A stretch of DNA of 64,000 bases, from positions 23,003-87,002 of the forward strand of contig JAKPUX010000233.1 in the NCBI GenBank assembly GCA_029554865.1, read 5' to 3'. Below the pieces are notes generated by a model. It did no database searches, was not told the origin of the DNA, and was given only the letters and a program-made list of their open reading frames with translations. The translations under genes and the position numbers were made by a program. Source of the stretch: a bacterium (GTDB lineage: Bacteria > Zhuqueibacterota > Zhuqueibacteria > Residuimicrobiales > Residuimicrobiaceae). Shown in pieces: positions 1 through 64,000 of the stretch (position 1 is its first letter; each line of letters starts with the position of its first letter).

Positions 1-13
1 GCTCTCCAGAATC

Positions 14-787
14 ATGCTGTGGACGCTCGCCATGTTCCTCTTCAGCATCTTTTTCGGCGCCGTGATGGTCTTTCTCGCCGGTCCCAAAACGGGACTGCTC
101 GCAGAGACCCTCTTCATTATCCCGGCGCTGTTATTTGTCTACAGGCGGAGAATGCCTTTCGCGCGCACCTTCCGGTTCAATCCGGTCTCCCCCCAGATCC
201 TCTTTTATACCCTGCTGCTCGCACTGCCAGTCATGATACTGGGTGATGAACTGGACCGTCTCATCGCCATTTTCTTCCCGCTGCCCTCCTGGTTCGATGT
301 CGGGGACCTGATGTCGATTCATTCCCTCAGCGATGGCTTCCTCATCATCGGCAACGGGGTTATTGTGGCTGCTATTGCCGAGGAGATGCTCTTCCGCGGC
401 TTGATTCAGCGTTCGCTTGAGCGCATGCACGACATCGCCACGGCCATTGCCCTTTCGGCCATCATCTTCGCCATGTTCCATTTCAACATCTGGTGGATGA
501 TTCAGATCACCCTGCTGGGCCTGGTGCTGGGGTATATCGCCTGGCGCAGCGACAGCATCTGGCCCGCCATCCTCATCCACGGATTCAACAACCTGCTCTC
601 GATTCTCGCCGCCAATGCCGCTGAGGAGAAACTTGCCTGGTATACCTCCGGCGAGCATGTCCACTGGATATGGCTCGCCGCCTCCCTGCTGCTCCTGATC
701 CCGGCCTTCGCCGGCTTTCAAAAGGCCTGCACTGCACGCCGCCTACCGGCTGCCACCGACCGAACCATAGGAGATGACCATGATTAA
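14..787 (+). CDS. CPBP family intramembrane metalloprotease (CAAX/Abi-type)
   Basis: 257-aa polytopic ORF with the three CPBP motifs EEMLFRG (EExxxR), FAMFHF (FxxxH) and LIHGFNN (HxxxN). There is no in-frame stop between the window edge and the ATG, so it could be 5'-partial. Confidence 0.75.
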   Translation: MLWTLAMFLFSIFFGAVMVFLAGPKTGLLAETLFIIPALLFVYRRRMPFARTFRFNPVSPQILFYTLLLALPVMILGDELDRLIAIFFPLPSWFDVGDLMSIHSLSDGFLIIGNGVIVAAIAEEMLFRGLIQRSLERMHDIATAIALSAIIFAMFHFNIWWMIQITLLGLVLGYIAWRSDSIWPAILIHGFNNLLSILAANAAEEKLAWYTSGEHVHWIWLAASLLLLIPAFAGFQKACTARRLPAATDRTIGDDHD

Positions 788-2312
788 GAGCATGCCTCAG
801 GTCCGCATCGGCATGATTCAGTCCGCCGAGACCATCCGCTTCCAGTGTACCTCCGGCTTTGCCCTGCTCGATCTGCAGGACCGCCGCATCGCGGAGGGAA
901 CGGCTGGCGCTGTGCAGGAAGCGGTGATCGCCCGGGCCGAGAGCGCCAGCCTCCACTTCCGCGTCCGCCTTGCTATCGCCCTGACCGGGGAAGAGGCGCA
1001 CCTGCTGCAGGAAAAGCTTGCTGCCCGGAATATTGCCACTTTCCTCTGGCGCCCTGGGGTCGTGCTCGAACTCGCCGATTTCGTCATGGACAATCGTGAG
1101 TACTGGATCGTCACCGAGCCTTTCGCCGACGAGGCCGCCGCCAAATCCTTTGCCGCAGGATATGAACCCGTTGGTGAGGCAGTGGTGGTCAAAGAAATCG
1201 TCCGCAAGGCCACCGGCACGCTGAGGGTGATGGATCAAACCATCACCGATGGCTGCCGGGTCGTCCCGGAGGATCCCGAGGCCCATATCCAGCTCCTCGA
1301 TGTCACCGTTGGCATCGAATTTCACTGGCAGCATAAACGCACTCAGCTCCTGCCCGGCATCCTCGAAATCTGCTTCAACAACGCCGGCCGGCTTCAAGCC
1401 ATCAATGAGCTGGATGTCGAGACCTATCTGATCAGCGTCAACTCTTCGGAGATGACCAAGGAGAATCCCATCGAGCTGCTCAAGGCCCAGACCATCGCCG
1501 CCCGCAGCACCATCCTGGCCACCATGGGCAAACACCACTACGATGAGAGATTCCACCTTTGCTCCGATGACCACTGCCAGTGTTATCACGGCGTGGCCAA
1601 CATTTCGGAGCACTCCCGTTTTGCCGCGCAAGAAACCGAGGGCGTCAACCTCATCCACGGCGGCCGGGTCTGTGATGCGCGCTACGCCAAGATCTGCGGC
1701 GGCATTATGGAGGACTATGGGCATATCTGGGACAACCGCGAGGTCCCCTATCTCGTCTCCGGTGTCGACGGCCGGGAAAAGCTGGAGTACCCCCTCGCCA
1801 ACGAAACCCAGGTCAAAGCCTATATCGACAGCTCCCCGGATGTCTGGTGCAACACCCAGCGCTACGAGATTCCCTCCTCGCTGCCCTACAATACCAGGGA
1901 GCTCTTCCGCTGGCGGGTCTCCTATCCGCGTCTCGAACTGGGAGAGTTGATCAGCCGGCGGCTGAACATCACCTTCGGTGAGCTGGTGGACCTCATTCCG
2001 GGCGACCGCGCTCCAGGCGGAAGGCTCATCCACCTGGATGTGGTCGGCAGTGAACGCACGGTGCGCATCGGCAAGGAACTGGTCATCCGCCGCGCCCTCT
2101 CCGAAAGCCATCTTTACAGCGCCTGCTTCTACATCGAGCGCGACCGGGACTCCGGGGGGCGGGTGACCCATTTCCATTTCGTCGGGGCCGGCTGGGGCCA
2201 TGGGGTCGGTCTCTGCCAGGTGGGCGCCACCGTCATGGCCCAACAGGGCTTTGACTGTCAGGCTATATTGAGCCACTATTACCGGGACAGCCGGCTGGTA
2301 AAACTCTACTAA
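774..2312 (+). CDS. SpoIID/LytB domain protein (amidase-enhancer family)
   Basis: 512-aa ORF with the C-terminal GAGWGHGVGLCQVGATVMAQQG signature typical of SpoIID/LytB. The start is ambiguous: ATG 774, or ATG 780 just after AGGAGA. It overlaps the upstream CPBP gene. Confidence 0.75.
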   Translation: MTMIKSMPQVRIGMIQSAETIRFQCTSGFALLDLQDRRIAEGTAGAVQEAVIARAESASLHFRVRLAIALTGEEAHLLQEKLAARNIATFLWRPGVVLELADFVMDNREYWIVTEPFADEAAAKSFAAGYEPVGEAVVVKEIVRKATGTLRVMDQTITDGCRVVPEDPEAHIQLLDVTVGIEFHWQHKRTQLLPGILEICFNNAGRLQAINELDVETYLISVNSSEMTKENPIELLKAQTIAARSTILATMGKHHYDERFHLCSDDHCQCYHGVANISEHSRFAAQETEGVNLIHGGRVCDARYAKICGGIMEDYGHIWDNREVPYLVSGVDGREKLEYPLANETQVKAYIDSSPDVWCNTQRYEIPSSLPYNTRELFRWRVSYPRLELGELISRRLNITFGELVDLIPGDRAPGGRLIHLDVVGSERTVRIGKELVIRRALSESHLYSACFYIERDRDSGGRVTHFHFVGAGWGHGVGLCQVGATVMAQQGFDCQAILSHYYRDSRLVKLY

Positions 2313-2396
2313 AATCCTTTCCGCAGACCCGGCCCTCTGTCACTATCTTACTATAGATTAGTACAATGCAGGCCCGCCAACTGACTGCGGAATGGT

Positions 2397-2753
2397 ATGA
2401 AGATAGTGATTTATAACGACGAGCTGCGCTCCGGGATGCAGATGTATCTGGCCTTGAGCAGCCGTCATGATGTGCGCGTCGCCCAGGATGTGGATGATCT
2501 TTTCACCATGCTGGATCAGACCGCCGCCGACCTGACCATCCTCGATCTGGTCTCGCCGGCGACCCCTGACGAGCAGGTGGATGGCTTCGACATCGCCCAC
2601 AAGATCCAGGCCCAGCACCCCCAGGTCAAACTCGTCGGGATCTACGATCAGGGAGATCAAAACCTGGTTAAAAAAGCCCGGGCTAACGGGATTGCCGAGC
2701 TTATCGCCCGACCAATTAAAAACCGCGAACTTCTCGGACTGATCGAAAAATAG
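2397..2753 (+). CDS. single-domain response regulator (receiver only)
   Basis: 118 aa with receiver layout: IVIYNDE acidic N-terminus, DLTILDL phospho-acceptor region and a C-terminal ARPIK region. No output domain. Confidence 0.6.
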   Translation: MKIVIYNDELRSGMQMYLALSSRHDVRVAQDVDDLFTMLDQTAADLTILDLVSPATPDEQVDGFDIAHKIQAQHPQVKLVGIYDQGDQNLVKKARANGIAELIARPIKNRELLGLIEK

Positions 2754-2794
2754 GGTTGGCGGGAAAAATTAACAGCACGGGCATATGCCGCTGT

Positions 2795-2827
2795 AAGGCC
2801 GGTCTCTTTATCGCCGGCCTTTTTTTA
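2795..2827 (+). terminator. rho-independent terminator after the receiver gene
   Basis: AAGGCCGG (2795-2802) pairs with CCGGCCTT (2814-2821) around an 11-nt loop, followed by a T-run to 2826. Confidence 0.75.
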
Positions 2828-2890
2828 TTAACAAACCTGTTGCATCTGGTGTGCATAAGCTGTACTTTTACTGAAAAAGACAAGAGCGAT

Positions 2891-4501
2891 ATGAGCATGG
2901 AAACCGATTTTCTCGTCATCGGCAGCGGAATCGGCGGGCTTTCGGCCGCTCTCAAGCTGGCTAAAAAGGGCACGGTTGCGATCATCACCAAAAAGCACAA
3001 GTCGGAATCGAACACCAACTACGCCCAGGGCGGCATTGCCTCAGTTTTCGACAAGGGGGACACGTACGAGCTCCACATCCAGGATACCCTCACTGCCGGA
3101 GCCGGCCTTTGCCATGAAGATGCCGTCCGCCTGATCGTCGAGCAGGGACCGAAGCGGGTCAAGGAACTCTTCAATATCGGCGTCCCTTTCACGCGCAACG
3201 CTTCTGGCCAGTTCGATCTCGGCCGGGAGGGCGGCCATCACCACAACCGCATCGTCCACGTCAAGGACCACACCGGCCGGGATGTCGAGAGCGCTCTGCT
3301 CGAGGCCGTGCGCCAGAATCCCCAGATCACCGTCTTTGAACACCATATGGCCGTCGAGCTCATCACCGAGCATCATGTCTTCGCCGCGCGGCCGGCCACC
3401 GATCTCTCGATCAACTGCTGGGGCGCCTACGTGCTGGACATCAACGACAACCGGATCGAGCAGTTTATCGCCAGGGCTACCGTGCTCGCCACCGGCGGCT
3501 GCGGTCAGGTCTACCTCCATACCACCAATCCCTCCATCGCCACCGGCGATGGCATGGCCCTCGCCTTTCGCGCCGGAGCCACCATTGCCAACATGGAGTT
3601 CATGCAGTTTCATCCCACCTCCCTCTATCATCCGGAGGCGAACTCCTTCCTGATCTCCGAAGCGGTGCGCGGCTTCGGCGGGCGGCTCATCCACAAGGAT
3701 GGGGAGTCCTTCATGGAAAAGTACCACCCCATGGCTGCCCTCGCCCCGCGGGATATCGTCGCCCGTGCCATCGACACCGAACTCAAGAAGCGGGGCGTCC
3801 CCTGCGTCTTTCTCGATGTCAGCCATCTGGAGCCTGAGGCCGTCCGCAACCGCTTCCCCAACATCTATGAGAACTGCATGCGTTACAAGATCGATATCAC
3901 CAAAGAGCCCATCCCGGTGGTTCCTGCCGCCCATTATGCCTGCGGCGGGGTCAGGACCGATCTCAAGGGGCGCACCAGCATCGCCGGCCTCTTCGCCTGC
4001 GGGGAGGTGACCTGCACGGGGGTTCATGGCGCCAACCGTCTCGCCTCCAACTCCCTGCTTGAAGCCGTCGTCTTTGCCCATGAGGCCAGTCAGGCCGCCA
4101 TCCGGTTTGCCGCCAAACGGAACAGGATACCCACTCCCATCCCCCAATGGGATGACAGCGGCACCTTCAACCAGGAGGAGTGGGTTCTGATCTCCCATGA
4201 CCGCCTGGAGATCCAGAACATCATGTGGGATTATGTCGGTATCGTGCGCTCAAATGCCCGCCTCGAGCGCGCCCTGAGCCGCATCCGCCTCATCCGCCAG
4301 GAGATAGAAAACTATTACAAGCGCACGCGGGTCACCGAGGGCCTCCTCGAGCTGCGCAACCTGGCCACAGTGGCTCAGCTGATGATCCTGTCGGCGATGC
4401 TGCGCAAGGAAAGCCGCGGACTTCATTATACCACCGATTACCCGAAAAGGGATGATGATGCCTTTCTGCATGACACCCTCATAGATCGCTCGGGTGTCTA
4501 G
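2891..4501 (+). CDS. nadB: L-aspartate oxidase
   Basis: FAD motif DFLVIGSGIGGLSAAL, YAQGGIA, and C-terminal GLFACGEVTCTGVHGANRLASNSLLE. Start moved to ATG 2891, because the ORF-track start at 2756 would run through the upstream terminator. Confidence 0.93.
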   Translation: MSMETDFLVIGSGIGGLSAALKLAKKGTVAIITKKHKSESNTNYAQGGIASVFDKGDTYELHIQDTLTAGAGLCHEDAVRLIVEQGPKRVKELFNIGVPFTRNASGQFDLGREGGHHHNRIVHVKDHTGRDVESALLEAVRQNPQITVFEHHMAVELITEHHVFAARPATDLSINCWGAYVLDINDNRIEQFIARATVLATGGCGQVYLHTTNPSIATGDGMALAFRAGATIANMEFMQFHPTSLYHPEANSFLISEAVRGFGGRLIHKDGESFMEKYHPMAALAPRDIVARAIDTELKKRGVPCVFLDVSHLEPEAVRNRFPNIYENCMRYKIDITKEPIPVVPAAHYACGGVRTDLKGRTSIAGLFACGEVTCTGVHGANRLASNSLLEAVVFAHEASQAAIRFAAKRNRIPTPIPQWDDSGTFNQEEWVLISHDRLEIQNIMWDYVGIVRSNARLERALSRIRLIRQEIENYYKRTRVTEGLLELRNLATVAQLMILSAMLRKESRGLHYTTDYPKRDDDAFLHDTLIDRSGV

Positions 4502-4533
4502 CCAAACCAGGACTCACTTGCCGGAGTGCGCCG

Positions 4534-5670
4534 ATGATCATTTCAAAGATTGAAATTCGCGCCTTCAAGTCGATTTACGAGCTGACCCTGCCGCTGGATC
4601 CCCATATCAATGTCCTCATCGGCGCCAATGAGAGCGGGAAATCGAACATCCTCAAGGCCCTCGAAGCCTTCCGGGACAAGGTGGCATTGGACGCCTCCTT
4701 CACCTGTCAATACTCCAACCACTACTATCTGGCCAAGGCTCCAGAACTCGCCCTGGAGTTTACCGGCTTCACCAAGGAAAACCGGCGGCTGCTCCAGCTG
4801 CTCTCCGACACCTTCAAGGAGGTCGACCGGTTCACCATCCGCAAGGACGGCCCGACCCTCAATGACTACCATCTCTTTATCGATGGCAGCGCGGTGGAGT
4901 CGGTCGATATCGCCAAACTCCTGCGCGTACTGCCCAAGATCCTCTACTTTCCTGACATCCGGCTGCTGAAGAACCGGGTGGACTTTGACGATCTCCTTGC
5001 CGGCCTGCCCGACTGCGCCACCGAACGCAACCTCCTGAAAATCGGCGGTGTCGACAACTATGAGTTGATCTTCGAGGACAATGCCCGCGGACGGCGCGCC
5101 CTTGAGGAGGCCAGCCGCATCATCACCGAGCAGCTGCGCCGCGTCTGGTCCCAGGAACCCTCGATCGAGGTCAAACTCAACGTCAACGGCCGCTCGCTCT
5201 ATATCGATTTCAGCGACAGCACCACTGTCTTCGATACCCCGGAATCGCGCAGCCTTGGCTTCCGCTGGTACCTCTCCTTTTATGTCAATTTTCTCGCCCA
5301 AACCTTCGAGGCCCAGGCCAACGAATACCTCTTTCTATTCGATGAACCGGGCATCCATCTCCACCCCGCCGGGCAGAAGGACCTCATGAAGGTCCTCGAG
5401 GAGCTGGCCCTTAAAAATCAGGTGGTTTTCACCACCCATTCGCCCTTCATGATCGATCGCCAGTTCCCTGAACGGGTCATCCTGGTCGTGAAAGACAAAA
5501 ACGGCACCCGCATTGACAACCAGGCCTATCGCGACCACTGGAAGCCTCTGCGTGAAGAGATCGGCCTGAAGGTCGGCGATCTCTTTTTCTTCAGCGACTC
5601 CAGCATCATCGTCGAACTCCCCACCAGAAAGTCTGGCCTCCTCGAAAAACTCAAGGGCAAAGCCGAGTGA
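4534..5670 (+). CDS. ABC/SMC-like AAA ATPase of the OLD-family type (AAA_15/AAA_21-like), without a Toprim nuclease domain
   Basis: N-terminal IEIRAFKSI...LIGANESGKSNILKAL (Walker A), LFLFDEPGIHLHP (Walker B/D-loop) and FTTHSPFMID (H-loop region). The ORF ends about 20 aa after an IIVELPTRK stretch that resembles the first Toprim strand. Confidence 0.65.
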   Translation: MIISKIEIRAFKSIYELTLPLDPHINVLIGANESGKSNILKALEAFRDKVALDASFTCQYSNHYYLAKAPELALEFTGFTKENRRLLQLLSDTFKEVDRFTIRKDGPTLNDYHLFIDGSAVESVDIAKLLRVLPKILYFPDIRLLKNRVDFDDLLAGLPDCATERNLLKIGGVDNYELIFEDNARGRRALEEASRIITEQLRRVWSQEPSIEVKLNVNGRSLYIDFSDSTTVFDTPESRSLGFRWYLSFYVNFLAQTFEAQANEYLFLFDEPGIHLHPAGQKDLMKVLEELALKNQVVFTTHSPFMIDRQFPERVILVVKDKNGTRIDNQAYRDHWKPLREEIGLKVGDLFFFSDSSIIVELPTRKSGLLEKLKGKAE

Positions 5671-5754
5671 CCGCATGCCAGCTGTGACCATCGCACCCGC
5701 ATGCTGGCGGCAAAGCCCCGGCAGCGGTCTGAACCGGAGTGAGGGCGGGGCGGC

Positions 5755-6558
5755 ATGAGCGAGCCGACTGCCTATAAGGAGAGGTACTGGCTCTATCAGT
5801 ATCGCCTCGGCCGCGAATACCTTTTGCCCCTGCTGGCGGAGTGGGGGATCGGTCTGGAGGGGCGCCGCGTGCTCGATATCGGCTGTGCGGAGGCGGGCAT
5901 ACTCTGCGCGGTGGCTGATGCAGGCGGGAGCAGCGTCGGCGTGGAATTGAGTCCCAGCCGTCTCCGGCTGGCCAGGCAGTTCGCTTCCCCCACCCATCTC
6001 ACCAGGATGGAGCTCATCGCCGCCGATTTTTTTCACATGCCGCTCAAACCCCAGGCTTGCGACTTTGACCTGATCCTCCTTCGGGATGTTTTCGAGCACC
6101 TGCCCGACAAGGCGGCGGCCTTTTCCGCCCTCGTCCGGCTCATGGAGCCGGAGACGCGGCTCATCCTGACTTTTCCGCCTTTCTACTCCCCCTTTGGAGG
6201 GCACCAGCAGATGCTCGGCGGTCTTCTCCGCCGCATGCCCTGGTTTCACATCCTGCCCGGACCCCTGTGGTGGTTTTTCGCCGGCCATATCAAAAAACGC
6301 GATCCCAACCCCCGCTTCCTTCTCGAGATGGAGAAACTGCGCCGGCACAGGATGACCATTGCCCTCTGCAAGCGGCTGGCCCGGCGGCATGGTCTTGAAA
6401 TCGAGGGGCAGAGATACTATTTCAGCCGCCCCAGCTACCAGCTGCGTTTCGGCTGGCCCGTCATCCAGGCGCAGACGATAGGCCGCATCCCGGTGCTGCG
6501 CGAACTCTTCATCACCGGCGCCGTCATCATGATGAGAAGAAAATGGCCCGCGTCCTGA
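5755..6558 (+). CDS. class I SAM-dependent methyltransferase
   Basis: RVLDIGCAEAGIL motif I (GxGxG-like), acidic VGVELS motif II, and LILLRDVFEHLPD post-motif typical of Methyltransf_11/23-type enzymes. Confidence 0.7.
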   Translation: MSEPTAYKERYWLYQYRLGREYLLPLLAEWGIGLEGRRVLDIGCAEAGILCAVADAGGSSVGVELSPSRLRLARQFASPTHLTRMELIAADFFHMPLKPQACDFDLILLRDVFEHLPDKAAAFSALVRLMEPETRLILTFPPFYSPFGGHQQMLGGLLRRMPWFHILPGPLWWFFAGHIKKRDPNPRFLLEMEKLRRHRMTIALCKRLARRHGLEIEGQRYYFSRPSYQLRFGWPVIQAQTIGRIPVLRELFITGAVIMMRRKWPAS

Positions 6559-7865
6559 TCACCACTTACTACTTTCCCCCTGCCGGGGGCGCCGGCGTCC
6601 AGCGCACACTCAAATTCGTCAAGTATTTGCGAGAATTCGGCTGGGAGCCTGTAGTGCTGACCGCCCGGGACGCCGACTATCCAGCCTTCGATGAATCCCT
6701 GGCTGATGAACTCCCCGCTGATCTGAAAATCTACCGTGCGCCTCTCTTTGAGCCTTACCGCCTCTACCGCCGCTTCACCGGCAAGGCCGCTGGCACCGCC
6801 ACGGACATCGCCACCCTCACCAGGGATGACAAAAGCCAGCAGAAAACGAGCGAACGGATCTCCGAATGGATCCGCGCCGCCCTTTTTGTGCCGGATGCCC
6901 GCATGACCTGGCTCTACCCCGCCTGTGCCCTCGGCCGAAAAATTATTCGCGAGGAGAAGATCGACTTGCTCTTCTCCTCAGCGCCCCCCTACACCACCCA
7001 CCTCATCGGCCGCAAGCTCAAGCGGTCTTCGGGACTCCCCTGGGTGGCCGATTTCCGGGACAGCTGGATCGGCTGGCTCTCGACGCCGCAGTGGCGGCCC
7101 GCTCCCGCCCGGGCCCTGGAGCGACGCATGGAACGCGAGGTTCTAACGGAAGCGGACCGCATCCTCACCGTTTCCCCTGGTGTCGAAGAGGACCTGCTCA
7201 GCCGCCACCCCGCGCTCCGGGATGCGCGCTGGCGCCGCCTGCCCAATGGCTTCGACGCAGCCGATCTGGAGGGCATCACTCCGGCGCCCAGATCGCCCGG
7301 CTTCACCCTGATCTACACCGGCTCCATGTACGGCAACCGCAATCCCCGCGCCCTGCTGCGCGCCCTCGAACGTCTGCAGGATACGCGTTATCCGGGGCTT
7401 GAAGGGCTGCGCGTCCGCCTGGTGGGCCGCGTCGGCGAGCCCATCCTGCAGGAAATCACCGCCTCCCCTGCGGGCCGCCACTTCGAGCATATCCCCTACG
7501 TCACCCACACCTCAAGCTTGCAGCACCTGCTCGCCGCCGATGCCGCCCTGCTCATTATCGACGACGCCCCCGCCAACCGCGGCATCGTCACCGGCAAGGT
7601 TTATGAATATATCGGCGCACGCCTGCCCATCCTCGCCCTCGCCCCGGAAGGGGATGCCGCCGCCCTCATCCGCGATCATGGCCTGGGCTGGTGCGCTCCT
7701 CCGGCGGATATCGAGGCCATCACCGCCGCCCTCCGCAGCCTGCTTGAACGACGGCAGCCCCCTGGGGCGGAGCGGAAAGAAACAGCGTGGCAGCTCTTCG
7801 AACGCCGGGAACAGACACGGCAGCTGGCCGGAATCTTCAACGAAGTGGTCCGTTCCGCCAAATAA
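6543..7865 (+). CDS. glycosyltransferase (GT4-like, GT-B fold)
   Basis: N-terminal VLITTYYFPPAGGAGVQRT and a C-terminal Rossmann half with a YEYIGARLPILAL-type segment. It overlaps the upstream methyltransferase by 16 nt. Confidence 0.65.
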   Translation: MARVLITTYYFPPAGGAGVQRTLKFVKYLREFGWEPVVLTARDADYPAFDESLADELPADLKIYRAPLFEPYRLYRRFTGKAAGTATDIATLTRDDKSQQKTSERISEWIRAALFVPDARMTWLYPACALGRKIIREEKIDLLFSSAPPYTTHLIGRKLKRSSGLPWVADFRDSWIGWLSTPQWRPAPARALERRMEREVLTEADRILTVSPGVEEDLLSRHPALRDARWRRLPNGFDAADLEGITPAPRSPGFTLIYTGSMYGNRNPRALLRALERLQDTRYPGLEGLRVRLVGRVGEPILQEITASPAGRHFEHIPYVTHTSSLQHLLAADAALLIIDDAPANRGIVTGKVYEYIGARLPILALAPEGDAAALIRDHGLGWCAPPADIEAITAALRSLLERRQPPGAERKETAWQLFERREQTRQLAGIFNEVVRSAK

Positions 7866-7893
7866 AAACGGCCGCTGCAGATGCAAGCGGCCG
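7862..7893. terminator. hairpin terminator between convergent genes
   Basis: CGGCCGCT (7869-7876) pairs with AGCGGCCG (7886-7893) around a 9-nt loop. The A-run on the plus strand (7862-7868) gives a T-run for the minus-strand transcript. Confidence 0.6.
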
Positions 7894-7916
7894 CTCTCAA
7901 AGGATTTGCGCAGGGA

Positions 7917-8498
7917 TCAAAGGGAAGGCTGTTGGTCGGCTTTTTTTAACTCAAAAAGATGGGTCCTGCTCCGCCCGATCGTGAGACGCAGGAAAGGCCG
8001 GACCCCGCTCAGGTAGAAGAGGGGATGGTACCAGGCAATGCGGGTTTGGTGCCGCACAACGGCAAAACCGGCGGAATCGAGCAGATGCTTGAAGCGCAGC
8101 TGGTCATATTCATGGAAATGCTGGTTGTTCCAGAAAAGATGGGGCCGATAGGGCGTAGTGAGAAATATGCGCGTATCCTGGCTGATATAGCGATGCAGAC
8201 CGTCAAGAAAGTGGAGCGGATTCATCAGATGCTCAATCACTTCAAAACAGAAAACATAGTCATATTTCTGTTCCGGCGCGCTCCACTCCCGGTCAAAATC
8301 TCCCGAGGTAAACGAGATCGGCAGATTGAATTGTTCGGCCATGAGAGTGTCGAATCGGTTTTCGGTCCCGATGGAGAGTACGGCTCCGTTTCCGGTTATG
8401 CCCTCCTGCACGAATTTCCGGGTGAACTTGAAGCGCACCCTGCCCTGAAAATCACGGACATCGCTCGAATCGACTTTTAGGTTGAGTTTTTTGGCCAT
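7917..8498 (-). CDS. class I SAM-dependent methyltransferase
   Basis: YDYVFCFEVIEHLMNP motif. Start set to ATG 8498, which is preceded by GGAAAGG. The longer ORF-track start at 8618 has no RBS. Confidence 0.6.
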   Translation of the reverse strand: MAKKLNLKVDSSDVRDFQGRVRFKFTRKFVQEGITGNGAVLSIGTENRFDTLMAEQFNLPISFTSGDFDREWSAPEQKYDYVFCFEVIEHLMNPLHFLDGLHRYISQDTRIFLTTPYRPHLFWNNQHFHEYDQLRFKHLLDSAGFAVVRHQTRIAWYHPLFYLSGVRPFLRLTIGRSRTHLFELKKADQQPSL

Positions 8499-8699
8499 AG
8501 ATACCTTTCCTTGTTGATGACCGGGATGATTCGCACCGACTGCGAACAAGTTAGAAAAATCCTCAAAATAATACAAGCAGATATTCTCCCCGGCGCATGC
8601 GGGCCCGGTATCGGCCATGCGGCCCGGGGGAGATCGGAACCTCTTGTTAATCCACGAGAAACTCCTTGATTCTCTACCACGATTGCTTTACATTACCCC

Positions 8700-9725
8700 A
8701 TGCCTAAAACGGTCCTGTTCATCAAACCATCCAACAGCACCTTCATTCTCAAGGACGAAACCTTCCTCCAGGAGGAGTACCGCCTCTTCAGCCACCACTA
8801 TGTGTATGGCAACGCCCTCCGCCACCTCTGCAGCACCATCCATCTGTTCTTCTGGCTGCTCCGGCGTCTTGCCGCAGCGGATGTGGTGATCGTCTGGTTT
8901 GCCGATTATCACAGCTGGCTGCCGGTTGTGCTGGCCAGAATTCTGGGCAAGCCGTCGATCGTAATGGTGGCGGGTTATGATGTCGCCCGCCTGCCGGAGT
9001 TCAACTATGGTGTCTTCGTCCGCCGCTTCAGGGGCTGGTGCGCGCGTATCGCTCTGCGCAACGCGGACCACCTCTGTCCGGTTGCCGCATCGCTGGTCGA
9101 GGACATCCGCACCCACATCGGCGCGGTGAAGGGCCGCATCCAGGTCATCCCCTTCGGCTTTTCAGCGCAGAAATGGTATCCGGCTGGAGAAAAGGAGAAC
9201 AATCTCATCCTCACCGTCTCAGTCGGTGAGGACCTGCGCAGAATGCGCATCAAGGGACTGGATCTCTTTGCAGCAGCGGCCCAACGGCTGCCGGAAGGCC
9301 AGTTCATGATTATCGGACCCCAGGGAGAGATGCTGAACCATCTGCGCGAGCTGCAGATCCCCAATCTGCAGCTGCTGCCCCCGCTTCCCCCCGCTGAGCT
9401 GCTCTCCCATTTTCAGCGCGCCGCAGTCTATGCCCAATTCTCGATCCGCGAGGGCCTCCCCAATGCCATCCTCGAAGGCATGCTCTGTGAATGCATCCCC
9501 GTCGGCGTGCCCGCCGGTGGCATCCCGGAAGCCATCGGCGATGCCGGTTTTATGGCCGCCAGCCGCAGTGTCGAAACGGTGGTGGAAGCCTTGCACCAGG
9601 CCCTGGCAGCCGACCGGCAGCTGGGCCGGAAAGCCCGTGAACGGACGATGATCCTCTTTTCTGAAGAGCGCAGGCGCAGCGCCCTCAGGGAGATCATCGC
9701 TGGGGCGGCCCCTCACGCCAACTGA
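8700..9725 (+). CDS. glycosyltransferase family 1/4 (GT-B)
   Basis: C-terminal EGLPNAILEGMLCECIPVG (EX7E-type Glycos_transf_1 signature) and an N-terminal GT4-like half. Confidence 0.7.
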   Translation: MPKTVLFIKPSNSTFILKDETFLQEEYRLFSHHYVYGNALRHLCSTIHLFFWLLRRLAAADVVIVWFADYHSWLPVVLARILGKPSIVMVAGYDVARLPEFNYGVFVRRFRGWCARIALRNADHLCPVAASLVEDIRTHIGAVKGRIQVIPFGFSAQKWYPAGEKENNLILTVSVGEDLRRMRIKGLDLFAAAAQRLPEGQFMIIGPQGEMLNHLRELQIPNLQLLPPLPPAELLSHFQRAAVYAQFSIREGLPNAILEGMLCECIPVGVPAGGIPEAIGDAGFMAASRSVETVVEALHQALAADRQLGRKARERTMILFSEERRRSALREIIAGAAPHAN

Positions 9726-9729
9726 AACC

Positions 9730-12366
9730 TTGCCGCGCAATAATCGCTGGATTTTATGGATAAATTGTCTTATAATAGACCATAAGCAGCATCTTGATCT
9801 GTCAAGCAATGAGGCTCCCGTGAAAAAGAAAAAAGTCGCAAAGGAAAAAACCCTGGCGCCACTGCAACCGGAAAAGGAGACCATCATCAGCCGCCACCCA
9901 CTGGCTGTGCTTCTGGTGATCGCCTTCCTCCTGCTGCTCATCTTCTATAGCCAGGTCATGCTGGCGGGGAAGACCTTTCAAATGCCCGATCAGCAGAGCT
10001 CGCGTGCGACCGCGCCTTTTGTCAAGGAGGCCCTCGCCCGCGGCATCACCCCGCTCTGGTGCCCCTACATATTCAGCGGCATGCCCTCTTTCGGATCGCT
10101 GTTGAGTGCTCCACACGTAAACCGCCTGGATGAATTCTTCACCGGGCTCTTCCGCACCGCCATGATGCCCGAGTTCACCTTCATCTTTTTCAATTATCTC
10201 CTCCTGGCGCTTTTTATGTTTCTGCTCATGCGCGGGCTCGCCGTCGAGCCGCTGCCGGCCCTCTTCTCAGGCCTGGCGGTCATCTTTATACCCCAATTCA
10301 TCGCTTTCACCGCCTATGGCCACAACACCAAATTCCTCGCCGTCGTGCTGATTCCGGTCATCCTCCTCCTCGCCAAAAAAATGATGGAGGAGAAAAACGC
10401 CCTCTGGTTCAGCCTGACCGCCCTGGCCATCGGCTTCCAGATGGTCCGCGCCCATATCCAGGTCTCCTATTACACCTTTCTTCTCCTCGGCATCTACTTC
10501 CTCTACAAGGAGATCGCTGATTTCCGCCGCAGCGGGGAATTCAAACCCCTCCTCATCTCCGCCGGACTTTTGGCGGGAGCTGTCTTCGCGGGGGTTCTCC
10601 TTTCCATGACCCTCTATACCTCGGTCCTCGACTATCAGCGCTACTCCATCCGCGGCGGCAGCGGTGAAGGAGGCGGGCTCGAATTCGACTATGCCGCCAA
10701 CTGGTCCTTCCATCCCCTCGAAATGGTGACCTTCTTCATCCCCTCGTTCATGGGATTCGGCGGCGCCACCTACTGGGGCAAAATGCCCTTCACGGATTAT
10801 CCCCTCTATTTCAGCGTCATCGTTTTCCTCCTTGCCGGCCTGGCCATCCTGCTGCGTCGCGATCGTACGACCTGGATCATGACCATCGTCGCGCTATTTT
10901 CTTTGCTGGTCTCCTTCGGCAAGCATCTGCCCCTGCTTTACGGGCCCCTCTTCAAGCTTCTGCCTTATTTCAACAAATTCCGCGTTCCCAGCATGATCCA
11001 TATCATCCTGGATATCGCCATGCTCATCCTGGCCGGTATCGGCCTGCAGGCTCTCTTTGAGCTGCGCACCCAGCTGCCTCAGCTCAAACCCATGGAACGC
11101 AGCCGCAAGATGAAGGGAGTGAAACGCTATCTCTATGCCTTCACCGGGATTGTCCTCCTCCTCGTCCTCATCGTCCTGCTCGGCAAATCTATCTATATGG
11201 GGATGGCCGGAAGCGGGGGACATACCCTTAATGAAGCCCAGCGCCTGGAGGCCTACAACAAGGCTCTGCTCGACAGCTTTAAATCCATCGGCCTGCTTGC
11301 CCTGGCTATCGTGCTGATTTTCCAGTTTCTCAAAAACAACCTCACCCGACTGACTTTGACTCTCTCCCTCTCGGCTATGGTCATCTTTGATCTGATCATG
11401 GTGGATGCCAAGATCATCCATCCCCGTGACAAATCGGATGAAAAGGCCTTTTTTGCCGCCACACCGGCCGTTCAGTATCTCAAGCAGGAGAAGGAGCTAT
11501 ACCGGATCTTTCCGGTCCTGGATGACAAGAGTGGCAACTGGTACATGTACCATCTCATCCCCAACATCTCCGGCTACAGCGCCGCCAAGGTCCGCCTCTA
11601 TCAGGATTTTCTCGACGAGACCGGCTTCGGCTCGCAGGATCGCTACGGCCTCAACAGCTTCATGTCCAAATACTGGCGGGTGGGCATGCGCGATAACCGC
11701 GTCACTCCGGTCGAGGTGCCTCTCGATCAGATCGCCCCGGAGAGGCGCGCCTTTGATTCGGCCATGCTCGACATGCTCAACGTCAAGTACCTGGTTCTGC
11801 AATATCTGCCCCTCAACGACCCACGCTACCAGCCCGTGGCCGATCCAGAGCAGATCCCTCTCTACCGCAACACCACCGTCCTGCCGCGCGCATTTTTCGC
11901 CGATTCCACACGGCAGTTCACGGGCCGCAAGAACATCTTTGATTTCATGAAGAGCGGCCGTTTTGATCCGCGCCGGGTGGCGATCATCGAGGAGAATCCC
12001 CCCTTCGCCGTGGCGCCAGCCGGCGCCAACACGGCGGAGATCACCCGCCATGATCTCCATCAGATCGATATCGCCGCCCAGGTGAAGTCACCGACCATCC
12101 TGGTCCTCAGTGAAATCTATTATCCTGCAGGCTGGAAAGCCTACGTCGACGGCAAGGAGACCAGGATTTTCAAGACCAACTATCTGCTGCGCGGCCTCTT
12201 CTTGCGGCCGGGCGATCACCAGATCGTCTTCAAATTTGATCCGGCTTCCTACCGGGCCGGGAAGTGGATCAGCACGCTGACCCTGCTCCTGTTGCTCGGA
12301 CTGCTCGGATATGCCCTCTGGCTGCTTTATCAGAGGCGCCGCAAACAACCGCCGGTGACCGCTTGA
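9730..12366 (+). CDS. YfhO-family polytopic membrane protein (putative glycan/lipid-linked sugar transferase)
   Basis: About 850 aa: many N-terminal TM helices, a large soluble C-terminal part and a final TM anchor (WISTLTLLLLLGLLGYALWLL). The ORF-track start is TTG 9730; GTG 9820 (VKKKKVAK) is an equally plausible start. Confidence 0.5.
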   Translation: MPRNNRWILWINCLIIDHKQHLDLSSNEAPVKKKKVAKEKTLAPLQPEKETIISRHPLAVLLVIAFLLLLIFYSQVMLAGKTFQMPDQQSSRATAPFVKEALARGITPLWCPYIFSGMPSFGSLLSAPHVNRLDEFFTGLFRTAMMPEFTFIFFNYLLLALFMFLLMRGLAVEPLPALFSGLAVIFIPQFIAFTAYGHNTKFLAVVLIPVILLLAKKMMEEKNALWFSLTALAIGFQMVRAHIQVSYYTFLLLGIYFLYKEIADFRRSGEFKPLLISAGLLAGAVFAGVLLSMTLYTSVLDYQRYSIRGGSGEGGGLEFDYAANWSFHPLEMVTFFIPSFMGFGGATYWGKMPFTDYPLYFSVIVFLLAGLAILLRRDRTTWIMTIVALFSLLVSFGKHLPLLYGPLFKLLPYFNKFRVPSMIHIILDIAMLILAGIGLQALFELRTQLPQLKPMERSRKMKGVKRYLYAFTGIVLLLVLIVLLGKSIYMGMAGSGGHTLNEAQRLEAYNKALLDSFKSIGLLALAIVLIFQFLKNNLTRLTLTLSLSAMVIFDLIMVDAKIIHPRDKSDEKAFFAATPAVQYLKQEKELYRIFPVLDDKSGNWYMYHLIPNISGYSAAKVRLYQDFLDETGFGSQDRYGLNSFMSKYWRVGMRDNRVTPVEVPLDQIAPERRAFDSAMLDMLNVKYLVLQYLPLNDPRYQPVADPEQIPLYRNTTVLPRAFFADSTRQFTGRKNIFDFMKSGRFDPRRVAIIEENPPFAVAPAGANTAEITRHDLHQIDIAAQVKSPTILVLSEIYYPAGWKAYVDGKETRIFKTNYLLRGLFLRPGDHQIVFKFDPASYRAGKWISTLTLLLLLGLLGYALWLLYQRRRKQPPVTA

Positions 12367-12372
12367 TCTCGA

Positions 12373-12400
12373 GGGTGGGCCTTTCGCCCACCCTTTTTTT
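12373..12400 (+). terminator. rho-independent terminator after the YfhO-like gene
   Basis: GGGTGGGC (12373-12380) pairs with GCCCACCC (12386-12393), followed by T7. Confidence 0.85.
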
Positions 12401-12413
12401 GACAAGGAGAGGG

Positions 12414-13610
12414 ATGATGTCCTTCCGCAAAACGCTCTACATGTTCTCCGGAACCCTGCGCAGCCTCTTCGTGCTCGTGGTCATCCTCAGCATCGCCGCC
12501 GTCAATTTCTACGTCCAGGGACTGGTCCGGGATTTGCGCAAGCAGTCGCGGGACATCGCCGAATTCTATGCCCTCACCTACCAGCGGCTGGCGGTGGCGG
12601 CGGACCAGCCCGAGGTCCTCGACTGGCTCTTCGTCAACATTATCAGCCGGGCCACCTTTCCCCTCATCCTCACCGACCGCGACGGCAATCCCAGTTCCTG
12701 GCAGGGTCTTGCCATTCCCGATACCGCCCGGTCGCCCGAGGCGATCAGGCAGGTGCGCAAGGTGCTCGAGAAGATGCGCCAGGAGAATGAGCCCATCCCC
12801 ATCACCTACCAGGAGTACGTTCTCAGCTATCTTTATTTCGGGGACTCGATGTTGATCACCCGGCTGCAGTACCTGCCCTGGGTCACCATCAGCGGTCTCG
12901 GGCTGCTGGTGCTCGTGGCCTTTCTCAGCTTCCGCAGCATCAAGAGCAGCGAGCAGCGCTTCATCTGGGTGGGCATGGCCAAGGAAACCGCCCATCAGCT
13001 CGGCACCCCCATCTCCTCCCTCATGGGCTGGCTTGAACTGCTCAAATCCTCCAACCACGAGGGGCCCAACCGGGAACAGACCCTGACGGATATGGAGGCG
13101 GATATCAAACGGCTCGAAAAAATCGCCGCCCGCTTCTCCCACATCGGCTCCGAAACCCTGCTCGATCCCCAGGATCTCCAGCCGATCCTGCACGATGTCT
13201 GCGCCTACCTGCGCAAGCGACTGCCCAAATCGGGAAATCCCATAGAACTGATCGAGAATTACAGCGAGCTCAAACCCGTGCCCCTCAACCGCGAGCTTTT
13301 CGAATGGGCGATCGAGAACCTGGTCAAGAATGCCATCGACGCGGTGAAGGGCAAACGAGGAAGAATTGAAATCACCACCACCCTGCTTACGGGCAAAAAA
13401 CGCGTTGCCATCGACATCAGTGACAACGGCGCCGGGATCACCGCAAAACGGCGCAATGATGTCTTCAAGGCGGGCTACAGCACGAAAAAAAGGGGATGGG
13501 GCCTGGGGCTGAATTTCGCCAAGCGGATCATTGAAGAATACCACCACGGCCGTCTCTTCATCAAGGAGACCCATATCGGCAAGGGAACAACCATGCGGAT
13601 TATCATATGA
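12414..13610 (+). CDS. sensor histidine kinase
   Basis: Membrane N-terminus, H-box ETAHQLGTPISSL, N-box NLVKNAIDA and G-boxes DNGAGI / GWGLGL. Start is ATG 12414 after AGGAGAGGG. The upstream ORF extension is rejected because it spans the terminator. Confidence 0.85.
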   Translation: MMSFRKTLYMFSGTLRSLFVLVVILSIAAVNFYVQGLVRDLRKQSRDIAEFYALTYQRLAVAADQPEVLDWLFVNIISRATFPLILTDRDGNPSSWQGLAIPDTARSPEAIRQVRKVLEKMRQENEPIPITYQEYVLSYLYFGDSMLITRLQYLPWVTISGLGLLVLVAFLSFRSIKSSEQRFIWVGMAKETAHQLGTPISSLMGWLELLKSSNHEGPNREQTLTDMEADIKRLEKIAARFSHIGSETLLDPQDLQPILHDVCAYLRKRLPKSGNPIELIENYSELKPVPLNRELFEWAIENLVKNAIDAVKGKRGRIEITTTLLTGKKRVAIDISDNGAGITAKRRNDVFKAGYSTKKRGWGLGLNFAKRIIEEYHHGRLFIKETHIGKGTTMRIII

Positions 13611-14362
13611 GCGGCACAGAGAGAAGACTGGAGGGAAGGGTCGCGCTGGTGACCGGCAGCGCCAGGGGATTGGGGCGGGGCATGGCCTGCGCCCTCGCCG
13701 ACCGCGGCGCAGCGCTGGCGATCCACTATCGCCAAAGCAACCGGGAGGCCGCCCGGCTGGTCGAGGAGCTGCATGCGCAGGGGGTTGAAGCAGACCTCTT
13801 TAAGGCTGATCTCCGCCGGTCGGAAGAGGCCGGCCGGCTGCAGGAAGAGGTCCTTGTGCGGTTCGGCCGCCTCGATATCCTCGTCAATAATGTCGGGCCA
13901 TTTATCGAAAAACCATGGAATGAACTGACGCCGGCGGAATGGGAGGAGATGGTGGAGGGCAATCTCAACAGCGTCTATTATCTCTGCCGGGCCTTCTGGC
14001 CGGTAATGGTGGCGCAGCATTGGGGCCGCATCATTAATATCGGCCTGGCTAACAGCGACCGGATTCAGGCCTATCGTCAGGTCCTCCCCTACGCCATTGC
14101 CAAAACCGGCGTTCTCATCCTGAGCAAATCCCTTGCCGTCGAAGGGGCCCCACACCATATCACCGTCAACGTCCTAGCCCCCGGCCTCATGGACAACGGC
14201 ACCCTGAACGCATCTGGCCGCCGCGCCGCTGCCGCGAGGATCCCTGCCGGCCGCCCCGGCACCGCCGAGGATCTGGCCGGCGCTCTGCTCTACCTGTGCA
14301 GCGAAGAGGCCGCCTACGTCACCGGCGCCCACATCCCCGTCAGCGGAGGCTGGGGACTCTAG
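13607..14362 (+). CDS. SDR family oxidoreductase (FabG-like)
   Basis: VALVTGSARGLGRGMA (TGxxxGxG) and the catalytic YAIAKTG (YxxxK). ATGA overlap with the kinase stop. Confidence 0.85.
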   Translation: MSGTERRLEGRVALVTGSARGLGRGMACALADRGAALAIHYRQSNREAARLVEELHAQGVEADLFKADLRRSEEAGRLQEEVLVRFGRLDILVNNVGPFIEKPWNELTPAEWEEMVEGNLNSVYYLCRAFWPVMVAQHWGRIINIGLANSDRIQAYRQVLPYAIAKTGVLILSKSLAVEGAPHHITVNVLAPGLMDNGTLNASGRRAAAARIPAGRPGTAEDLAGALLYLCSEEAAYVTGAHIPVSGGWGL

Positions 14363-15132
14363 TGCCGCACATCCTCCGGACGACGCGGATAGCGCCGCTC
14401 CTGATGCGGCGCTGCTTCCCTACTCTCGCGCTTGAGAGCCGCCGGCGTTTTCCCCGCGCTCTCGATCCTCACTCCTTCTTCATCCGCATAGACATCATAC
14501 CCGCCTGACCAGAGCGGATCCACCCTGCCGCTGCGATGGGTAGTGATGCGGGCCGCCTTGAATATCCGGTTGGCCCCCTGCACTGCCTTCCAGATTCCCT
14601 CCGCGGCGGTTCCGGTCAGTTTCACCTCACTCCCCTTGCGTGCACTGCCGCCCTGACCGTAATGGCCATCGATCGCCGTCAGGCGGAACATCGTGCGCAG
14701 ACCGACTTTTCCGAGCGCCGGTTTCCAGTGCAGTACCTCTCCCTTGAGCGACCAGGCGGCTCCCTTGATGGGATAGGATTGCGCCTTGCCGGGCTGGCCA
14801 TTCTCGTAGGGAATCAGGATGAGACTGAAATCCCCCTTGCTGCCGCCCTCCTTTTCGAATTCCACACGGGCGACGCGGGTCTCACCTTTGAGCGGGGTAT
14901 AATAGTGAAGATAGACCGCAAAAAAGAGCAAAACCATGGCCGAGGCGGCCAGAAGCAGCATCAGCAGCAAGCTTTTTGAGGGCGTCCTGGACTTTTTCCG
15001 CGCAGGCGCCTTCTTCTTGCGCCCTGCCGAGCCGCCGAATCCCAGCATCATAAAGGCTGCAATCGTGGAGACCACAAGCAGCAACAGCAAGACCGTGTTG
15101 GTATCGGCCGGCAGTATCTTGTTCATATCCAC
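14359..15132 (-). CDS. hypothetical membrane protein
   Basis: 257-aa ORF with two N-terminal hydrophobic helices separated by a Lys/Arg-rich loop. Last gene of the TBDR operon. No recognisable motif. Confidence 0.45.
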   Translation of the reverse strand: MDMNKILPADTNTVLLLLLVVSTIAAFMMLGFGGSAGRKKKAPARKKSRTPSKSLLLMLLLAASAMVLLFFAVYLHYYTPLKGETRVARVEFEKEGGSKGDFSLILIPYENGQPGKAQSYPIKGAAWSLKGEVLHWKPALGKVGLRTMFRLTAIDGHYGQGGSARKGSEVKLTGTAAEGIWKAVQGANRIFKAARITTHRSGRVDPLWSGGYDVYADEEGVRIESAGKTPAALKRESREAAPHQERRYPRRPEDVRH

Positions 15133-15133
15133 C

Positions 15134-15856
15134 TCATTGAGCGATGATCACATGTTCATCCCAGGCCATGGCGCCGAAAACCCCGATCCCGCCCCGGACT
15201 CGCCAGATCGGGACCTCATCCTCCTGGACACGCAGGTATTCATTATAATTGCGGTCCACCGCCGCCACCTTGAGGACATAGCGATCCGGCTGTGCCAGAT
15301 AAAAGGGGAAAAAATCGACCGCCGTCGAATCGGTCTTCGTTTCGGCGTTGTGGCCGCTGGTGATGCCCCGCACGCTGACAATATAACCGGGCGTTCCCTG
15401 CTCTCCGCGCCATGAGATGGGCAGAGAGGCATAGGCCTCCACCCGCTCCTGCTCGGCCGGCGCGATGATATCAGGTGGAACCGGCATGGTGCATTCGGCT
15501 TCAACCCGGCGGCCATCAGGCAAAAGCGCCAAAAGTTCGTAAGTTACACCGGGGATGAGCCGCAGCTTTTCACCTTCTTCCGCATAGATGCCGCCCCCCT
15601 GATGCCTGTATGCCACCCGCTGCTCCCCCCCCTGGATAGAGAGCTCCGCTCCTGCAATGCCCCGGTCATCGGGCAGGGGATCCATGCTGCGGCTGGTCTC
15701 TTCCAGACGGATGATCGTCTGCTGGGAATTCAGCAGCAGAAGGGCGAAGAGATTGACCTCCGGTTCGTAATTGAACTCATTGACATCCGGCCCATGGTCG
15801 CACGCCAGGAGCAGGATGAAGGCCGGGAGGAGTGCTTTCAAGAGTCTAGAAGGCAA
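15134..15856 (-). CDS. DUF4249-like lipoprotein
   Basis: Lipobox LLLAC, size and C-terminal GGIGVFGA motif. The position immediately downstream of, and overlapping, a TonB-dependent receptor gene is typical for DUF4249. Confidence 0.5.
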   Translation of the reverse strand: MPSRLLKALLPAFILLLACDHGPDVNEFNYEPEVNLFALLLLNSQQTIIRLEETSRSMDPLPDDRGIAGAELSIQGGEQRVAYRHQGGGIYAEEGEKLRLIPGVTYELLALLPDGRRVEAECTMPVPPDIIAPAEQERVEAYASLPISWRGEQGTPGYIVSVRGITSGHNAETKTDSTAVDFFPFYLAQPDRYVLKVAAVDRNYNEYLRVQEDEVPIWRVRGGIGVFGAMAWDEHVIIAQ

Positions 15857-18119
15857 AGTCCACCCCCACCGTCGGCAGCAGCGGGAACATGGTGACCGTC
15901 GTCAGGCGGGACGGATTGACATCATGATCCCAGAAGTAGAAAAAGACATTCTTGTGATTGTAGAGATTGATGATCTGGAGATAGGGCGAGGTGGAGATTC
16001 CGAAGAGGCGCCCCTGCTTGCGCAGGCTTAGATCCATACGGTGATAAAGAGGATAGCGGGCGCTGTTTCTCCCTCCCGGCCGGTCCGTTAACTCGCCTTT
16101 GAGAGCGTTTTCATCGAGCCGCCACTCGTAGTGCATGTACTTGCCAGGCATCGGGGTATAGGGCATGCCTGAACCATAGGAAAAGACGGTGCCGAGGGTC
16201 CATCCCCGGCCGAGTGTGTAATTGAGCACAAGATGGAAGGCATGCCGCTGATCATACTTGGGATAGTAGAATATCCCATCCGATTGCCGGCGGGTCCGGC
16301 TCCAGGCGTAGCCCAGCCATCCCTGCAGGTTGCCCGTCTGCCGCTTGACCATCAATTCAACGCCCCGCGCCGTGCCCTCAGCGACAAAATAGTCATCCGT
16401 CGGGTCAGAGGCAATCCCCTGTTCATTCAGATCGAGAAGGCCGGAAAAGGTCTTATAATAGCCTTCGAAGGTGAAGATCAGTTCGTGCGGCAGCCACCAT
16501 TCCAGACCGGCGACGTAGTGTCTGGCGGTCTGGGGATCGTAGGAAGCGTTGATGGGCAGCCAGAGATCCATAAAGGCAAAGTTCTGTTCACCGCTGGCCA
16601 CGGTTGTGAGATATTGGGTGTAGTGGCCAAAGCTCGCCTTGAGGGCGAGGTTGGAGGTCAGCTGATACTGCACTCCCAGCCTGGGCGAGAGGAACCAGCG
16701 GTCGCCGAGGCTGTAGTGTTCAGCGCGGGCTCCGGCCTTGAGCATCAGCCGGGGATAGAGCTGCCAGTGGTCCTGGGCGTAGAGGGCGAAGAGCGCCGGA
16801 CGGGAGGAATAGGAGAACAGTTGATAGTCGTTGATTGAGATGCCGTAGGTGAAATCCAGATCGGAGTAGGCTCCGCCGAGCTTGATGGTGTGGCCGCTGA
16901 GGCCGAAATAGTTGAAATCGGTGCGGGCACTGTAATCGTCGATCTCGTTGTTAAGGGCCAGATTGGCCGAGCCGCTGCTGCTGACGACCGCACTGAGCCT
17001 GTTTTTAAAACGGCTGTGCGAAAGCAGGGTCTCTGCAAAGAGATCGGGACGGATAATGTAGCGCCAGTTCAGGCTGGTGGTGCGGTTCCCCCACACCCAG
17101 TCCAGATCCACGTCCAGCTCATCTTCATCCTCTGCCTCCGATGAAAAATCGAGGACATCGTCACCATAGAAACCGCTGAATGTCAGCCGGTGGCGATGCG
17201 AAAGATCGAGATTGATCTTGCCCTGGAAATCGTAAAAATAATAGGGAAAGGCGTAGTCGCTCTTTTTGAAGACCTGATCGAAGTAGGTCCTCCGGCCGGC
17301 GATCAGAAAGGAGCCGGCCGGAATGGGGCCCTCGACCATCGCCCGGGCGGAGAGGAGGCTGATGCTGGCGACCCCGCCGTACGATCGCGCATCTCCCTCG
17401 CGGTTGGTGATAGAGAGCACCGACGAGAGCCGGCCCCCGTATTCAACCGGAAAGCCACCGCTGAGAAACTCCAGTTCCTTGATCGCGTCTACATTGAAGG
17501 TGCTGAAGACACCGCCGAGATGGAAGGGATTATAGACGCTGACCCCATCCAGGAGGACGAGGTTTTGATCCGGGCTGCCCCCCCGGACGTAGAGTTGGCT
17601 GGAAAAGTCGCTGCGGCTGACCACCCCTGGCAGCAGCTGCAGGGTGCGAAAAACATCCGCCTCGGCCAGAGTCGGCACTTGCTGAAGCTGGCGCATGGAG
17701 AGGGCGGTGGTGGAAATCTGCACCTCGCGCTCAAAACGCTCCCGCTGTGCGGTCCGGGTCACCTCCCCCATCTGGATCGCCACGGGGGTCAAGGCGATCG
17801 CCAGCACAGTGTCCTGGCCCGCGCGCAGCCGGAGTTCCCGTTGCCAGCGCTCATAGCCGAGCAAAGAGACGGTGAAGAGATAGCGCCCTTCCTCCAGATG
17901 CGGGATGACGAAATAGCCGCGCAGGCTGGTGAGGCTTCCGAACCGTGTCCCATCCAGATAGACATTGGCGTAGGGCAGAGGTTCGCTGTTGGTGGCATCG
18001 CGAACGAACCCGCTGATGGATGCGGGTTTGACCTCTGCGCCTGCTTGCACCCCGCTGACCCCGAGAAGAAGCTTAAGAACCAAGAGAAAAACGGGGGGTT
18101 TTACGGGCGGGGCTTTCAT
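15846..18119 (-). CDS. TonB-dependent receptor with N-terminal carboxypeptidase-regulatory-like domain
   Basis: Signal peptide, then ISGFVRDATNSEPLPYANVYLDGT (CarboxypepD_reg-like) and plug region LQLLPGV...YVRGG. A long beta-barrel ends in an aromatic terminal residue (...VGVDFAF). Confidence 0.8.
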   Translation of the reverse strand: MKAPPVKPPVFLLVLKLLLGVSGVQAGAEVKPASISGFVRDATNSEPLPYANVYLDGTRFGSLTSLRGYFVIPHLEEGRYLFTVSLLGYERWQRELRLRAGQDTVLAIALTPVAIQMGEVTRTAQRERFEREVQISTTALSMRQLQQVPTLAEADVFRTLQLLPGVVSRSDFSSQLYVRGGSPDQNLVLLDGVSVYNPFHLGGVFSTFNVDAIKELEFLSGGFPVEYGGRLSSVLSITNREGDARSYGGVASISLLSARAMVEGPIPAGSFLIAGRRTYFDQVFKKSDYAFPYYFYDFQGKINLDLSHRHRLTFSGFYGDDVLDFSSEAEDEDELDVDLDWVWGNRTTSLNWRYIIRPDLFAETLLSHSRFKNRLSAVVSSSGSANLALNNEIDDYSARTDFNYFGLSGHTIKLGGAYSDLDFTYGISINDYQLFSYSSRPALFALYAQDHWQLYPRLMLKAGARAEHYSLGDRWFLSPRLGVQYQLTSNLALKASFGHYTQYLTTVASGEQNFAFMDLWLPINASYDPQTARHYVAGLEWWLPHELIFTFEGYYKTFSGLLDLNEQGIASDPTDDYFVAEGTARGVELMVKRQTGNLQGWLGYAWSRTRRQSDGIFYYPKYDQRHAFHLVLNYTLGRGWTLGTVFSYGSGMPYTPMPGKYMHYEWRLDENALKGELTDRPGGRNSARYPLYHRMDLSLRKQGRLFGISTSPYLQIINLYNHKNVFFYFWDHDVNPSRLTTVTMFPLLPTVGVDFAF

Positions 18120-18136
18120 GGCGAATGGCCGGGGGA

Positions 18137-18916
18137 CTAGTTTTCGATTTTAACTTTATCGAGTTCCATCCTGACTGATCCCAGCGGCGCACGGCTCTTG
18201 ATCCGAACCGGCAAGCGGCGGTCGTCCATGGAGAGCCAGATCCACATCTCTCCCTTGAGCTCCTCCGTCGAACCGGGGCGCTTGCCCGGCACCAGCAGCA
18301 GACAATCGAATTTGCCGGCCGGCACCTCGATCTTTTCCTGTTTTTCGACCGTCATCGTCAGGGGATAGACGTTTTTGTCAATATAGCTGTCCAGGTCGAT
18401 CTTCTGTCCGACTTTCAGATCAAGGGTGCGCACATAATAGATGATCGAGAGGACATCCTGACTGTATGAGGGCACGGCAAGTGTATCCTTACCCTCAAAG
18501 GCGCGAGCATTGAGGGGATCGAAGCGCGCTTTGCGGAAGGCCTTGAATTTTCCCTCCCGCAGAATCCGCTCATATCCCCACGGGAAGAGCCCCTCGCGGT
18601 CGAGAATGCTCGTCATGACGTCATCCACCCGATAAAAGCTGGAGAAAAAATCGTTGGTCCAGAGCCGCATCGTGAGCAGATAGGTGCTGCGGCCGTTATA
18701 TTCCTCCCCATCCTTCAGCCAGAGGGATCCCCGGCCGGCGCTCATCTTGCCGAAATGAACCCGGTATTCCAGATATTCGCCCGCCTGAAACTCCTGGTGC
18801 GGAAAAAGGCGCAGTTCCTCCGGATTCGCGGCTTGTGTATAGCTTTGACCATGGAGAGTGAAAAGGGCGCCGCAGAGCATAGCGAGCGCCCAGGCTGTTT
18901 TATTCCAGTTTTTCAT
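18137..18916 (-). CDS. DUF3108-like secreted protein
   Basis: Signal peptide MKNWNKTAWALAMLCGALF, beta-rich. Start is ATG 18916, in an ATGA overlap with the upstream GT9 stop. The longer ORF-track version overlaps that gene and is rejected. Confidence 0.5.
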   Translation of the reverse strand: MKNWNKTAWALAMLCGALFTLHGQSYTQAANPEELRLFPHQEFQAGEYLEYRVHFGKMSAGRGSLWLKDGEEYNGRSTYLLTMRLWTNDFFSSFYRVDDVMTSILDREGLFPWGYERILREGKFKAFRKARFDPLNARAFEGKDTLAVPSYSQDVLSIIYYVRTLDLKVGQKIDLDSYIDKNVYPLTMTVEKQEKIEVPAGKFDCLLLVPGKRPGSTEELKGEMWIWLSMDDRRLPVRIKSRAPLGSVRMELDKVKIEN

Positions 18917-20001
18917 ATTTTCCCCGGCGGTATGACCGCGCTGTTCAGGAGTTGTTCCTTTACTTTTGCAAACACCCGGTCGCTGGTTATTAATTCCATG
19001 CAGTTGGAATGGGCACAGCGCTCTCCCGTGCATTTTCCGCAGGCTGGCAGCGGCGGCGTCAGCACAGAGTCCAGATGTCCATACGGACCCCAGCGCACCG
19101 GAGCGCAAGCAGCCAGCGGGCAGTAGAGCCCGACCACGGGACAGCCCACGGCGACCGCCATGTGAAGCGGCCCGGTGCTGTTCGCCACCAGCAGATGAGC
19201 CCGGCTCAACAAGGCCAAAAGCTCCTTGATCGAGAGCGCACCATCCAGCCGCCTGGGCTTGCTCTGCATCATGCTGCATAACCGGTCAACGAGCGGGGCC
19301 TCCGCTTTGTTCCCGGTGATCACTATCGTAAGAGACAGCTCCTCCTGGATGCGATCGGCCAGGATGGCGAAGCCGGAGAGGGGCCAATCCATCGCCGACC
19401 CGCCGCTGCCAGGATGGAGGACAACAAAGCCGCTGCCGGGTGAAATTCCAAGTTCTTCCAGCCGCGACGCCACCGCACTGTGCGCCTCTTCAGGAATGTG
19501 CAGGTAAAAACCGACGTGATCTAGCGGGGCGCCCAAAGCACGGGCCAGATCGAGATTGAGATCCAGCTCGTGACGGCCCGATTTCCGGCGATGGTGAAAG
19601 AGACGATGATTGAAGAGGAAAGAATAGGCCCGGTAGCCAGTGCCAGTCCGGTGCCGAATGTGGGCCAGGAGACAGAGCAGGGCCAGCCTGAGGGAGGGAT
19701 GGAGAAGAAGGACGGTATCAAAACGACGGCTGCGCACCAGGCGCAGCAGACGTAAAAATCCTGCCAGGCCGGCATGCTCGCCCGAGCCATCATCGAGCAG
19801 GATCTCGTCGGCATGGGGGTGCCCGCTGACCAGCTCCCGGGTATAAGGGCGCACCATCATGGCGATAAAAGCGGAGGGGAAGGCCTGGCGCAGCGCGGTG
19901 AGGACCGGAGTGGAGAGCACGACATCACCGATCCGGTCTGTCCGGATCACCAGAATCCGCTCCGGTGTATAGCCGGGGGTTTTCTTGCCCGTCGAGGTCA
20001 A
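18913..20001 (-). CDS. glycosyltransferase family 9 (heptosyltransferase-like)
   Basis: ILVIRTDRIGDVVLSTPVL N-terminus and C-terminal NSTGPLHMAVAVGCPVVGLY, typical of GT9. Confidence 0.8.
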   Translation of the reverse strand: MTSTGKKTPGYTPERILVIRTDRIGDVVLSTPVLTALRQAFPSAFIAMMVRPYTRELVSGHPHADEILLDDGSGEHAGLAGFLRLLRLVRSRRFDTVLLLHPSLRLALLCLLAHIRHRTGTGYRAYSFLFNHRLFHHRRKSGRHELDLNLDLARALGAPLDHVGFYLHIPEEAHSAVASRLEELGISPGSGFVVLHPGSGGSAMDWPLSGFAILADRIQEELSLTIVITGNKAEAPLVDRLCSMMQSKPRRLDGALSIKELLALLSRAHLLVANSTGPLHMAVAVGCPVVGLYCPLAACAPVRWGPYGHLDSVLTPPLPACGKCTGERCAHSNCMELITSDRVFAKVKEQLLNSAVIPPGKI

Positions 20002-20636
20002 TCGCTTTCCAGCACAGTATCGATCTCCAGCCTGGAGATGGCGCCCTCGCGCAGTACACGCACGGGCAGCCTGGTCACATCGACCACCGTGGAGGGTGTC
20101 GTCGAGAGGGTTTCGGAACCGTCGATGATCAAATCGAGCTCATCACCGAATTTTTCATTCACCTGCTCCGCAGTCACCGCCGGGGGCTCATTGCTCCGGT
20201 TGGCGCTTGTGGAGATGATCGGAAAACCGCTGCTCTTGAGCAGCGCCAGGCAGATGGGGCAGTCGGGAATCCGGACGGCGATGGTGTGGGAACGATGAAA
20301 GGGCGAGCCCACCAGCTCCCTGGATGCGCGAAAAACCATGGTCAAGGGACCAGGCCAAAAATTCTCCATCAGACGCTCTGCCGCCTCCGGTATCTCCTCC
20401 ACCAGATCGCCGACCTGGATGATATCGGCTGCAATGACGATCAGGGCCTTGCTGCGATCGCGGCTTTTTAGATTGTAGATCCGGTCGACCGCGGCAGCAG
20501 AAAAGATGTTCGAACCGATGCCGTAGACGGTTTCAGTGGGGTAGCCGATGACTCCGTCCTTGCGCAGTATGCGGACAGCGCGGCTGATCAGATCGTCCTC
20601 GGGCTGCTTGGAATTAATTTTGATGGTTTCGCTCAT
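19998..20636 (-). CDS. tsaC: L-threonylcarbamoyladenylate synthase (YrdC/TsaC type)
   Basis: GVIGYPTETVYGIG and FWPGPLT motifs; about 210 aa single-domain form. Confidence 0.85.
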   Translation of the reverse strand: MSETIKINSKQPEDDLISRAVRILRKDGVIGYPTETVYGIGSNIFSAAAVDRIYNLKSRDRSKALIVIAADIIQVGDLVEEIPEAAERLMENFWPGPLTMVFRASRELVGSPFHRSHTIAVRIPDCPICLALLKSSGFPIISTSANRSNEPPAVTAEQVNEKFGDELDLIIDGSETLSTTPSTVVDVTRLPVRVLREGAISRLEIDTVLESD

Positions 20637-21681
20637 GCTTGCTCTTCCGCATGATGAGATTGCTCAGCTCCGCAAAGACCATTTCGGGCGGAATCCCGGT
20701 CATGCATTTATGCGTACCGATGGGACAGCTATTGCCGCCGTGAATCGAACAGGGCCGGCAGGGCAATTCAATTTGAACGATCACAGAGCCCGCGCTGAGG
20801 GGACCAAAACCGAACTTGGGTATGGTGGGACCGAAGAGAGCCACCGCCGCCGTGCCCATGGCGGAGGCGAGATGCAGGGGGGCGCTGTCATTGCTCACCA
20901 GCACCTCCGCGCGTCCTATCAGCTCGGCGGACTGACGCAGGCTGAGCTCGCCGGCGCTGTTGACCCAGAATCCGGTCAGCCCCTCGCTGATCTCCGTACA
21001 CAGGGTCCGGTCGCCCCTGCTGCCGATCCAGACCAGACGCCATCCGGACGCCAGGACCATCTCCGCCAGCCTGCGATAGGATTCCGCTGGCCAGCGTTTG
21101 GTTGCCCAGATCGATCCCGGCGCGATGGCAATAAGCGCACCGGTCGTCCCGCCCAGGCTGGCCAGCATCCGATCGACAGCACGATGGTCGGCCTCGTCCG
21201 GGAATATCTCCGGCGGCACCAGACCCGGCTCTTGGCCCAACGCTCCGAGCAGGGCCAGGTTTCTCTCAACCTCATGGCGCTTCCGGTCATAAACCACCCG
21301 GTGAGTGAAAAGAAAAGCAGCGCTGCTGGTGGTAAAGCCGACACGCAGGGCCGCCCGCGTCCACCAGGCTAAAAACGCACTGCGCAGGGAGCGGTGCGGT
21401 ACCAGGACCAGATCATACCTTTCACGCCGCAGCCGACCGGCCAAGGCAAGCAGGGAACGCACGCCCGCATCGCGCCCGCGCTTGTCATAGAGGGTGAGAC
21501 GGTGCAGCGCGGGATTGTTCTCCAGGCTGTTCGCGGCTGACGGAATGACCAGGGCGTCGATCGACGCCTGCGGAAAAAGATCATGGCTCGCCCGGATCAA
21601 GGGCGACACCAGCACGACATCACCGATAAAGGCGGTTTGAATGATCAGTATCTTTTCAATCTTGTGCAACCGGATTCCCAT
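20614..21681 (-). CDS. glycosyltransferase family 9 (heptosyltransferase-like)
   Basis: ILIIQTAFIGDVVLVSPLI and C-terminal NDSAPLHLASAMGTAAVALFGPT. Start is ATG 21681; the 105-codon upstream extension overlaps the acyltransferase gene. Confidence 0.8.
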   Translation of the reverse strand: MGIRLHKIEKILIIQTAFIGDVVLVSPLIRASHDLFPQASIDALVIPSAANSLENNPALHRLTLYDKRGRDAGVRSLLALAGRLRRERYDLVLVPHRSLRSAFLAWWTRAALRVGFTTSSAAFLFTHRVVYDRKRHEVERNLALLGALGQEPGLVPPEIFPDEADHRAVDRMLASLGGTTGALIAIAPGSIWATKRWPAESYRRLAEMVLASGWRLVWIGSRGDRTLCTEISEGLTGFWVNSAGELSLRQSAELIGRAEVLVSNDSAPLHLASAMGTAAVALFGPTIPKFGFGPLSAGSVIVQIELPCRPCSIHGGNSCPIGTHKCMTGIPPEMVFAELSNLIMRKSKHERNHQN

Positions 21682-22579
21682 CCTCTGCCGGACCCGCCGG
21701 GGGTGATGTCTTCCATCGCTTGTGCATCCACAGCCAGTGGTCGGGATGGAGACGGATATAGTTTTCGAGCAATCGGGCGTGCCGCTGGGTAAGCTCGTGA
21801 ATATTCTCGGGCGTGACCCCCTGCAGGTCCCGATGATCGATCTCCTCAAGCTGAAGTGTATGCCGGCCCGCTTGCCCGCGCACAACCACGCCGAAGATGA
21901 GAGGCGCCCCCGTCTTGAGAGCGAAAAGGGCCGGCCCGGACGCCGTCGAGGAGGGCCGATTGAGGAAATCGACAAAAACTCCCTCGTTGTGCGCATCCTG
22001 ATCCGCGAGGATGGTCACGAACTTGTTGGCTTTGAGGGCGCGAAAGATCGTGCGCACGCCCATGCCCAGATGGGTGATCTCCACCCCCCAGCCGGTTCGT
22101 GTCTGATTGATGAGCTTGTTGACCAGGGGATTGCGCTGGTCGCGCGCCAATCCCACCATGGGAAATCCCAACCGGTGAATCACGGCGGGGAAGAACTCCC
22201 AGTTGCCAAAATGTCCGGAGAGACAAATGGCGCCGCGGCCTTCATGCCCCGCACGCTCAAGCAGTTCACCACCCACGACGCTGATATACTCCCGGTAAAA
22301 GCGGTCGTCCATCTTCGGCATGCGGATGAACTCGACGATGTTCTGGCCGAAGTTGCGGTAGACCTGTCTGCAGATAGCACGTACCTCGTCATCACTTTTT
22401 TCCGGAAAGGAACGGGCGATATTCTGCAGCGCCACCTCCCTGCGGATGGGGACGATATGATAGACAAAGCCGCCCAGCCTGACGCCCAAACGCAGGGCGA
22501 GCCGATGCGGCATGAGACGAACCGGAAAAACCAGGAGCTGGACGAGCAGATACTCGACGACATTCTGGATCTGTTTCAT
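21656..22579 (-). CDS. lipid A biosynthesis (LpxL/HtrB-type) lysophospholipid acyltransferase
   Basis: N-terminal TM segment, the LSGHFGNWEF (HX4-type) acyltransferase motif and about 300 aa, in an LPS-core context. Confidence 0.7.
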   Translation of the reverse strand: MKQIQNVVEYLLVQLLVFPVRLMPHRLALRLGVRLGGFVYHIVPIRREVALQNIARSFPEKSDDEVRAICRQVYRNFGQNIVEFIRMPKMDDRFYREYISVVGGELLERAGHEGRGAICLSGHFGNWEFFPAVIHRLGFPMVGLARDQRNPLVNKLINQTRTGWGVEITHLGMGVRTIFRALKANKFVTILADQDAHNEGVFVDFLNRPSSTASGPALFALKTGAPLIFGVVVRGQAGRHTLQLEEIDHRDLQGVTPENIHELTQRHARLLENYIRLHPDHWLWMHKRWKTSPPAGPAEDGNPVAQD

Positions 22580-22609
22580 CTTTTAATGTACTGAAATCTG
22601 CAGAAATAT

Positions 22610-23671
22610 TCAAGATCTGATTCCATCCTCCCCGCCGGGCTCCCCTTCCGGCGGCTCCTCCTCATCATCCTCTTCATCCCGGCGCGGCATGAGATGGGGC
22701 GCAACCCAGGGGGTCTCGTATCCCCCCTCCCCCTCGGCGGGCAGGCGCAGTACATCCCCCTCCCCGAGCTGGCGGGCGCTCTCCCATTCACGCAGCTGGC
22801 GCCGGTTGCGCCGGCGGACCAGCAAGACCACAATGAGAAACAGCAAGGGAAGAGCGAGCCAGATCAGTTCGTCCACTTCGCTGAGCCAGAGCCACTTTTC
22901 CGTTTTTTCAAGATGGCCGCGCCATTCCTCCTCAAATCCGCTCATCGTGCTTCCGGTGGCGCGCATTAAGATCGCATCACTGCTTTCGCCCGCGGCGTAC
23001 CCATCCAGAATGGCGCGCAAAGCCTCGATATCATAAGTGGCCAGCAGGTAGCGCACCGCTGAATAGCTTTGTTCGTAGGCCAGTTGGGCGCGATCGCGGT
23101 GAAAATTGAGGACCTCATCGATCTCCTGCAGCGGTATCAGCGATCCGGTGGCGAGGGCGCGCGAGATCCGACTTCTCTTTTCGTACTGTTCATGCTCGGA
23201 ATAAAAGATCGCCAATCCCTCGTCGAGCCAGCGCGGCAGCTCCCGGTTCCCGAGCCTTTGATGAAGCAGCAAGTGTAACAGCTCATGCACCAGACTCTGG
23301 CTGTAGGAGGATTCAGGGCGGTCCCAGCGCGGGGAGCGGACCATCATTGTCGAGGTGGCAGGCACAGCGAAAGCCTGGGTCCATTCCGGCATATGGCCGC
23401 GCAGATAATCCCTGAAGCTCTCCCTGGTAGGAACAATGATGACGCGGAGGGTATCGCGGGGTACTAGTTGCAGATCATGTGCAATCTCCTCAGCGGCCCG
23501 CTCCAGAATGGAACGGGTCTCCTCCAGCAGCCTGCTGTCTTCTATAGTGTAATAGATACAGAGAGTACCGGAGCAGTGCCGGAGGTAGCTCACGCCCTCT
23601 GTTGAAGCCGTAGCCGCGAAGGAAAAGGCGAGGAGAAGGGTAATAATGAGGAGAGCCAGCGGGACTCTCAT
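22610..23671 (-). CDS. peptidase MA-like (Peptidase_MA_2-type) zinc metalloprotease, membrane-anchored
   Basis: Signal/anchor MRVPLALLIITLLLAF, then HELLH (HExxH) followed by RWLDEGLAIFYSE (gluzincin third-ligand region). A C-terminal TM (LIWLALPLLFLIVVLLV) and an acidic tail follow. Confidence 0.6.
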   Translation of the reverse strand: MRVPLALLIITLLLAFSFAATASTEGVSYLRHCSGTLCIYYTIEDSRLLEETRSILERAAEEIAHDLQLVPRDTLRVIIVPTRESFRDYLRGHMPEWTQAFAVPATSTMMVRSPRWDRPESSYSQSLVHELLHLLLHQRLGNRELPRWLDEGLAIFYSEHEQYEKRSRISRALATGSLIPLQEIDEVLNFHRDRAQLAYEQSYSAVRYLLATYDIEALRAILDGYAAGESSDAILMRATGSTMSGFEEEWRGHLEKTEKWLWLSEVDELIWLALPLLFLIVVLLVRRRNRRQLREWESARQLGEGDVLRLPAEGEGGYETPWVAPHLMPRRDEEDDEEEPPEGEPGGEDGIRS

Positions 23672-24042
23672 AGCGCATCCGGCCTGTGCATATATTCGCT
23701 GACAGCAGCGCCCATAGCGAGGATCTGTTCCATGGCGGCTTCGCGCATGCACTCGGGATGATGTTCAGCACATTCTTGCAGGCGGCATTGCCTGAGTTGG
23801 GCCGGACAGCCCTTCGCCGCCCTGAGATCGCCCCGGGCCCGCAGCGCCATCTGCAGCTCCTCCTGGGGGAATCTGCGGCCGCGCATTTTGATGCCGAATT
23901 CGACGGTCTTTTCCCACACAAAGCGGTGGGCTTCGAGCAGCCCGGCCGGGGGCAGCGCCTCCAGCTGCTCCTGCAGACCGCCGCCGCAGAGGAGCGCGCG
24001 CAGCAGATCCAGCTTTGTACTATAGGGCAGCGCCATGATCAT
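23668..24042 (-). CDS. hypothetical helical protein with C-terminal Cys/His cluster
   Basis: 124 aa with the cluster CPAQLRQCRLQECAEHHPEC near the C-terminus. ATGA overlap with the downstream peptidase gene. No family recognised. Confidence 0.4.
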   Translation of the reverse strand: MIMALPYSTKLDLLRALLCGGGLQEQLEALPPAGLLEAHRFVWEKTVEFGIKMRGRRFPQEELQMALRARGDLRAAKGCPAQLRQCRLQECAEHHPECMREAAMEQILAMGAAVSEYMHRPDAL

Positions 24043-24084
24043 CCCGTCTCCAGCAAGGTCATTGGCTTCATGCCTCCATACTCC

Positions 24085-24549
24085 TCACAGCTTCTCCAGC
24101 AGCAGGTCGAGCAGGGTCGTCACCACCTTGCGGACGCTTGCCGGTTTGTGCCCCTGATAAAAGAGAAATCTGGCGGAGGAGGAGAGGGCAATGTGCGGCC
24201 GTACTGCACTCTCGGGCACCGGCAGGGGTTGCAGGCCATGATCGGCCGCGATCACAAAGGGAGCCGCAAAAGAGGAGGATGCGAAGGTGACCATCTCCCG
24301 GCAGGCGGCATAGGCCTCTTCATCAAACCAGTTGAAGCAGAGCAGATACCCCAGCATCTTGCGGCCGACCAGATCCCAGGCGAAGCTGCGATCATAGCCG
24401 ATGCCGTAACAGTAGAGCACCAGTTCACGGTTGATCGGCATTTCCCCGAGCAGGATGCCGGCCTCGGTCTCATGAAGGATGGGACAAAAAGAGTGCAGAA
24501 ATGCGCCTTTGCCGTCACCCTCCGGTCCGACGACGACAATCTCAGCCAT
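24085..24549 (-). CDS. small GTPase-like protein with degenerate nucleotide-binding motifs
   Basis: MAEIVVVGPEGDGKG (P-loop with GKG instead of GK[ST]). G3 position reads YGIGYD (no DxxG) and G4 position reads IAADHG (no NKxD). The alternative start ATG 24585 adds 12 aa. Confidence 0.45.
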   Translation of the reverse strand: MAEIVVVGPEGDGKGAFLHSFCPILHETEAGILLGEMPINRELVLYCYGIGYDRSFAWDLVGRKMLGYLLCFNWFDEEAYAACREMVTFASSSFAAPFVIAADHGLQPLPVPESAVRPHIALSSSARFLFYQGHKPASVRKVVTTLLDLLLEKL

Positions 24550-24774
24550 ACGCTGAATGCCGCTTTCTTCGGATCGTCGCTGCATAGGGATGAGACCTTA
24601 TTGAAGGGGCCGGGAACACCCCCTGCCGCGGCGGCAGGGAGATGATGCCGGCAGATAATCAGGGTCGATGGGCGAGAAGCTTCTGGCGAATAAGCAGCAG
24701 ATCCGCCCGGTGCAGAAAAAGGGTATGGGTCAGGTTCGGGGAACCACCACCGGGCGCATCGGAACCATCAGCCT

Positions 24775-25872
24775 TCAAGAGAGGTTTTTTTTTTGATGGC
24801 CGTTGCGGGTGAAAAAAGAGGCCATGCGGGAGTAGGGTTCGGCCGACCTTTGGCGCGATTCCGAAACCTGCCTTATCATGCTGCTGGCGATGAGATCCGC
24901 ATCCGAGGCCTTTCCCGGTGAAATCACGATCAATTTCCGCTCCCAAAGCGCCTGGATCACCTCGATGGTGCGCAGCTCATCCTCGCCGAGTGAGGCGACC
25001 AGCAACCGGATGGGCTGCGGCCGTTCGAGGAGTTCCCAGATGCGCGCCTCCCGCTCCGGCAGCTCCGGGCGGACCACATCCGCTGCGCGCGCGACATAAC
25101 TCTCCACAGAGGGCAGCTGCGCACTCCGCTGCCTGTACTCGTGGAGGCGTTGTGCCCCGGCCAGCAGCAGCTCTCGGTTCGACCTGATAATCCTGCGCTC
25201 ACGCTGCACTGGCTGCATCGTCAGTTCGAAATAGCCATGCAGCCACAACATCAGATTATCGAGCGCCTCCTCGGCGGTAGAATCCCTCAGCACTGCATCC
25301 ACAACCTCCCCCTGGTCGACGAAAAGGTAGCCCTCATCGGGCTCCTGCACCAGATGAATCATCGCGGATTTCTTGCCGAGTTCGAGGGTCTGGATCAGAT
25401 CCATGAGGCTCATCTCTTCGAGGCTGCCCGTGAAACCCTGGTTCAAGGGAACATCCCCACCGGGTGTGACCGCGCTTTCGCGCAGAATCGATTCCACACG
25501 GGCCACCACCTCTTCGGGATAATAGGGTTTGGCGATAAAATCATCGATCTCCAGGGAGAGAAGCTTGAGGCGCGTCTCCAGCTCCGGCAGCCGGGTGATG
25601 AAGATGAAGGGGGTGTCCTGGGTGTCGGCATGAGCGCGAATCCGCCTGAAGAGATCGGCGCCGTCGATGCCCGGCTGCTCGAGCTCACTGAGAATAAGCA
25701 GTGGAGGAGCTGCGAAGGCGTGCTCAAGGGCGGCGGCGCTTTCAGCGATGACTATGCTCTCGAGATGATGGTCATGCAGGGCGTTGACCAGCTGCGTGGT
25801 CGCCGCTGAGGCTGCATCGACAATGAGGATGTTCTGCCTGGGAGTATTAGGGCCTGACATGTCCGTTTCCAA
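24775..25872 (-). CDS. atypical receiver (Glu at phospho-acceptor) + PATAN/DUF4388 domain protein
   Basis: Receiver: ILIVDAAS...LLILSELEQPGIDG...FIFITR...IAKP. PATAN: FTGSLEEMSLMDLIQTLELGKKSAMIHL...FVDQGEVVDA. Codon 25686-25684 is GAG (Glu63) where Asp is expected. Confidence 0.7.
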   Translation of the reverse strand: METDMSGPNTPRQNILIVDAASAATTQLVNALHDHHLESIVIAESAAALEHAFAAPPLLILSELEQPGIDGADLFRRIRAHADTQDTPFIFITRLPELETRLKLLSLEIDDFIAKPYYPEEVVARVESILRESAVTPGGDVPLNQGFTGSLEEMSLMDLIQTLELGKKSAMIHLVQEPDEGYLFVDQGEVVDAVLRDSTAEEALDNLMLWLHGYFELTMQPVQRERRIIRSNRELLLAGAQRLHEYRQRSAQLPSVESYVARAADVVRPELPEREARIWELLERPQPIRLLVASLGEDELRTIEVIQALWERKLIVISPGKASDADLIASSMIRQVSESRQRSAEPYSRMASFFTRNGHQKKNLS

Positions 25873-25875
25873 ACC

Positions 25876-27918
25876 TCAGGAGGTAGTCTGTATGGTCTTG
25901 GTCCGCGCATCGCGCCGGGCCTGAGGCCGGTAAAAAGTCTCAAAGAGGCGGAAGATGATCCGCCGGGAATTGACGACCGAGAAATCACTGACCAGCTGCA
26001 GGCCGTCCCGCTCCCGCAATCCCAGCCTCTGACGGATGGTCTGCACCTCGAGCGGTTTTTTCAGGTATTCATTATAGCTAAAGACAATGATCGCCGGCAG
26101 GCTGGTTTTTTCGCGCAGCACCTGGCGGAGGTAGCGCTGATACCCCCAATCCACACTGCGGCCGTCGATGAGGAAGATAAAGCCGAGCAGGGAGCCGGCG
26201 AAAAAGTCGATGACCGGGGCGAACTCTCGTTCCAGCGAGAGGGCGATGAGATTGAGCAGATGGCCACCCTTGAACTCGGCGGTGCCGAGGATCAAATCCG
26301 AATCGGCGGGCTGCAGGGCGCTCTTCTCCTGCACCGCATCGATGGCGAGGTTGGCGATCATCTGGCGGCACAGTTCGCGGTTGTTGCCGAGAATCAGGAT
26401 GCTGCCGTGGGCACTGCGGAATTTCTCCTGTATCCTGACATGCTGTTCCAGTTCGCGCACCTCGTCCGCCCCCTCCTCTTCTTCGGGAACGGGTTCAGAA
26501 GGCGGGGCTTCGGCCAATTCCTCTTCCGCACCGATTTCGAGCAGGGCATCGGCGGGATGGTGCGGAATGACCCGGTCGAGATCGGAAAAGACCGATCCCC
26601 CCTCCAGGCTCCTGCTGCCGGCGAAAAGATCCTGGCCCTCCTCCTCGGCGCGGCGAAGATCATAAAAGAGATCCTTGTCGAAGCTGCTGTCGGAATTCCA
26701 CGCGGAGGAATCCGGAGCAAGGGGCTGGAGCACACCCGGCTCCTCCACAAAGAGGGGCGTCTCCTCTCCGGCAGGAAGGGGCTCCGCTTCGGGGGAGCTC
26801 CCGTCGATCTGCTCGTGCAGCAGCTCCTCTGTGGTTTCCGATCCGATCGCTTTTTCCACATGTTCCAGACCGGAAGAAGGAAGGACTCCCGCCTGACCCG
26901 CCATCTCCGGCGCCTGCTCCACTGCACGGGAAGTTTCACCCAGCTCGTCGGCCGGCTCAAAATCCCGCAAAGAATGGAGAAATCCGAGTTCGTAGAGCTT
27001 GAGAATCCGGTTCAGAGTGGTGATTTCATCATACTTGCTCTCATCGATGATCCGGCCGAGTGAATGGGCGCCATCGAACAGCCGGACAAAATACTCAAGA
27101 TCGGAGGCCAATTCTTTTTTCGCGATGATCTTTTTAAAGTTTTGCGTCGTCACCAGAACCGTCTCCAGCGCGGGCAACCTGTGCAACAGCTCTTCGCGTT
27201 GTTCCATTCTCTTGGCTCCTTGCAGTAACAACCCCATATTGCTGACGCCGATCTCATCTGTCCCATCAACAGGAGCAAAAACCATAGTGAAGCGGCCCTT
27301 TTTCCACGAGAGCATTTTCAGGACCGCCTCCTCGCTGCGCTGCAGGCCGGCTGAGGCGCGAATGACCGCCCCCTCCTTGAAGACTATCCGCCCCGAAACT
27401 CCGTTCTCATTGTTCAGGGTGAGCACGCCGCTTTTACGCTCGGCGCCGAAGACCTCGATCAACTCGACCGCGCCGAGATCGGCCAGACGGCCGCTGAATT
27501 GGCTGCGGCTCCGCTTCAAGAGCTGCCGGTAGCGCTCCTGGCGCTTGAGCACCATCTGCACGCGCATGACAATCTCACGGACGTGGATCGGCTTGATGAT
27601 GTAATCCTTGGCGCCCAGCTTGAAGCTTTTAACCCGGTTCCAGACATCGCTCTTCTGGGTGAGAAAGATCACTGAGCAGCTGCGGTTGAGGGGCGACTGC
27701 TGGGCCTGTTCCAGAAGGGCATAGCCGTCTATTCCGGGAGCAGATACTTCAGACAAAATGGCGTCAAAGGAACGGGCGGTGATCTTCTCAAGGGCTTCGC
27801 TATCGTTGGCGGCGGTATCGACATCAAACTGGAGATCGAGGAAATTATTGCGCAAAATGCGGACATTTTTGGGATCGGGATCTATGAGCAGAATACTGAG
27901 CGGATTCATGGGATGCAT
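25876..27918 (-). CDS. atypical receiver (Glu at phospho-acceptor) + PATAN/DUF4388 + acidic linker + GTPase-like C-terminal domain
   Basis: Receiver: ILLIDPDP...DAILSEVSAPGIDG...VIFLTQ...IIKP, with GAA at 27750-27748 (Glu57). PATAN: FSGRLADLGAVELIEVFGAERKSGVLTL...FKEGAVIRA. An E/P/A/S-rich stretch of about 180 aa follows. The C-terminal region SILILGNNRE...LGFIFLIDG...PAIIVFSYNE has GTPase-like strand order but no GK[ST], DxxG or NKxD motif. Confidence 0.65.
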   Translation of the reverse strand: MHPMNPLSILLIDPDPKNVRILRNNFLDLQFDVDTAANDSEALEKITARSFDAILSEVSAPGIDGYALLEQAQQSPLNRSCSVIFLTQKSDVWNRVKSFKLGAKDYIIKPIHVREIVMRVQMVLKRQERYRQLLKRSRSQFSGRLADLGAVELIEVFGAERKSGVLTLNNENGVSGRIVFKEGAVIRASAGLQRSEEAVLKMLSWKKGRFTMVFAPVDGTDEIGVSNMGLLLQGAKRMEQREELLHRLPALETVLVTTQNFKKIIAKKELASDLEYFVRLFDGAHSLGRIIDESKYDEITTLNRILKLYELGFLHSLRDFEPADELGETSRAVEQAPEMAGQAGVLPSSGLEHVEKAIGSETTEELLHEQIDGSSPEAEPLPAGEETPLFVEEPGVLQPLAPDSSAWNSDSSFDKDLFYDLRRAEEEGQDLFAGSRSLEGGSVFSDLDRVIPHHPADALLEIGAEEELAEAPPSEPVPEEEEGADEVRELEQHVRIQEKFRSAHGSILILGNNRELCRQMIANLAIDAVQEKSALQPADSDLILGTAEFKGGHLLNLIALSLEREFAPVIDFFAGSLLGFIFLIDGRSVDWGYQRYLRQVLREKTSLPAIIVFSYNEYLKKPLEVQTIRQRLGLRERDGLQLVSDFSVVNSRRIIFRLFETFYRPQARRDARTKTIQTTS

Positions 27919-27960
27919 TTCCGGGTTGCCAATACAATGAGTGTGTTTTTAACCGATAAA

Positions 27961-27989
27961 AATTTATCTAAAAATATGCCCTATGTCAA
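27961..27989 (-). promoter_or_regulatory. sigma70-type promoter for the REC-PATAN operon
   Basis: Minus strand reads TTGACA (27989-27984), 17 nt, TAAATT (27966-27961). It lies in an AT-rich gap about 45 nt upstream of ATG 27918. Confidence 0.55.
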
Positions 27990-27999
27990 GGTTTTTCTT

Positions 28000-28028
28000 A
28001 AAAAAGAAAGCCGGGAAAACTCCCGGCT
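28000..28028 (-). terminator. rho-independent terminator after the anti-sigma gene
   Basis: Minus strand reads AGCCGGGA-GTTT-TCCCGGCT followed by TTCTTTTTT. Confidence 0.8.
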
Positions 28029-28069
28029 CTGTGTCCTTCATCGTCATTGTCGCATCTGCTCCAGCCGCC

Positions 28070-28714
28070 TCAGAGGAGCATCTCCTGAACCCGGTTCACG
28101 AGTTTGGGCCTGCCCGCAGCCCTTTTTTTCATCGAAAAGTAAAGCAGGCGGTTGTTGAGATATTCAAAATTGGTGAGAGGGATCTTGGCCGCCCCGGCGA
28201 GATTGAAATCGGTTTTCTCGAACAACCCGGGAGCCTCGAGCCGGCAGGGTGCGCTTCCTCCTTCTGCCTTGCTCCAGAGAAAGAGAGAGACCTCGTTGTG
28301 CAGGGGGTCGCTGTAGAGCATCACCCCGATCTGATCCCGGCTCAGATTAAAATCGGTCAGGCTGGTTTTGCTGCCGTCGCCGTTGGCGGAGAAGGCCAGT
28401 GTAGCCAGGTAAGCCTTGCCCCGCTGCCGGTCTTTCTCCGGGATCGGGCGGCAAATCAGCAAACCATATTTGACCTTGTTGCAGGCGCGCTTTTTGCAGA
28501 AATCCAGCAATCCGGGCCGCACCGGCCTCTCCAACTCCTCGGAAAGGATGGCATAAAAGGCGTACAGGTTTTGCATCTTTCTGGCGCAGCGCGGGCAGCT
28601 TTTAACGTGGACCTTGATTTGCTCTCTGGTCTCCGCCGCGGTCAGTTCGTCAAGACAGTATAACTCGAGCTCTCTGGTTCCGGGGCAGTCGACTTTACGA
28701 TGGCGCTCGCTCAT
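28070..28714 (-). CDS. zf-HC2 putative anti-sigma factor (no TM segment)
   Basis: N-terminal C-x...LYCLDELTAAETREQIKVHVKSCPRCARK matches the H-x3-C-x2-C anti-sigma zinc-finger pattern. The C-terminal 150 aa are unassigned. Confidence 0.65.
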   Translation of the reverse strand: MSERHRKVDCPGTRELELYCLDELTAAETREQIKVHVKSCPRCARKMQNLYAFYAILSEELERPVRPGLLDFCKKRACNKVKYGLLICRPIPEKDRQRGKAYLATLAFSANGDGSKTSLTDFNLSRDQIGVMLYSDPLHNEVSLFLWSKAEGGSAPCRLEAPGLFEKTDFNLAGAAKIPLTNFEYLNNRLLYFSMKKRAAGRPKLVNRVQEMLL

Positions 28715-28813
28715 GGTCTGTGTTTATCCAGGCTATGGCCTGGCTCCCTGTTTGTTACACCCTCCTATTACTAATATGTAACATACAGACAAAAGCGAGC
28801 AACTACGGAAAAA

Positions 28814-29926
28814 TTAAAGCATTTCACACAAATATTTTCGAAATTCTTTTTTCGCCAGCTTGGCCAGATATTCAAAAACTGAACGTTCCTGCTGCCGATA
28901 CGCCTTCTGGGTCAGTTCGGGCATATAGAATTTGAGGTTTCGATAATAGGAGGAGGTGTCCCGTTTCTGAATGAGATCATAGAGCACATCGCGGAGTGCG
29001 CGATGATAGATCGCCGCCTTTTTCGCAGGCAGCTTGTGGGTGCGCAGATACTGGAAATCCAGCCGCGACCAGATGCTCTCCATCACCACGCTGATATACT
29101 CCTCCATCTCCTTGCTTTCCAGTTCATCGGAGGGCGTCGAAACCGATTCCCCGGCAGCCAGCCGTTCGCGGCAGACATCGAACTTGACGTAACGGACCAG
29201 TTTGACCACAGCGTCCAGGGCGCAGAAATTCTGATTGTCGGCGAGGGAATGAATGGCTTCCAGCAAACGGCGGATGGAGACGGAAACGGAATCGCCGGAG
29301 CGGTAGTTGTCCAGAAAAAGCTTGTGCAGCATCTCCTCGGGGATCGGCGGCAGGGTGCGGCGCAGATAGAGGGCCAGCCGGGCGCTCGGCACGCCTCCCT
29401 GTTCATTCTTCGGCACCGGGCCGTGAAATACATATTCCTTGCCCAGTTCACGGAAAAGATGCAGGTCGGCAGCCGTGCGGATCGCCACCTTGATGTTGCG
29501 TACGATCTTCGCCCCCTCCGGATCCCGCTCCCGGAAAATTCGCGAAAGCTCCTGCTTGGTCTTGCGCACGATCAGACGCCGTGTGAGGATCAGAACCTCA
29601 GCATCATTGATAAAAGGCATCTCTGCAAATTTGCCTTCGTAATATTTTTTCAGCTGCGGAAAACGGCCCGACTCGTCACGGCCGAAAAGCTCGGCGATGC
29701 AATCCATCGCCAGGTCAGCCAACTCGAGATCCGCCTCCCAGGCATCTCCGCTGATACGCTTGCCCAGCATCTCCTGGTATTTGAGATAGCTGAGGGAAAT
29801 CTTCTGCGCCAGATTAATGTACTGGATCAATCCGGACTGACTATAGCTCCCGTCGCAGATGCTGTACACAAGCTGCGTTAGATTCGCATTTTTCATAGGA
29901 TCGCGTCGCACTTCCTTGTTCATCAA
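28814..29926 (-). CDS. hypothetical protein; possibly a highly divergent sigma70/ECF-like factor
   Basis: 370 aa. ADLAMDCIAELF...LILTRRLIVRKTKQELSRIFRERDP weakly resembles sigma region 2.1-2.2. I could not recognise a region-4 HTH. It lies directly upstream of a zf-HC2 anti-sigma gene. The real start is probably ATG 29923 (ORF-track start is TTG 29926). Confidence 0.3.
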   Translation of the reverse strand: MMNKEVRRDPMKNANLTQLVYSICDGSYSQSGLIQYINLAQKISLSYLKYQEMLGKRISGDAWEADLELADLAMDCIAELFGRDESGRFPQLKKYYEGKFAEMPFINDAEVLILTRRLIVRKTKQELSRIFRERDPEGAKIVRNIKVAIRTAADLHLFRELGKEYVFHGPVPKNEQGGVPSARLALYLRRTLPPIPEEMLHKLFLDNYRSGDSVSVSIRRLLEAIHSLADNQNFCALDAVVKLVRYVKFDVCRERLAAGESVSTPSDELESKEMEEYISVVMESIWSRLDFQYLRTHKLPAKKAAIYHRALRDVLYDLIQKRDTSSYYRNLKFYMPELTQKAYRQQERSVFEYLAKLAKKEFRKYLCEML

Positions 29927-30081
29927 TGGCCACCCCCCTCCACCAGCACCTCCCCGCCCCGATCATCGCCCCCATGGACCCCACCGCTCACGAGGGTACA
30001 GAATCCCGCTGGTCATCCCCGCCGGCTGCTGACTGCCGGCGACCCCGCACCCCGCACACAATCCGGGGTTCACATAGCCTG

Positions 30082-30097
30082 CGCAAATCGTGTACCA
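30082..30097 (-). promoter_or_regulatory. sigma54 (-24/-12) promoter
   Basis: Minus strand reads TGGTACACGATTTGCG, with GG and GC in exactly the consensus register (TGGCAC-N5-TTGCW). It sits between the terminator of the activator gene and the 370-aa ORF, with an AT-rich tract (30121-30146) just upstream. Confidence 0.6.
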
Positions 30098-30217
30098 AGA
30101 ATTGTGCTGCGGAGCACTTTGGTAAATTATTGTTATTATTGTTTTGAAAAGAAGGGGGAGCAGGTTTTACGGGAAGGGGGCTGTGACAGCCTGATACAAT
30201 GTGCCGGGATGAAACAT

Positions 30218-30250
30218 AAAAAAAGGCGCAAAGCAATTTTGCTGTGCGCC
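30218..30250 (-). terminator. rho-independent terminator after the NtrC-type activator gene
   Basis: Minus strand reads GGCGCACAGCAA-AA-TTGCTTTGCGCC (one mismatch) followed by T7. Confidence 0.8.
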
Positions 30251-30273
30251 CGGTCACAAAATCAAAATATCAT

Positions 30274-31674
30274 CTAGCTCTTTACCATCGGGAGTCCGTA
30301 TTTTTTCGCCTTGCGGTAGATGGTCGCCCGCCCGATGCCGAGCTTCTTGGCGGTCTGGGAGATGTTGCCCTCGCATTCCAGCAGAGCCTGGCGCAGGGCC
30401 TCCTCCTCAAGCTTTTCGATCCAGCTGGCGAGGGTGTTGTCCGATTCGTAGATGCGCTTTTCGCCCAGGGAACGGACCGCCGCCGGCAGATCCTTGGCGC
30501 CGATCTCCGGGCCGCTGGCAAGCACCATCGCCCGCTCCATGGCATTCTCCAACTCGCGCACATTGCCCGGCCAGTGGTAGGCCATCATCAGATCCAGGGC
30601 ATCCGGGGTGATCCCTTCAATGCTCTTGCCCTCCTGCTTGGCGTACTTTTGCAGGAAATGACCGGCCAGCAGAGGGATGTCTTCGCGGCGCTCTCGCAAC
30701 GGCGGCAGCTTGATCGGAAAGACCGAGATGCGGTAGTATAGGTCCTCGCGGAACTCGCCCTTTTTCATCTCATCCTCGAGATCCTTGTTGGTGGCAGAGA
30801 TGATCCGCACATCGACCTTGACCAGCTCGTTGCCGCCGACCCGCTCGAACTCCCGCTCCTGCAGCACACGCAAAAGTTTGGACTGCGTCGCCGGGGTCAT
30901 CAGGCCGATCTCGTCCAGAAAGATCGTGCCGCCATTGGCCTGCTCGAATTTGCCGATACGCCGTCCGACCGCACCGGTGAAAGAGCCCTTCTCATGGCCG
31001 AACAACTCGCTTTCAAGAAGCGACTCAGGCAGGGCAGAACAATTGACGGCGACGAAAGGCTTGCCGGCGCGCATCGTCGAGTGGTAATGAATCGCCCGGG
31101 CGATCAGCTCCTTGCCGGTGCCGCTTTCACCCTGGATGAGAACCGTCACATTGCTGTTGAAAACCTTCTCGACGGCGCGGAAAACATCCTGCATCACGCC
31201 GCTCTGACCGATGATGTTGGCAAAGGCGTATTTGCTCTTGAGTTCGGAGCGCAGCTCATCGACCTCGCGTCGCAGCGAGCTGTTCATCAAAGCGTTGTTC
31301 ACCGTCACCAGCAGTCGGTCACGGGCGAAGGGCTTGGTCAAAAAATCGTAGGCCCCCGCCTTCATGCTCGAAACCGCCCGCTCGATGGTGCCGTGCGCGG
31401 TCATCATGATCACCGGGATGTAGGGATTTTCTTCTCGGATTCTGTGCAGGGTCTCGATGCCGTCAATGCCCGGCATCTGTATATCCAGCAGGACCAGATC
31501 GGGGGGATTTTCCTTGATCAAACGCAAACAAGCTTCGCCGCTCAGGGCCGTCTCTATTTCATACCGCTTCTCTTTGCGAAGACTTGCCTCGATCATCTTG
31601 CAGATATTCTTGTCATCATCGACAATGAGAATATTTGCCTTGCTCGTTGTTTCATCCACCATGCCACTCTCCAA
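30274..31674 (-). CDS. sigma54-dependent Fis-family response regulator (NtrC type)
   Basis: Canonical receiver (ILIVDDD...DLVLLDIQMPGIDG), AAA+ domain with GESGTGKE, GSFTGA (GAFTGA variant) and ESELFGH, and a C-terminal Fis-type HTH (NISQTAKKLGIGRATIYRK). Confidence 0.92.
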   Translation of the reverse strand: MESGMVDETTSKANILIVDDDKNICKMIEASLRKEKRYEIETALSGEACLRLIKENPPDLVLLDIQMPGIDGIETLHRIREENPYIPVIMMTAHGTIERAVSSMKAGAYDFLTKPFARDRLLVTVNNALMNSSLRREVDELRSELKSKYAFANIIGQSGVMQDVFRAVEKVFNSNVTVLIQGESGTGKELIARAIHYHSTMRAGKPFVAVNCSALPESLLESELFGHEKGSFTGAVGRRIGKFEQANGGTIFLDEIGLMTPATQSKLLRVLQEREFERVGGNELVKVDVRIISATNKDLEDEMKKGEFREDLYYRISVFPIKLPPLRERREDIPLLAGHFLQKYAKQEGKSIEGITPDALDLMMAYHWPGNVRELENAMERAMVLASGPEIGAKDLPAAVRSLGEKRIYESDNTLASWIEKLEEEALRQALLECEGNISQTAKKLGIGRATIYRKAKKYGLPMVKS

Positions 31675-31719
31675 TATTGGCTGAGAGGTATCGATGCTTT
31701 ATCATGCGCTGCTTAAGGT

Positions 31720-31748
31720 ATCATACCAAAATTTTGTCTAATTTGCAA
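31720..31748 (-). promoter_or_regulatory. sigma70-type promoter for the activator gene
   Basis: Minus strand reads TTGCAA (31748-31743), 17 nt, TATGAT (31725-31720), about 45 nt upstream of ATG 31674. Confidence 0.45.
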
Positions 31749-31774
31749 GATATTTTTGTCTTACTTTGAGACAG

Positions 31775-32815
31775 TTACAGGATCCCGTGGCTGCGGCAGA
31801 GCGACAGCAGCAGCTTCTCGGCGTGTGGACCATCTTCCGGCTCGACAGCAACAGAGAGATGGAACCAGTGCGGGGGGAGATTGAAGGCGGGGAGCAGCTT
31901 GACCCAATCCTTGTCGGTGGTGATGATCACATCCGCCCGGTGGTGCTCCCGCACTCTTTCCAGATCACGAATATCGCGCTGCCCATAGTCGTGATGATCC
32001 CTGAAGCAAATGAACCGGACGACCTCAAAGCCCATTTCCCGGGCGGTATTCAACACCCCCTGCGGTTTGGCCAGGCCACAAAAAAGTACGACGCGCAGAT
32101 CGGGCGTCGGATCAAGCCGCTCCCCGGCGCGATTGCGGCAGTCCGTGACCCCCAACCTCGCCCTGATAGAGGGCAAATCCGCCGGGCTGTGAATGAGCAG
32201 ATCATCGTGGAGGCGGGCAGACTCGTTGAACCAGAGCAGGTCGGCGCGTCTCAGGGCCTCCAGCGGTTCCCGCAGCGGCCCCGCCGGCAGCAGCCAGCCG
32301 TTGCCGAGATCGCTCTGCTCCTTGAAGGTGACGATATCGAGATCCCGGTGCAGCCGGCGATGCTGAAATCCGTCGTCGAGAAGAAAGAGATCCGGCCGAA
32401 AGTGTTGGAGGGCATGCCTCCCGGCGCGGGCACGGTCGCTGTCGACGACCACAACAGCCCCGGGCAGCTGCTGCGCCAGCAGCATCGGCTCGTCGCCCGC
32501 CTCCTCCACTCCGGAGCGAATCCCCTCGCCATCCGCCACTACGACCATGCCCCGGCTCCGTCGCCGGTAGCCGCGGCTGAGGATGCACACCCTTTGGCCC
32601 TGCTGCTGCAGCCAGCGCACCAGATAGAGCACCGTTGGGGTCTTGCCTGTGCCCCCGACCACGATATTGCCGACGCTGATGACCGGGCGCTCAAGCCGGA
32701 ACACCTCAGCCGCGCCGCTGTCGAAGCGGCGATTGCGCCTCCTGATGGCCAGGCCATAAAGCCCGGAGAGGGGCCGCATCAGCAGGGCGGGCCACCTGGT
32801 TTCAAAATAGCCCAT
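31775..32815 (-). CDS. lpxK: tetraacyldisaccharide 4'-kinase
   Basis: P-loop VISVGNIVVGGTGKTP, about 345 aa, lipid A gene context. Confidence 0.88.
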   Translation of the reverse strand: MGYFETRWPALLMRPLSGLYGLAIRRRNRRFDSGAAEVFRLERPVISVGNIVVGGTGKTPTVLYLVRWLQQQGQRVCILSRGYRRRSRGMVVVADGEGIRSGVEEAGDEPMLLAQQLPGAVVVVDSDRARAGRHALQHFRPDLFLLDDGFQHRRLHRDLDIVTFKEQSDLGNGWLLPAGPLREPLEALRRADLLWFNESARLHDDLLIHSPADLPSIRARLGVTDCRNRAGERLDPTPDLRVVLFCGLAKPQGVLNTAREMGFEVVRFICFRDHHDYGQRDIRDLERVREHHRADVIITTDKDWVKLLPAFNLPPHWFHLSVAVEPEDGPHAEKLLLSLCRSHGIL

Positions 32816-33458
32816 TCGCCTCCTCCTCCAGTTTGGCCAGCCGGCCCTCCACTTCCCGGCGAAAGAGCTCCAGCTCTTCGCTGTCGAGTCTTTCCGGAAC
32901 CCGGATGGGCTCGCCGTAGATCAGGCGGACACGGGAGAGGGGCCACCAGAGCGTCATCCGGTCCCAGCTGTTCAGGGTGATGGGCCGAGAAGCCGCAAAA
33001 GTCATCGGCAGAAGGGGGACGCCTGCCCGCATCGCCAGCACGAGCGCTCCGGTCTTGAAGTGATGGCGCGGGCCTGTCGGGCCATCGGGCAGGATGCAGC
33101 AGATCCTGTTGAGGCGGAGGGCCTTGAGCATGTCACGAAAGGCCTGTCTTCCGCCGCGCGTGCTTGAGCCGCGCACTGTGAAATAGCCCAGCCGCTGGAC
33201 GGTCCGGGCGATCATCTCGCCGTCGCGATGTTCGCTGACCATGGCCACCACTCCGAGATGGCGATGCAGATAGAGGGGGGCAACCATCTTGCCATGCCAG
33301 GGCACGGCGATGAAGCCCTTGCCCTCGGCAACCAGCTGGTTCCAGTATTTACGGTTGCGGACGCTGATCCTAGCACTCTTGCCAAAGAACAGGATGAGCA
33401 GCCAGGCAAACCTGGTCGCAAGAAAAAAGAGCACTTTTTCCTTGTTTTTTTTATCCAT
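32802..33458 (-). CDS. DUF374-type lysophospholipid acyltransferase family protein
   Basis: SEHRDGEMIARTVQRLGYFTVRGSSTRGGRQA...LPDGPTGPRH matches the DUF374 core as I recall it. Start is ATG 33458 (MDKKNK); the alternative at 33503 is possible. Confidence 0.65.
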   Translation of the reverse strand: MDKKNKEKVLFFLATRFAWLLILFFGKSARISVRNRKYWNQLVAEGKGFIAVPWHGKMVAPLYLHRHLGVVAMVSEHRDGEMIARTVQRLGYFTVRGSSTRGGRQAFRDMLKALRLNRICCILPDGPTGPRHHFKTGALVLAMRAGVPLLPMTFAASRPITLNSWDRMTLWWPLSRVRLIYGEPIRVPERLDSEELELFRREVEGRLAKLEEEANGLF

Positions 33459-33509
33459 AAGAGTATACTGATTTTTTGTGTCAGAGCCTGTGCGAGCTAT
33501 CACACTACC

Positions 33510-34661
33510 CTAATTTGTCTCATCCTGATGCAGACCGATCTGTTCAAGCACCAGGCGGGCGGTTTTTTGCGAGGCTCCGGCCTCACCCAGCCTGTTCCGC
33601 ACACCAGCAAGCTTGACCTGCATGGCCGAGCGCGCCGGCTCATCAAAAAGGAGCCGCTCCACGACCGGCGCCATCTGATCGGGGACGAGATCATCCTGCA
33701 GGAATTCGGGGACGACCGCTTCGCCAGCGACAATATTGACAAGGCCGATATTCGGGATCTTGACCAGCTGTTTTCCGATCGCAAAGGAGAGGGGAGAGAC
33801 CCGGTAGAGCAGGGCGAAGGGGAGATCAGCGCAAGCCGCCTCGAGGGTGGCCGTTCCGGAGGCGACCATTCCGGCTGTGGCATAGTGCATGAGAGGATAA
33901 TAGTCCGCCCTGACCGCCCTCGCCCAGGGGGCCGCGGCGACAAGAGATTCAAACTGCTGCGGTTCGACCGAGGCCGCCTGGCTGATGGCGACCTGCAACT
34001 CGGGATGGTTTCGGCGCAGCTGCTCCGCGGTCTGCAGCATCGGTGGCAGGAGATGGCGCACCTCCTGGTTGCGCGAGCCCGGGATCAGCGCCAGCAGGGG
34101 GTGGCCGGGATTGAGGTCGTACTTCTCCATAAACTCATAACGCGAGAGTCCGACCTCCATCCCCTCGAGCAGGGGATGACCAACAAAGGTGGTCTTGATC
34201 TGATAGCGGGAGAAAAAATCCACTTCAAAGGCGAAAAGAACCGCCATCTGATCGACAAAGCCGGCCATCTTCGCCGCACGTCCCTGACCCCAGGCCCAGA
34301 CCTGGGGGGCGATATAGTAAAAGGTGGAGATCCCCAGTTTTTTAACCGCCTTGGCGAAACGGAGATTGAAGCCGGGGTAGTCGATGAGGACCACCACCTC
34401 AGGACGGCGGCTCTTGACCACCTCGATCAACCGGTTGAAGACACGGCGGAAGTAAAGATAATGGCGGGCGACCTCGATGAAGCCGATATAGGCGAGATCA
34501 TTAACATGATAGTAGAGTTCCATGCCCGCCGCAGCCATCCGGTCGCCGCCGACCCCGAACAGCTCCAGTTCCGGTTCGAGCCCGCGCAGGGCTGCGACCA
34601 GTTTGCCGCCGTGGAGGTCCCCGGAGGCCTCTCCGGCGATGAGCATCACCTTCAACGGCAT
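33510..34661 (-). CDS. lpxB: lipid-A-disaccharide synthase
   Basis: MLIAGEASGDLHGGKLV N-terminus, about 380 aa. Start is ATG 34661 (MPLKV); the alternative is 34679. Confidence 0.88.
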   Translation of the reverse strand: MPLKVMLIAGEASGDLHGGKLVAALRGLEPELELFGVGGDRMAAAGMELYYHVNDLAYIGFIEVARHYLYFRRVFNRLIEVVKSRRPEVVVLIDYPGFNLRFAKAVKKLGISTFYYIAPQVWAWGQGRAAKMAGFVDQMAVLFAFEVDFFSRYQIKTTFVGHPLLEGMEVGLSRYEFMEKYDLNPGHPLLALIPGSRNQEVRHLLPPMLQTAEQLRRNHPELQVAISQAASVEPQQFESLVAAAPWARAVRADYYPLMHYATAGMVASGTATLEAACADLPFALLYRVSPLSFAIGKQLVKIPNIGLVNIVAGEAVVPEFLQDDLVPDQMAPVVERLLFDEPARSAMQVKLAGVRNRLGEAGASQKTARLVLEQIGLHQDETN

Positions 34662-34668
34662 GGCAACC

Positions 34669-35241
34669 TCAGCGTACAAGCCAGCGCAGCAGGATCAGAA
34701 TCGTCACCGCTGTGAAGCTTTGCAGCGAATTTCGTTCAGTGCGCAGGGCTTTTTTAAGGGTAGTCGGCACGCGCTCTCCCCTGCCCCAGGAGGTGAGGCG
34801 TGGAAAGACGGAGGGCACATTCTCTTCATATTCACCATACTGCGCGCCGAACTTGTTGCGCAGAAACTCTTCCTCCAGGCTGATGATCGCTCGGTACTGC
34901 ACATAAAAAAGGAGCAAAAATATCACCATCAGCCAGGGCATCCAGGGCCAGGCCATGATGAGAATCCCGGAGCTGAGTAAAAAATTGCCCGGGTACAGGG
35001 GGTTGCGCAAATGCCCGTAGGGTCCGTCGGTAACCAGAACATCCGCACCGACCTCTCCGGTCGTGCGCGTGGCGCTGCCCGCATAGCGGACCGACCAGAG
35101 TCGAATCGACTCGCCGATCAGGGCGATGAGCAGTCCTGCGGCAAAAGAGGCGGGGGTCGTTCGGGCCAGCACCAGCGCTGCGATAATCAGCGGAATTGGT
35201 GTGTAGCTGCGGTACTTGAAAAAGAAATCACGCACAGTCAT
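34669..35241 (-). CDS. isoprenylcysteine carboxyl methyltransferase (ICMT/PEMT-like) family membrane protein
   Basis: Polytopic, 190 aa, with RNPLYPGNFLL and EEEFLRNKFGAQYGEY motifs typical of ICMT-family methyltransferases. Confidence 0.6.
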   Translation of the reverse strand: MTVRDFFFKYRSYTPIPLIIAALVLARTTPASFAAGLLIALIGESIRLWSVRYAGSATRTTGEVGADVLVTDGPYGHLRNPLYPGNFLLSSGILIMAWPWMPWLMVIFLLLFYVQYRAIISLEEEFLRNKFGAQYGEYEENVPSVFPRLTSWGRGERVPTTLKKALRTERNSLQSFTAVTILILLRWLVR

Positions 35242-35286
35242 GGGAGTATTCCCTGAGTTGGATTTAAAAACGCTCAGCCCGCCGCT

Positions 35287-36270
35287 TTAGCGGGTGTTGC
35301 GGGCGATGATGCCGGTGATCTCCTCGGCCACCTGCAGCGCCCTCAATCCGTCATCCCCGCTCACGATGGGACGGGTGCGGCTGCGCACTGCCTTGAGGAA
35401 GGCCTGCCATTCGGCCTGCATGGCATCCCCCTCCGGCGCCTTGGGCTGCTCATAGATGATATGCCGCTTGCGCTTGCCCTTGTCGATCTGCCCCAACACA
35501 ACAGTGGTCGGCTCCCCCTCCTCGGCGCCGACAATGCGAAAGACCTCCGAGAGGCGCTGCAGGAAATCGATCGAGATGTAGGCATCGCGCTGGAATATGC
35601 GCATCTTGCGCATTTTGCGCTGCGAAATCCGGCTGGCTGTCACATTGGCGACGCAGCCGTTGGCAAACTGCAGCCGCGCATTGGCGATATCGACCTCGTC
35701 GGAGACGACCGCCACCCCGCTGGCATCGATGCGGCTGACCTCGCTCTTGACCAGACTGAGGATGATATCAATATCATGGATCATCAGATCGAGTACGACC
35801 GCGACATCGGTGCCGCGCGGATCGAAGGGGGCCATGCGGTGGGATTCTATGAACATGGGATCGGGGAGCAGGTGCTCAAGTGCGCGGATGGCGGGATTGA
35901 AACGCTCGATATGGCCCACCTGGAGTACCGCCTTGTTCTCCGCCGCCAGCGCCGCCATCTCCTCCGCTTCCCCGATTGTCGCGGCGATGGGCTTTTCGAC
36001 AAAGACTGCCTTGCCGGCCTTCAGGGCTGGCAAGGTATACTGGTGATGCAGGGTGGTGGGAACAGCGATCCCCACGGCGTCGACCTGTTCCAGCATCTCC
36101 GCATAAGTGGAGAAAGCCATGCAGCGAAAACGCTCTGCACTCTCCCGTGCACGCGCATCGTCGATATCGTAAAGGCCGACCAGTTCGGCTTCCGCCAGCT
36201 GGCTGAGGGTGTTGCAGTGAAAGGTGCCCAGTTTGCCGACACCGGCGATGCCGATTCTGACTCTCTCCAT
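35287..36270 (-). CDS. Gfo/Idh/MocA family oxidoreductase
   Basis: N-terminal Rossmann RIGIAGVGKLG and the VFVEKP motif. Confidence 0.8.
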   Translation of the reverse strand: MERVRIGIAGVGKLGTFHCNTLSQLAEAELVGLYDIDDARARESAERFRCMAFSTYAEMLEQVDAVGIAVPTTLHHQYTLPALKAGKAVFVEKPIAATIGEAEEMAALAAENKAVLQVGHIERFNPAIRALEHLLPDPMFIESHRMAPFDPRGTDVAVVLDLMIHDIDIILSLVKSEVSRIDASGVAVVSDEVDIANARLQFANGCVANVTASRISQRKMRKMRIFQRDAYISIDFLQRLSEVFRIVGAEEGEPTTVVLGQIDKGKRKRHIIYEQPKAPEGDAMQAEWQAFLKAVRSRTRPIVSGDDGLRALQVAEEITGIIARNTR

Positions 36271-36303
36271 TGAAACCTCCGAATTGATCCGCCCGGGCCG
36301 GGA

Positions 36304-37308
36304 TCAGGCGGTAAAGTGCGCCTCATCCGCAGCCTCTTGCGGGAAAATATCCTGGCAGCCCAGGCAGCGGCGGACAAGAAAATAGTCGCTCTCCTTGCGC
36401 AGCGAGGTGATCATCTCCCCAAGCAGACCAATGGAGAAAAACTGAATGCCGACAATGATCAGCAGCACGCCAAGAAATAGCAGCGGGCGGTTGCTGAGAA
36501 ACCTGTTCTCGAAAATCCGCTGCCAGGTGAGCAGAATGGTGATGACAAACCCCCCAAGAAAGAAGAGAAATCCGAGCACGCCAAAAAGGTGGAGCGGCCG
36601 CATCTTGTAGCGGGTCAGGAAGGAGATGGTCATGAGATCGAAAGCCCCGCGGGCAAAACGGGCGATGCCGAACTTGGAACTCCCGTATTTGCGGGCGTGG
36701 TGCGTGACCGGAATCTCGGTGACTCGAAAGCCGTTGCGGTGGGCGATCACCGGCAGGTAACGATGGAGTTCGCCGTAGACCTGCATGGTCTTGACGACCT
36801 CCCGGCGATAGATCTTCAGGCCGCAGTTAAAGTCGTGCAGCTGGATGCCGCTGAAGCGGGAGGTGAAATAGTTATAGATCTTGGAGGTCCACCGCTTGAT
36901 AAACGGATCGTGCCGCACCTTTTTCCATCCCGAGACCAGATCGTAACCCGTCTCGAGTTTGGCGAGGAGCTGGGGGATCTCCCCGGGATCATCCTGGAGA
37001 TCCGAATCCATGGTGACCACGAAGGTCCCCCGCGCGACCCTGAATCCGGCGGCCAGGGCGGCCGATTTGCCATAGTTGTGCATGAACTGGATCAACTTCA
37101 CCCGCTCATCCTTGCGATGCAGCTCTTCGATCAACCGGCCCGATCCATCGGTCGAGCCGTCATCCACAAAGATGATCTCGTAGCTCTTTTTCATCCCGGC
37201 CATCACTGCCGTGATCCTGTCAAAAAGTTCCTGAAGCGACTCCTCCTCGTTGTAGCTCGGAATGACCAGAGAAAAATCCGGCGGCACGGTCTTCATGATT
37301 GCATTCAT
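36304..37308 (-). CDS. GT2 polyprenol-phosphate glycosyltransferase (ArnC/GtrB/DPM1-like)
   Basis: LVIPSYNEEESL, IIFVDDGSTDGS and MDSDLQDDP, plus two C-terminal TM helices. Confidence 0.8.
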   Translation of the reverse strand: MNAIMKTVPPDFSLVIPSYNEEESLQELFDRITAVMAGMKKSYEIIFVDDGSTDGSGRLIEELHRKDERVKLIQFMHNYGKSAALAAGFRVARGTFVVTMDSDLQDDPGEIPQLLAKLETGYDLVSGWKKVRHDPFIKRWTSKIYNYFTSRFSGIQLHDFNCGLKIYRREVVKTMQVYGELHRYLPVIAHRNGFRVTEIPVTHHARKYGSSKFGIARFARGAFDLMTISFLTRYKMRPLHLFGVLGFLFFLGGFVITILLTWQRIFENRFLSNRPLLFLGVLLIIVGIQFFSIGLLGEMITSLRKESDYFLVRRCLGCQDIFPQEAADEAHFTA

Positions 37309-37351
37309 GGCGCTCCTCTAGGCGATGGAACCGGCGCCGCACAGGTAGAAC

Positions 37352-38158
37352 TCACCATTTGATCCTGTGCGCACTGGCTGGAATTTTGGTCTTGATCTCC
37401 TGGGCGGAATATTTTTTATTGATGCTGATTTGATCATACTGCAGGATGAGGTGCTGTTTCTCGGCCGGGCGCTCGATTCGTATGGTATGCGGCACCTGAA
37501 CGCCCTTGATGCGGCTGAAACGCTCGAACCGCTGCCGCACAAGCAGTCGGCCGGTGGAATCGCAAAGCTCACTCCGGGTCACCACTCCACGGCCGGGATC
37601 AATCCAGAGGGTATGCAACCCCATGGAGGTTGTGCCCGTGAGCACCAGATGCTTCTCCTCCTGGCCAAGCACCGGCTCAGCCAGCGCCCCGCCCCTTTCT
37701 AGGCCGACCAGGGTGCCCAGCAGCAGGTCATACCCTGGCGCGATCCTGAAAAAGCGCTCCCAGCGCAGCGAATCCATCGCCCCCTGGCCGTAGAGATTTT
37801 CGGTCGGGAGATAAAAACGGTATTCATGACGGTCGGAGAAGAGCCAGCCGACATCAAGGCCCAAAAGGGCTTCGAGGCGGAGGAAGAGGGTGTCGGGTTG
37901 GTCGATAAGAACATCGATATCGAGCGAGAGGGAACGGCTCGGAGATGAAAGCTGAAGACGCCCCCGCCCGTTGAAATGATCGATTCGCGCATAATTGCTC
38001 TCGAGAGCGGTGAGTACCCGCTGCGGAGAAGCCGTATCGGCGGGGAGGAGGGCTGGCCGGCGGAAAGTCGCACACCCGCCCGAAGCCATGATGACCGCAA
38101 GAAGGAGCGCGCTGGCTCCCCGTGTAAGGATGGAATGGAACACCCGGTTGTGAACCAT
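37352..38158 (-). CDS. LolB-like / DUF4292-like outer-membrane lipoprotein
   Basis: Lipobox IMASGGC and a beta-rich body, immediately downstream of a TPR lipoprotein gene. ATG 38158; the ORF-track start is TTG 38167. Confidence 0.45.
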   Translation of the reverse strand: MVHNRVFHSILTRGASALLLAVIMASGGCATFRRPALLPADTASPQRVLTALESNYARIDHFNGRGRLQLSSPSRSLSLDIDVLIDQPDTLFLRLEALLGLDVGWLFSDRHEYRFYLPTENLYGQGAMDSLRWERFFRIAPGYDLLLGTLVGLERGGALAEPVLGQEEKHLVLTGTTSMGLHTLWIDPGRGVVTRSELCDSTGRLLVRQRFERFSRIKGVQVPHTIRIERPAEKQHLILQYDQISINKKYSAQEIKTKIPASAHRIKW

Positions 38159-38167
38159 GGCGATCAA

Positions 38168-40174
38168 TCAGTTTTTCTCTTCTTGCGGGATCAATTTCAG
38201 TAGTTTGGCCTTGACCTGCTGGCGCTCCGGCTCGAGCTCGAGGGCCCGTTCGTAGGCCCGCCGCGCCGGCTCTTTTTCGCCCATGGCGAGAAGAACGTCG
38301 CCATAATGCTCCCACACCTCGGCCGATTTCGGAGAGAGCGCGATCGATTTTTCGATCCTCGCGCGCGCGCCGCTCGCGTCCCCCTGGCGGAAGAGGATCC
38401 AGCCCAGGGTATCCCAGTAGGCGCCATTCTCCCCCTCGAGCACGAGAGCCCTCTCGACCAGGGCGCGCGCCTCGTCCAGACGCAGATTGCGTTCCGCCAG
38501 ATGGTAGGCGTAGTTGTTGAGCACGATGGCGCTTTCCGACTCGTTCTTCACCAGGGTGGCGTAGATCTTTTCCGCGCGCTCATGCTCCTTCTCTTCATCA
38601 TAAAGCGCCGCGAGGGCGAGCATGGTCTGCACATTATTGCCATCCACCTCGAGGGATCGCTCCAGATGATGCCGCGCGCAGGCCTTATTGCCCAGACGAT
38701 TGCAGACAAAACCCAGATAATAGTTGATCTCCGGATCATCGGGAAAGAGTTCGACCGCGGTTTTGAGCTGCTCCTCCGCGGCGGCCAGACTGTCCATCTG
38801 CGCCAGATTGACCCCCGAGAGGATCCAAAGCAGGGAGAGATCCTTGCGCAGGGAGAGGGCCTTGTCGAAGCGCAGCCGGGCCTTGATGTTTTCATCCCGG
38901 ACCATGAACAGGCGGCCGAGGGTGAGCGGCACGCGCCAATCCTCTCCGTGGGTCTTTTCGAGCTCCTCGCAGAGGGCGATAGCCTTCAGGGTATCCCCCT
39001 TTTGCGCCAGCAGATTGGCAATCTCGATGCGCGCCCCCACAAAAGTCGAGTCGTTGTTGGTCAGGGACTCATAAAGGGCGACCGCATCCTCCCAGCGGTT
39101 TTGGGCGGCATAGAGATCGCGAAGCCGCCGGCGGGAATCGAGAAAGAGGGGATTAATTTTAACCGCGGTCTCATATACTGCGACGGCGGAGAGGGTATCC
39201 CGCTGGGCCCGGCGCAGCGCGCCGAGCGCCAGATAGCCACGCTCGCTCTGTGGGTGGTCCCGGATGATCTTTTCGAACCACTGCGCCGCCGCCAGGGTGT
39301 CCCTTTTCTGAAAAAGATACTGCCCGAGCTGCACCTTGTCGCCGAGATGCGTTGAATCGCGGGCAACAAGTTCCCGGAAGAGTTCGACCGCCTCTTCGAA
39401 CCGGTTGCTGCGCTCGTAGAGCAGACGCAGCTCCGACTTGACCTCCTCGAAGCGGTTCTGTCTGGTCAGGGCCTCGCGATAGATCCGGATCGCCCCACTG
39501 GTATCCTTGGCAACCTTGCTCAGCGCTGCCATGGCGAGGTAGGAGGCCTCGAAATCCGGGTCACTCCTCTGCACGTCCTGATAGATCGCCCGGGCCTGAT
39601 CCAGGGCACGATGCTGAAAAAAAAGATGCCCGATACGAAGGCGATATTCGGGGTCCGCCAGTCCGGCCTCGACCAGACGGCGGTAGGAGAGCAGGGCTTT
39701 GTCGTAGGATTTGGAGATGATCTGCAGGGTGGTGAGGCTGTAAAGACTCTCCATATCATCGGGGGCCAGGGTGATGATCTGCTCGTAGACCTCGGCCGCG
39801 TCGCCGAATTCACGTTGCTTTTCCAGATTAGCGGCGAGGAGTTCCAGAGCGTCGATGCTTTTCGCATCCCGCTGCAACGCCTTTTTGGCCATGCGGATGC
39901 TGGAATTGTACTCTTCGAGAAGATAGTAATTCTCGGCGAGCGCCAGGTAGATCCCTGCTGAGGAGGAATCGATCTCGGCCGCCTGATGATACTCCACCAA
40001 AGCATTCTTGGGTTCGCCGAGGAGATCCTCGATCGTGCCGTTGATGATATGCCGCATGGCCTCGCGGTTATAGTGGCGCTGAACTGGAGGAGCGACCGCC
40101 GCTTTGCGGCTGCCTGCACAGCCGCCCATGCCGATCAGGGTGAGGCAAAGAAGGGTATGAAAAAGTGGTTTCAT
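38168..40174 (-). CDS. tetratricopeptide-repeat lipoprotein
   Basis: Lipobox LIGMGGC and more than 10 TPR-like 34-aa repeats (recurrent A..Y..AL...P pattern). Confidence 0.8.
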   Translation of the reverse strand: MKPLFHTLLCLTLIGMGGCAGSRKAAVAPPVQRHYNREAMRHIINGTIEDLLGEPKNALVEYHQAAEIDSSSAGIYLALAENYYLLEEYNSSIRMAKKALQRDAKSIDALELLAANLEKQREFGDAAEVYEQIITLAPDDMESLYSLTTLQIISKSYDKALLSYRRLVEAGLADPEYRLRIGHLFFQHRALDQARAIYQDVQRSDPDFEASYLAMAALSKVAKDTSGAIRIYREALTRQNRFEEVKSELRLLYERSNRFEEAVELFRELVARDSTHLGDKVQLGQYLFQKRDTLAAAQWFEKIIRDHPQSERGYLALGALRRAQRDTLSAVAVYETAVKINPLFLDSRRRLRDLYAAQNRWEDAVALYESLTNNDSTFVGARIEIANLLAQKGDTLKAIALCEELEKTHGEDWRVPLTLGRLFMVRDENIKARLRFDKALSLRKDLSLLWILSGVNLAQMDSLAAAEEQLKTAVELFPDDPEINYYLGFVCNRLGNKACARHHLERSLEVDGNNVQTMLALAALYDEEKEHERAEKIYATLVKNESESAIVLNNYAYHLAERNLRLDEARALVERALVLEGENGAYWDTLGWILFRQGDASGARARIEKSIALSPKSAEVWEHYGDVLLAMGEKEPARRAYERALELEPERQQVKAKLLKLIPQEEKN

Positions 40175-40253
40175 TTTGAGCCCAGCCTTAAATTAAGAAT
40201 AAAATTTAAAGCTATTTAGGCTCAATCACAAGAGAAAAATCGGCCGCTCCTCA

Positions 40254-41159
40254 CTACTCCGGCAGCTTGGCTCCGGAGGAGCTGCGGCGTTCGCCGGCCA
40301 GGGTAAGGGCGACCCCGGCCAGGATGACCAATCCGCCCCAAATTGTCGCCCTGCTGATGTTCTCACGGAGGATGATGAAGGCGAGCAGGGTGGCGCCGAT
40401 GGGCTCGGCGAGGGTGAATATCGAAACCGTGGTGGCTGAATAGTGCTTCAGGGCCCAGTTGAGACTGGTGTGGCCAATCACCTGGGGAAGCAGGGCGATG
40501 GCGAAAAGCAGAAGCCAGGTGCGCAGATCGAATCCGGTCATCGGCTGCCCGGAAGAGAGGGTGACGGTGAGAGCGACCGCCGCCGCGACACTGTAGACAA
40601 AACCGACATAGCGCACGGTATCGATATCCGTGCGCAGCTTGCGGCCGATCAGGTAATAGCCAGCCGCGCCCAGGGCGCCGATGAGGGCGAGCACATTGCC
40701 GGTCATCCCGCTCTCTCCCCCGCCGCCGGCGCCCAGGCTGATGGCCGCACTTCCGCCCAACGCCACCACCATGCCGGTCATGGCCAGTCGGGTCGGGCGC
40801 TCCCGCAGGAAAAGCCAGCTGCCGAGGACGACGAAAACAGGAAAGGTTTGGACCAGCACCACTGAAATGGCGACCGAAGTATAGCGCAAAGAGGAGATCC
40901 AGGCGAGAAAATGGATGCCGAGAAAAAGGCCGGAAAGGAGGGCCCAGCGGCGCGAGGTGGTCGTGAAGGCATGCCAAACCGGCTTGCGCCGGAGGCGAGC
41001 GATGGCCAGATAGACCAGTGCGGCGATGAGCAGGCGGTAGCTGCTGATCACAAAGGGCGGCGCCGGACAGAGCTTGATCAGCACCGAGGAAAGGGAGATG
41101 GAGATAAGGCCTGCACCAAGAATGACCGGCGCCTGCCATCGCACAGCCTGCCTGGCCAT
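40254..41159 (-). CDS. DMT superfamily (EamA-type) transporter
   Basis: About 300 aa with ten hydrophobic helices arranged as two EamA-like halves. Confidence 0.7.
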   Translation of the reverse strand: MARQAVRWQAPVILGAGLISISLSSVLIKLCPAPPFVISSYRLLIAALVYLAIARLRRKPVWHAFTTTSRRWALLSGLFLGIHFLAWISSLRYTSVAISVVLVQTFPVFVVLGSWLFLRERPTRLAMTGMVVALGGSAAISLGAGGGGESGMTGNVLALIGALGAAGYYLIGRKLRTDIDTVRYVGFVYSVAAAVALTVTLSSGQPMTGFDLRTWLLLFAIALLPQVIGHTSLNWALKHYSATTVSIFTLAEPIGATLLAFIILRENISRATIWGGLVILAGVALTLAGERRSSSGAKLPE

Positions 41160-41162
41160 CCC

Positions 41163-42119
41163 CTATTCCTCTCTCACCAGGGGCAGGGACCACGAGGTCA
41201 TATCCTCGGGGAGGTGGCTTTCGGGAAAGAGGGCGCGTGCCTGCTCGAGCAGAGCCTGGTCCTCCGCTTCCCCGATCCGTCCGCTGAGGTGCCACAGAAA
41301 AAGCCGCTTCACCCCGGCCGCGCGCGCCACCATGGCCGCCTCCGCAGCGGTGCTGTGGCCGGTCTCCTCAGCCAGGGATTGAAGCTCAGCGCCGAAGGTG
41401 CTGTCATGCAAGAGCACATCGGCCCCCCGGGCAAGCTCAACGCCGGAGGCGCAGGGCCGGGTATCGGTGCAGTAGGCGATGCAGGAACCCGCTCGTGACC
41501 GTCCCACCACCTGGTTGGGAGAGATGCGGCGTCCGTCGGCAAGTGCGATGCTCTCCCCATCCAGGAGACGGCGCCGCAGCGGCCCTTCGGGGATGTCAAG
41601 CCTTTCGGCCTCGCCGCTGTCGAAGCGGCCGGGGCGTGGATGGGCGCAGATGCGGAATCCGTAACAGGGCTTGCTGTGTTCCAGCCGCCGGGCTGAAAAG
41701 GAAAAACGCTCCAGCTGCACCTCGCCGGTCTCCTCCTCTTCCCATTCATGAATATGGACTTCAAAGCGGGTGCGATGGCCGGTAGCAGAGGCGATGCCCT
41801 CGAGATAGAGACGCAGGCCCACTGGTCCCCAGATGTGCATCGGCTCCCTGCGATCGAGGAGATGCTGGGTGGTCAGCAGGCCTGGCAGCCCAAAGATGTG
41901 GTCCCCGTGCAGATGGGAGATGAGGATGTGGCGAATGCGGGCAGCAGAGAGTCCGGCCGACATCAGCCGCTGCTGGGATCCCTCGCTGCAATCGCAGAGG
42001 ATAGTCTCGGCCGGAAAAGCGATGGCCAGGGTGGGCAGGGCCCGGCGCAGGGAGGGCACAGCAGCCCCGGTGCCCAAAAAGAAGAGCCGCAAGGCGTCCG
42101 CCATGGGAGTGCGCTCCAC
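41163..42119 (-). CDS. rnz: ribonuclease Z (MBL fold)
   Basis: LFFLGTGAAVPS N-terminus, the HLHGDH metal motif and about 318 aa. Confidence 0.8.
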   Translation of the reverse strand: MERTPMADALRLFFLGTGAAVPSLRRALPTLAIAFPAETILCDCSEGSQQRLMSAGLSAARIRHILISHLHGDHIFGLPGLLTTQHLLDRREPMHIWGPVGLRLYLEGIASATGHRTRFEVHIHEWEEEETGEVQLERFSFSARRLEHSKPCYGFRICAHPRPGRFDSGEAERLDIPEGPLRRRLLDGESIALADGRRISPNQVVGRSRAGSCIAYCTDTRPCASGVELARGADVLLHDSTFGAELQSLAEETGHSTAAEAAMVARAAGVKRLFLWHLSGRIGEAEDQALLEQARALFPESHLPEDMTSWSLPLVREE

Positions 42120-42752
42120 CTACTTCTTTTTCGGCTGTCCGAAGCGGTTCTCGGTGCCGTTGAGCAGTCGCCTGACGTTGGTGCGATGGGTATAGACGAT
42201 CAGCGCCGCTGCGAAAAAACTGAAGAGGTAAAAGGGCAGCGGCACTTCACGACCGAGTACGTACCGGAAAATGGTCAGAATGAGCGGAAAGGCGATTGCC
42301 GCGCTGATGGAGGAGAGGGAGACAATGCGGGTCGCCAGCAGGATGGCCCCGAAGATCAAAAGGCAGTAGAGCACAGCCTCGGGAAAGAGAGCCAGCATCA
42401 TCCCGGCAGCCGTCCCCACTCCCTTGCCGCCGCGAAAACCGGCAAAGACCGTCCAGATATGGCCGAAAACCGCGGCGATGCCGGCGCCGAGCTGCAGCAG
42501 GTGGGGATCGGCCAGCTGGGGCGCGATCCACTGCGGCAGCCAGTAGGCAGCGACAAAACCCTTGAAAACATCCACCAGGGTGACAAACAGCCCCGGTTTC
42601 CAGCCCAGCACCCGAAAGGTATTGGTGCCCCCGGCATTGCCTGAGCCATGCTCACGGATGTCGATGCCGCGCAGCACCTTGCCGACGATGATGCTGGTCG
42701 GGATGGAGCCGAGCAGATAGGCCAGAACCAGAACGATCAGGGCGGTGAACAT
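42120..42752 (-). CDS. plsY: acyl-phosphate:glycerol-3-phosphate acyltransferase
   Basis: GSGNAGGTNTFRVLG and FKGGKGVGTAAG motifs; about 210 aa polytopic. Confidence 0.92.
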   Translation of the reverse strand: MFTALIVLVLAYLLGSIPTSIIVGKVLRGIDIREHGSGNAGGTNTFRVLGWKPGLFVTLVDVFKGFVAAYWLPQWIAPQLADPHLLQLGAGIAAVFGHIWTVFAGFRGGKGVGTAAGMMLALFPEAVLYCLLIFGAILLATRIVSLSSISAAIAFPLILTIFRYVLGREVPLPFYLFSFFAAALIVYTHRTNVRRLLNGTENRFGQPKKK

Positions 42753-42779
42753 AGATGTGCACTCTCCAAATGATAACCA

Positions 42780-44609
42780 TTATTCGGGTAAAGGATCACC
42801 CATGATAGCGATGGCGATCGCCCCGACACCGACGTGCAAGCCCAGGGCGGGGGAGGCTTCCAGTATGGGAATATCGGCCTCCGCGAATTCCTGCTGCAGT
42901 ATCCGGCGCAGGCTCACCGCCAGTTCCGGCGCCAGCATATGGGCAACGATGAAACGGGGATTGATGAGCCGGCGCGCGTGCGCGAGGGCCAACTCCACCG
43001 ATCTTTCAGCCAGCCGCTTGCGGCCGATCACCTTGCCGGCCTCGACGATCCGCCCCTCGGCATCGATCGAGATCAGCGGCTTGATTTGCAGCATGGTGCC
43101 GAAAAAGCCCTGCGTCTTGCGCAAGCGTCCACTGCGGACGAGATACTTGAGGGTCGGAATCGCCACAAAGATGCGGCTTCTGCTGATCACCCCGGCGAGT
43201 TTTTCCTTGATCTCCGCCAGCGGCAGCCCCGCCTCGATCATCCTGGCCGCTTCGTGCACGATCAAGCCGAGCGCAGCCGAGGTGGTGCGGCTGTTGACCA
43301 CTTCAATCTTCAGTTTACCGGCCAGCTGCCGCGCGCCGTTATAGGCTCCCTGGATGGTGCCGCTCAGGGCCTCAGAGATGTGAATCGATAAAATGGACTC
43401 GTAGCCCTCGGCCAGCTTTTCATAAAGACTTGTATAAAAGCCGACCGGTGGCTGGGAGGTAGTCAAGCGCTCTCCGCCTCTTTCGAGGATCTTGTAAAAG
43501 TCGTGGGCGCTGATCTCCTCCCGATCGCGAAAGCTGCGCTCGCCGACATTGATCATGACCGGCACCACATGGATATCATACTTTTCAATCCACTCGGCAG
43601 GCATGTCGCAGGTGGAATCTGTGACCAGAGCGATAGGGCGTTTGGGGGCCAGTCTGGCCGCCTCATCATACTGCTTTTGCATGTCCTCGGCTTTGGTCTG
43701 CAGCAGGGTGCCATGTGAGGCGGCGAGTGTAAAGACGGCATCAGGCTCGTTGGTATGGATGTGGATGCGCACCTTGTGCCCGCCACCGACAACGATCAGG
43801 GAATCCCCGAGCGGCAGCAGCTCCGCCTGCAAGCGGTGGCGATCGAGTTTCTCCCCCTGAACAAGGCATTCTGTGCAATAGCGGAAGCGGATCTCGTCAT
43901 CCATCTTGTGAAAATGAAAATGGCGCAGCTTTTCGACCATGTGGCTGCCGGCTCGATAAGCAGCGATTTTGCCGGAATCAATGAAATCGGAAAGCCCTTC
44001 GAGCAGATGGACAAAACCCTGGGCCCCTGCATCGACTACCCCGGCCTTGCGCAGAGCCTGGAGCTTGTTCGGGGTGTCGGCGAGGGATTCATGCGCCCGC
44101 GCCAGCCCATCCCGAAAAAGGCGGACAAAATCCTCCTCGCCCAGGGCCTGCTCCTTGAGAAAAGCGGACCAATCCTGCATGACGGTGAGGATAGTCCCCT
44201 CGCGGGGATTGGAAAGAGCTTCGCGGGCTCGGGCTGCGGCCACGGCGACCGCCTGGGCAAATTCCTCCGGCGAGAGTCTGGCGCGTCCTCGTGCCCCCTC
44301 CGCAAGACCCTGGAAAAACTGGGCCAGGATGGCGCCGGAATTGCCGCGCGCCCCGGACAAGGCCCCCTCGGAAATGCAGTGGCACACCTCCGCCAGCGAG
44401 GTGAAGGGACATTCCCGGGCACTATCAACGATGCTCTGCATGGTGAGCGCCATGTTGGTGCCGGTGTCGGCGTCCGGTACAGGAAAGACGTTCATATTGT
44501 TGAGGGCGTCCTGCATCTCGCCGATGCGAGCCGAAGAGGCAATGATTGCCCGCTTCAGTCGCGCACCATCGATATATCTGATCTTGATTTTCATGACCCC
44601 GCTCGTCAA
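42780..44609 (-). CDS. fatty-acid-kinase-like fusion: Dak2/DhaL (FakA N-terminal + middle) domains fused to a DegV (FakB-type) fatty-acid-binding domain
   Basis: N-terminus: PDADTGTNMALT and GARGNSGAILAQFFQG (Dak2). Middle: RYCTECLV...GDSLIVVGGGHKVRIHIHTNEP (FakA-type). From about residue 330: IALVTDSTCDMP...TTSQPP...IHISEALSGTIQGA (DegV). Confidence 0.75.
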   Translation of the reverse strand: MTSGVMKIKIRYIDGARLKRAIIASSARIGEMQDALNNMNVFPVPDADTGTNMALTMQSIVDSARECPFTSLAEVCHCISEGALSGARGNSGAILAQFFQGLAEGARGRARLSPEEFAQAVAVAAARAREALSNPREGTILTVMQDWSAFLKEQALGEEDFVRLFRDGLARAHESLADTPNKLQALRKAGVVDAGAQGFVHLLEGLSDFIDSGKIAAYRAGSHMVEKLRHFHFHKMDDEIRFRYCTECLVQGEKLDRHRLQAELLPLGDSLIVVGGGHKVRIHIHTNEPDAVFTLAASHGTLLQTKAEDMQKQYDEAARLAPKRPIALVTDSTCDMPAEWIEKYDIHVVPVMINVGERSFRDREEISAHDFYKILERGGERLTTSQPPVGFYTSLYEKLAEGYESILSIHISEALSGTIQGAYNGARQLAGKLKIEVVNSRTTSAALGLIVHEAARMIEAGLPLAEIKEKLAGVISRSRIFVAIPTLKYLVRSGRLRKTQGFFGTMLQIKPLISIDAEGRIVEAGKVIGRKRLAERSVELALAHARRLINPRFIVAHMLAPELAVSLRRILQQEFAEADIPILEASPALGLHVGVGAIAIAIMGDPLPE

Positions 44610-44632
44610 ATAGGTGCCCGTTTTTCCGCACT

Positions 44633-46045
44633 TCAGCTGGTAAAATGAGTGGAGAGGACACCGGTCGTTATTGCACCGCTCGATGTGCCCGCCAGGAGCA
44701 GTGGTGATCGGCCGAATTGGCTCCTGAGCCGCGAAACCAGATTGTGCACATGGTCCGTAGAGCCCGCCTTGGCCAGTATCACCACTGAACCGGCTGCCCC
44801 CCAGGGCATAACCCTCGCCCCGTAGATGCCGGCGGGGGTGCCCATTCCCGCCGCAGCAGCCGCCAGCCAGCCGGCGTCGTCACTGACCATCCCGGAGATC
44901 CGGCTGAATTGCTCATGCGAGGCGGCGAGCAGGGCACCCGCCTCGCTGCAGCGCGCCTCATCCAGAACCGGACCGCCTTCCTGCAGCAGGCGCACGAAGG
45001 CTTGCACGCGTTCCGCCTCCTCGATGGCGAACTCGAGAAGCGTGCGGGGCATATAACGCTTCTCGGGATCGATCTCAGCCTCTCCCTCCCGGGCGCCGGG
45101 GTGGTTGAGGAGAAACTCCGCGCCTGAAAAGCGATAAGGTATGAGCTTTTTCAGCTCCCTCTGCCAGAGCTCCCGCGAAACCGGGGTGGAATCCCCCGCC
45201 TCTGGTCGCAGCGAATTCTTGCCCGACAGCGCCTCGCTTAAAAGGGTGCGCCCGATCAGCAGGCTTACGCACGTCTCGTTCAGTTTCAGCCACTCAGCGC
45301 TCTGGCGCACCCCGGTGTCGACGGCCAGGAGCTGCAGATTCTGTGGAAACGCAAGAAATGTGCTGATCTCCGGCGGCTCACCCTGCAGCAGGGCGAGCTG
45401 CCCCTCCCTGCCGAGCAGGTAGCTCTGAAAATCGGACGGGCCGCATTTCCGGCGCATGATCTCCTGCTCGATGCGGAAACCCCATCCCGCCAGGTCCACC
45501 CGCCCGGGCGGCAGGGCATAAGCCTCCTGCAGGGCCAGCAGCAGGGCGGTAAGCTGCGCCCCGGTATAGCCCAGCCCGGCGCCGGCCGGCAGAGCGCTCT
45601 CGATGGCGATATTCACGCCAAAGTCACGGCTCTTTCCCTCCAGGACGGGATAGAGCAGGGCCAGCGCCGCCAGCACGTTGCCGGTCCAGCTCTTCTCCTG
45701 GGCGGCCGAGAGGCTGCGGAGCATCCTCCAGTCCGGCTGTCCGGACGCTTCGAGCAGATCATCCAGACGGTATTCAACCGTCAGGACCCGTTCCCTGCTG
45801 AGATTGAGATTGCGGATGAGAATGCGGCGGTCCAGCCTGGGCTGGACCGCGACGATGACCGCCTGTGCGAGGGGATAATGCAAGACGGGCATGCCCGCCA
45901 GGGCGGTCGCACCCCCCAACAGATCAAGCCGTCCGGGCGCGCGCGCGATGAAAATGGGCCGCCCGGGGGCGAAGAGGCCCCCCAGATTTTTCTGCAGAAA
46001 CCGGCGAAAATTCAGCAGGTCCGCAGGCGGTTGAGCTTCAGCCAT
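44633..46045 (-). CDS. GHMP-kinase family protein (galactokinase/sugar-1-kinase-like)
   Basis: IARAPGRLDLLGG (motif I), LPAGAGLGYTGAQ (motif II, PxGxGLxSSAA-like) and PWGAAGSVVIL (motif III). Confidence 0.6.
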   Translation of the reverse strand: MAEAQPPADLLNFRRFLQKNLGGLFAPGRPIFIARAPGRLDLLGGATALAGMPVLHYPLAQAVIVAVQPRLDRRILIRNLNLSRERVLTVEYRLDDLLEASGQPDWRMLRSLSAAQEKSWTGNVLAALALLYPVLEGKSRDFGVNIAIESALPAGAGLGYTGAQLTALLLALQEAYALPPGRVDLAGWGFRIEQEIMRRKCGPSDFQSYLLGREGQLALLQGEPPEISTFLAFPQNLQLLAVDTGVRQSAEWLKLNETCVSLLIGRTLLSEALSGKNSLRPEAGDSTPVSRELWQRELKKLIPYRFSGAEFLLNHPGAREGEAEIDPEKRYMPRTLLEFAIEEAERVQAFVRLLQEGGPVLDEARCSEAGALLAASHEQFSRISGMVSDDAGWLAAAAAGMGTPAGIYGARVMPWGAAGSVVILAKAGSTDHVHNLVSRLRSQFGRSPLLLAGTSSGAITTGVLSTHFTS

Positions 46046-46155
46046 GGCAGGATGCGGCTCCTCTCGTTTAACCCCTGTTCGACGCTGACCAGAAGATGAG
46101 AAACCCCGTTGGCAAGAAAAATGGCTGTCAATGCCGCAAGCCGGCGATTTGAAAG

Positions 46156-47472
46156 CTATATCTCGGTCCCATCGTGAATTACAGCATTCTTCATCACAAT
46201 GGTGATGCCCTTGCTGATCCAGATGCCCTCGGCTTCCCGCTCTGCATCACTAACGCCGGCGCGATTGAGAATGCGCACGTTAGCGCCGATCCTGGCATTC
46301 TTGTCGATGATCGCGCGCCTGAGCTGGCAGTTGGCCCCGATGCCGATCGGCGGGATCCCGCGGGCGCTCTCCTCCCGGCGCTCCTCCTCCGTCTGGTAGA
46401 AATCCGCCCCCATGACCAGGCAATCCTCAATGCTGCAGCCGGAGGCGATCCGGCTGCGGATGCCGATGATGGAGTGGCGAATACTGGATTCCGCGATATG
46501 GCTGCCTTCGCAGATCAGCGACTGGACGATGGTGCTCTGCGCCACCGAGCTCGGCGGCAGAAAACGCGGCCTGGTATAGATCGGAAACTCGGCGTTGAAA
46601 AAATCAAAACTGGGGCGAGGCTGCGTCAGCAGCTGCATATTGGCCCGGTAAAATGATTCAATGGTGCCGATATCCTCCCAGTAACCGTTGAAGGGATAGG
46701 CACTGATCTTCAGTTCGTTGACCGACGAGGGGATGATCTCCTTGCTGAAATCGGCGAAATTGCTCTTGTCGCGCAGCAGGCTGATCAAGACCTCCTTGCG
46801 GAAAAGATAGACCCCCATCGAAGCCAGATAGGGCCTTTCCGCCGGGATCTCCCGCCAGGGGCCAGAGGCCCGGCCTGACATGGCCATGCCCTTCAATCCC
46901 TCCTCTCCCTTGGGCTTTTCACGGAATTCGACCACCTTGCCGTCGTCATCGACGCGCAGGATCCCAAAATCGCCGGCCTGCGCCATGGAGATTGGAACTA
47001 CCGAGATGGTGATGTCGGCGCCGCTCCGGTGATGCCATTCCAGAAACGGTCGGTAGTCCATGCTGTAAAGATGGTCGCCGGAGAGGATGAGGTATTCGTC
47101 GACCTTGTGTTCGCGGAAGGTGGAGACATACTGGCGCACCGCATCTGCGGTTCCCTGAAACCATAGAGAATGCTCGGGGGTCTGCTGGGCGGCGAGGATT
47201 TCGACAAAGCCCTCGCTCAACGGCGAAAAGTGGTAGGTCTGGGTGATATGACGGTTGAGCGAGGCGGAATTAAACTGTGTCAGCACAAAGATGCAACTGA
47301 TCCCGGAGTTGATGCAGTTGCTGACGGGGATGTCGATGAGGCGGTACTGGCCGGCGAGGGGCACGGCTGGCTTGGCGCGCATCTTGGTCAGAGGGTAGAG
47401 ACGGGTCCCTCGTCCACCGCCAAGGATGATGGCCAGGACTCTTTGCATGGGTGGCCCTCCGGCCGTTTTCAT
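46156..47472 (-). CDS. glgC: glucose-1-phosphate adenylyltransferase
   Basis: [28 protein letters not shown] and a C-terminal left-handed beta-helix region. The likely true start is ATG 47448, 7 nt after GGAGGG. Confidence 0.88.
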
Positions 47473-47476
47473 GGCG

Positions 47477-47502
47477 AGTTACAGAAGAAATTTTCTGTAA
47501 CT
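47477..47502. promoter_or_regulatory. perfect 10-bp inverted repeat (operator or leader hairpin) upstream of glgC
   Basis: AGTTACAGAA (47477-47486), a 6-nt spacer, then TTCTGTAACT (47493-47502). It overlaps the putative -10 and start site of the glgC promoter. Confidence 0.6.
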
Positions 47503-47527
47503 TACACATTTGCCATCTCAATGTCAA
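47499..47527 (-). promoter_or_regulatory. sigma70-type promoter for glgC
   Basis: Minus strand reads TTGACA (47527-47522), 17 nt, TAAGTT (47504-47499). Confidence 0.45.
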
Positions 47528-47627
47528 TATCTACTTGAAACGGCGCGGCCGCGGTGACGGAATCCGGCGCCCGCCGCCCCCAGTCTTCCCGCATCGCGGG
47601 TGCACAGCCGCGGCGAGCAAAAAAAGG

Positions 47628-47656
47628 TTGAATGAATGGCAACGACTCGTTATATT
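47628..47656 (+). promoter_or_regulatory. sigma70-type promoter for the GT2-to-RtcB gene string
   Basis: TTGAAT (47628-47633), 17 nt, TATATT (47651-47656). AAGGAG RBS precedes ATG 47713. Confidence 0.5.
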
Positions 47657-47712
47657 AGACTTGGAAATGTCAAACCGCCCAACGGCCATCGCCTCCATTA
47701 AAGGAGTACCCT

Positions 47713-49296
47713 ATGACCACCAAACTTTCCATTCTCTTTTACGCTTATCCGCAGCTGCCCTATGAAACCGAGTCCTTTGAAAAAATGCTCGCCTCCCTGC
47801 AGAACCAGTATGATCACAATTTTGAGGTGCTCCTTTTCGGCGACAACGACCAGGTGCGCAAACGCGCGGAAAAGGCCGGCTATATCTTCATCCCAACCGA
47901 CCTCGATCACAAGGCCAAGGCCCTGAACAGCGCCCTGCGTCAGGCCAGGGGGGAGTATGTGCTGATCTGCAACAACGCGGCCAATGCCCTGGAATTCAAG
48001 CGCTCCGCCACCAGGTTCTACGCGATGGCGATGGACCGCCATCCGGAGACCAGCATGCTTTATACAGACTATGACCTGATCGACAAGGGGGTGCGCAAGG
48101 AACGCAAACTGCTGGAATGGCACAACGGTCGTCTCACCGAGGCCTGGGATACCGGTTATTGTCTGCTCTTCAGCCGCGCCTTTCTGGAGAGGGTTGGCTT
48201 TTGCGACGAACACTACAGATTCAATCCCCTCAACGATCTCCGCTTCAAGGCGATGGAGACCGGCCGGATCATGCACATCTCCAACCGCTTCAACGGCGTC
48301 CCCTATCTGGCCTATGCCGCAGCTCAGGGGCTGGATGTCTTCGCCTATCTCAAAGCGGGCAAGGAGGTGCAGATCGAGAATGAGGTGATCGTCACCGAGC
48401 ATCTTAAACGCATCAAGGCCTATCTGGCCCCGGGCCAGAACTATCACCATGTCACCTACACCCCCGAGGAGGAGGAGTCCTTCAAGGCCGGTATCGCCTC
48501 AGTGGTGATCCCGGTCTTCAACCGTCCCGAGTTCATCGGCCCGGCGATCGAATCGGTGCAGGCCCAGACCGTACAGAATATCGAGATTGTCGTCGTCTGC
48601 AATGGCGGCGATGACGATCCGACCGTCCCGGAGGTTCGGCGCTACATGGCCGGCGGTGACAAGTATGACTCTCACAAGCCCCCGGTGCGCCTGATCATCC
48701 ACGATATGAACATCCTCGGGCTCTGCTTCAACGATGCCCTGCAAACCTCCCGGGCCAAGTATTACATGCAGCTCGATTCAGACGATCTGCTCTTTCCGGA
48801 GGCGGTCGAAAAGATCCTCAAGGTCTATGCGGAGGATGACCGCATCGGCATGGTGATCGGCTCCTATCAGGTCTATGAAAAGAAGGCGGATGGCCGGGTG
48901 GAGCCGGTCCTCAATGCAGAGGGCAAGCCCTTCATCGTCACTCATGACGAGTGGACCGAGGAAAATGGACGCAACAATCTGCTGCGCATCGGCGGCGCCG
49001 GCGCCCCGCGTTCGATCAAAATCAAGGTTCTGCAAGAGCTGGGCTGGTTCGGGATGAACGACTCCCCTTATTCCCGGAATTACGGGGAGGATTACGAGCT
49101 GGTGAACAAGTGCGCCGAGCGCTACCGCATCGGCCGTGTCTGGGATCCGATTTACAAGGTGGTCCGCCACGCCGGAGGGACCGACCATATGATCGACCAG
49201 GTCACCATCGACGTCAATGAAAACGCCAAAGATCACATGCGCCTGGTGGCCCTGCGGCGCCGGCAAAAAATTAACGGCATCGAACCGACGGCTTGA
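47713..49296 (+). CDS. two-domain GT2 glycosyltransferase
   Basis: Two GT-A modules: LSILFYAYPQ...SLQNQ at the N-terminus and ASVVIPVFNRPEFIGPAIESVQAQT...QLDSDD in the second half. Confidence 0.7.
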   Translation: MTTKLSILFYAYPQLPYETESFEKMLASLQNQYDHNFEVLLFGDNDQVRKRAEKAGYIFIPTDLDHKAKALNSALRQARGEYVLICNNAANALEFKRSATRFYAMAMDRHPETSMLYTDYDLIDKGVRKERKLLEWHNGRLTEAWDTGYCLLFSRAFLERVGFCDEHYRFNPLNDLRFKAMETGRIMHISNRFNGVPYLAYAAAQGLDVFAYLKAGKEVQIENEVIVTEHLKRIKAYLAPGQNYHHVTYTPEEEESFKAGIASVVIPVFNRPEFIGPAIESVQAQTVQNIEIVVVCNGGDDDPTVPEVRRYMAGGDKYDSHKPPVRLIIHDMNILGLCFNDALQTSRAKYYMQLDSDDLLFPEAVEKILKVYAEDDRIGMVIGSYQVYEKKADGRVEPVLNAEGKPFIVTHDEWTEENGRNNLLRIGGAGAPRSIKIKVLQELGWFGMNDSPYSRNYGEDYELVNKCAERYRIGRVWDPIYKVVRHAGGTDHMIDQVTIDVNENAKDHMRLVALRRRQKINGIEPTA

Positions 49297-49311
49297 TCGA
49301 GGGGGAGGCCC

Positions 49312-50676
49312 ATGCCCGAGCTTAAAAATTTGATGATATCGGTCTCCGGGGTCCGCGGCATCATCGGCGACGGCCTGACGCCGGAGGTCGCTCTGCACTT
49401 CGCCCAGGCTTATGGCAGCCAATTCGGTCCCGGCCGCATCGTTGTCGGTCGCGATTCGCGGGTGACCGGGGAGCTGGTGAAATATGCGGTCTGGGCGGGG
49501 CTGCTCTCCACTGGCTGTGATGTGGTCGACATCGGCATGGCAACCACGCCGACCACCGCCATGGCCACAGAGAGGGCTGAAAACGCCGGCGGCATCATCA
49601 TCACCGCCAGCCACAATCCCCGCGAATGGAACGCCCTCAAACTGCTGGCCCGTGACGGCCTCTTCCTGAGTCCGGAAGCGGGGGCAGAGATCCTCGAGCG
49701 GGTCAGGCAGCAGGATTTCCGCTTTGTAGCGTGGGACAAGGTGGGCAGGGTCATCCCCCATCCTGCCGCAGCCAAGGAGCATCTCGATGCGGTCGCCGGG
49801 CTGGAGCTGGTCGATGTCGATTTGATCCGTAAACGCCGTTTCAGGGTTGTCGCAGATCCCTGCAATGGCGCGGGCGGAACGATACTGCCGCAGCTGTTCG
49901 ACCGCCTCGGGTGTGAGGCCTTCTTCCTCAACCTCGAACCCCACGGGCGCTTTCCGCGCAGCCCTGAACCCCTCGCCGCCAACCTCGGTGAACTCTGCGC
50001 CGCAGTGACCGCTCACGGCGCCGACCTCGGCATCGCCGTCGATCCGGATGTGGATCGCCTCGCCCTGGTCTCCAACAGGGGGATTCCCCTCGGCGAGGAG
50101 TACACCCTCGGGCTGGCTACCGACTTTGTCCTTTCCCACACCCCGGGCGAGGTGGCTGTCAACGCCTCCACCTCCCTGGTGATCGACGATATCGCCGCCC
50201 GTTACGGCAGCCGGGTCCACCGCACCCCTGTCGGCGAGATCCATGTCGCCACCAAGGCCCGGACAACCGGCGCAGTCATCGCCGGCGAAGGCAACGGCGG
50301 GGTGATCTATCCGGCCCTCCACCTCGGCCGCGACGCCATCGTCGGCATCGCCCTGGTCTTGCAATCGCTGGCGGAGAAGGAGAAATCACTCGCCGAACTT
50401 CAGTCCGACTTGCCGCAGTATGTCATGGTCAAGGACAAGATCGCCCTCCCCTTCGACGCCGACGCCAAGGCCATGGTGGCCCGCCTGATCCAGAAACACG
50501 CCGGCGACAAGGTCGACTTGACCGATGGTCTCAAATTTCTCTACGATCACGCCTGGGTCCACATCCGGGCCTCCAACACCGAACCGATCATCCGCGTCAT
50601 CGCCGAGGCCCGCAGCGAAGAAGAGGCGCGCCGGCGCGTGGACGCCCTCAAACAGGAATTCGCCAGTTTGCAGTGA
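49312..50676 (+). CDS. alpha-D-phosphohexomutase (phosphoglucosamine mutase / phosphomannomutase type)
   Basis: Phosphoserine loop TASHNPREWNALK, metal loop GIAVDPDVDRL, about 450 aa. Confidence 0.82.
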   Translation: MPELKNLMISVSGVRGIIGDGLTPEVALHFAQAYGSQFGPGRIVVGRDSRVTGELVKYAVWAGLLSTGCDVVDIGMATTPTTAMATERAENAGGIIITASHNPREWNALKLLARDGLFLSPEAGAEILERVRQQDFRFVAWDKVGRVIPHPAAAKEHLDAVAGLELVDVDLIRKRRFRVVADPCNGAGGTILPQLFDRLGCEAFFLNLEPHGRFPRSPEPLAANLGELCAAVTAHGADLGIAVDPDVDRLALVSNRGIPLGEEYTLGLATDFVLSHTPGEVAVNASTSLVIDDIAARYGSRVHRTPVGEIHVATKARTTGAVIAGEGNGGVIYPALHLGRDAIVGIALVLQSLAEKEKSLAELQSDLPQYVMVKDKIALPFDADAKAMVARLIQKHAGDKVDLTDGLKFLYDHAWVHIRASNTEPIIRVIAEARSEEEARRRVDALKQEFASLQ

Positions 50677-50698
50677 TAGAAGAAAACGAGAGGTTATT

Positions 50699-53092
50699 AT
50701 GGCCGATTTTGAAAAGCTTGGGATGTTTTATCTCGGCAAGGAATATGACACGGAGAAGAAGCAGCTTCTCGACAGCCACACCCTGTACGACTCCAAGGAC
50801 CTGGTCACGCACGGCGTCTGCATCGGCATGACCGGCAGCGGCAAGACCGGTCTCTGCATCTCCCTGCTGGAAGAGGCCGCCATCGACAATATCCCGGCCC
50901 TGATCGTTGATCCCAAGGGGGACATGACCAATCTCCTCCTCACCTTTCCCGGACTCTCGGCGGCCGAATTCGCTCCCTGGATCAACGAGGACGATGCCCG
51001 CCGTGAGAATAAAACCCCCGAGGAATATGCCACCGGCCAGGCGGAACTCTGGAAAAAGGGGTTGGAACAGTGGGGCGAAGATGGCGCACGCATTCAGCGC
51101 CTCCGTGACGCCGCCAATTTCACCATCTTCACTCCCGGCAGCACCGCCGGCGTCCCGATCTCTATCCTGAGCAGTTTCGCCTGCCCTTCGGAGGAGACCA
51201 TGCTCGACCGCGAAGCGGTCGGCGATCTCATCTCCTCCACCGTGACCAGTTTGCTCGGCCTTATCGGCATCGCTGCGGATCCGGTCAAAAGCCGGGAGCA
51301 CATTCTACTCTCCAACATTATCGATCACTCCTGGCAGCAGGGCAAGGAGCTAGACCTGGCCGGCCTGATCACCGCCATTCAAAATCCCCCATTCGAGAGG
51401 GTCGGCGCCTTTGCCGTGGATGCCTTTTATCCCGCCAAGGAGCGTTTTGAACTCGCCATCAGCCTCAACAACCTCCTCGCCGCACCGGGCTTTTCCACCT
51501 GGTTGAGCGGCGAGCCCTTGGACATCAGCCGCCTGCTCTATACCGAGAGCGGCAAGCCGCGCCACTCGATCTTTTACATCGCCCACCTCAGCGATTCCGA
51601 GCGGATGTTCTTCGTCACCCTGCTCTTTAACCAGATGGTGTCGTGGATGCGCAGCCAGCCCGGCACCACCAGCCTGCGCGCCCTCCTCTACATGGACGAA
51701 GTGGCCGGCTACCTGCCGCCAGTGGCGGCGCCCCCGTCCAAAAAGCCGCTGATGATCATGCTTAAACAGGCCCGCGCCTTCGGCGTCGGGGTCCTCCTGG
51801 CCACGCAGAACCCGGTCGACCTCGATTACAAGGCTCTTTCCAATACCGGCACCTGGTTCATCGGCCGTCTGCAGACCCAGCAGGATATCGAAAAGGTGGT
51901 GGAGGGGCTGCGCTCCGGCGCCGGCGACCTCGATCCCCGCATCACCCGCGCCCTCTCCGCCCTGGGCAAGCGGGTCTTTCTGATGAAAAACATCCACGAG
52001 AGCGATCCGGTCATTTTTCAGACGCGCTGGGCCCTCTCCTATCTGCGCGGACCCCTGACCCTCGCCCAGATCAAAAAACTGCCGGCGCCCGCCAGCACAG
52101 CCCAGGCCCGGGCGGCCGTCAACCAGAAGGCTGCTGGCTTCGGGACCGATGCCGAAGGAAGGCCGGCGCTGCCGCCTCAGATCCCGGAGTATTTCGCCCC
52201 CCTGCGGGGCGCCCTCAGGCCGGAGGCCACCCTGCTCTACAGACCGGGGGTGCTCGGACTTGCCGACGTCGCCTTTGTGCCGGGCGAATCCCAACGCTTC
52301 GGACGCATCGCCTGGCTCGAGGAGGGCCCGATGCCGGTCGATTGGGAACAGGCCGTCGAAGCCCCCTTCTCCGAGGACGATCTCGAAAGGAATCCCGAAG
52401 AAAACGGCGCTTTTGCCAAACTCGCCGCTCCGGCCTCCCGGCCCGAGAGCTACCCCGCCTGGGCTAAAAGCTTCGCCGATGCCATCTATCGCACCTCCAA
52501 GCTGGAACTCTACACCAGCACCTCGCTCAAGTTAACCTCCCAACCGGGCGAGTCAGAGCGCGATTTTCGCATCCGCATCAGTCAGCTTGCCCGGGAAAAA
52601 CGCGATGACGCTATCGACCAGCTGCGCAAGCGCTATGCCACCAAGTCGGCGACACTGCAGGACCGCAAAATGCGCGCAGAACAAAAGGTGGCCAAAGAGA
52701 AGAACGATTATCACTCCCAGACCATGTCGACCGCGGTATCGGTGGGGGCGACCATCCTCGGCGCCTTCTTCGGCCGCAAAAAGCTCTCCGCCACCACCCT
52801 GAACAAGGCGGGTACGGTCATCCGCAAGGGCATGCGTACAACCCAGGAACGCAGCGATATCCAGAACGCCGAGGAGAGCCTTGAGGTCATCAACCAGCGC
52901 CTGGCGGATCTGGAACAAGAGCTCAATCAGGAGATCGCCCGCATCGAGGAACAGACCGATCCCATGCAGCAGCCCCTCGAGGTGGTGGCCATGCGTCCGA
53001 AAAAGGGTGATATCAACGTCCGTCTCACCGCCTTGATCTGGCTGCCCTATTGGCAGACAAACGATGGCAAGAGGGAGCCCTCTTACCTGTAG
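50699..53092 (+). CDS. HerA/FtsK-superfamily (DUF87/DUF853-like) P-loop ATPase with C-terminal coiled-coil extension
   Basis: Walker A GMTGSGKTG followed by PALIVDPKGDM, Walker B ALLYMDEVAGY, and the LLATQNPVDLD sensor region. The C-terminal 180 aa or so has heptad-like charged repeats around a Gly-rich hydrophobic stretch. Start is ATG 50699 after GAGAGG; the ORF-track 5' extension overlaps the mutase gene. Confidence 0.65.
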   Translation: MADFEKLGMFYLGKEYDTEKKQLLDSHTLYDSKDLVTHGVCIGMTGSGKTGLCISLLEEAAIDNIPALIVDPKGDMTNLLLTFPGLSAAEFAPWINEDDARRENKTPEEYATGQAELWKKGLEQWGEDGARIQRLRDAANFTIFTPGSTAGVPISILSSFACPSEETMLDREAVGDLISSTVTSLLGLIGIAADPVKSREHILLSNIIDHSWQQGKELDLAGLITAIQNPPFERVGAFAVDAFYPAKERFELAISLNNLLAAPGFSTWLSGEPLDISRLLYTESGKPRHSIFYIAHLSDSERMFFVTLLFNQMVSWMRSQPGTTSLRALLYMDEVAGYLPPVAAPPSKKPLMIMLKQARAFGVGVLLATQNPVDLDYKALSNTGTWFIGRLQTQQDIEKVVEGLRSGAGDLDPRITRALSALGKRVFLMKNIHESDPVIFQTRWALSYLRGPLTLAQIKKLPAPASTAQARAAVNQKAAGFGTDAEGRPALPPQIPEYFAPLRGALRPEATLLYRPGVLGLADVAFVPGESQRFGRIAWLEEGPMPVDWEQAVEAPFSEDDLERNPEENGAFAKLAAPASRPESYPAWAKSFADAIYRTSKLELYTSTSLKLTSQPGESERDFRIRISQLAREKRDDAIDQLRKRYATKSATLQDRKMRAEQKVAKEKNDYHSQTMSTAVSVGATILGAFFGRKKLSATTLNKAGTVIRKGMRTTQERSDIQNAEESLEVINQRLADLEQELNQEIARIEEQTDPMQQPLEVVAMRPKKGDINVRLTALIWLPYWQTNDGKREPSYL

Positions 53093-53147
53093 AGAAACGG
53101 CGCCAGCGGCACTGGCCGGGCCGCCCTCTCTCAAGGAAGGAAAGACC

Positions 53148-53591
53148 ATGCAGAATATCAAAGATCTCTCCGGGATGACCTACAAAATCATCGACCACAC
53201 CGCCGACGTCGGACTCGAACTGGAGGCCGCGACCCTGTCCGGGCTCTTTACCGCTGCGGCGGATGGTCTGATGCATATCATCTGCCCCCGATGCCTTATT
53301 CAGCCCGTCCAGAGCCATGCCCTGCAGGTTTGCGGAGAAAACCTTGAAGAACTGCTGGTCAACTGGCTCTCCGAGTTGAACTACCTTTGCCAGGTGCAGC
53401 ACTTTCTCACCGCCAGGGTTCAGATCAGGGAGATCCAGGAGCGCTTTCTGCAGGCCGAAGTGACAGGCGAGAGAAGCGACCCCCTCCGTCACGCTGTGCG
53501 CAGTGAGATCAAGGCCGTAACCTACCACCGGATCGAGGTTCATCAGGAGGCGGCGGATAAGTGGCGTGGCCGCATCTACTTCGATATCTGA
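53148..53591 (+). CDS. archease (RtcB activator)
   Basis: YKIIDHTADVGLE N-terminal signature and C-terminal IKAVTYHRIEV; about 147 aa. RBS AAGGAAGG. Confidence 0.85.
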   Translation: MQNIKDLSGMTYKIIDHTADVGLELEAATLSGLFTAAADGLMHIICPRCLIQPVQSHALQVCGENLEELLVNWLSELNYLCQVQHFLTARVQIREIQERFLQAEVTGERSDPLRHAVRSEIKAVTYHRIEVHQEAADKWRGRIYFDI

Positions 53592-53634
53592 GCGCAGACA
53601 TACCCGGCCGCTCCGTCACAACAGGAGCGTAACC

Positions 53635-55074
53635 ATGTCAACCCCCATTGATCGCATCACCGATTATCTCTTCGAAATCCCCCAAACCGGCAAGATGCGG
53701 GTCCCCGCCCGCATCTATGCCACCGCAAACATGCTCCCCGATATCCTCAAGGACCGCGCCGCCGAACAGGCCGCCCAGGTCGCCTGGCTGCCGGGCATCG
53801 TGGGCTATTCCTATGCCATGCCCGACGTCCATTGGGGCTACGGCTTTCCCATCGGCGGCGTCGCCGCCTTTGATATGGATAAGGGGATCATCTCCCCCGG
53901 CGGGGTGGGCTACGACATTAACTGCGGCGTCCGCCTGCTGCGAACCGGCCTCCAGCGCAGCGAGATCGAATCGCGGCTGCGGCCGGCTGTGGAAGCCCTC
54001 TTCCGTGCCATCCCGAGCGGAGTGGGATCCACCGGCAAGCTGAAGCTGAACGAGAAGGAGGAAAAACGGGTCCTGGAAAATGGCGCACTCTGGGCTGTGC
54101 GAAATGGCTACGGCGGCGAGGAGGATCTGGACAAGATCGAGGAAAACGGGAGGATGGCCGGAGCCGACCCGGACCAGATCAGCGCACGAGCACGCGAAAG
54201 GGGGCGCAGCCAGCTCGGGACCCTGGGTTCGGGCAACCATTTTATCGAACTGGGGGTGGTCGATGAGATCTATGATCCCCGGGCCGCGGCGGCCATGGGA
54301 CTAAGGCTTGACCAAATCACCCTCTTCATCCATACCGGCTCGCGCGGCCTCGGCCATCAGGTCTGCGATGATGCCATCAAGGAGATGCTGCATGCCGCGC
54401 AGAAATACGGCATCGAGCTGCCGGACCGGCAGCTTTGCTGTGCGCCTATCTCCTCACCTGAAGGCCAGCGCTACCTGGCGGCGATGTCCGCCGCAGTCAA
54501 TTTCGCCTTTGCCAACCGCCAGATGATCACCCATTGGGCGCGTGAAGCCCTGATGCAGGCCTGGAGCATCTCTCCGCGCGACCTGGACCTGCAGGTCGTT
54601 TACGAGGTCGCGCATAACATCGCCAAGGTCGAAAGGCACACCGTCGCCGGTGTCGAGCGCCCCCTTTGCGTCCACCGCAAGGGGGCGACCCGGGCCTTCG
54701 GTCCCCATCATCCCGAAATCCCTGCAGCCTATCGGGAGATCGGCCAGCCTGTGCTCATCCCCGGGGATATGGGGCGCTGCTCCTATCTGCTGACCGGTAC
54801 AACCAGGGCGATGAGTGACAGCTTTGGATCAGCCTGCCACGGCGCTGGCCGGGTGATGAGCCGAACCCAGGCGGTCAAATCGGCACGGGGGCGTTCGGTG
54901 GTGCGCGAGCTGGCGGAGCGCGGCATCCTGGTCCGCGCCGAAAGCAGTGAAACCATCGCCGAAGAGATTCCCGAAGCCTACAAGAACGTCACTCAGGTAG
55001 TCGACGCCGTCGCCGGCGCCGGCCTGGCCTGCAAGGTGGCTAAATTAAAACCCCTGGGCGTCATCAAGGGCTGA
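53635..55074 (+). CDS. rtcB: RNA 3'-phosphate ligase RtcB
   Basis: DVHWGYGFPIGG, GYDINCG, GSGNHFIE, HTGSRGLGHQ and CHGAGR motifs; about 479 aa. Start is ATG 53635 after AGGAGCG. Confidence 0.95.
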   Translation: MSTPIDRITDYLFEIPQTGKMRVPARIYATANMLPDILKDRAAEQAAQVAWLPGIVGYSYAMPDVHWGYGFPIGGVAAFDMDKGIISPGGVGYDINCGVRLLRTGLQRSEIESRLRPAVEALFRAIPSGVGSTGKLKLNEKEEKRVLENGALWAVRNGYGGEEDLDKIEENGRMAGADPDQISARARERGRSQLGTLGSGNHFIELGVVDEIYDPRAAAAMGLRLDQITLFIHTGSRGLGHQVCDDAIKEMLHAAQKYGIELPDRQLCCAPISSPEGQRYLAAMSAAVNFAFANRQMITHWAREALMQAWSISPRDLDLQVVYEVAHNIAKVERHTVAGVERPLCVHRKGATRAFGPHHPEIPAAYREIGQPVLIPGDMGRCSYLLTGTTRAMSDSFGSACHGAGRVMSRTQAVKSARGRSVVRELAERGILVRAESSETIAEEIPEAYKNVTQVVDAVAGAGLACKVAKLKPLGVIKG

Positions 55075-55215
55075 TGCGTTCAGGGCGGAAAGAGCACGGA
55101 GGGATTGGGTGCGCAGCGTCAGAAGCAGGTGGAAACGAGATTTCGGGGGAGGGGAGACAGCGCCAGATGTCAGATGGGAACCAGCTTTCGGGGTACTCCC
55201 TGGCGGAAATAGCTG

Positions 55216-55244
55216 TTGACTTTTAATGTACAGCATTTTATATT
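55216..55244 (+). promoter_or_regulatory. near-consensus sigma70-type promoter in an AT-rich island
   Basis: TTGACT (55216-55221), 17 nt, TATATT (55239-55244). The next ORF start is about 265 nt downstream. Confidence 0.5.
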
Positions 55245-55514
55245 TTAACACACCCCGTTGTTATCGCCGTGGCTCGTATAATCTTGCAGTTCCGGCTTGC
55301 GGCCGATTCTATATATTATCTTCTCACTTGTGTCAGGCAGAACGAAAGATCTTGGGTAAGCCTGAATTCCTCAAAATTCCAGTAGACCCGTCGGTACAAT
55401 CCATATCGAACACTTTTCCATTCCTCGCCACCGCGCCTTCCCGCTCTGTCCGCGCCGCCAGGTGAAGAGGAAGCCAGCGGCTGTATCCCGCAAGCTGCAC
55501 AAGGAGTCTTGAGC

Positions 55515-56024
55515 ATGGCCTTTCCATCTTCAACTGCTAGCCCCCTGCAGTCCCTCACGGACAAGATCGGCGGATTTTGCGGATATGAAAAATCCGCCAC
55601 CAGGGAACCATCCGATCTCAACCTGCGCCGCTTCCTCATCGCCGGAATCGATGCCCGCCTGAAGGATCTCGAGGAGATCCCGTCGGCCGCGATCGAGGAG
55701 GATCAGCGTCTCCTCCTGGAGGTCACCAAAAGCACCCGGCGCAAGCTCATCACCATCAGCGAAAGCCTGAGCGCCCCCACCTACGCCGGTCAGGACTTTT
55801 TCACCCGGGACCACATTGCTGAAAAGAGAGTGGCTGGCCTTTACACCCTCGAAAAGTCCATGCTTGACGAACTTGCCGACATCCAGCTTGAACTCGCGGC
55901 CTTTCAGGCCGGTCCCATCGACAAGATCACGATCGAAGACCATTTTCTCCATATCTCCGATTCGATCGATAATCTGAACCAGGCCCTTTTTGAACGTGAG
56001 TGCCTGATTCTTGGCGATCAGTAG
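55515..56024 (+). CDS. hypothetical protein (predicted helical)
   Basis: About 169 aa from ATG 55515, which lies 8 nt after AAGGAG (ORF-track start is TTG 55509). No motif recognised. Confidence 0.5.
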   Translation: MAFPSSTASPLQSLTDKIGGFCGYEKSATREPSDLNLRRFLIAGIDARLKDLEEIPSAAIEEDQRLLLEVTKSTRRKLITISESLSAPTYAGQDFFTRDHIAEKRVAGLYTLEKSMLDELADIQLELAAFQAGPIDKITIEDHFLHISDSIDNLNQALFERECLILGDQ

Positions 56025-56123
56025 TTCGTGTAAAGTTAATCCCGCGGCCGATGAGCAGGCTAGGCCGGAACGCAGAAGGATTTCAGGGGATCGGCATCAG
56101 CAGGGGGTGCGGATCAGGAGCGT

Positions 56124-57488
56124 TCATTCAAGATCGCTCAATCCATATTCGTTCATCTTGCGGTAGAGGGTGGCTTCGCCAATCTTGAGGGCGGCGGCGG
56201 TCCTGCCGCGGTGATAGTGGTTGCGGATCAGCTGTTCGCGGATGAACTCGCGCTCATACTGTTCCATGGCGCTCCTGAGGCTGTCCGCTTCCCGGGGGCG
56301 CCTGGCTGAAGCCTCGACCGGCTGCATGTCCCCCGGCAAGTCCTCCATGGCGATCACCTCCCCCGTGGTGAATATCATCAGTCTTTCAATGAAATTCTCC
56401 AGCTCGCGCACCTCTCCCTTCCATTCCCGTTTGACAATCATCTCCAATACCCCGGGATCCGCCCCCCTGACATGACGGTTCATCTGCCGGTTGTATTTCT
56501 GGATGAAATGGTCCACCAGCAAAGGGATGTCGCTGGGCCTCTCCCGCAGGGAGGGGATATGAATTTCGATGACATTCAGGCGGAAGTAGAGGTCTTCGCG
56601 GAACCGGCCGGCCTGGACCTCCTGCCAGAGATTGTGGTTGGTGGCGGCGATGGTGCGGACGTTGACAGGAAGGACGGCGGTCGCCCCGACCGGGAGGATC
56701 TCCCGGTTTTCCAGGGCGCGCAGCAGCTTGGCTTGCCCGGTGAGCGACATATCGCCGATTTCGTCGAGGAAAAGAGTCCCGTTGTGCGCAACCTTGAACA
56801 GGCCGTCCTTGTCCACTACCGCCCCCGTGAAGCTGCCACGCTTGTGACCGAAAAGTTCGCTCTCCATCAGGGTTTCGGTGATGGCGCCGCAGTTGATGGC
56901 CACGAAACGACCCTTGCGCCTGGGGCTGTTGTAATGAATCGCCTTGGCCACCAGCTCCTTGCCCGTGCCACTGTTGCCGGTAATCAGGACATGGCTGTCG
57001 CTGTCGGAAACCTTGCGAATGGTGGCGAAGAGCTTTCTGATCGCCGGACTCTTGCCGATGATATTGCTGAAATCGTACTGGGCATTGATCTCCTGACGCA
57101 GGGCCTGGTTTTCCTGCACCAGCTCCTTGTGCTCGAGCAGCTTTTTGACCTTGATCGCCACATCCTCAAAATTGAGGGGCTTGAGCAGATAGTCATAGGC
57201 CCCCTTGCGCAGAGCCTCCAGGGCGGTCTCGAGAGAGGCATAGGCCGTGATGATGATGAAGGAAGCGCGCAGGTTCAGTTCGGCGCTTTTTTCCATCAGT
57301 TCGATCCCGGTCATCAAGGGCATGGAAATATCGGTGACCACGACGTCATACTCCCCGGCGCCGAGCATCTCCAGGGCCTGTTGTCCGTTGCTGGCCTGGT
57401 CACAGGCGAAGCCGCGGCTGACCAGCATGGAGACCAGAATCTCACGGGTGATGTCGTCATCTTCCACGATGAGCACACGCTGTGCCAT
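56124..57488 (-). CDS. sigma54-dependent Fis-family response regulator (NtrC type)
   Basis: Receiver VLIVEDDD...DVVVTDISMP, AAA+ domain with GNSGTGKE, GSFTGA and ESELFGH, and C-terminal HTH AAALKIGEATLYRK. Start is ATG 57488 after AAGGAG, 4 nt downstream of the kinase stop. Confidence 0.92.
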   Translation of the reverse strand: MAQRVLIVEDDDITREILVSMLVSRGFACDQASNGQQALEMLGAGEYDVVVTDISMPLMTGIELMEKSAELNLRASFIIITAYASLETALEALRKGAYDYLLKPLNFEDVAIKVKKLLEHKELVQENQALRQEINAQYDFSNIIGKSPAIRKLFATIRKVSDSDSHVLITGNSGTGKELVAKAIHYNSPRRKGRFVAINCGAITETLMESELFGHKRGSFTGAVVDKDGLFKVAHNGTLFLDEIGDMSLTGQAKLLRALENREILPVGATAVLPVNVRTIAATNHNLWQEVQAGRFREDLYFRLNVIEIHIPSLRERPSDIPLLVDHFIQKYNRQMNRHVRGADPGVLEMIVKREWKGEVRELENFIERLMIFTTGEVIAMEDLPGDMQPVEASARRPREADSLRSAMEQYEREFIREQLIRNHYHRGRTAAALKIGEATLYRKMNEYGLSDLE

Positions 57489-57492
57489 GACC

Positions 57493-58245
57493 TCAGACTC
57501 CTTCCTCTTCACTGAGAGCCGGCAGGATGATCTCCACGCATGTTCCCCTCCCCGGCTCGCTCGCAAGGCTGATTGTACCGCCATGGGCCGTTATAATGGC
57601 CCGGCTGATAAACAGCCCCAGACCGCTGCCCTTGCTCCCCCTGGTGGTGAACCAGGGGGTGAAAAGATGGGGCTGATCCGGGAGGGGGATCCCCGTTCCG
57701 CTGTCCGTCACCGACAGATGGACCTGGTCTCCTTCATGCCAGGACCTGAGCTGCAGTGAGCCGGCCGGCACGGCCTCGAGGGCATCGGCGGCATTAAGAC
57801 AGAGAGCGATGATAACCTGCAGCAGCTGGTCCGGGCTGGCCGAGACCTGTGGGATGGCTGCCTCCAGCTCGGTGCCCACCTCGCGATACTTGAGGCGGCG
57901 GTCGTACTTGACGATGCGCACCGCCTCCATGATCAGGCTGTTGAGGTAGACCTTCTCCCGGAGGGTGCACAGCGGCCGGGAAAAATCGACGATTGTACGC
58001 AGAATCTGCGTCAGCCGGTCCACCGCCTGCCCGATCTGTTTCAGGTTCTGCTCCACCAGGGGATCTGTGCTCTTCGCACTGAGAAACTGGGCTATCGAAG
58101 AGATCGCCATCAGGGGCGTGCCGGCATCATGGATGAATCCGGGCGCAAGCATGCTCATGGCATGCATCTTTTCCGCCTGCAGCAGATAATCACGCAATGG
58201 CGTCCTGTCCAGCTCCCCGGCTGCGGTCTCTTTCTCATCAGACAT
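57493..58245 (-). CDS. cytoplasmic histidine kinase (HisKA + HATPase only)
   Basis: H-box GFIHDAGTPLMAI, N-box ALCLNAADA and G-boxes DSGTGI / GSGLGL. No TM or sensor domain is evident. Start is ATG 58245 (MSDEKE). Confidence 0.8.
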   Translation of the reverse strand: MSDEKETAAGELDRTPLRDYLLQAEKMHAMSMLAPGFIHDAGTPLMAISSIAQFLSAKSTDPLVEQNLKQIGQAVDRLTQILRTIVDFSRPLCTLREKVYLNSLIMEAVRIVKYDRRLKYREVGTELEAAIPQVSASPDQLLQVIIALCLNAADALEAVPAGSLQLRSWHEGDQVHLSVTDSGTGIPLPDQPHLFTPWFTTRGSKGSGLGLFISRAIITAHGGTISLASEPGRGTCVEIILPALSEEEGV

Positions 58246-58365
58246 TACTGAACTCCCTTGCAAACTCGGTCGCTTTTTGCCGGTGCTTTCGAACAAGTTA
58301 ACAAAAAGAGCTCTGATTCGCAATTGAAAATCCCCCGGTCTGCTGCCGTCTCCGCATGTTTTACC

Positions 58366-58394
58366 TTGCATAAAATACATTATTTTAATATTTT
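58366..58394 (+). promoter_or_regulatory. sigma70-type promoter for tkt
   Basis: TTGCAT (58366-58371), 17 nt, TATTTT (58389-58394). AGGAGA RBS precedes ATG 58425. Confidence 0.45.
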
Positions 58395-58424
58395 CAAGCT
58401 GTATTCAGATCAGGAGAAAAGCAC

Positions 58425-60344
58425 ATGATCGCCAGAAACTTTGCCCAGGAAAAACTTGCCGAATCTACCATCAAGGAACTCGGGACACTCGCCCGCCAGT
58501 GCCGCGGCGATATTCTTAAAATGACCACCCTCGCGGCCAGCGGTCATCCCGGCGGCAGCATGTCCTCCATCGATTTTTACCTCACCGTCTTCGCCATGGC
58601 CAACGTCGATCCCTGCAATCCCTTCGCCCCGGGACGCGACCGCATCGTCACCAGTCACGGCCACACCTCTCCGGGCGTCTTCGCCGCACTCGGACGCCTC
58701 GGCTTTTTCGCGATCGAAGACGCGGTAACCCATTTCCGTCAGACCAACTCGCCCTTTGAGGGCCATGTCGAACGCGAGGTACCCGGGGTCGAGTGGGGCA
58801 CCGGCAATCTCGGTCAGGGCCTCAGCGCCCTGCTTGGCCTCGGCCTCGGAGCCAGACTGCAGGGCCATAACATCCAGCTCTACGGTTTTATGGGCGACGG
58901 AGAACAGCAGAAGGGCCAGATCGCAGAAGCCCGCCGCTTCGCCGTCAAGTACGGCATGACCAACGCCACGGTTTTTGTCGACTATAACCAACTCCAGATC
59001 AGCGGTCCGATCGCCAAGGTGATGCCACAGCAGATCCGCGCGGGCTGGGAAGCCGACGGCTGGAAGGTCTTGGAAATTGACGGCCACGATTACCAGGCGA
59101 TCTACCAGGCGATCCGTCAGGCCCACAGCCTGCCTGCCCCGGTGATGATTCTCGCCCACACCGTAATGGGCAAGGGAGTGCCCTCCATGGAAAACGACCA
59201 CAAGTGGCACGGACAAGCCCTGCCGATTGAGGAGTGCCGTAAAGCCCTGGCCCTGCTCGGCCTGACGGATGATCTCGACGCTCTCGTGGAACGCCGAAAA
59301 ACGCACAATCCAGCTGTCCCGCTCCTCCGGAGAGAGCACCTCTCGGCTGTTGCCGATCCAGGCACCCCGCGCACCTATGGCGCCGCTGAAAAAAATGACA
59401 ACCGCAGCGGCTGGGGAAACGCCCTCGAAGACATCGTCGCCGCCAACCATGGCCGCCTGCCGATCGCGGTTTTCGACTGCGACCTCGCCCCCTCGGTCAA
59501 GACCACCGCCATCGCCAAAAATTACCCGGATATTTTCTTTCAGGGCGGCATCCAGGAGCATAACACCGCCGCCCTCGCCGGGGCCTGTTCGGCCGAAGGG
59601 GTGCTCACCTACTGGGCCGATTTCGGGGTCTTCGGGGTCGCTGAAACCTTCAACCAGCATCGCCTCAACGATATCAACGGCACTAACTACAAGGTGGTCT
59701 GCACCCACGTCGGCCTCGATGTCGGCGAGGATGGCAAGACCCATCAATGCATCGATTACGTCGGAGCTTTTCAGAATCTCTTCGGTTTTAAGGTCATCGT
59801 GCCGGCCGATCCCAATCAGACCGACCGGGCCACCCGCTACATCTCCGCCACCCCGGGCAATTTTCTCCTCGCCATGGGACGCTCCAAGATGGGCATGGTG
59901 CTCGACGAGACGGGAGAGCCCTTTTACGGCGGCAGTTACTCTTTTGTCTACGGCAAGGCCGATCTGATCCGCAGCGGCGGCATGGGCGCCATCATCGCCA
60001 TGGGCGGGATGGTCGGCCGCGCAGTCAAGGCCTGGGAACTGCTCAAGGCGGAGGGCATCGAGGTCATGGTGCTCTCGATGGCCTGCCCATCGGATCCCGA
60101 CATGGAGGCCCTCGCCCGAGCAGCGAAAACCGGACTGATCGTGACTTACGAAGACCATCATGTCCGCACCGGCCTCGGCAGCGCCGTCGCCAATGCCCTG
60201 GCTGATGCCGGCCTGGCCACCCGCTTGATCAAACTGGGCATCGCCCGCTACGGCAGCTCGGGCATTCCCGACGAACTCTACCGCAGCCAGGGCCTCGATC
60301 CCGAAAACCTCGCCCGCACCTTCACGTCCGCTCTCAAGCGCTAG
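58425..60344 (+). CDS. tkt: transketolase
   Basis: SGHPGGSMSS and the ThDP motif FMGDGEQQKG; single-chain, about 640 aa. Confidence 0.9.
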   Translation: MIARNFAQEKLAESTIKELGTLARQCRGDILKMTTLAASGHPGGSMSSIDFYLTVFAMANVDPCNPFAPGRDRIVTSHGHTSPGVFAALGRLGFFAIEDAVTHFRQTNSPFEGHVEREVPGVEWGTGNLGQGLSALLGLGLGARLQGHNIQLYGFMGDGEQQKGQIAEARRFAVKYGMTNATVFVDYNQLQISGPIAKVMPQQIRAGWEADGWKVLEIDGHDYQAIYQAIRQAHSLPAPVMILAHTVMGKGVPSMENDHKWHGQALPIEECRKALALLGLTDDLDALVERRKTHNPAVPLLRREHLSAVADPGTPRTYGAAEKNDNRSGWGNALEDIVAANHGRLPIAVFDCDLAPSVKTTAIAKNYPDIFFQGGIQEHNTAALAGACSAEGVLTYWADFGVFGVAETFNQHRLNDINGTNYKVVCTHVGLDVGEDGKTHQCIDYVGAFQNLFGFKVIVPADPNQTDRATRYISATPGNFLLAMGRSKMGMVLDETGEPFYGGSYSFVYGKADLIRSGGMGAIIAMGGMVGRAVKAWELLKAEGIEVMVLSMACPSDPDMEALARAAKTGLIVTYEDHHVRTGLGSAVANALADAGLATRLIKLGIARYGSSGIPDELYRSQGLDPENLARTFTSALKR

Positions 60345-60367
60345 AACCTTCCCCCTTGCCCTGAACA

Positions 60368-60405
60368 AGAAAGCCTCTCCGGTCTATGGACCGGAGAGGC
60401 TTTCT
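60368..60405. terminator. bidirectional hairpin terminator between tkt and gpmI
   Basis: Perfect 15-17 bp stem: AAAGCCTCTCCGGTC (60370-60384), loop TATG, GACCGGAGAGGCTTT (60389-60403). Confidence 0.85.
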
Positions 60406-60439
60406 GCTTGATGGGCCGGGGCAGCTCCAGGGCTGCGGC

Positions 60440-62071
60440 TCACGCCTTTATTCTGATTAGCGACTGGTCATAGTCGGCCGGGGCCTCATATCCCAAAAGA
60501 TTGAACAGCGTGGCGGCGATGTTGCTCAAACCCTGATTGGCCAGCCCGGCCAACTCGTACTCCCCGGCATATTCCGGATCGACGATGACAAAGGGGACCG
60601 GATTGAGGGTGTGGGCGGTCTTGACCGACTTGACGCCCTTCTTCACTGTGAACATCTCGTCGGCATTGCCGTGGTCGGCGGTGACGACGGCAATACCCCT
60701 GAGCTCACGAACCAGCTGCAGCAGCACTCCGACGCACTCGTCAACGGTCTCCACCGCCTCGATCGCCGCCTCCATGATTCCGGTGTGACCGACCATGTCG
60801 CCGTTGGCAAAGTTGACCCGGCCGAAGCGGAACCGCCCGCTGCGCAGAAGTGCCCCGGCCTGCTCAGCGATCTCAACGGCCTTCATCTTCGGGGCCTTGT
60901 CGAACTGAATCCTGTCCGAGGGGATCTCGACAAATTTTTCCAGCTTTTCATCGATATAACCGGAGCGATTGCCGTTCCAGAAATAGGTCACATGCCCGTA
61001 CTTCTGGGTCTCCGAAAGAGCAAAGGAGGTGACCCCGGCCGCGCAAAGATATTCAGAAAGGACGCGATCGATTTCAGGCGGCGAAACCAGGTATTTGTGC
61101 GGGATGTGCAGGTCGCCGTCATACTCCATCATTCCGGCATAGAGCACATCGGGGCTGCGCTCGCGGTTAAAAGCATTAAAATCCCGCTCATCAAAAGCGC
61201 GCGAGATCTCGATGGCGCGATCACCACGAAAATTGAAATTCACCACGCCATCGCCGTCCTGGATGGTCCCAACCGGTTTTCCTGCGGCATCGACGATGAC
61301 AAAGGCGGGGAGGTACTGATCTGTCGCCTCGGCATCCTCAGCGTACATGCTCTCCACTGCCTCGGCGGCCGAGGAGAAGCCCCGGGCCCGGCCGAGGACG
61401 TGGGCATCCCAGCCGCGCTTGACCACTGTCCAGTCGGCGTTATAGCGGTCCATCGTCGTCACCATGCGCCCGCCTCCCGAAGCGATGCGAAAATCGCATC
61501 CCTGCTCCTGGTTGAGACGGGTGAGCAGCTCTTCGGTCTGTTGGATATAGGTGAGCGCAGTCCTGGCCCCGACATCGCGGCCATCGAGGAGTATATGCAG
61601 GCGCACCCGCCGCACACCCTCTTCCACGCAGTTTTCAAGCAGGGCAAAGAGCTGTCTGATATTGGAGTGAACATTCCCGTCCGAGAGCAGGCCGATGAAA
61701 TGCAGGGTTTTCCCGCTCTTGCCGCGACCGACCAACTCCTGCCAGATCCCGGTGGTGAAGATCTTCCCGCTGGCTATCGAGCCGTCCACGAGCTTGGCTC
61801 CCTGGGCGAAGACGCGCCCGGCACCGATTGCGTTGTGGCCCACCTCGCTGTTGCCCATATCCTCATCGGTGGGCAGGCCAACGGCGGTGCCGTGAGCCTT
61901 GAGACGGGTGAAAAAACGGCTGCGCAACAGTTCGTCCAGAACCGGCGTCCTGGCCATAAAGACCGCATTGGTTTCGTCTTCCCGGCCCAGGCCGACGCCA
62001 TCCATAATGATGAGCAGCAGGGGGCCGGGCCGGCCGGAAAAATGGGCGAGCTTTTTCAGTTGCAGATCCAT
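60440..62071 (-). CDS. gpmI: 2,3-bisphosphoglycerate-independent phosphoglycerate mutase
   Basis: LIIMDGVGLG and NSEVGHNAIGAGR (catalytic Ser region), and TADHGNAD near the C-terminus; 543 aa. Confidence 0.9.
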   Translation of the reverse strand: MDLQLKKLAHFSGRPGPLLLIIMDGVGLGREDETNAVFMARTPVLDELLRSRFFTRLKAHGTAVGLPTDEDMGNSEVGHNAIGAGRVFAQGAKLVDGSIASGKIFTTGIWQELVGRGKSGKTLHFIGLLSDGNVHSNIRQLFALLENCVEEGVRRVRLHILLDGRDVGARTALTYIQQTEELLTRLNQEQGCDFRIASGGGRMVTTMDRYNADWTVVKRGWDAHVLGRARGFSSAAEAVESMYAEDAEATDQYLPAFVIVDAAGKPVGTIQDGDGVVNFNFRGDRAIEISRAFDERDFNAFNRERSPDVLYAGMMEYDGDLHIPHKYLVSPPEIDRVLSEYLCAAGVTSFALSETQKYGHVTYFWNGNRSGYIDEKLEKFVEIPSDRIQFDKAPKMKAVEIAEQAGALLRSGRFRFGRVNFANGDMVGHTGIMEAAIEAVETVDECVGVLLQLVRELRGIAVVTADHGNADEMFTVKKGVKSVKTAHTLNPVPFVIVDPEYAGEYELAGLANQGLSNIAATLFNLLGYEAPADYDQSLIRIKA

Positions 62072-62261
62072 ATGATCAACCTTTCAAAATCATGTCCATT
62101 GCCGTGATGCACAGTAAAATATAAAATAGTAAAAAGCGGGATAAAATAAAAGCCCTTCTTCTCGCGCCGGGCGCCACCCTCAACAAAATAATTGATATAA
62201 TTCCCAAAATAGTTTATCTTGGTGCGACCAAAACCATCATCAGCTAGCCGGGATCGACCTC

Positions 62262-63014
62262 ATGACCTACAAAGATATCCTTCCCCTTGTCCATAAAAAT
62301 GACGAAAAAATCCTGCTGATCCTGCTCGGCGGCGTTGGCGGCATCCAATCCGGCCCCAATCTGCTCACCGAACTGCAGCAGGCGCATCGTCCCCACCTCA
62401 ACGCCCTGGCGCGCAAATCGGCCTGCGGTTTGCTTTTGCCGGTCGCTCCGGGCGTGACCCCTGCCGCCGATGCTGCCCTGAGACGCATGCTCGGCTGGGA
62501 AGAGGAGCAGGCCCCGACCTGGACGAGCGGGCTCGGGCTTGCAAGCTGCGCCCTCTCCGCCTCTCCGGAGTATCTCGCTCTCTTCACACAAGCCGGCATC
62601 AACGCCATCGCTTCGCCCGACGAGCCGGCAGGGTTGATCGACCGGGCCTGCGCCGAAATCTTGAAACACGACATGGTCATCCTCCACTATGCCGCCCCCG
62701 AAAAAGAAGGGCTGGCCGGCGGTTATTATGAGAAAATCAAGGCCATCGAGGATCTGGATCGTTTGATCCCGCAGCTTCTGGAATCCGCACCGGCCGTCGT
62801 CGCCGTCTGCGGCGACCACTCCTGCCCGAGTGCCCTGGGCGCGATCTCCTGGCACCCCGTGCCCCTTTTAATCCATGCCCTTACGGCACGTTATGACATG
62901 GTCCAAACCTACGATGAAATCGCCTGTACCGCCGGTGCCCTTGGCACGCTCCGCAGTGCCGAGCTGCTCCCCCTCCTGCTCGCCCATGCAGGAAAACTGG
63001 GCCCGGCACACTAG
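62262..63014 (+). CDS. shortened ApgM-like (archaeal-type iPGM/alkaline-phosphatase-core) protein with degenerate active-site residues
   Basis: LLILLGGVGG occupies the place of ApgM ...IDGLGD. AADAAL occupies the place of GSDTAHL. C-terminal CGDHSCP...WHPVPLLI is retained. At 250 aa versus about 400 aa it lacks the inserted cap domain. Confidence 0.45.
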   Translation: MTYKDILPLVHKNDEKILLILLGGVGGIQSGPNLLTELQQAHRPHLNALARKSACGLLLPVAPGVTPAADAALRRMLGWEEEQAPTWTSGLGLASCALSASPEYLALFTQAGINAIASPDEPAGLIDRACAEILKHDMVILHYAAPEKEGLAGGYYEKIKAIEDLDRLIPQLLESAPAVVAVCGDHSCPSALGAISWHPVPLLIHALTARYDMVQTYDEIACTAGALGTLRSAELLPLLLAHAGKLGPAH

Positions 63015-63024
63015 AGAGGTAAGT

Positions 63025-63732
63025 ATGGTTAAAAGCCCCGCGATTCCACCCGATCCCGGCAGCCTTTCCCCCGCTGTCATGGCCGGCCTTATCGACCACA
63101 CCCTCCTCAAACCCGAGGCTGTGGCCGCCCGGTTCGAAGAACTCTGCGACGAAGCGGCCCGCTATCGCTTCGCCACTGTCTGCGTGAATCCTGCCTGGGT
63201 GCGCTTTTGCGCCGAACGCCTCCAGGGTTCGGGTATCGGCCTTTGCTCGGTCGTCGGTTTTCCGCTTGGCAACATCACGCCGGAAGACAAGGCGGCGGAG
63301 GCCCGCAGGGCGGTCGGCAACGGCGCCACCGAGATTGACATGGTACTCCACGTCGGCTGGCTGAAATCGGGATTTGCTTCGTTGGTGCTGGAGGATATCG
63401 CCCGGGTGGTGGAGGCGTCCGCACCCCATGCGGTCAAGGTGATTCTCGAGACCTGCCTGCTCACGGAGGAGGAAAAGATCGCCGCCTGCGAGCTCGCCCG
63501 ATCGGCCGGAGCCCATTTTGTCAAGACTTCGACGGGATTCGGCAAGGGCGGAGCCACGGTGGAAGACATTGCCCTCATGCGCCGCTGCGTCGGGGAGGCC
63601 CTGGGCGTCAAGGCCTCGGGCGGGATTCGTGATCTGCCAACCGCACTGGCGATGATCGCCGCCGGGGCCAATCGCATTGGCACCAGCTCCGGAGTGACCA
63701 TCATCGAGGAGATAAAGCAACTTAACTCTTAA
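63025..63732 (+). CDS. deoC: deoxyribose-phosphate aldolase
   Basis: LIDHTLLKPEA, TVCVNPAWV, VKVILET and FVKTSTGFG (Schiff-base Lys). Start is ATG 63025 after GAGAGG; the ORF-track extension overlaps the previous gene. Confidence 0.92.
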   Translation: MVKSPAIPPDPGSLSPAVMAGLIDHTLLKPEAVAARFEELCDEAARYRFATVCVNPAWVRFCAERLQGSGIGLCSVVGFPLGNITPEDKAAEARRAVGNGATEIDMVLHVGWLKSGFASLVLEDIARVVEASAPHAVKVILETCLLTEEEKIAACELARSAGAHFVKTSTGFGKGGATVEDIALMRRCVGEALGVKASGGIRDLPTALAMIAAGANRIGTSSGVTIIEEIKQLNS

Positions 63733-63761
63733 AAAAAAAGCCCTCAAACGAGGGCTTTTTC
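63733..63761. terminator. bidirectional rho-independent terminator
   Basis: A-run, AGCCCTC-AAAC-GAGGGCT, then a T-run. It contains the stop codon of the convergent minus-strand gene. Confidence 0.8.
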
Positions 63762-64000
63762 CAGATTGGCAAGTAGCTGGGGGCTGACCGCCACCCCCTC
63801 CTTTTGTAGCCCCATGATGCAGGAGCCGATGGCGGGCTCGAAGCGGGGCTCGATAAACTCCGCACTCCGCACCACCTTCAGGGCCTCCTCGCGCATGAAG
63901 GGCATAAGCACATCGCGCTGATTGAAGATGCTGCCGATGAGTGCGACGGCGACCTCCCCCCCTTCACGGCCCATGCGTTTGGCGGCCCCGGCGACCAGTC
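63744..64000 (-). CDS. C-terminal fragment of a BadF/BadG/BcrA/BcrD-type ATPase (N-acetylglucosamine-kinase-like); runs off the window
   Basis: The tail ...VAVALIGSIFNQ...IEPRFEPAIGSCIMGLQ resembles the C-terminal end of the ASKHA-fold GlcNAc-kinase family. The reading frame stays open to the window edge. Confidence 0.4.
   Translation of the reverse strand, partial: LVAGAAKRMGREGGEVAVALIGSIFNQRDVLMPFMREEALKVVRSAEFIEPRFEPAIGSCIMGLQKEGVAVSPQLLANLEKALV

Follow-up and report, generated by a model that had tools for sequence, protein, structure and literature searches.

Archease activates the guanylylation of RtcB (PMC3973293). In the archease-RtcB "tRNA splicing / RNA repair" operon of P. horikoshii and diverse bacteria (Desai et al. 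2014, PMC3973293; PMC4604427), the archease gene directly precedes a co-directional gene for an RtcB of the archaeal type. The 64,000-nucleotide stretch of DNA analyzed here (the window) contains a pair arranged in the same manner, but with the gene of a HerA-fold ATPase added in front, itself located after genes for a family-2 glycosyltransferase (GT2) and a GlmM-like mutase (Table 1). We consider it probable that the locus, in a KSB1-like bacterium, forms a lineage-specific operon in which an ordinary archease-RtcB pair lies directly behind a self-sufficient HerA/YjgR-type ring ATPase and is transcribed together with it.

Table 1. Features of the ATPase-archease-RtcB locus, in window positions
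Feature	Position	Strand	Details
Sigma-70-like promoter candidate	47628..47656	+	TTGAAT-17-TATATT, 9/12 consensus matches; ahead of five-gene block
GT2 family-2 glycosyltransferase, 527 aa	47713..49296	+	Pfam PF00535, 2.8e-25; first gene of co-directional five-gene block
GlmM-like archaeal-type phosphoglucosamine/phosphohexose mutase, 454 aa	49312..50676	+	NCBIfam TIGR03990 Arch_GlmM, 1.2e-155, above cutoff
HerA-fold (YjgR/DUF853-like) P-loop ATPase, 797 aa	50699..53092	+	ATG 50699, stop 53092; C-terminal beta domain and long helical hairpin
Walker A of ATPase	50825..50851	+	GMTGSGKTG, residues 43-51; ~35 residues from N terminus
Walker B of ATPase	51683..51712	+	LLYMDEVAGY, residues 329-338
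Sensor strand of ATPase	51794..51826	+	LLATQNPVDLD, residues 366-376; HerA/FtsK "SQRP/TQRP" position, N replacing R
C-terminal module of ATPase	52154..53092	+	Residues 486-797; beta-rich domain and helical hairpin (AF2 model)
Archease, 147 aa	53148..53591	+	ATG 53148; Pfam PF01951, 8e-38, full length
RtcB, 479 aa, archaeal/eukaryal-type 3'-phosphate/5'-hydroxyl RNA ligase	53635..55074	+	ATG 53635; Pfam PF01139, 7e-177, full length
Weak terminator-like hairpin	55293..55305	+	AT-rich spacer past rtcB; first plus-strand one after block

The RtcB protein gave a full-length alignment to its P. horikoshii counterpart (1uc2; 1.2e-175, residues 2-479, ~60% identity), with the catalytic positions DxxC, NH, H, H and H-GAGR all conserved. 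Archease, which carries the IDHTADVG motif, matched its P. horikoshii counterpart 4n2p at 1.4e-12. As judged from these alignments, the active site of RtcB is complete and the pair is canonical and intact. Archease-activated RtcB would therefore be expected to act as it does elsewhere, sealing RNA breaks that have 2',3'-cyclic-phosphate or 3'-phosphate ends and 5'-OH ends.

The ATPase, archease and RtcB genes are co-directional in that order, with a gap of 55 nt before archease (Shine-Dalgarno AAGGAAGGAAAG) and of 43 nt before RtcB (Shine-Dalgarno AGGAG). Coordinates, gaps and direction agree to the base with a preliminary description of the locus, whose family assignments for the three proteins also held and whose quoted motifs (three in the ATPase and one in archease) are all present. 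The 15-nt gap between the GT2 and mutase genes, the 22-nt gap from the mutase to the ATPase and the promoter-like site ahead of the block are likewise as described there. The mutase contains all four PGM_PMM Pfam domains, and divergent GlgC-like and GHMP kinase genes are found upstream of the block. The promoter candidate is a match to consensus only, and the sigma-70 consensus may not be that of KSB1-like bacteria. No terminator-like site was found in any intergenic gap of the five-gene block, again in agreement with the earlier account; the hairpin past rtcB is probably the end of the transcription unit, and RNA contig depth shifts downstream of ~55100. Contigs from cDNA (metatranscriptome) libraries, which are low-depth assemblies to which contaminating DNA may contribute, span the junctions between ATPase and archease (52807-53172) and between archease and RtcB (53427-53674 and 53511-53661), and one crosses the GlmM/ATPase boundary (50648-50836).

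The trio recurs in nine further distinct relatives, with identities down to 60% for the ATPase and 35% for archease, and the complete five-gene block is conserved in seven relatives. GT2 is found upstream in L001, L002 and L081-L084, and its presence ahead of the trio is conserved only in this inner sub-clade. In a sister sub-clade (L086, L087 and L092) the trio is kept, and a 233-aa Metalloenzyme-family gene replaces GT2 and GlmM. The preliminary description had cautioned that the linkage might be operonic happenstance; this applies to GT2 and GlmM, which are dispensable, but not to the trio itself. The ATPase/archease and archease/RtcB gaps vary from 55/43 nt in the window to 7/11 in L081, -8/21 in L082 and -23/10 in L087; a junction also overlaps in L086 (-17 nt), and in L002 the ATPase stop abuts the archease start. 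The trio has shifted as a block relative to the iPGM and Metalloenzyme genes, remaining intact through this local rearrangement, and a Nudix insertion is tolerated within the linked clade, the trio being otherwise intact. Because the three genes are kept through rearrangement and insertion, have tight or overlapping junctions and are bridged by RNA contigs, they represent a real gene cluster that is probably co-transcribed.

Insertions also occur more widely in the phylum. Genes for Nudix, PDDEXK_3 or SNF2 proteins lie between archease and RtcB in relatives, with an SNF2 helicase wedged there at a sister KSB1 locus (L173), and related KSB1 genomes have an archease-RtcB pair that carries other inserts, or a lone RtcB. 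The RtcB operon in KSB1 is thus a variable platform.

Profile searches and Foldseek both assigned the ATPase to the HerA fold. In a profile search against PDB sequences it matched 8wiv at 5e-8, with LLATQNPVDLD aligned to "LVSQRPSEID", and its AF2 model (pLDDT 82) matched HerA-NurA at 2e-15. The top Pfam match was HerA_C (PF05872), just over cutoff (22.8 vs 22); DUF87 scored under its cutoff (22.4 vs 23.2), and the YjgR structure (PDB 11kk) was a weak match (E 0.025-0.087). Walker A is invariant across 89 family members, and Walker B residues D333 and E334 and sensor-strand residues T369, Q370 and N371 are likewise invariant in the family alignment. The modeled hairpin has arms of ~60 residues each (helices 620-681 and 708-752). 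Its tip, modeled with low confidence, is a Gly-rich hydrophobic and basic segment, TAVSVGATILGAFFGRKK (52730-52783), in which G683 and G692 are invariant and R693 and K694 nearly so. The fold of the ATPase is that of HerA, its Walker motifs are intact, and its C-terminal stalk is family-specific.

This uncharacterized ATPase family is very large, with 7,855 matches among clusters at 50% identity, 2,255 of them at E<=1e-30. RtcB or archease was found nearby at 12 of the 150 informative loci, with flanks of up to 6-10 kb considered, and neither was present at the other 138, which come from Nitrospira, Acidobacteriota, Chloroflexota, Gemmatimonadota, Planctomycetota and other KSB1. The proposal of a HerA-like/archease/RtcB module is supported in part: the cluster is genuine and conserved, but the linkage is rare in the family, and orthologues without linked rtcB or archease, which the preliminary description had named as grounds for rejecting the module, are largely what was observed. 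All 12 linked loci fall into one ATPase clade of KSB1-like bacteria (support 1.0) on a long stem (0.39), and their RtcBs are monophyletic with respect to unlinked KSB1 RtcBs (support 0.886), which indicates from the trees that the link arose once. Fourteen columns separate linked from main-family ATPases. As all 14 substitutions are shared by the five unlinked Acidobacterial members of the clade, no change tracks the RtcB link, and the conserved columns contain no substitution unique to RtcB-linked ATPases. No neighbor gene of the ATPase is conserved across phyla; a UvrA-like neighbor occurs in Nitrospira only, at variable distance.

If the locus is a simple lineage-specific operon, one historical insertion beside archease would explain the adjacency, later retained as an operon. 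Shared regulation of the ATPase and archease-RtcB would be possible, and a dedicated physical machine would not be required. The ATPase would have the role that its family has in the ~90% of genomes in which it lacks these partners, presumably that of an ATP-driven hexameric translocase. Against such a simple operon, the trio is intact at archease identities of 35-41%, through rearrangement and insertion, and with overlapping stop and start codons. Such persistence exceeds what functionally unrelated neighbors usually show. The SNF2 helicase at L173, a different NTP-dependent motor, hints that RtcB operons in the KSB1 phylum recruit motors for a reason, and metazoan RTCB acts as part of a complex that includes the helicase DDX1 (PMC8668186). 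The same observations, together with the bridged junctions and the well-supported long stem of the linked clade, argue for a dedicated RNA-repair module analogous to DDX1-RTCB, in which a putative hexamer of the HerA type would act on broken tRNA, rRNA or mRNA, by threading it, unwinding it or stripping it of protein, and would pass the ends to archease-activated RtcB. We regard this as rather unlikely: the link is rare and of single origin, the clade-specific substitutions all occur in unlinked members, neither RtcB nor archease stands out from unlinked KSB1 homologues in length or motifs, and the characterized HerA-clade motors among the Foldseek matches all act on DNA. A new ATPase-driven RNA-repair machine is possible, in an arrangement limited to one uncultured lineage.

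The short gaps that connect GT2, GlmM and the ATPase, the conservation of the five-gene block and the RNA contig across the GlmM/ATPase boundary would also fit an ATPase that belongs with the sugar genes, among them the GlgC-like and GHMP kinase genes that run divergently. It might, for instance, be a glycan exporter or assembly motor docked on the membrane, a contact that its hydrophobic and basic hairpin tip, as modeled, could make, and archease-RtcB would be passengers at the operon end. That the sister sub-clade keeps the trio without GT2 or GlmM, and that glycan genes do not recur beside the ATPase in other phyla, makes this improbable. A HerA-scaffold anti-phage or conflict system, in which RtcB would mend self- or toxin-inflicted RNA damage, had also been suggested; SIR2-HerA and DUF4297-HerA defense complexes are among the best structural neighbors, and PADLOC returned weak partial matches (HerA models, 1e-8; mad8, 1e-10). 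However, those matches are confined to the P-loop or sensor segments, there is no effector gene alongside, be it for a nuclease, SIR2 or another protein, and the family is ~50% identical across phyla, unlike fast-evolving defense genes. With no homologue in 50,697 phage records, only three remote ones (23-27% identity) in 72,556 plasmids, and housekeeping neighbors in vertical synteny, nothing marks a conflict module, and we find this role highly improbable.

Among described RtcB systems, RtcR-RtcB-RtcA and RtcB2-PrfH have an RtcB-family ligase in common with the window. However, no RtcA, PrfH or Ro gene is present in the flanks of the locus, the sigma-54 activator encoded nearby carries a REC rather than a CARF domain, and RtcB scores under the cutoff of the E. 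coli-type model, being of the archaeal, archease-dependent type. Sigma-54 promoter motifs are no commoner than expected by chance.

The HerA translocases (HerA-NurA of archaea and Deinococcus, SIR2-HerA/Nezha and DUF4297-HerA) share the core fold of the window ATPase (Foldseek 2e-15 to 1e-11, probability 1.0), and can be aligned with it at Walker A, at Walker B and at the sensor strand. In contrast, sequence identity is 12-17%, and in place of the N-terminal HAS barrel of HerA there are only ~35 residues ahead of Walker A. The window ATPase has TQNP instead of SQRP and an extra ~310-residue C-terminal beta domain and hairpin, and its locus is devoid of the nuclease or SIR2 partner gene of HerA complexes. 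YjgR/DUF853 (PF05872 HerA_C), an uncharacterized E. coli HerA-like ATPase, likewise has its P-loop near the N terminus, but it matches in short segments only, and the window family exceeds it by ~300 aa and has a conserved tail of its own; by sequence it would be at best a sister family. The metazoan tRNA ligase complex, which comprises RTCB, DDX1, FAM98B, CGI-99 and Ashwin with archease (PMC8668186, PMC12135372), may offer a conceptual parallel, by analogy only, as it combines RtcB and archease with an NTP-driven nucleic-acid motor; DDX1, however, is an SF2 DEAD-box protein, whereas the window ATPase is an ASCE HerA-clade ring.

The locus reads as the preliminary description had it: its open reading frames, gaps and gene order were borne out, and all the motifs that it quoted are in place. 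It had also seen no terminator within the trio of ATPase, archease and RtcB genes, and indeed none of the intergenic gaps of the five-gene block, which in addition to the trio comprises genes for a family-2 glycosyltransferase (GT2) and an archaeal-type GlmM-like phosphohexomutase (mutase), contains a terminator-like hairpin. The flanks encode a GlgC-like protein, a GHMP kinase, the GT2, the mutase, a REC-type NtrC protein, a histidine kinase, iPGM and a Metalloenzyme-family protein, as well as a transketolase homologue, with assignment via the Pfam calls of relatives. The Metalloenzyme-superfamily protein is short (233 to 250 aa), and its gene is oriented divergently from that of iPGM, both in the window and at the related locus L087 (L087:7270-7971).

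Features of the ATPase-archease-RtcB locus (positions in the window)
Feature	Position	Strand	Remarks
Promoter-like site	47628-47656		ahead of the GT2-mutase-ATPase-archease-RtcB block
GT2 gene	47713-49296	+	15 nt before the mutase gene
Mutase gene	49312-50676	+	22 nt before the ATPase gene
ATPase gene	50699-53092	+	ATG at 50699 behind GAGAGG; 797 aa
Archease gene	53148-53591	+	55 nt past the ATPase gene; good Shine-Dalgarno sequence
RtcB gene	53635-55074	+	43 nt past the archease gene; good Shine-Dalgarno sequence
iPGM gene	60440-62071		downstream of rtcB; with the Metalloenzyme gene, 5-8 kb past it
Metalloenzyme gene	62262-63014		downstream of rtcB

The ligase pair is canonical. RtcB matches PF01139 over its full length (7e-177) and RtcB of Pyrococcus horikoshii (PDB 1uc2; 1e-175, residues 2 to 479 aligned). 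In the alignment to 1uc2 it keeps GYDINCGVR, GSGNHF, HTGSRGLGH, VAHNI and CHGAGR, and every catalytic position is conserved, with all the metal-binding and guanylylation residues present (Asp95, Cys98, Asn202, His203, His234, His329 and His404 in P. horikoshii numbering). The archease matches PF01951 (8e-38) and the structure of P. horikoshii archease (1e-12). The nearest RtcB homologues are 63 to 70% identical and belong to candidate division KSB1 according to their source names. By length and motifs, both proteins are indistinguishable from KSB1 homologues that are not linked to the ATPase.

The ATPase was more difficult to place, as its Pfam matches are borderline and restricted to the P-loop: HerA_C (PF05872, YjgR/DUF853) scored 22.8 bits for a cutoff of 22, and DUF87, aligned to residues 32 to 80 only, missed its gathering threshold (22.4 versus 23.2). 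YjgR itself (PDB 11kk) was weakly matched (E values of 0.025 to 0.087). A profile of the family searched against PDB sequences matched HerA chains (8wiv, 5e-8). An AlphaFold2 model built from 89 sequences (pLDDT of 82), used in place of an earlier 20-sequence model with a poor ATPase core (pLDDT of 66), retrieved HerA chains exclusively among its 50 best Foldseek matches (2e-15 to 6e-11). The model shows the C-terminal tail as a beta domain followed by a helical hairpin with arms at residues 620 to 681 and 708 to 752. The low-confidence tip of the hairpin bears a Gly-rich segment that is hydrophobic, basic and invariant.

More than 8,000 word-sharing matches to the ATPase were found. Among representatives of clusters at 50% identity, 7,855 matched at E ≤ 1e-3, 2,255 at E ≤ 1e-30 and 150 at E ≤ 1e-165, with nearly the whole length aligned in most of the latter. 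Identity is 50 to 60% across all 797 residues in Nitrospira, Acidobacteriota, Chloroflexota, Gemmatimonadota, Planctomycetota, Dadabacteria and KSB1, and members from at least six phyla show full-length, collinear similarity that includes the beta domain and the Gly-rich-tipped hairpin. The ATPase is a member of a very large, unnamed, stand-alone HerA/YjgR-like family of approximately 800-residue proteins with a C-terminal stalk. No match to the family was found among 50,697 phage records, and only three remote ones among 72,556 plasmids. A literature search returned nothing functional on the family, YjgR or DUF853.

The preliminary description had raised the possibility of an RNA-repair or conflict module of the ATPase with archease and RtcB. 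To determine how often the three are linked, we assembled 168 ATPase loci, drawing on collections of genomes and metagenomes as well as on exact-protein look-ups; in 150 of them, the sequence past the ATPase gene is 600 nt or longer. Archease or RtcB genes are present at 12 of the 150 loci and absent from 138, in a sample biased to the better-scoring family members; three additional locus look-ups were also without the link. The linked loci correspond to the window and nine other distinct ATPase sequences. In a maximum-likelihood tree of 163 ATPases, all of them fall within one 15-leaf clade on a long stem (support of 1.0), made up of three well-supported groups whose mutual order has a support of 0.095 only. 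Seven loci have the order GT2-mutase-ATPase-archease-RtcB; in three others, a gene for a 233-aa Metalloenzyme-family protein is followed by the trio; the last group comprises five Acidobacterial loci, four without RtcB or archease and one with too little downstream sequence. The RtcB proteins of the linked loci also form one clade (support of 0.886), apart from those of three other KSB1 genomes. With one clade for each protein, a single origin of the linkage explains everything seen. The proposal is partly supported: the trio is conserved within a clade, and the rarity of the link among orthologues and its single origin argue against a dedicated machine.

The five ATPases of the Acidobacterial group (L003, L004, L006, L085 and L091) lie inside the KSB1-like clade with a support of 1.0; four come from Acidobacteriota records and the fifth, L091, from a metagenome contig. 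This placement suggests that the ATPase gene was passed on its own, horizontally, between KSB1-like bacteria and Acidobacteriota. At 14 alignment columns, residues are at least 90% conserved both in the linked group and in the main family, and differ between the two. The unlinked Acidobacterial members carry the residue of the linked group at all 14 columns, showing that the differences track ancestry rather than partnership with RtcB.

Clustering of the open reading frames within 6 kb of the ATPase gene at 80 genome loci yielded no neighbor that recurs across phyla; the only recurrent ones are a response regulator of a generic kind and an ABC protein resembling UvrA. At L170 (2891-8484), L171 (1-8439) and some 30 Nitrospira loci, the latter, of 835 aa, is encoded on the strand of the ATPase gene and upstream of it. 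We rejected it as a family-wide partner because the synteny is limited to Nitrospira and the gaps range from 45 nt to 5.4 kb. At L170 and L171, a gene for a 109-aa DMT_6 membrane protein directly precedes that of the ATPase.

Within the linked clade, the gene order is kept though identity drops to 60% for the ATPase and 35 to 41% for the archease. The ATPase/archease and archease/RtcB junctions are tight, with 7 and 11 nt at L081, −8 and 21 nt at L082, and −23 and 10 nt at L087; at L086 the one ATPase/archease junction is a 17-nt overlap, and at L002 no base separates the stop codon of the ATPase gene from the start codon of the archease gene. At L002 (12389-14744), a gene for a 150-aa NUDIX hydrolase has been gained between those of archease and RtcB, the rest being undisturbed. 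The iPGM and Metalloenzyme genes directly precede the ATPase gene at L087 and L092, whereas they are downstream of rtcB in the window, indicating that the trio moved as a block. In the sister subclade, the Metalloenzyme gene lies immediately before the ATPase gene (29-nt gap), and it is next to this gene that the trio was probably placed ancestrally.

In cDNA metatranscriptomes of anaerobic digesters, low-depth contigs (2 to 5×) cover all five genes. They span the mutase/ATPase boundary (50648-50836), the ATPase/archease junction (52807-53172) and, in runs X31 and X38, the archease/RtcB junction (53427-53674 and 53511-53661); a contig of run X33 begins inside the latter gap, at 53593. These junction-spanning contigs fit co-transcription, with the caveat that they are unstranded and may include DNA carry-over. 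Runs X25 and X26, although labeled metatranscriptomic, were rejected as expression evidence because their contigs, up to 9.9 kb long, cross convergent genes at uniform, DNA-like depth (window 48421-56000). One X31 contig matches 49048-49302 and continues with 66 nt of unrelated sequence, the break falling exactly in the GT2/mutase spacer; it probably stems from a variant strain in which this junction differs. Of the promoter-like sites in the region, the best (TTGACT-17-TATATT, 10/12, 55216-55244) lies in an AT-rich spacer past rtcB (55075-55514), and cDNA depth downstream rises to 6.8 to 12× versus 2 to 5× across the operon. The 171-aa open reading frame that follows (55509-56024) thus appears to be a separate, more strongly expressed unit.

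The archease and RtcB genes of three KSB1 loci without the ATPase are arranged differently. L172 has the order archease-PDDEXK_3-RtcB, L173 the order iPGM-aminotransferase-archease-SNF2 helicase-RtcB followed by a 590-aa gene, and L174 has RtcB alone. At L172 (5986-8985), the PDDEXK_3 nuclease-fold protein has 136 aa, and a Phd/ParE-type toxin-antitoxin pair directly follows RtcB. The SNF2 helicase of L173 (3416-10218; GCA_003854975.1) has 1,046 aa, with SNF2_assoc, SNF2-rel_dom and Helicase_C domains, and its gene is separated from its neighbors by 11 and 19 nt. The 590-aa protein encoded 5 nt past RtcB has no Pfam match. L173 may be a separate motor-RtcB arrangement. The variety of inserts shows that in KSB1 the archease-RtcB operon is a variable platform, tending to sit near iPGM.

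Taken together, these observations make it reasonably likely that the locus is an operon specific to its lineage and probably co-transcribed, in which a canonical archease-RtcB pair is combined with a self-sufficient HerA/YjgR-like ATPase, rather than a dedicated motor-ligase machine. The ligase would have been joined, within the operon of one lineage, to an ATPase of an uncharacterized family that functions on its own. A true motor-ligase module is unlikely. The SNF2 gene between archease and RtcB in the sister genome L173 speaks for it, and this insertion is the best argument that motors may be recruited to a purpose, anecdotal as three loci are. However, the link arose once in an overwhelmingly unlinked family, none of the 14 distinguishing residues is particular to the linked ATPases, RtcB and archease resemble their unlinked KSB1 counterparts, and the neighbors of the ATPase are non-recurrent across phyla. 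Somewhat more doubtful still is the broader idea that KSB1-like archease-RtcB operons recruited NTP-driven motors, a HerA-type ring here and SNF2 in the sister genome, as a counterpart of DDX1-RTCB, which would give a first clue, RNA or RNP remodeling, to the function of the orphan family.

A functional tie of the ATPase to the upstream sugar genes is improbable: GT2 and mutase precede it in one group of the clade, and the Metalloenzyme gene does so in another. Least plausible of all is a defense or conflict system. The preliminary description had raised a conflict module, an idea that did not hold up. PADLOC returned only partial matches, to HerA (1e-8, residues 312 to 402) and mad8 (1e-10, residues 12 to 85), which cover the P-loop and sensor regions; the phage and plasmid searches similarly gave partial or remote matches at best; the adjacent genes include no effector; and the locus shows synteny of a housekeeping, vertical kind. 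We therefore rejected this reading.

If the ATPase works with RtcB, a HerA-clade motor would for the first time be connected to RNA repair, and one of the larger uncharacterized bacterial ATPase families, an orphan ring-ATPase family comprising no fewer than 2,255 50%-identity clusters, would gain a testable function. On present evidence the value is more modest, namely a candidate-phylum archease-RtcB platform whose additional gene varies between genomes (ATPase, Nudix, PDDEXK_3 or SNF2), and any neighbor-based inference for the ATPase hangs on one evolutionary event. None of the papers searched connects HerA to archease and RtcB in prokaryotes, although the RNA-repair survey of Burroughs and Aravind (2016), which lay outside the search, may mention it.

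Comparison with known systems delimits the locus further. The ATPase shares with HerA the ASCE P-loop core of HerA/FtsK-type topology. In contrast to HerA, it has no N-terminal HAS barrel, as Walker A starts at residue 43 and is preceded only by a beta-hairpin in the model (strands 9 to 17 and 22 to 31); it has TQNP where HerA has SQRP; and it possesses a conserved tail of approximately 310 residues that classical HerA lacks. None of the HerA partners, NurA, SIR2, DUF4297 or another nuclease, adjoins it in the window flanks or at the 174 loci that were examined. HerA-based anti-phage systems differ by a full-length defense HerA match and a cognate effector, both absent here, and typically lie in mobile or variable islands. 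Likewise, the ATPase departs from YjgR/DUF853 over most of the 502-position HerA_C profile, of which only positions 22 to 64 are aligned. In the Rtc system (RtcR/RtcA/RtcB), the RtcA cyclase and the CARF-domain RtcR are encoded beside rtcB, whereas neither is present in the window flanks. Rtc-like sigma-54 control was rejected, as the nearby sigma-54 activator has a REC rather than a CARF domain and matches to TGGCAC-N5-TTGC are at chance level (32 versus 30.6 expected). The RtcB and archease genes are the canonical archease-dependent ligase pair known as the “tRNA splicing operon” (PMC3973293, PMC4604427): as in that operon, a full-length RtcB with its active-site residues is encoded next to an archease gene on the same strand.
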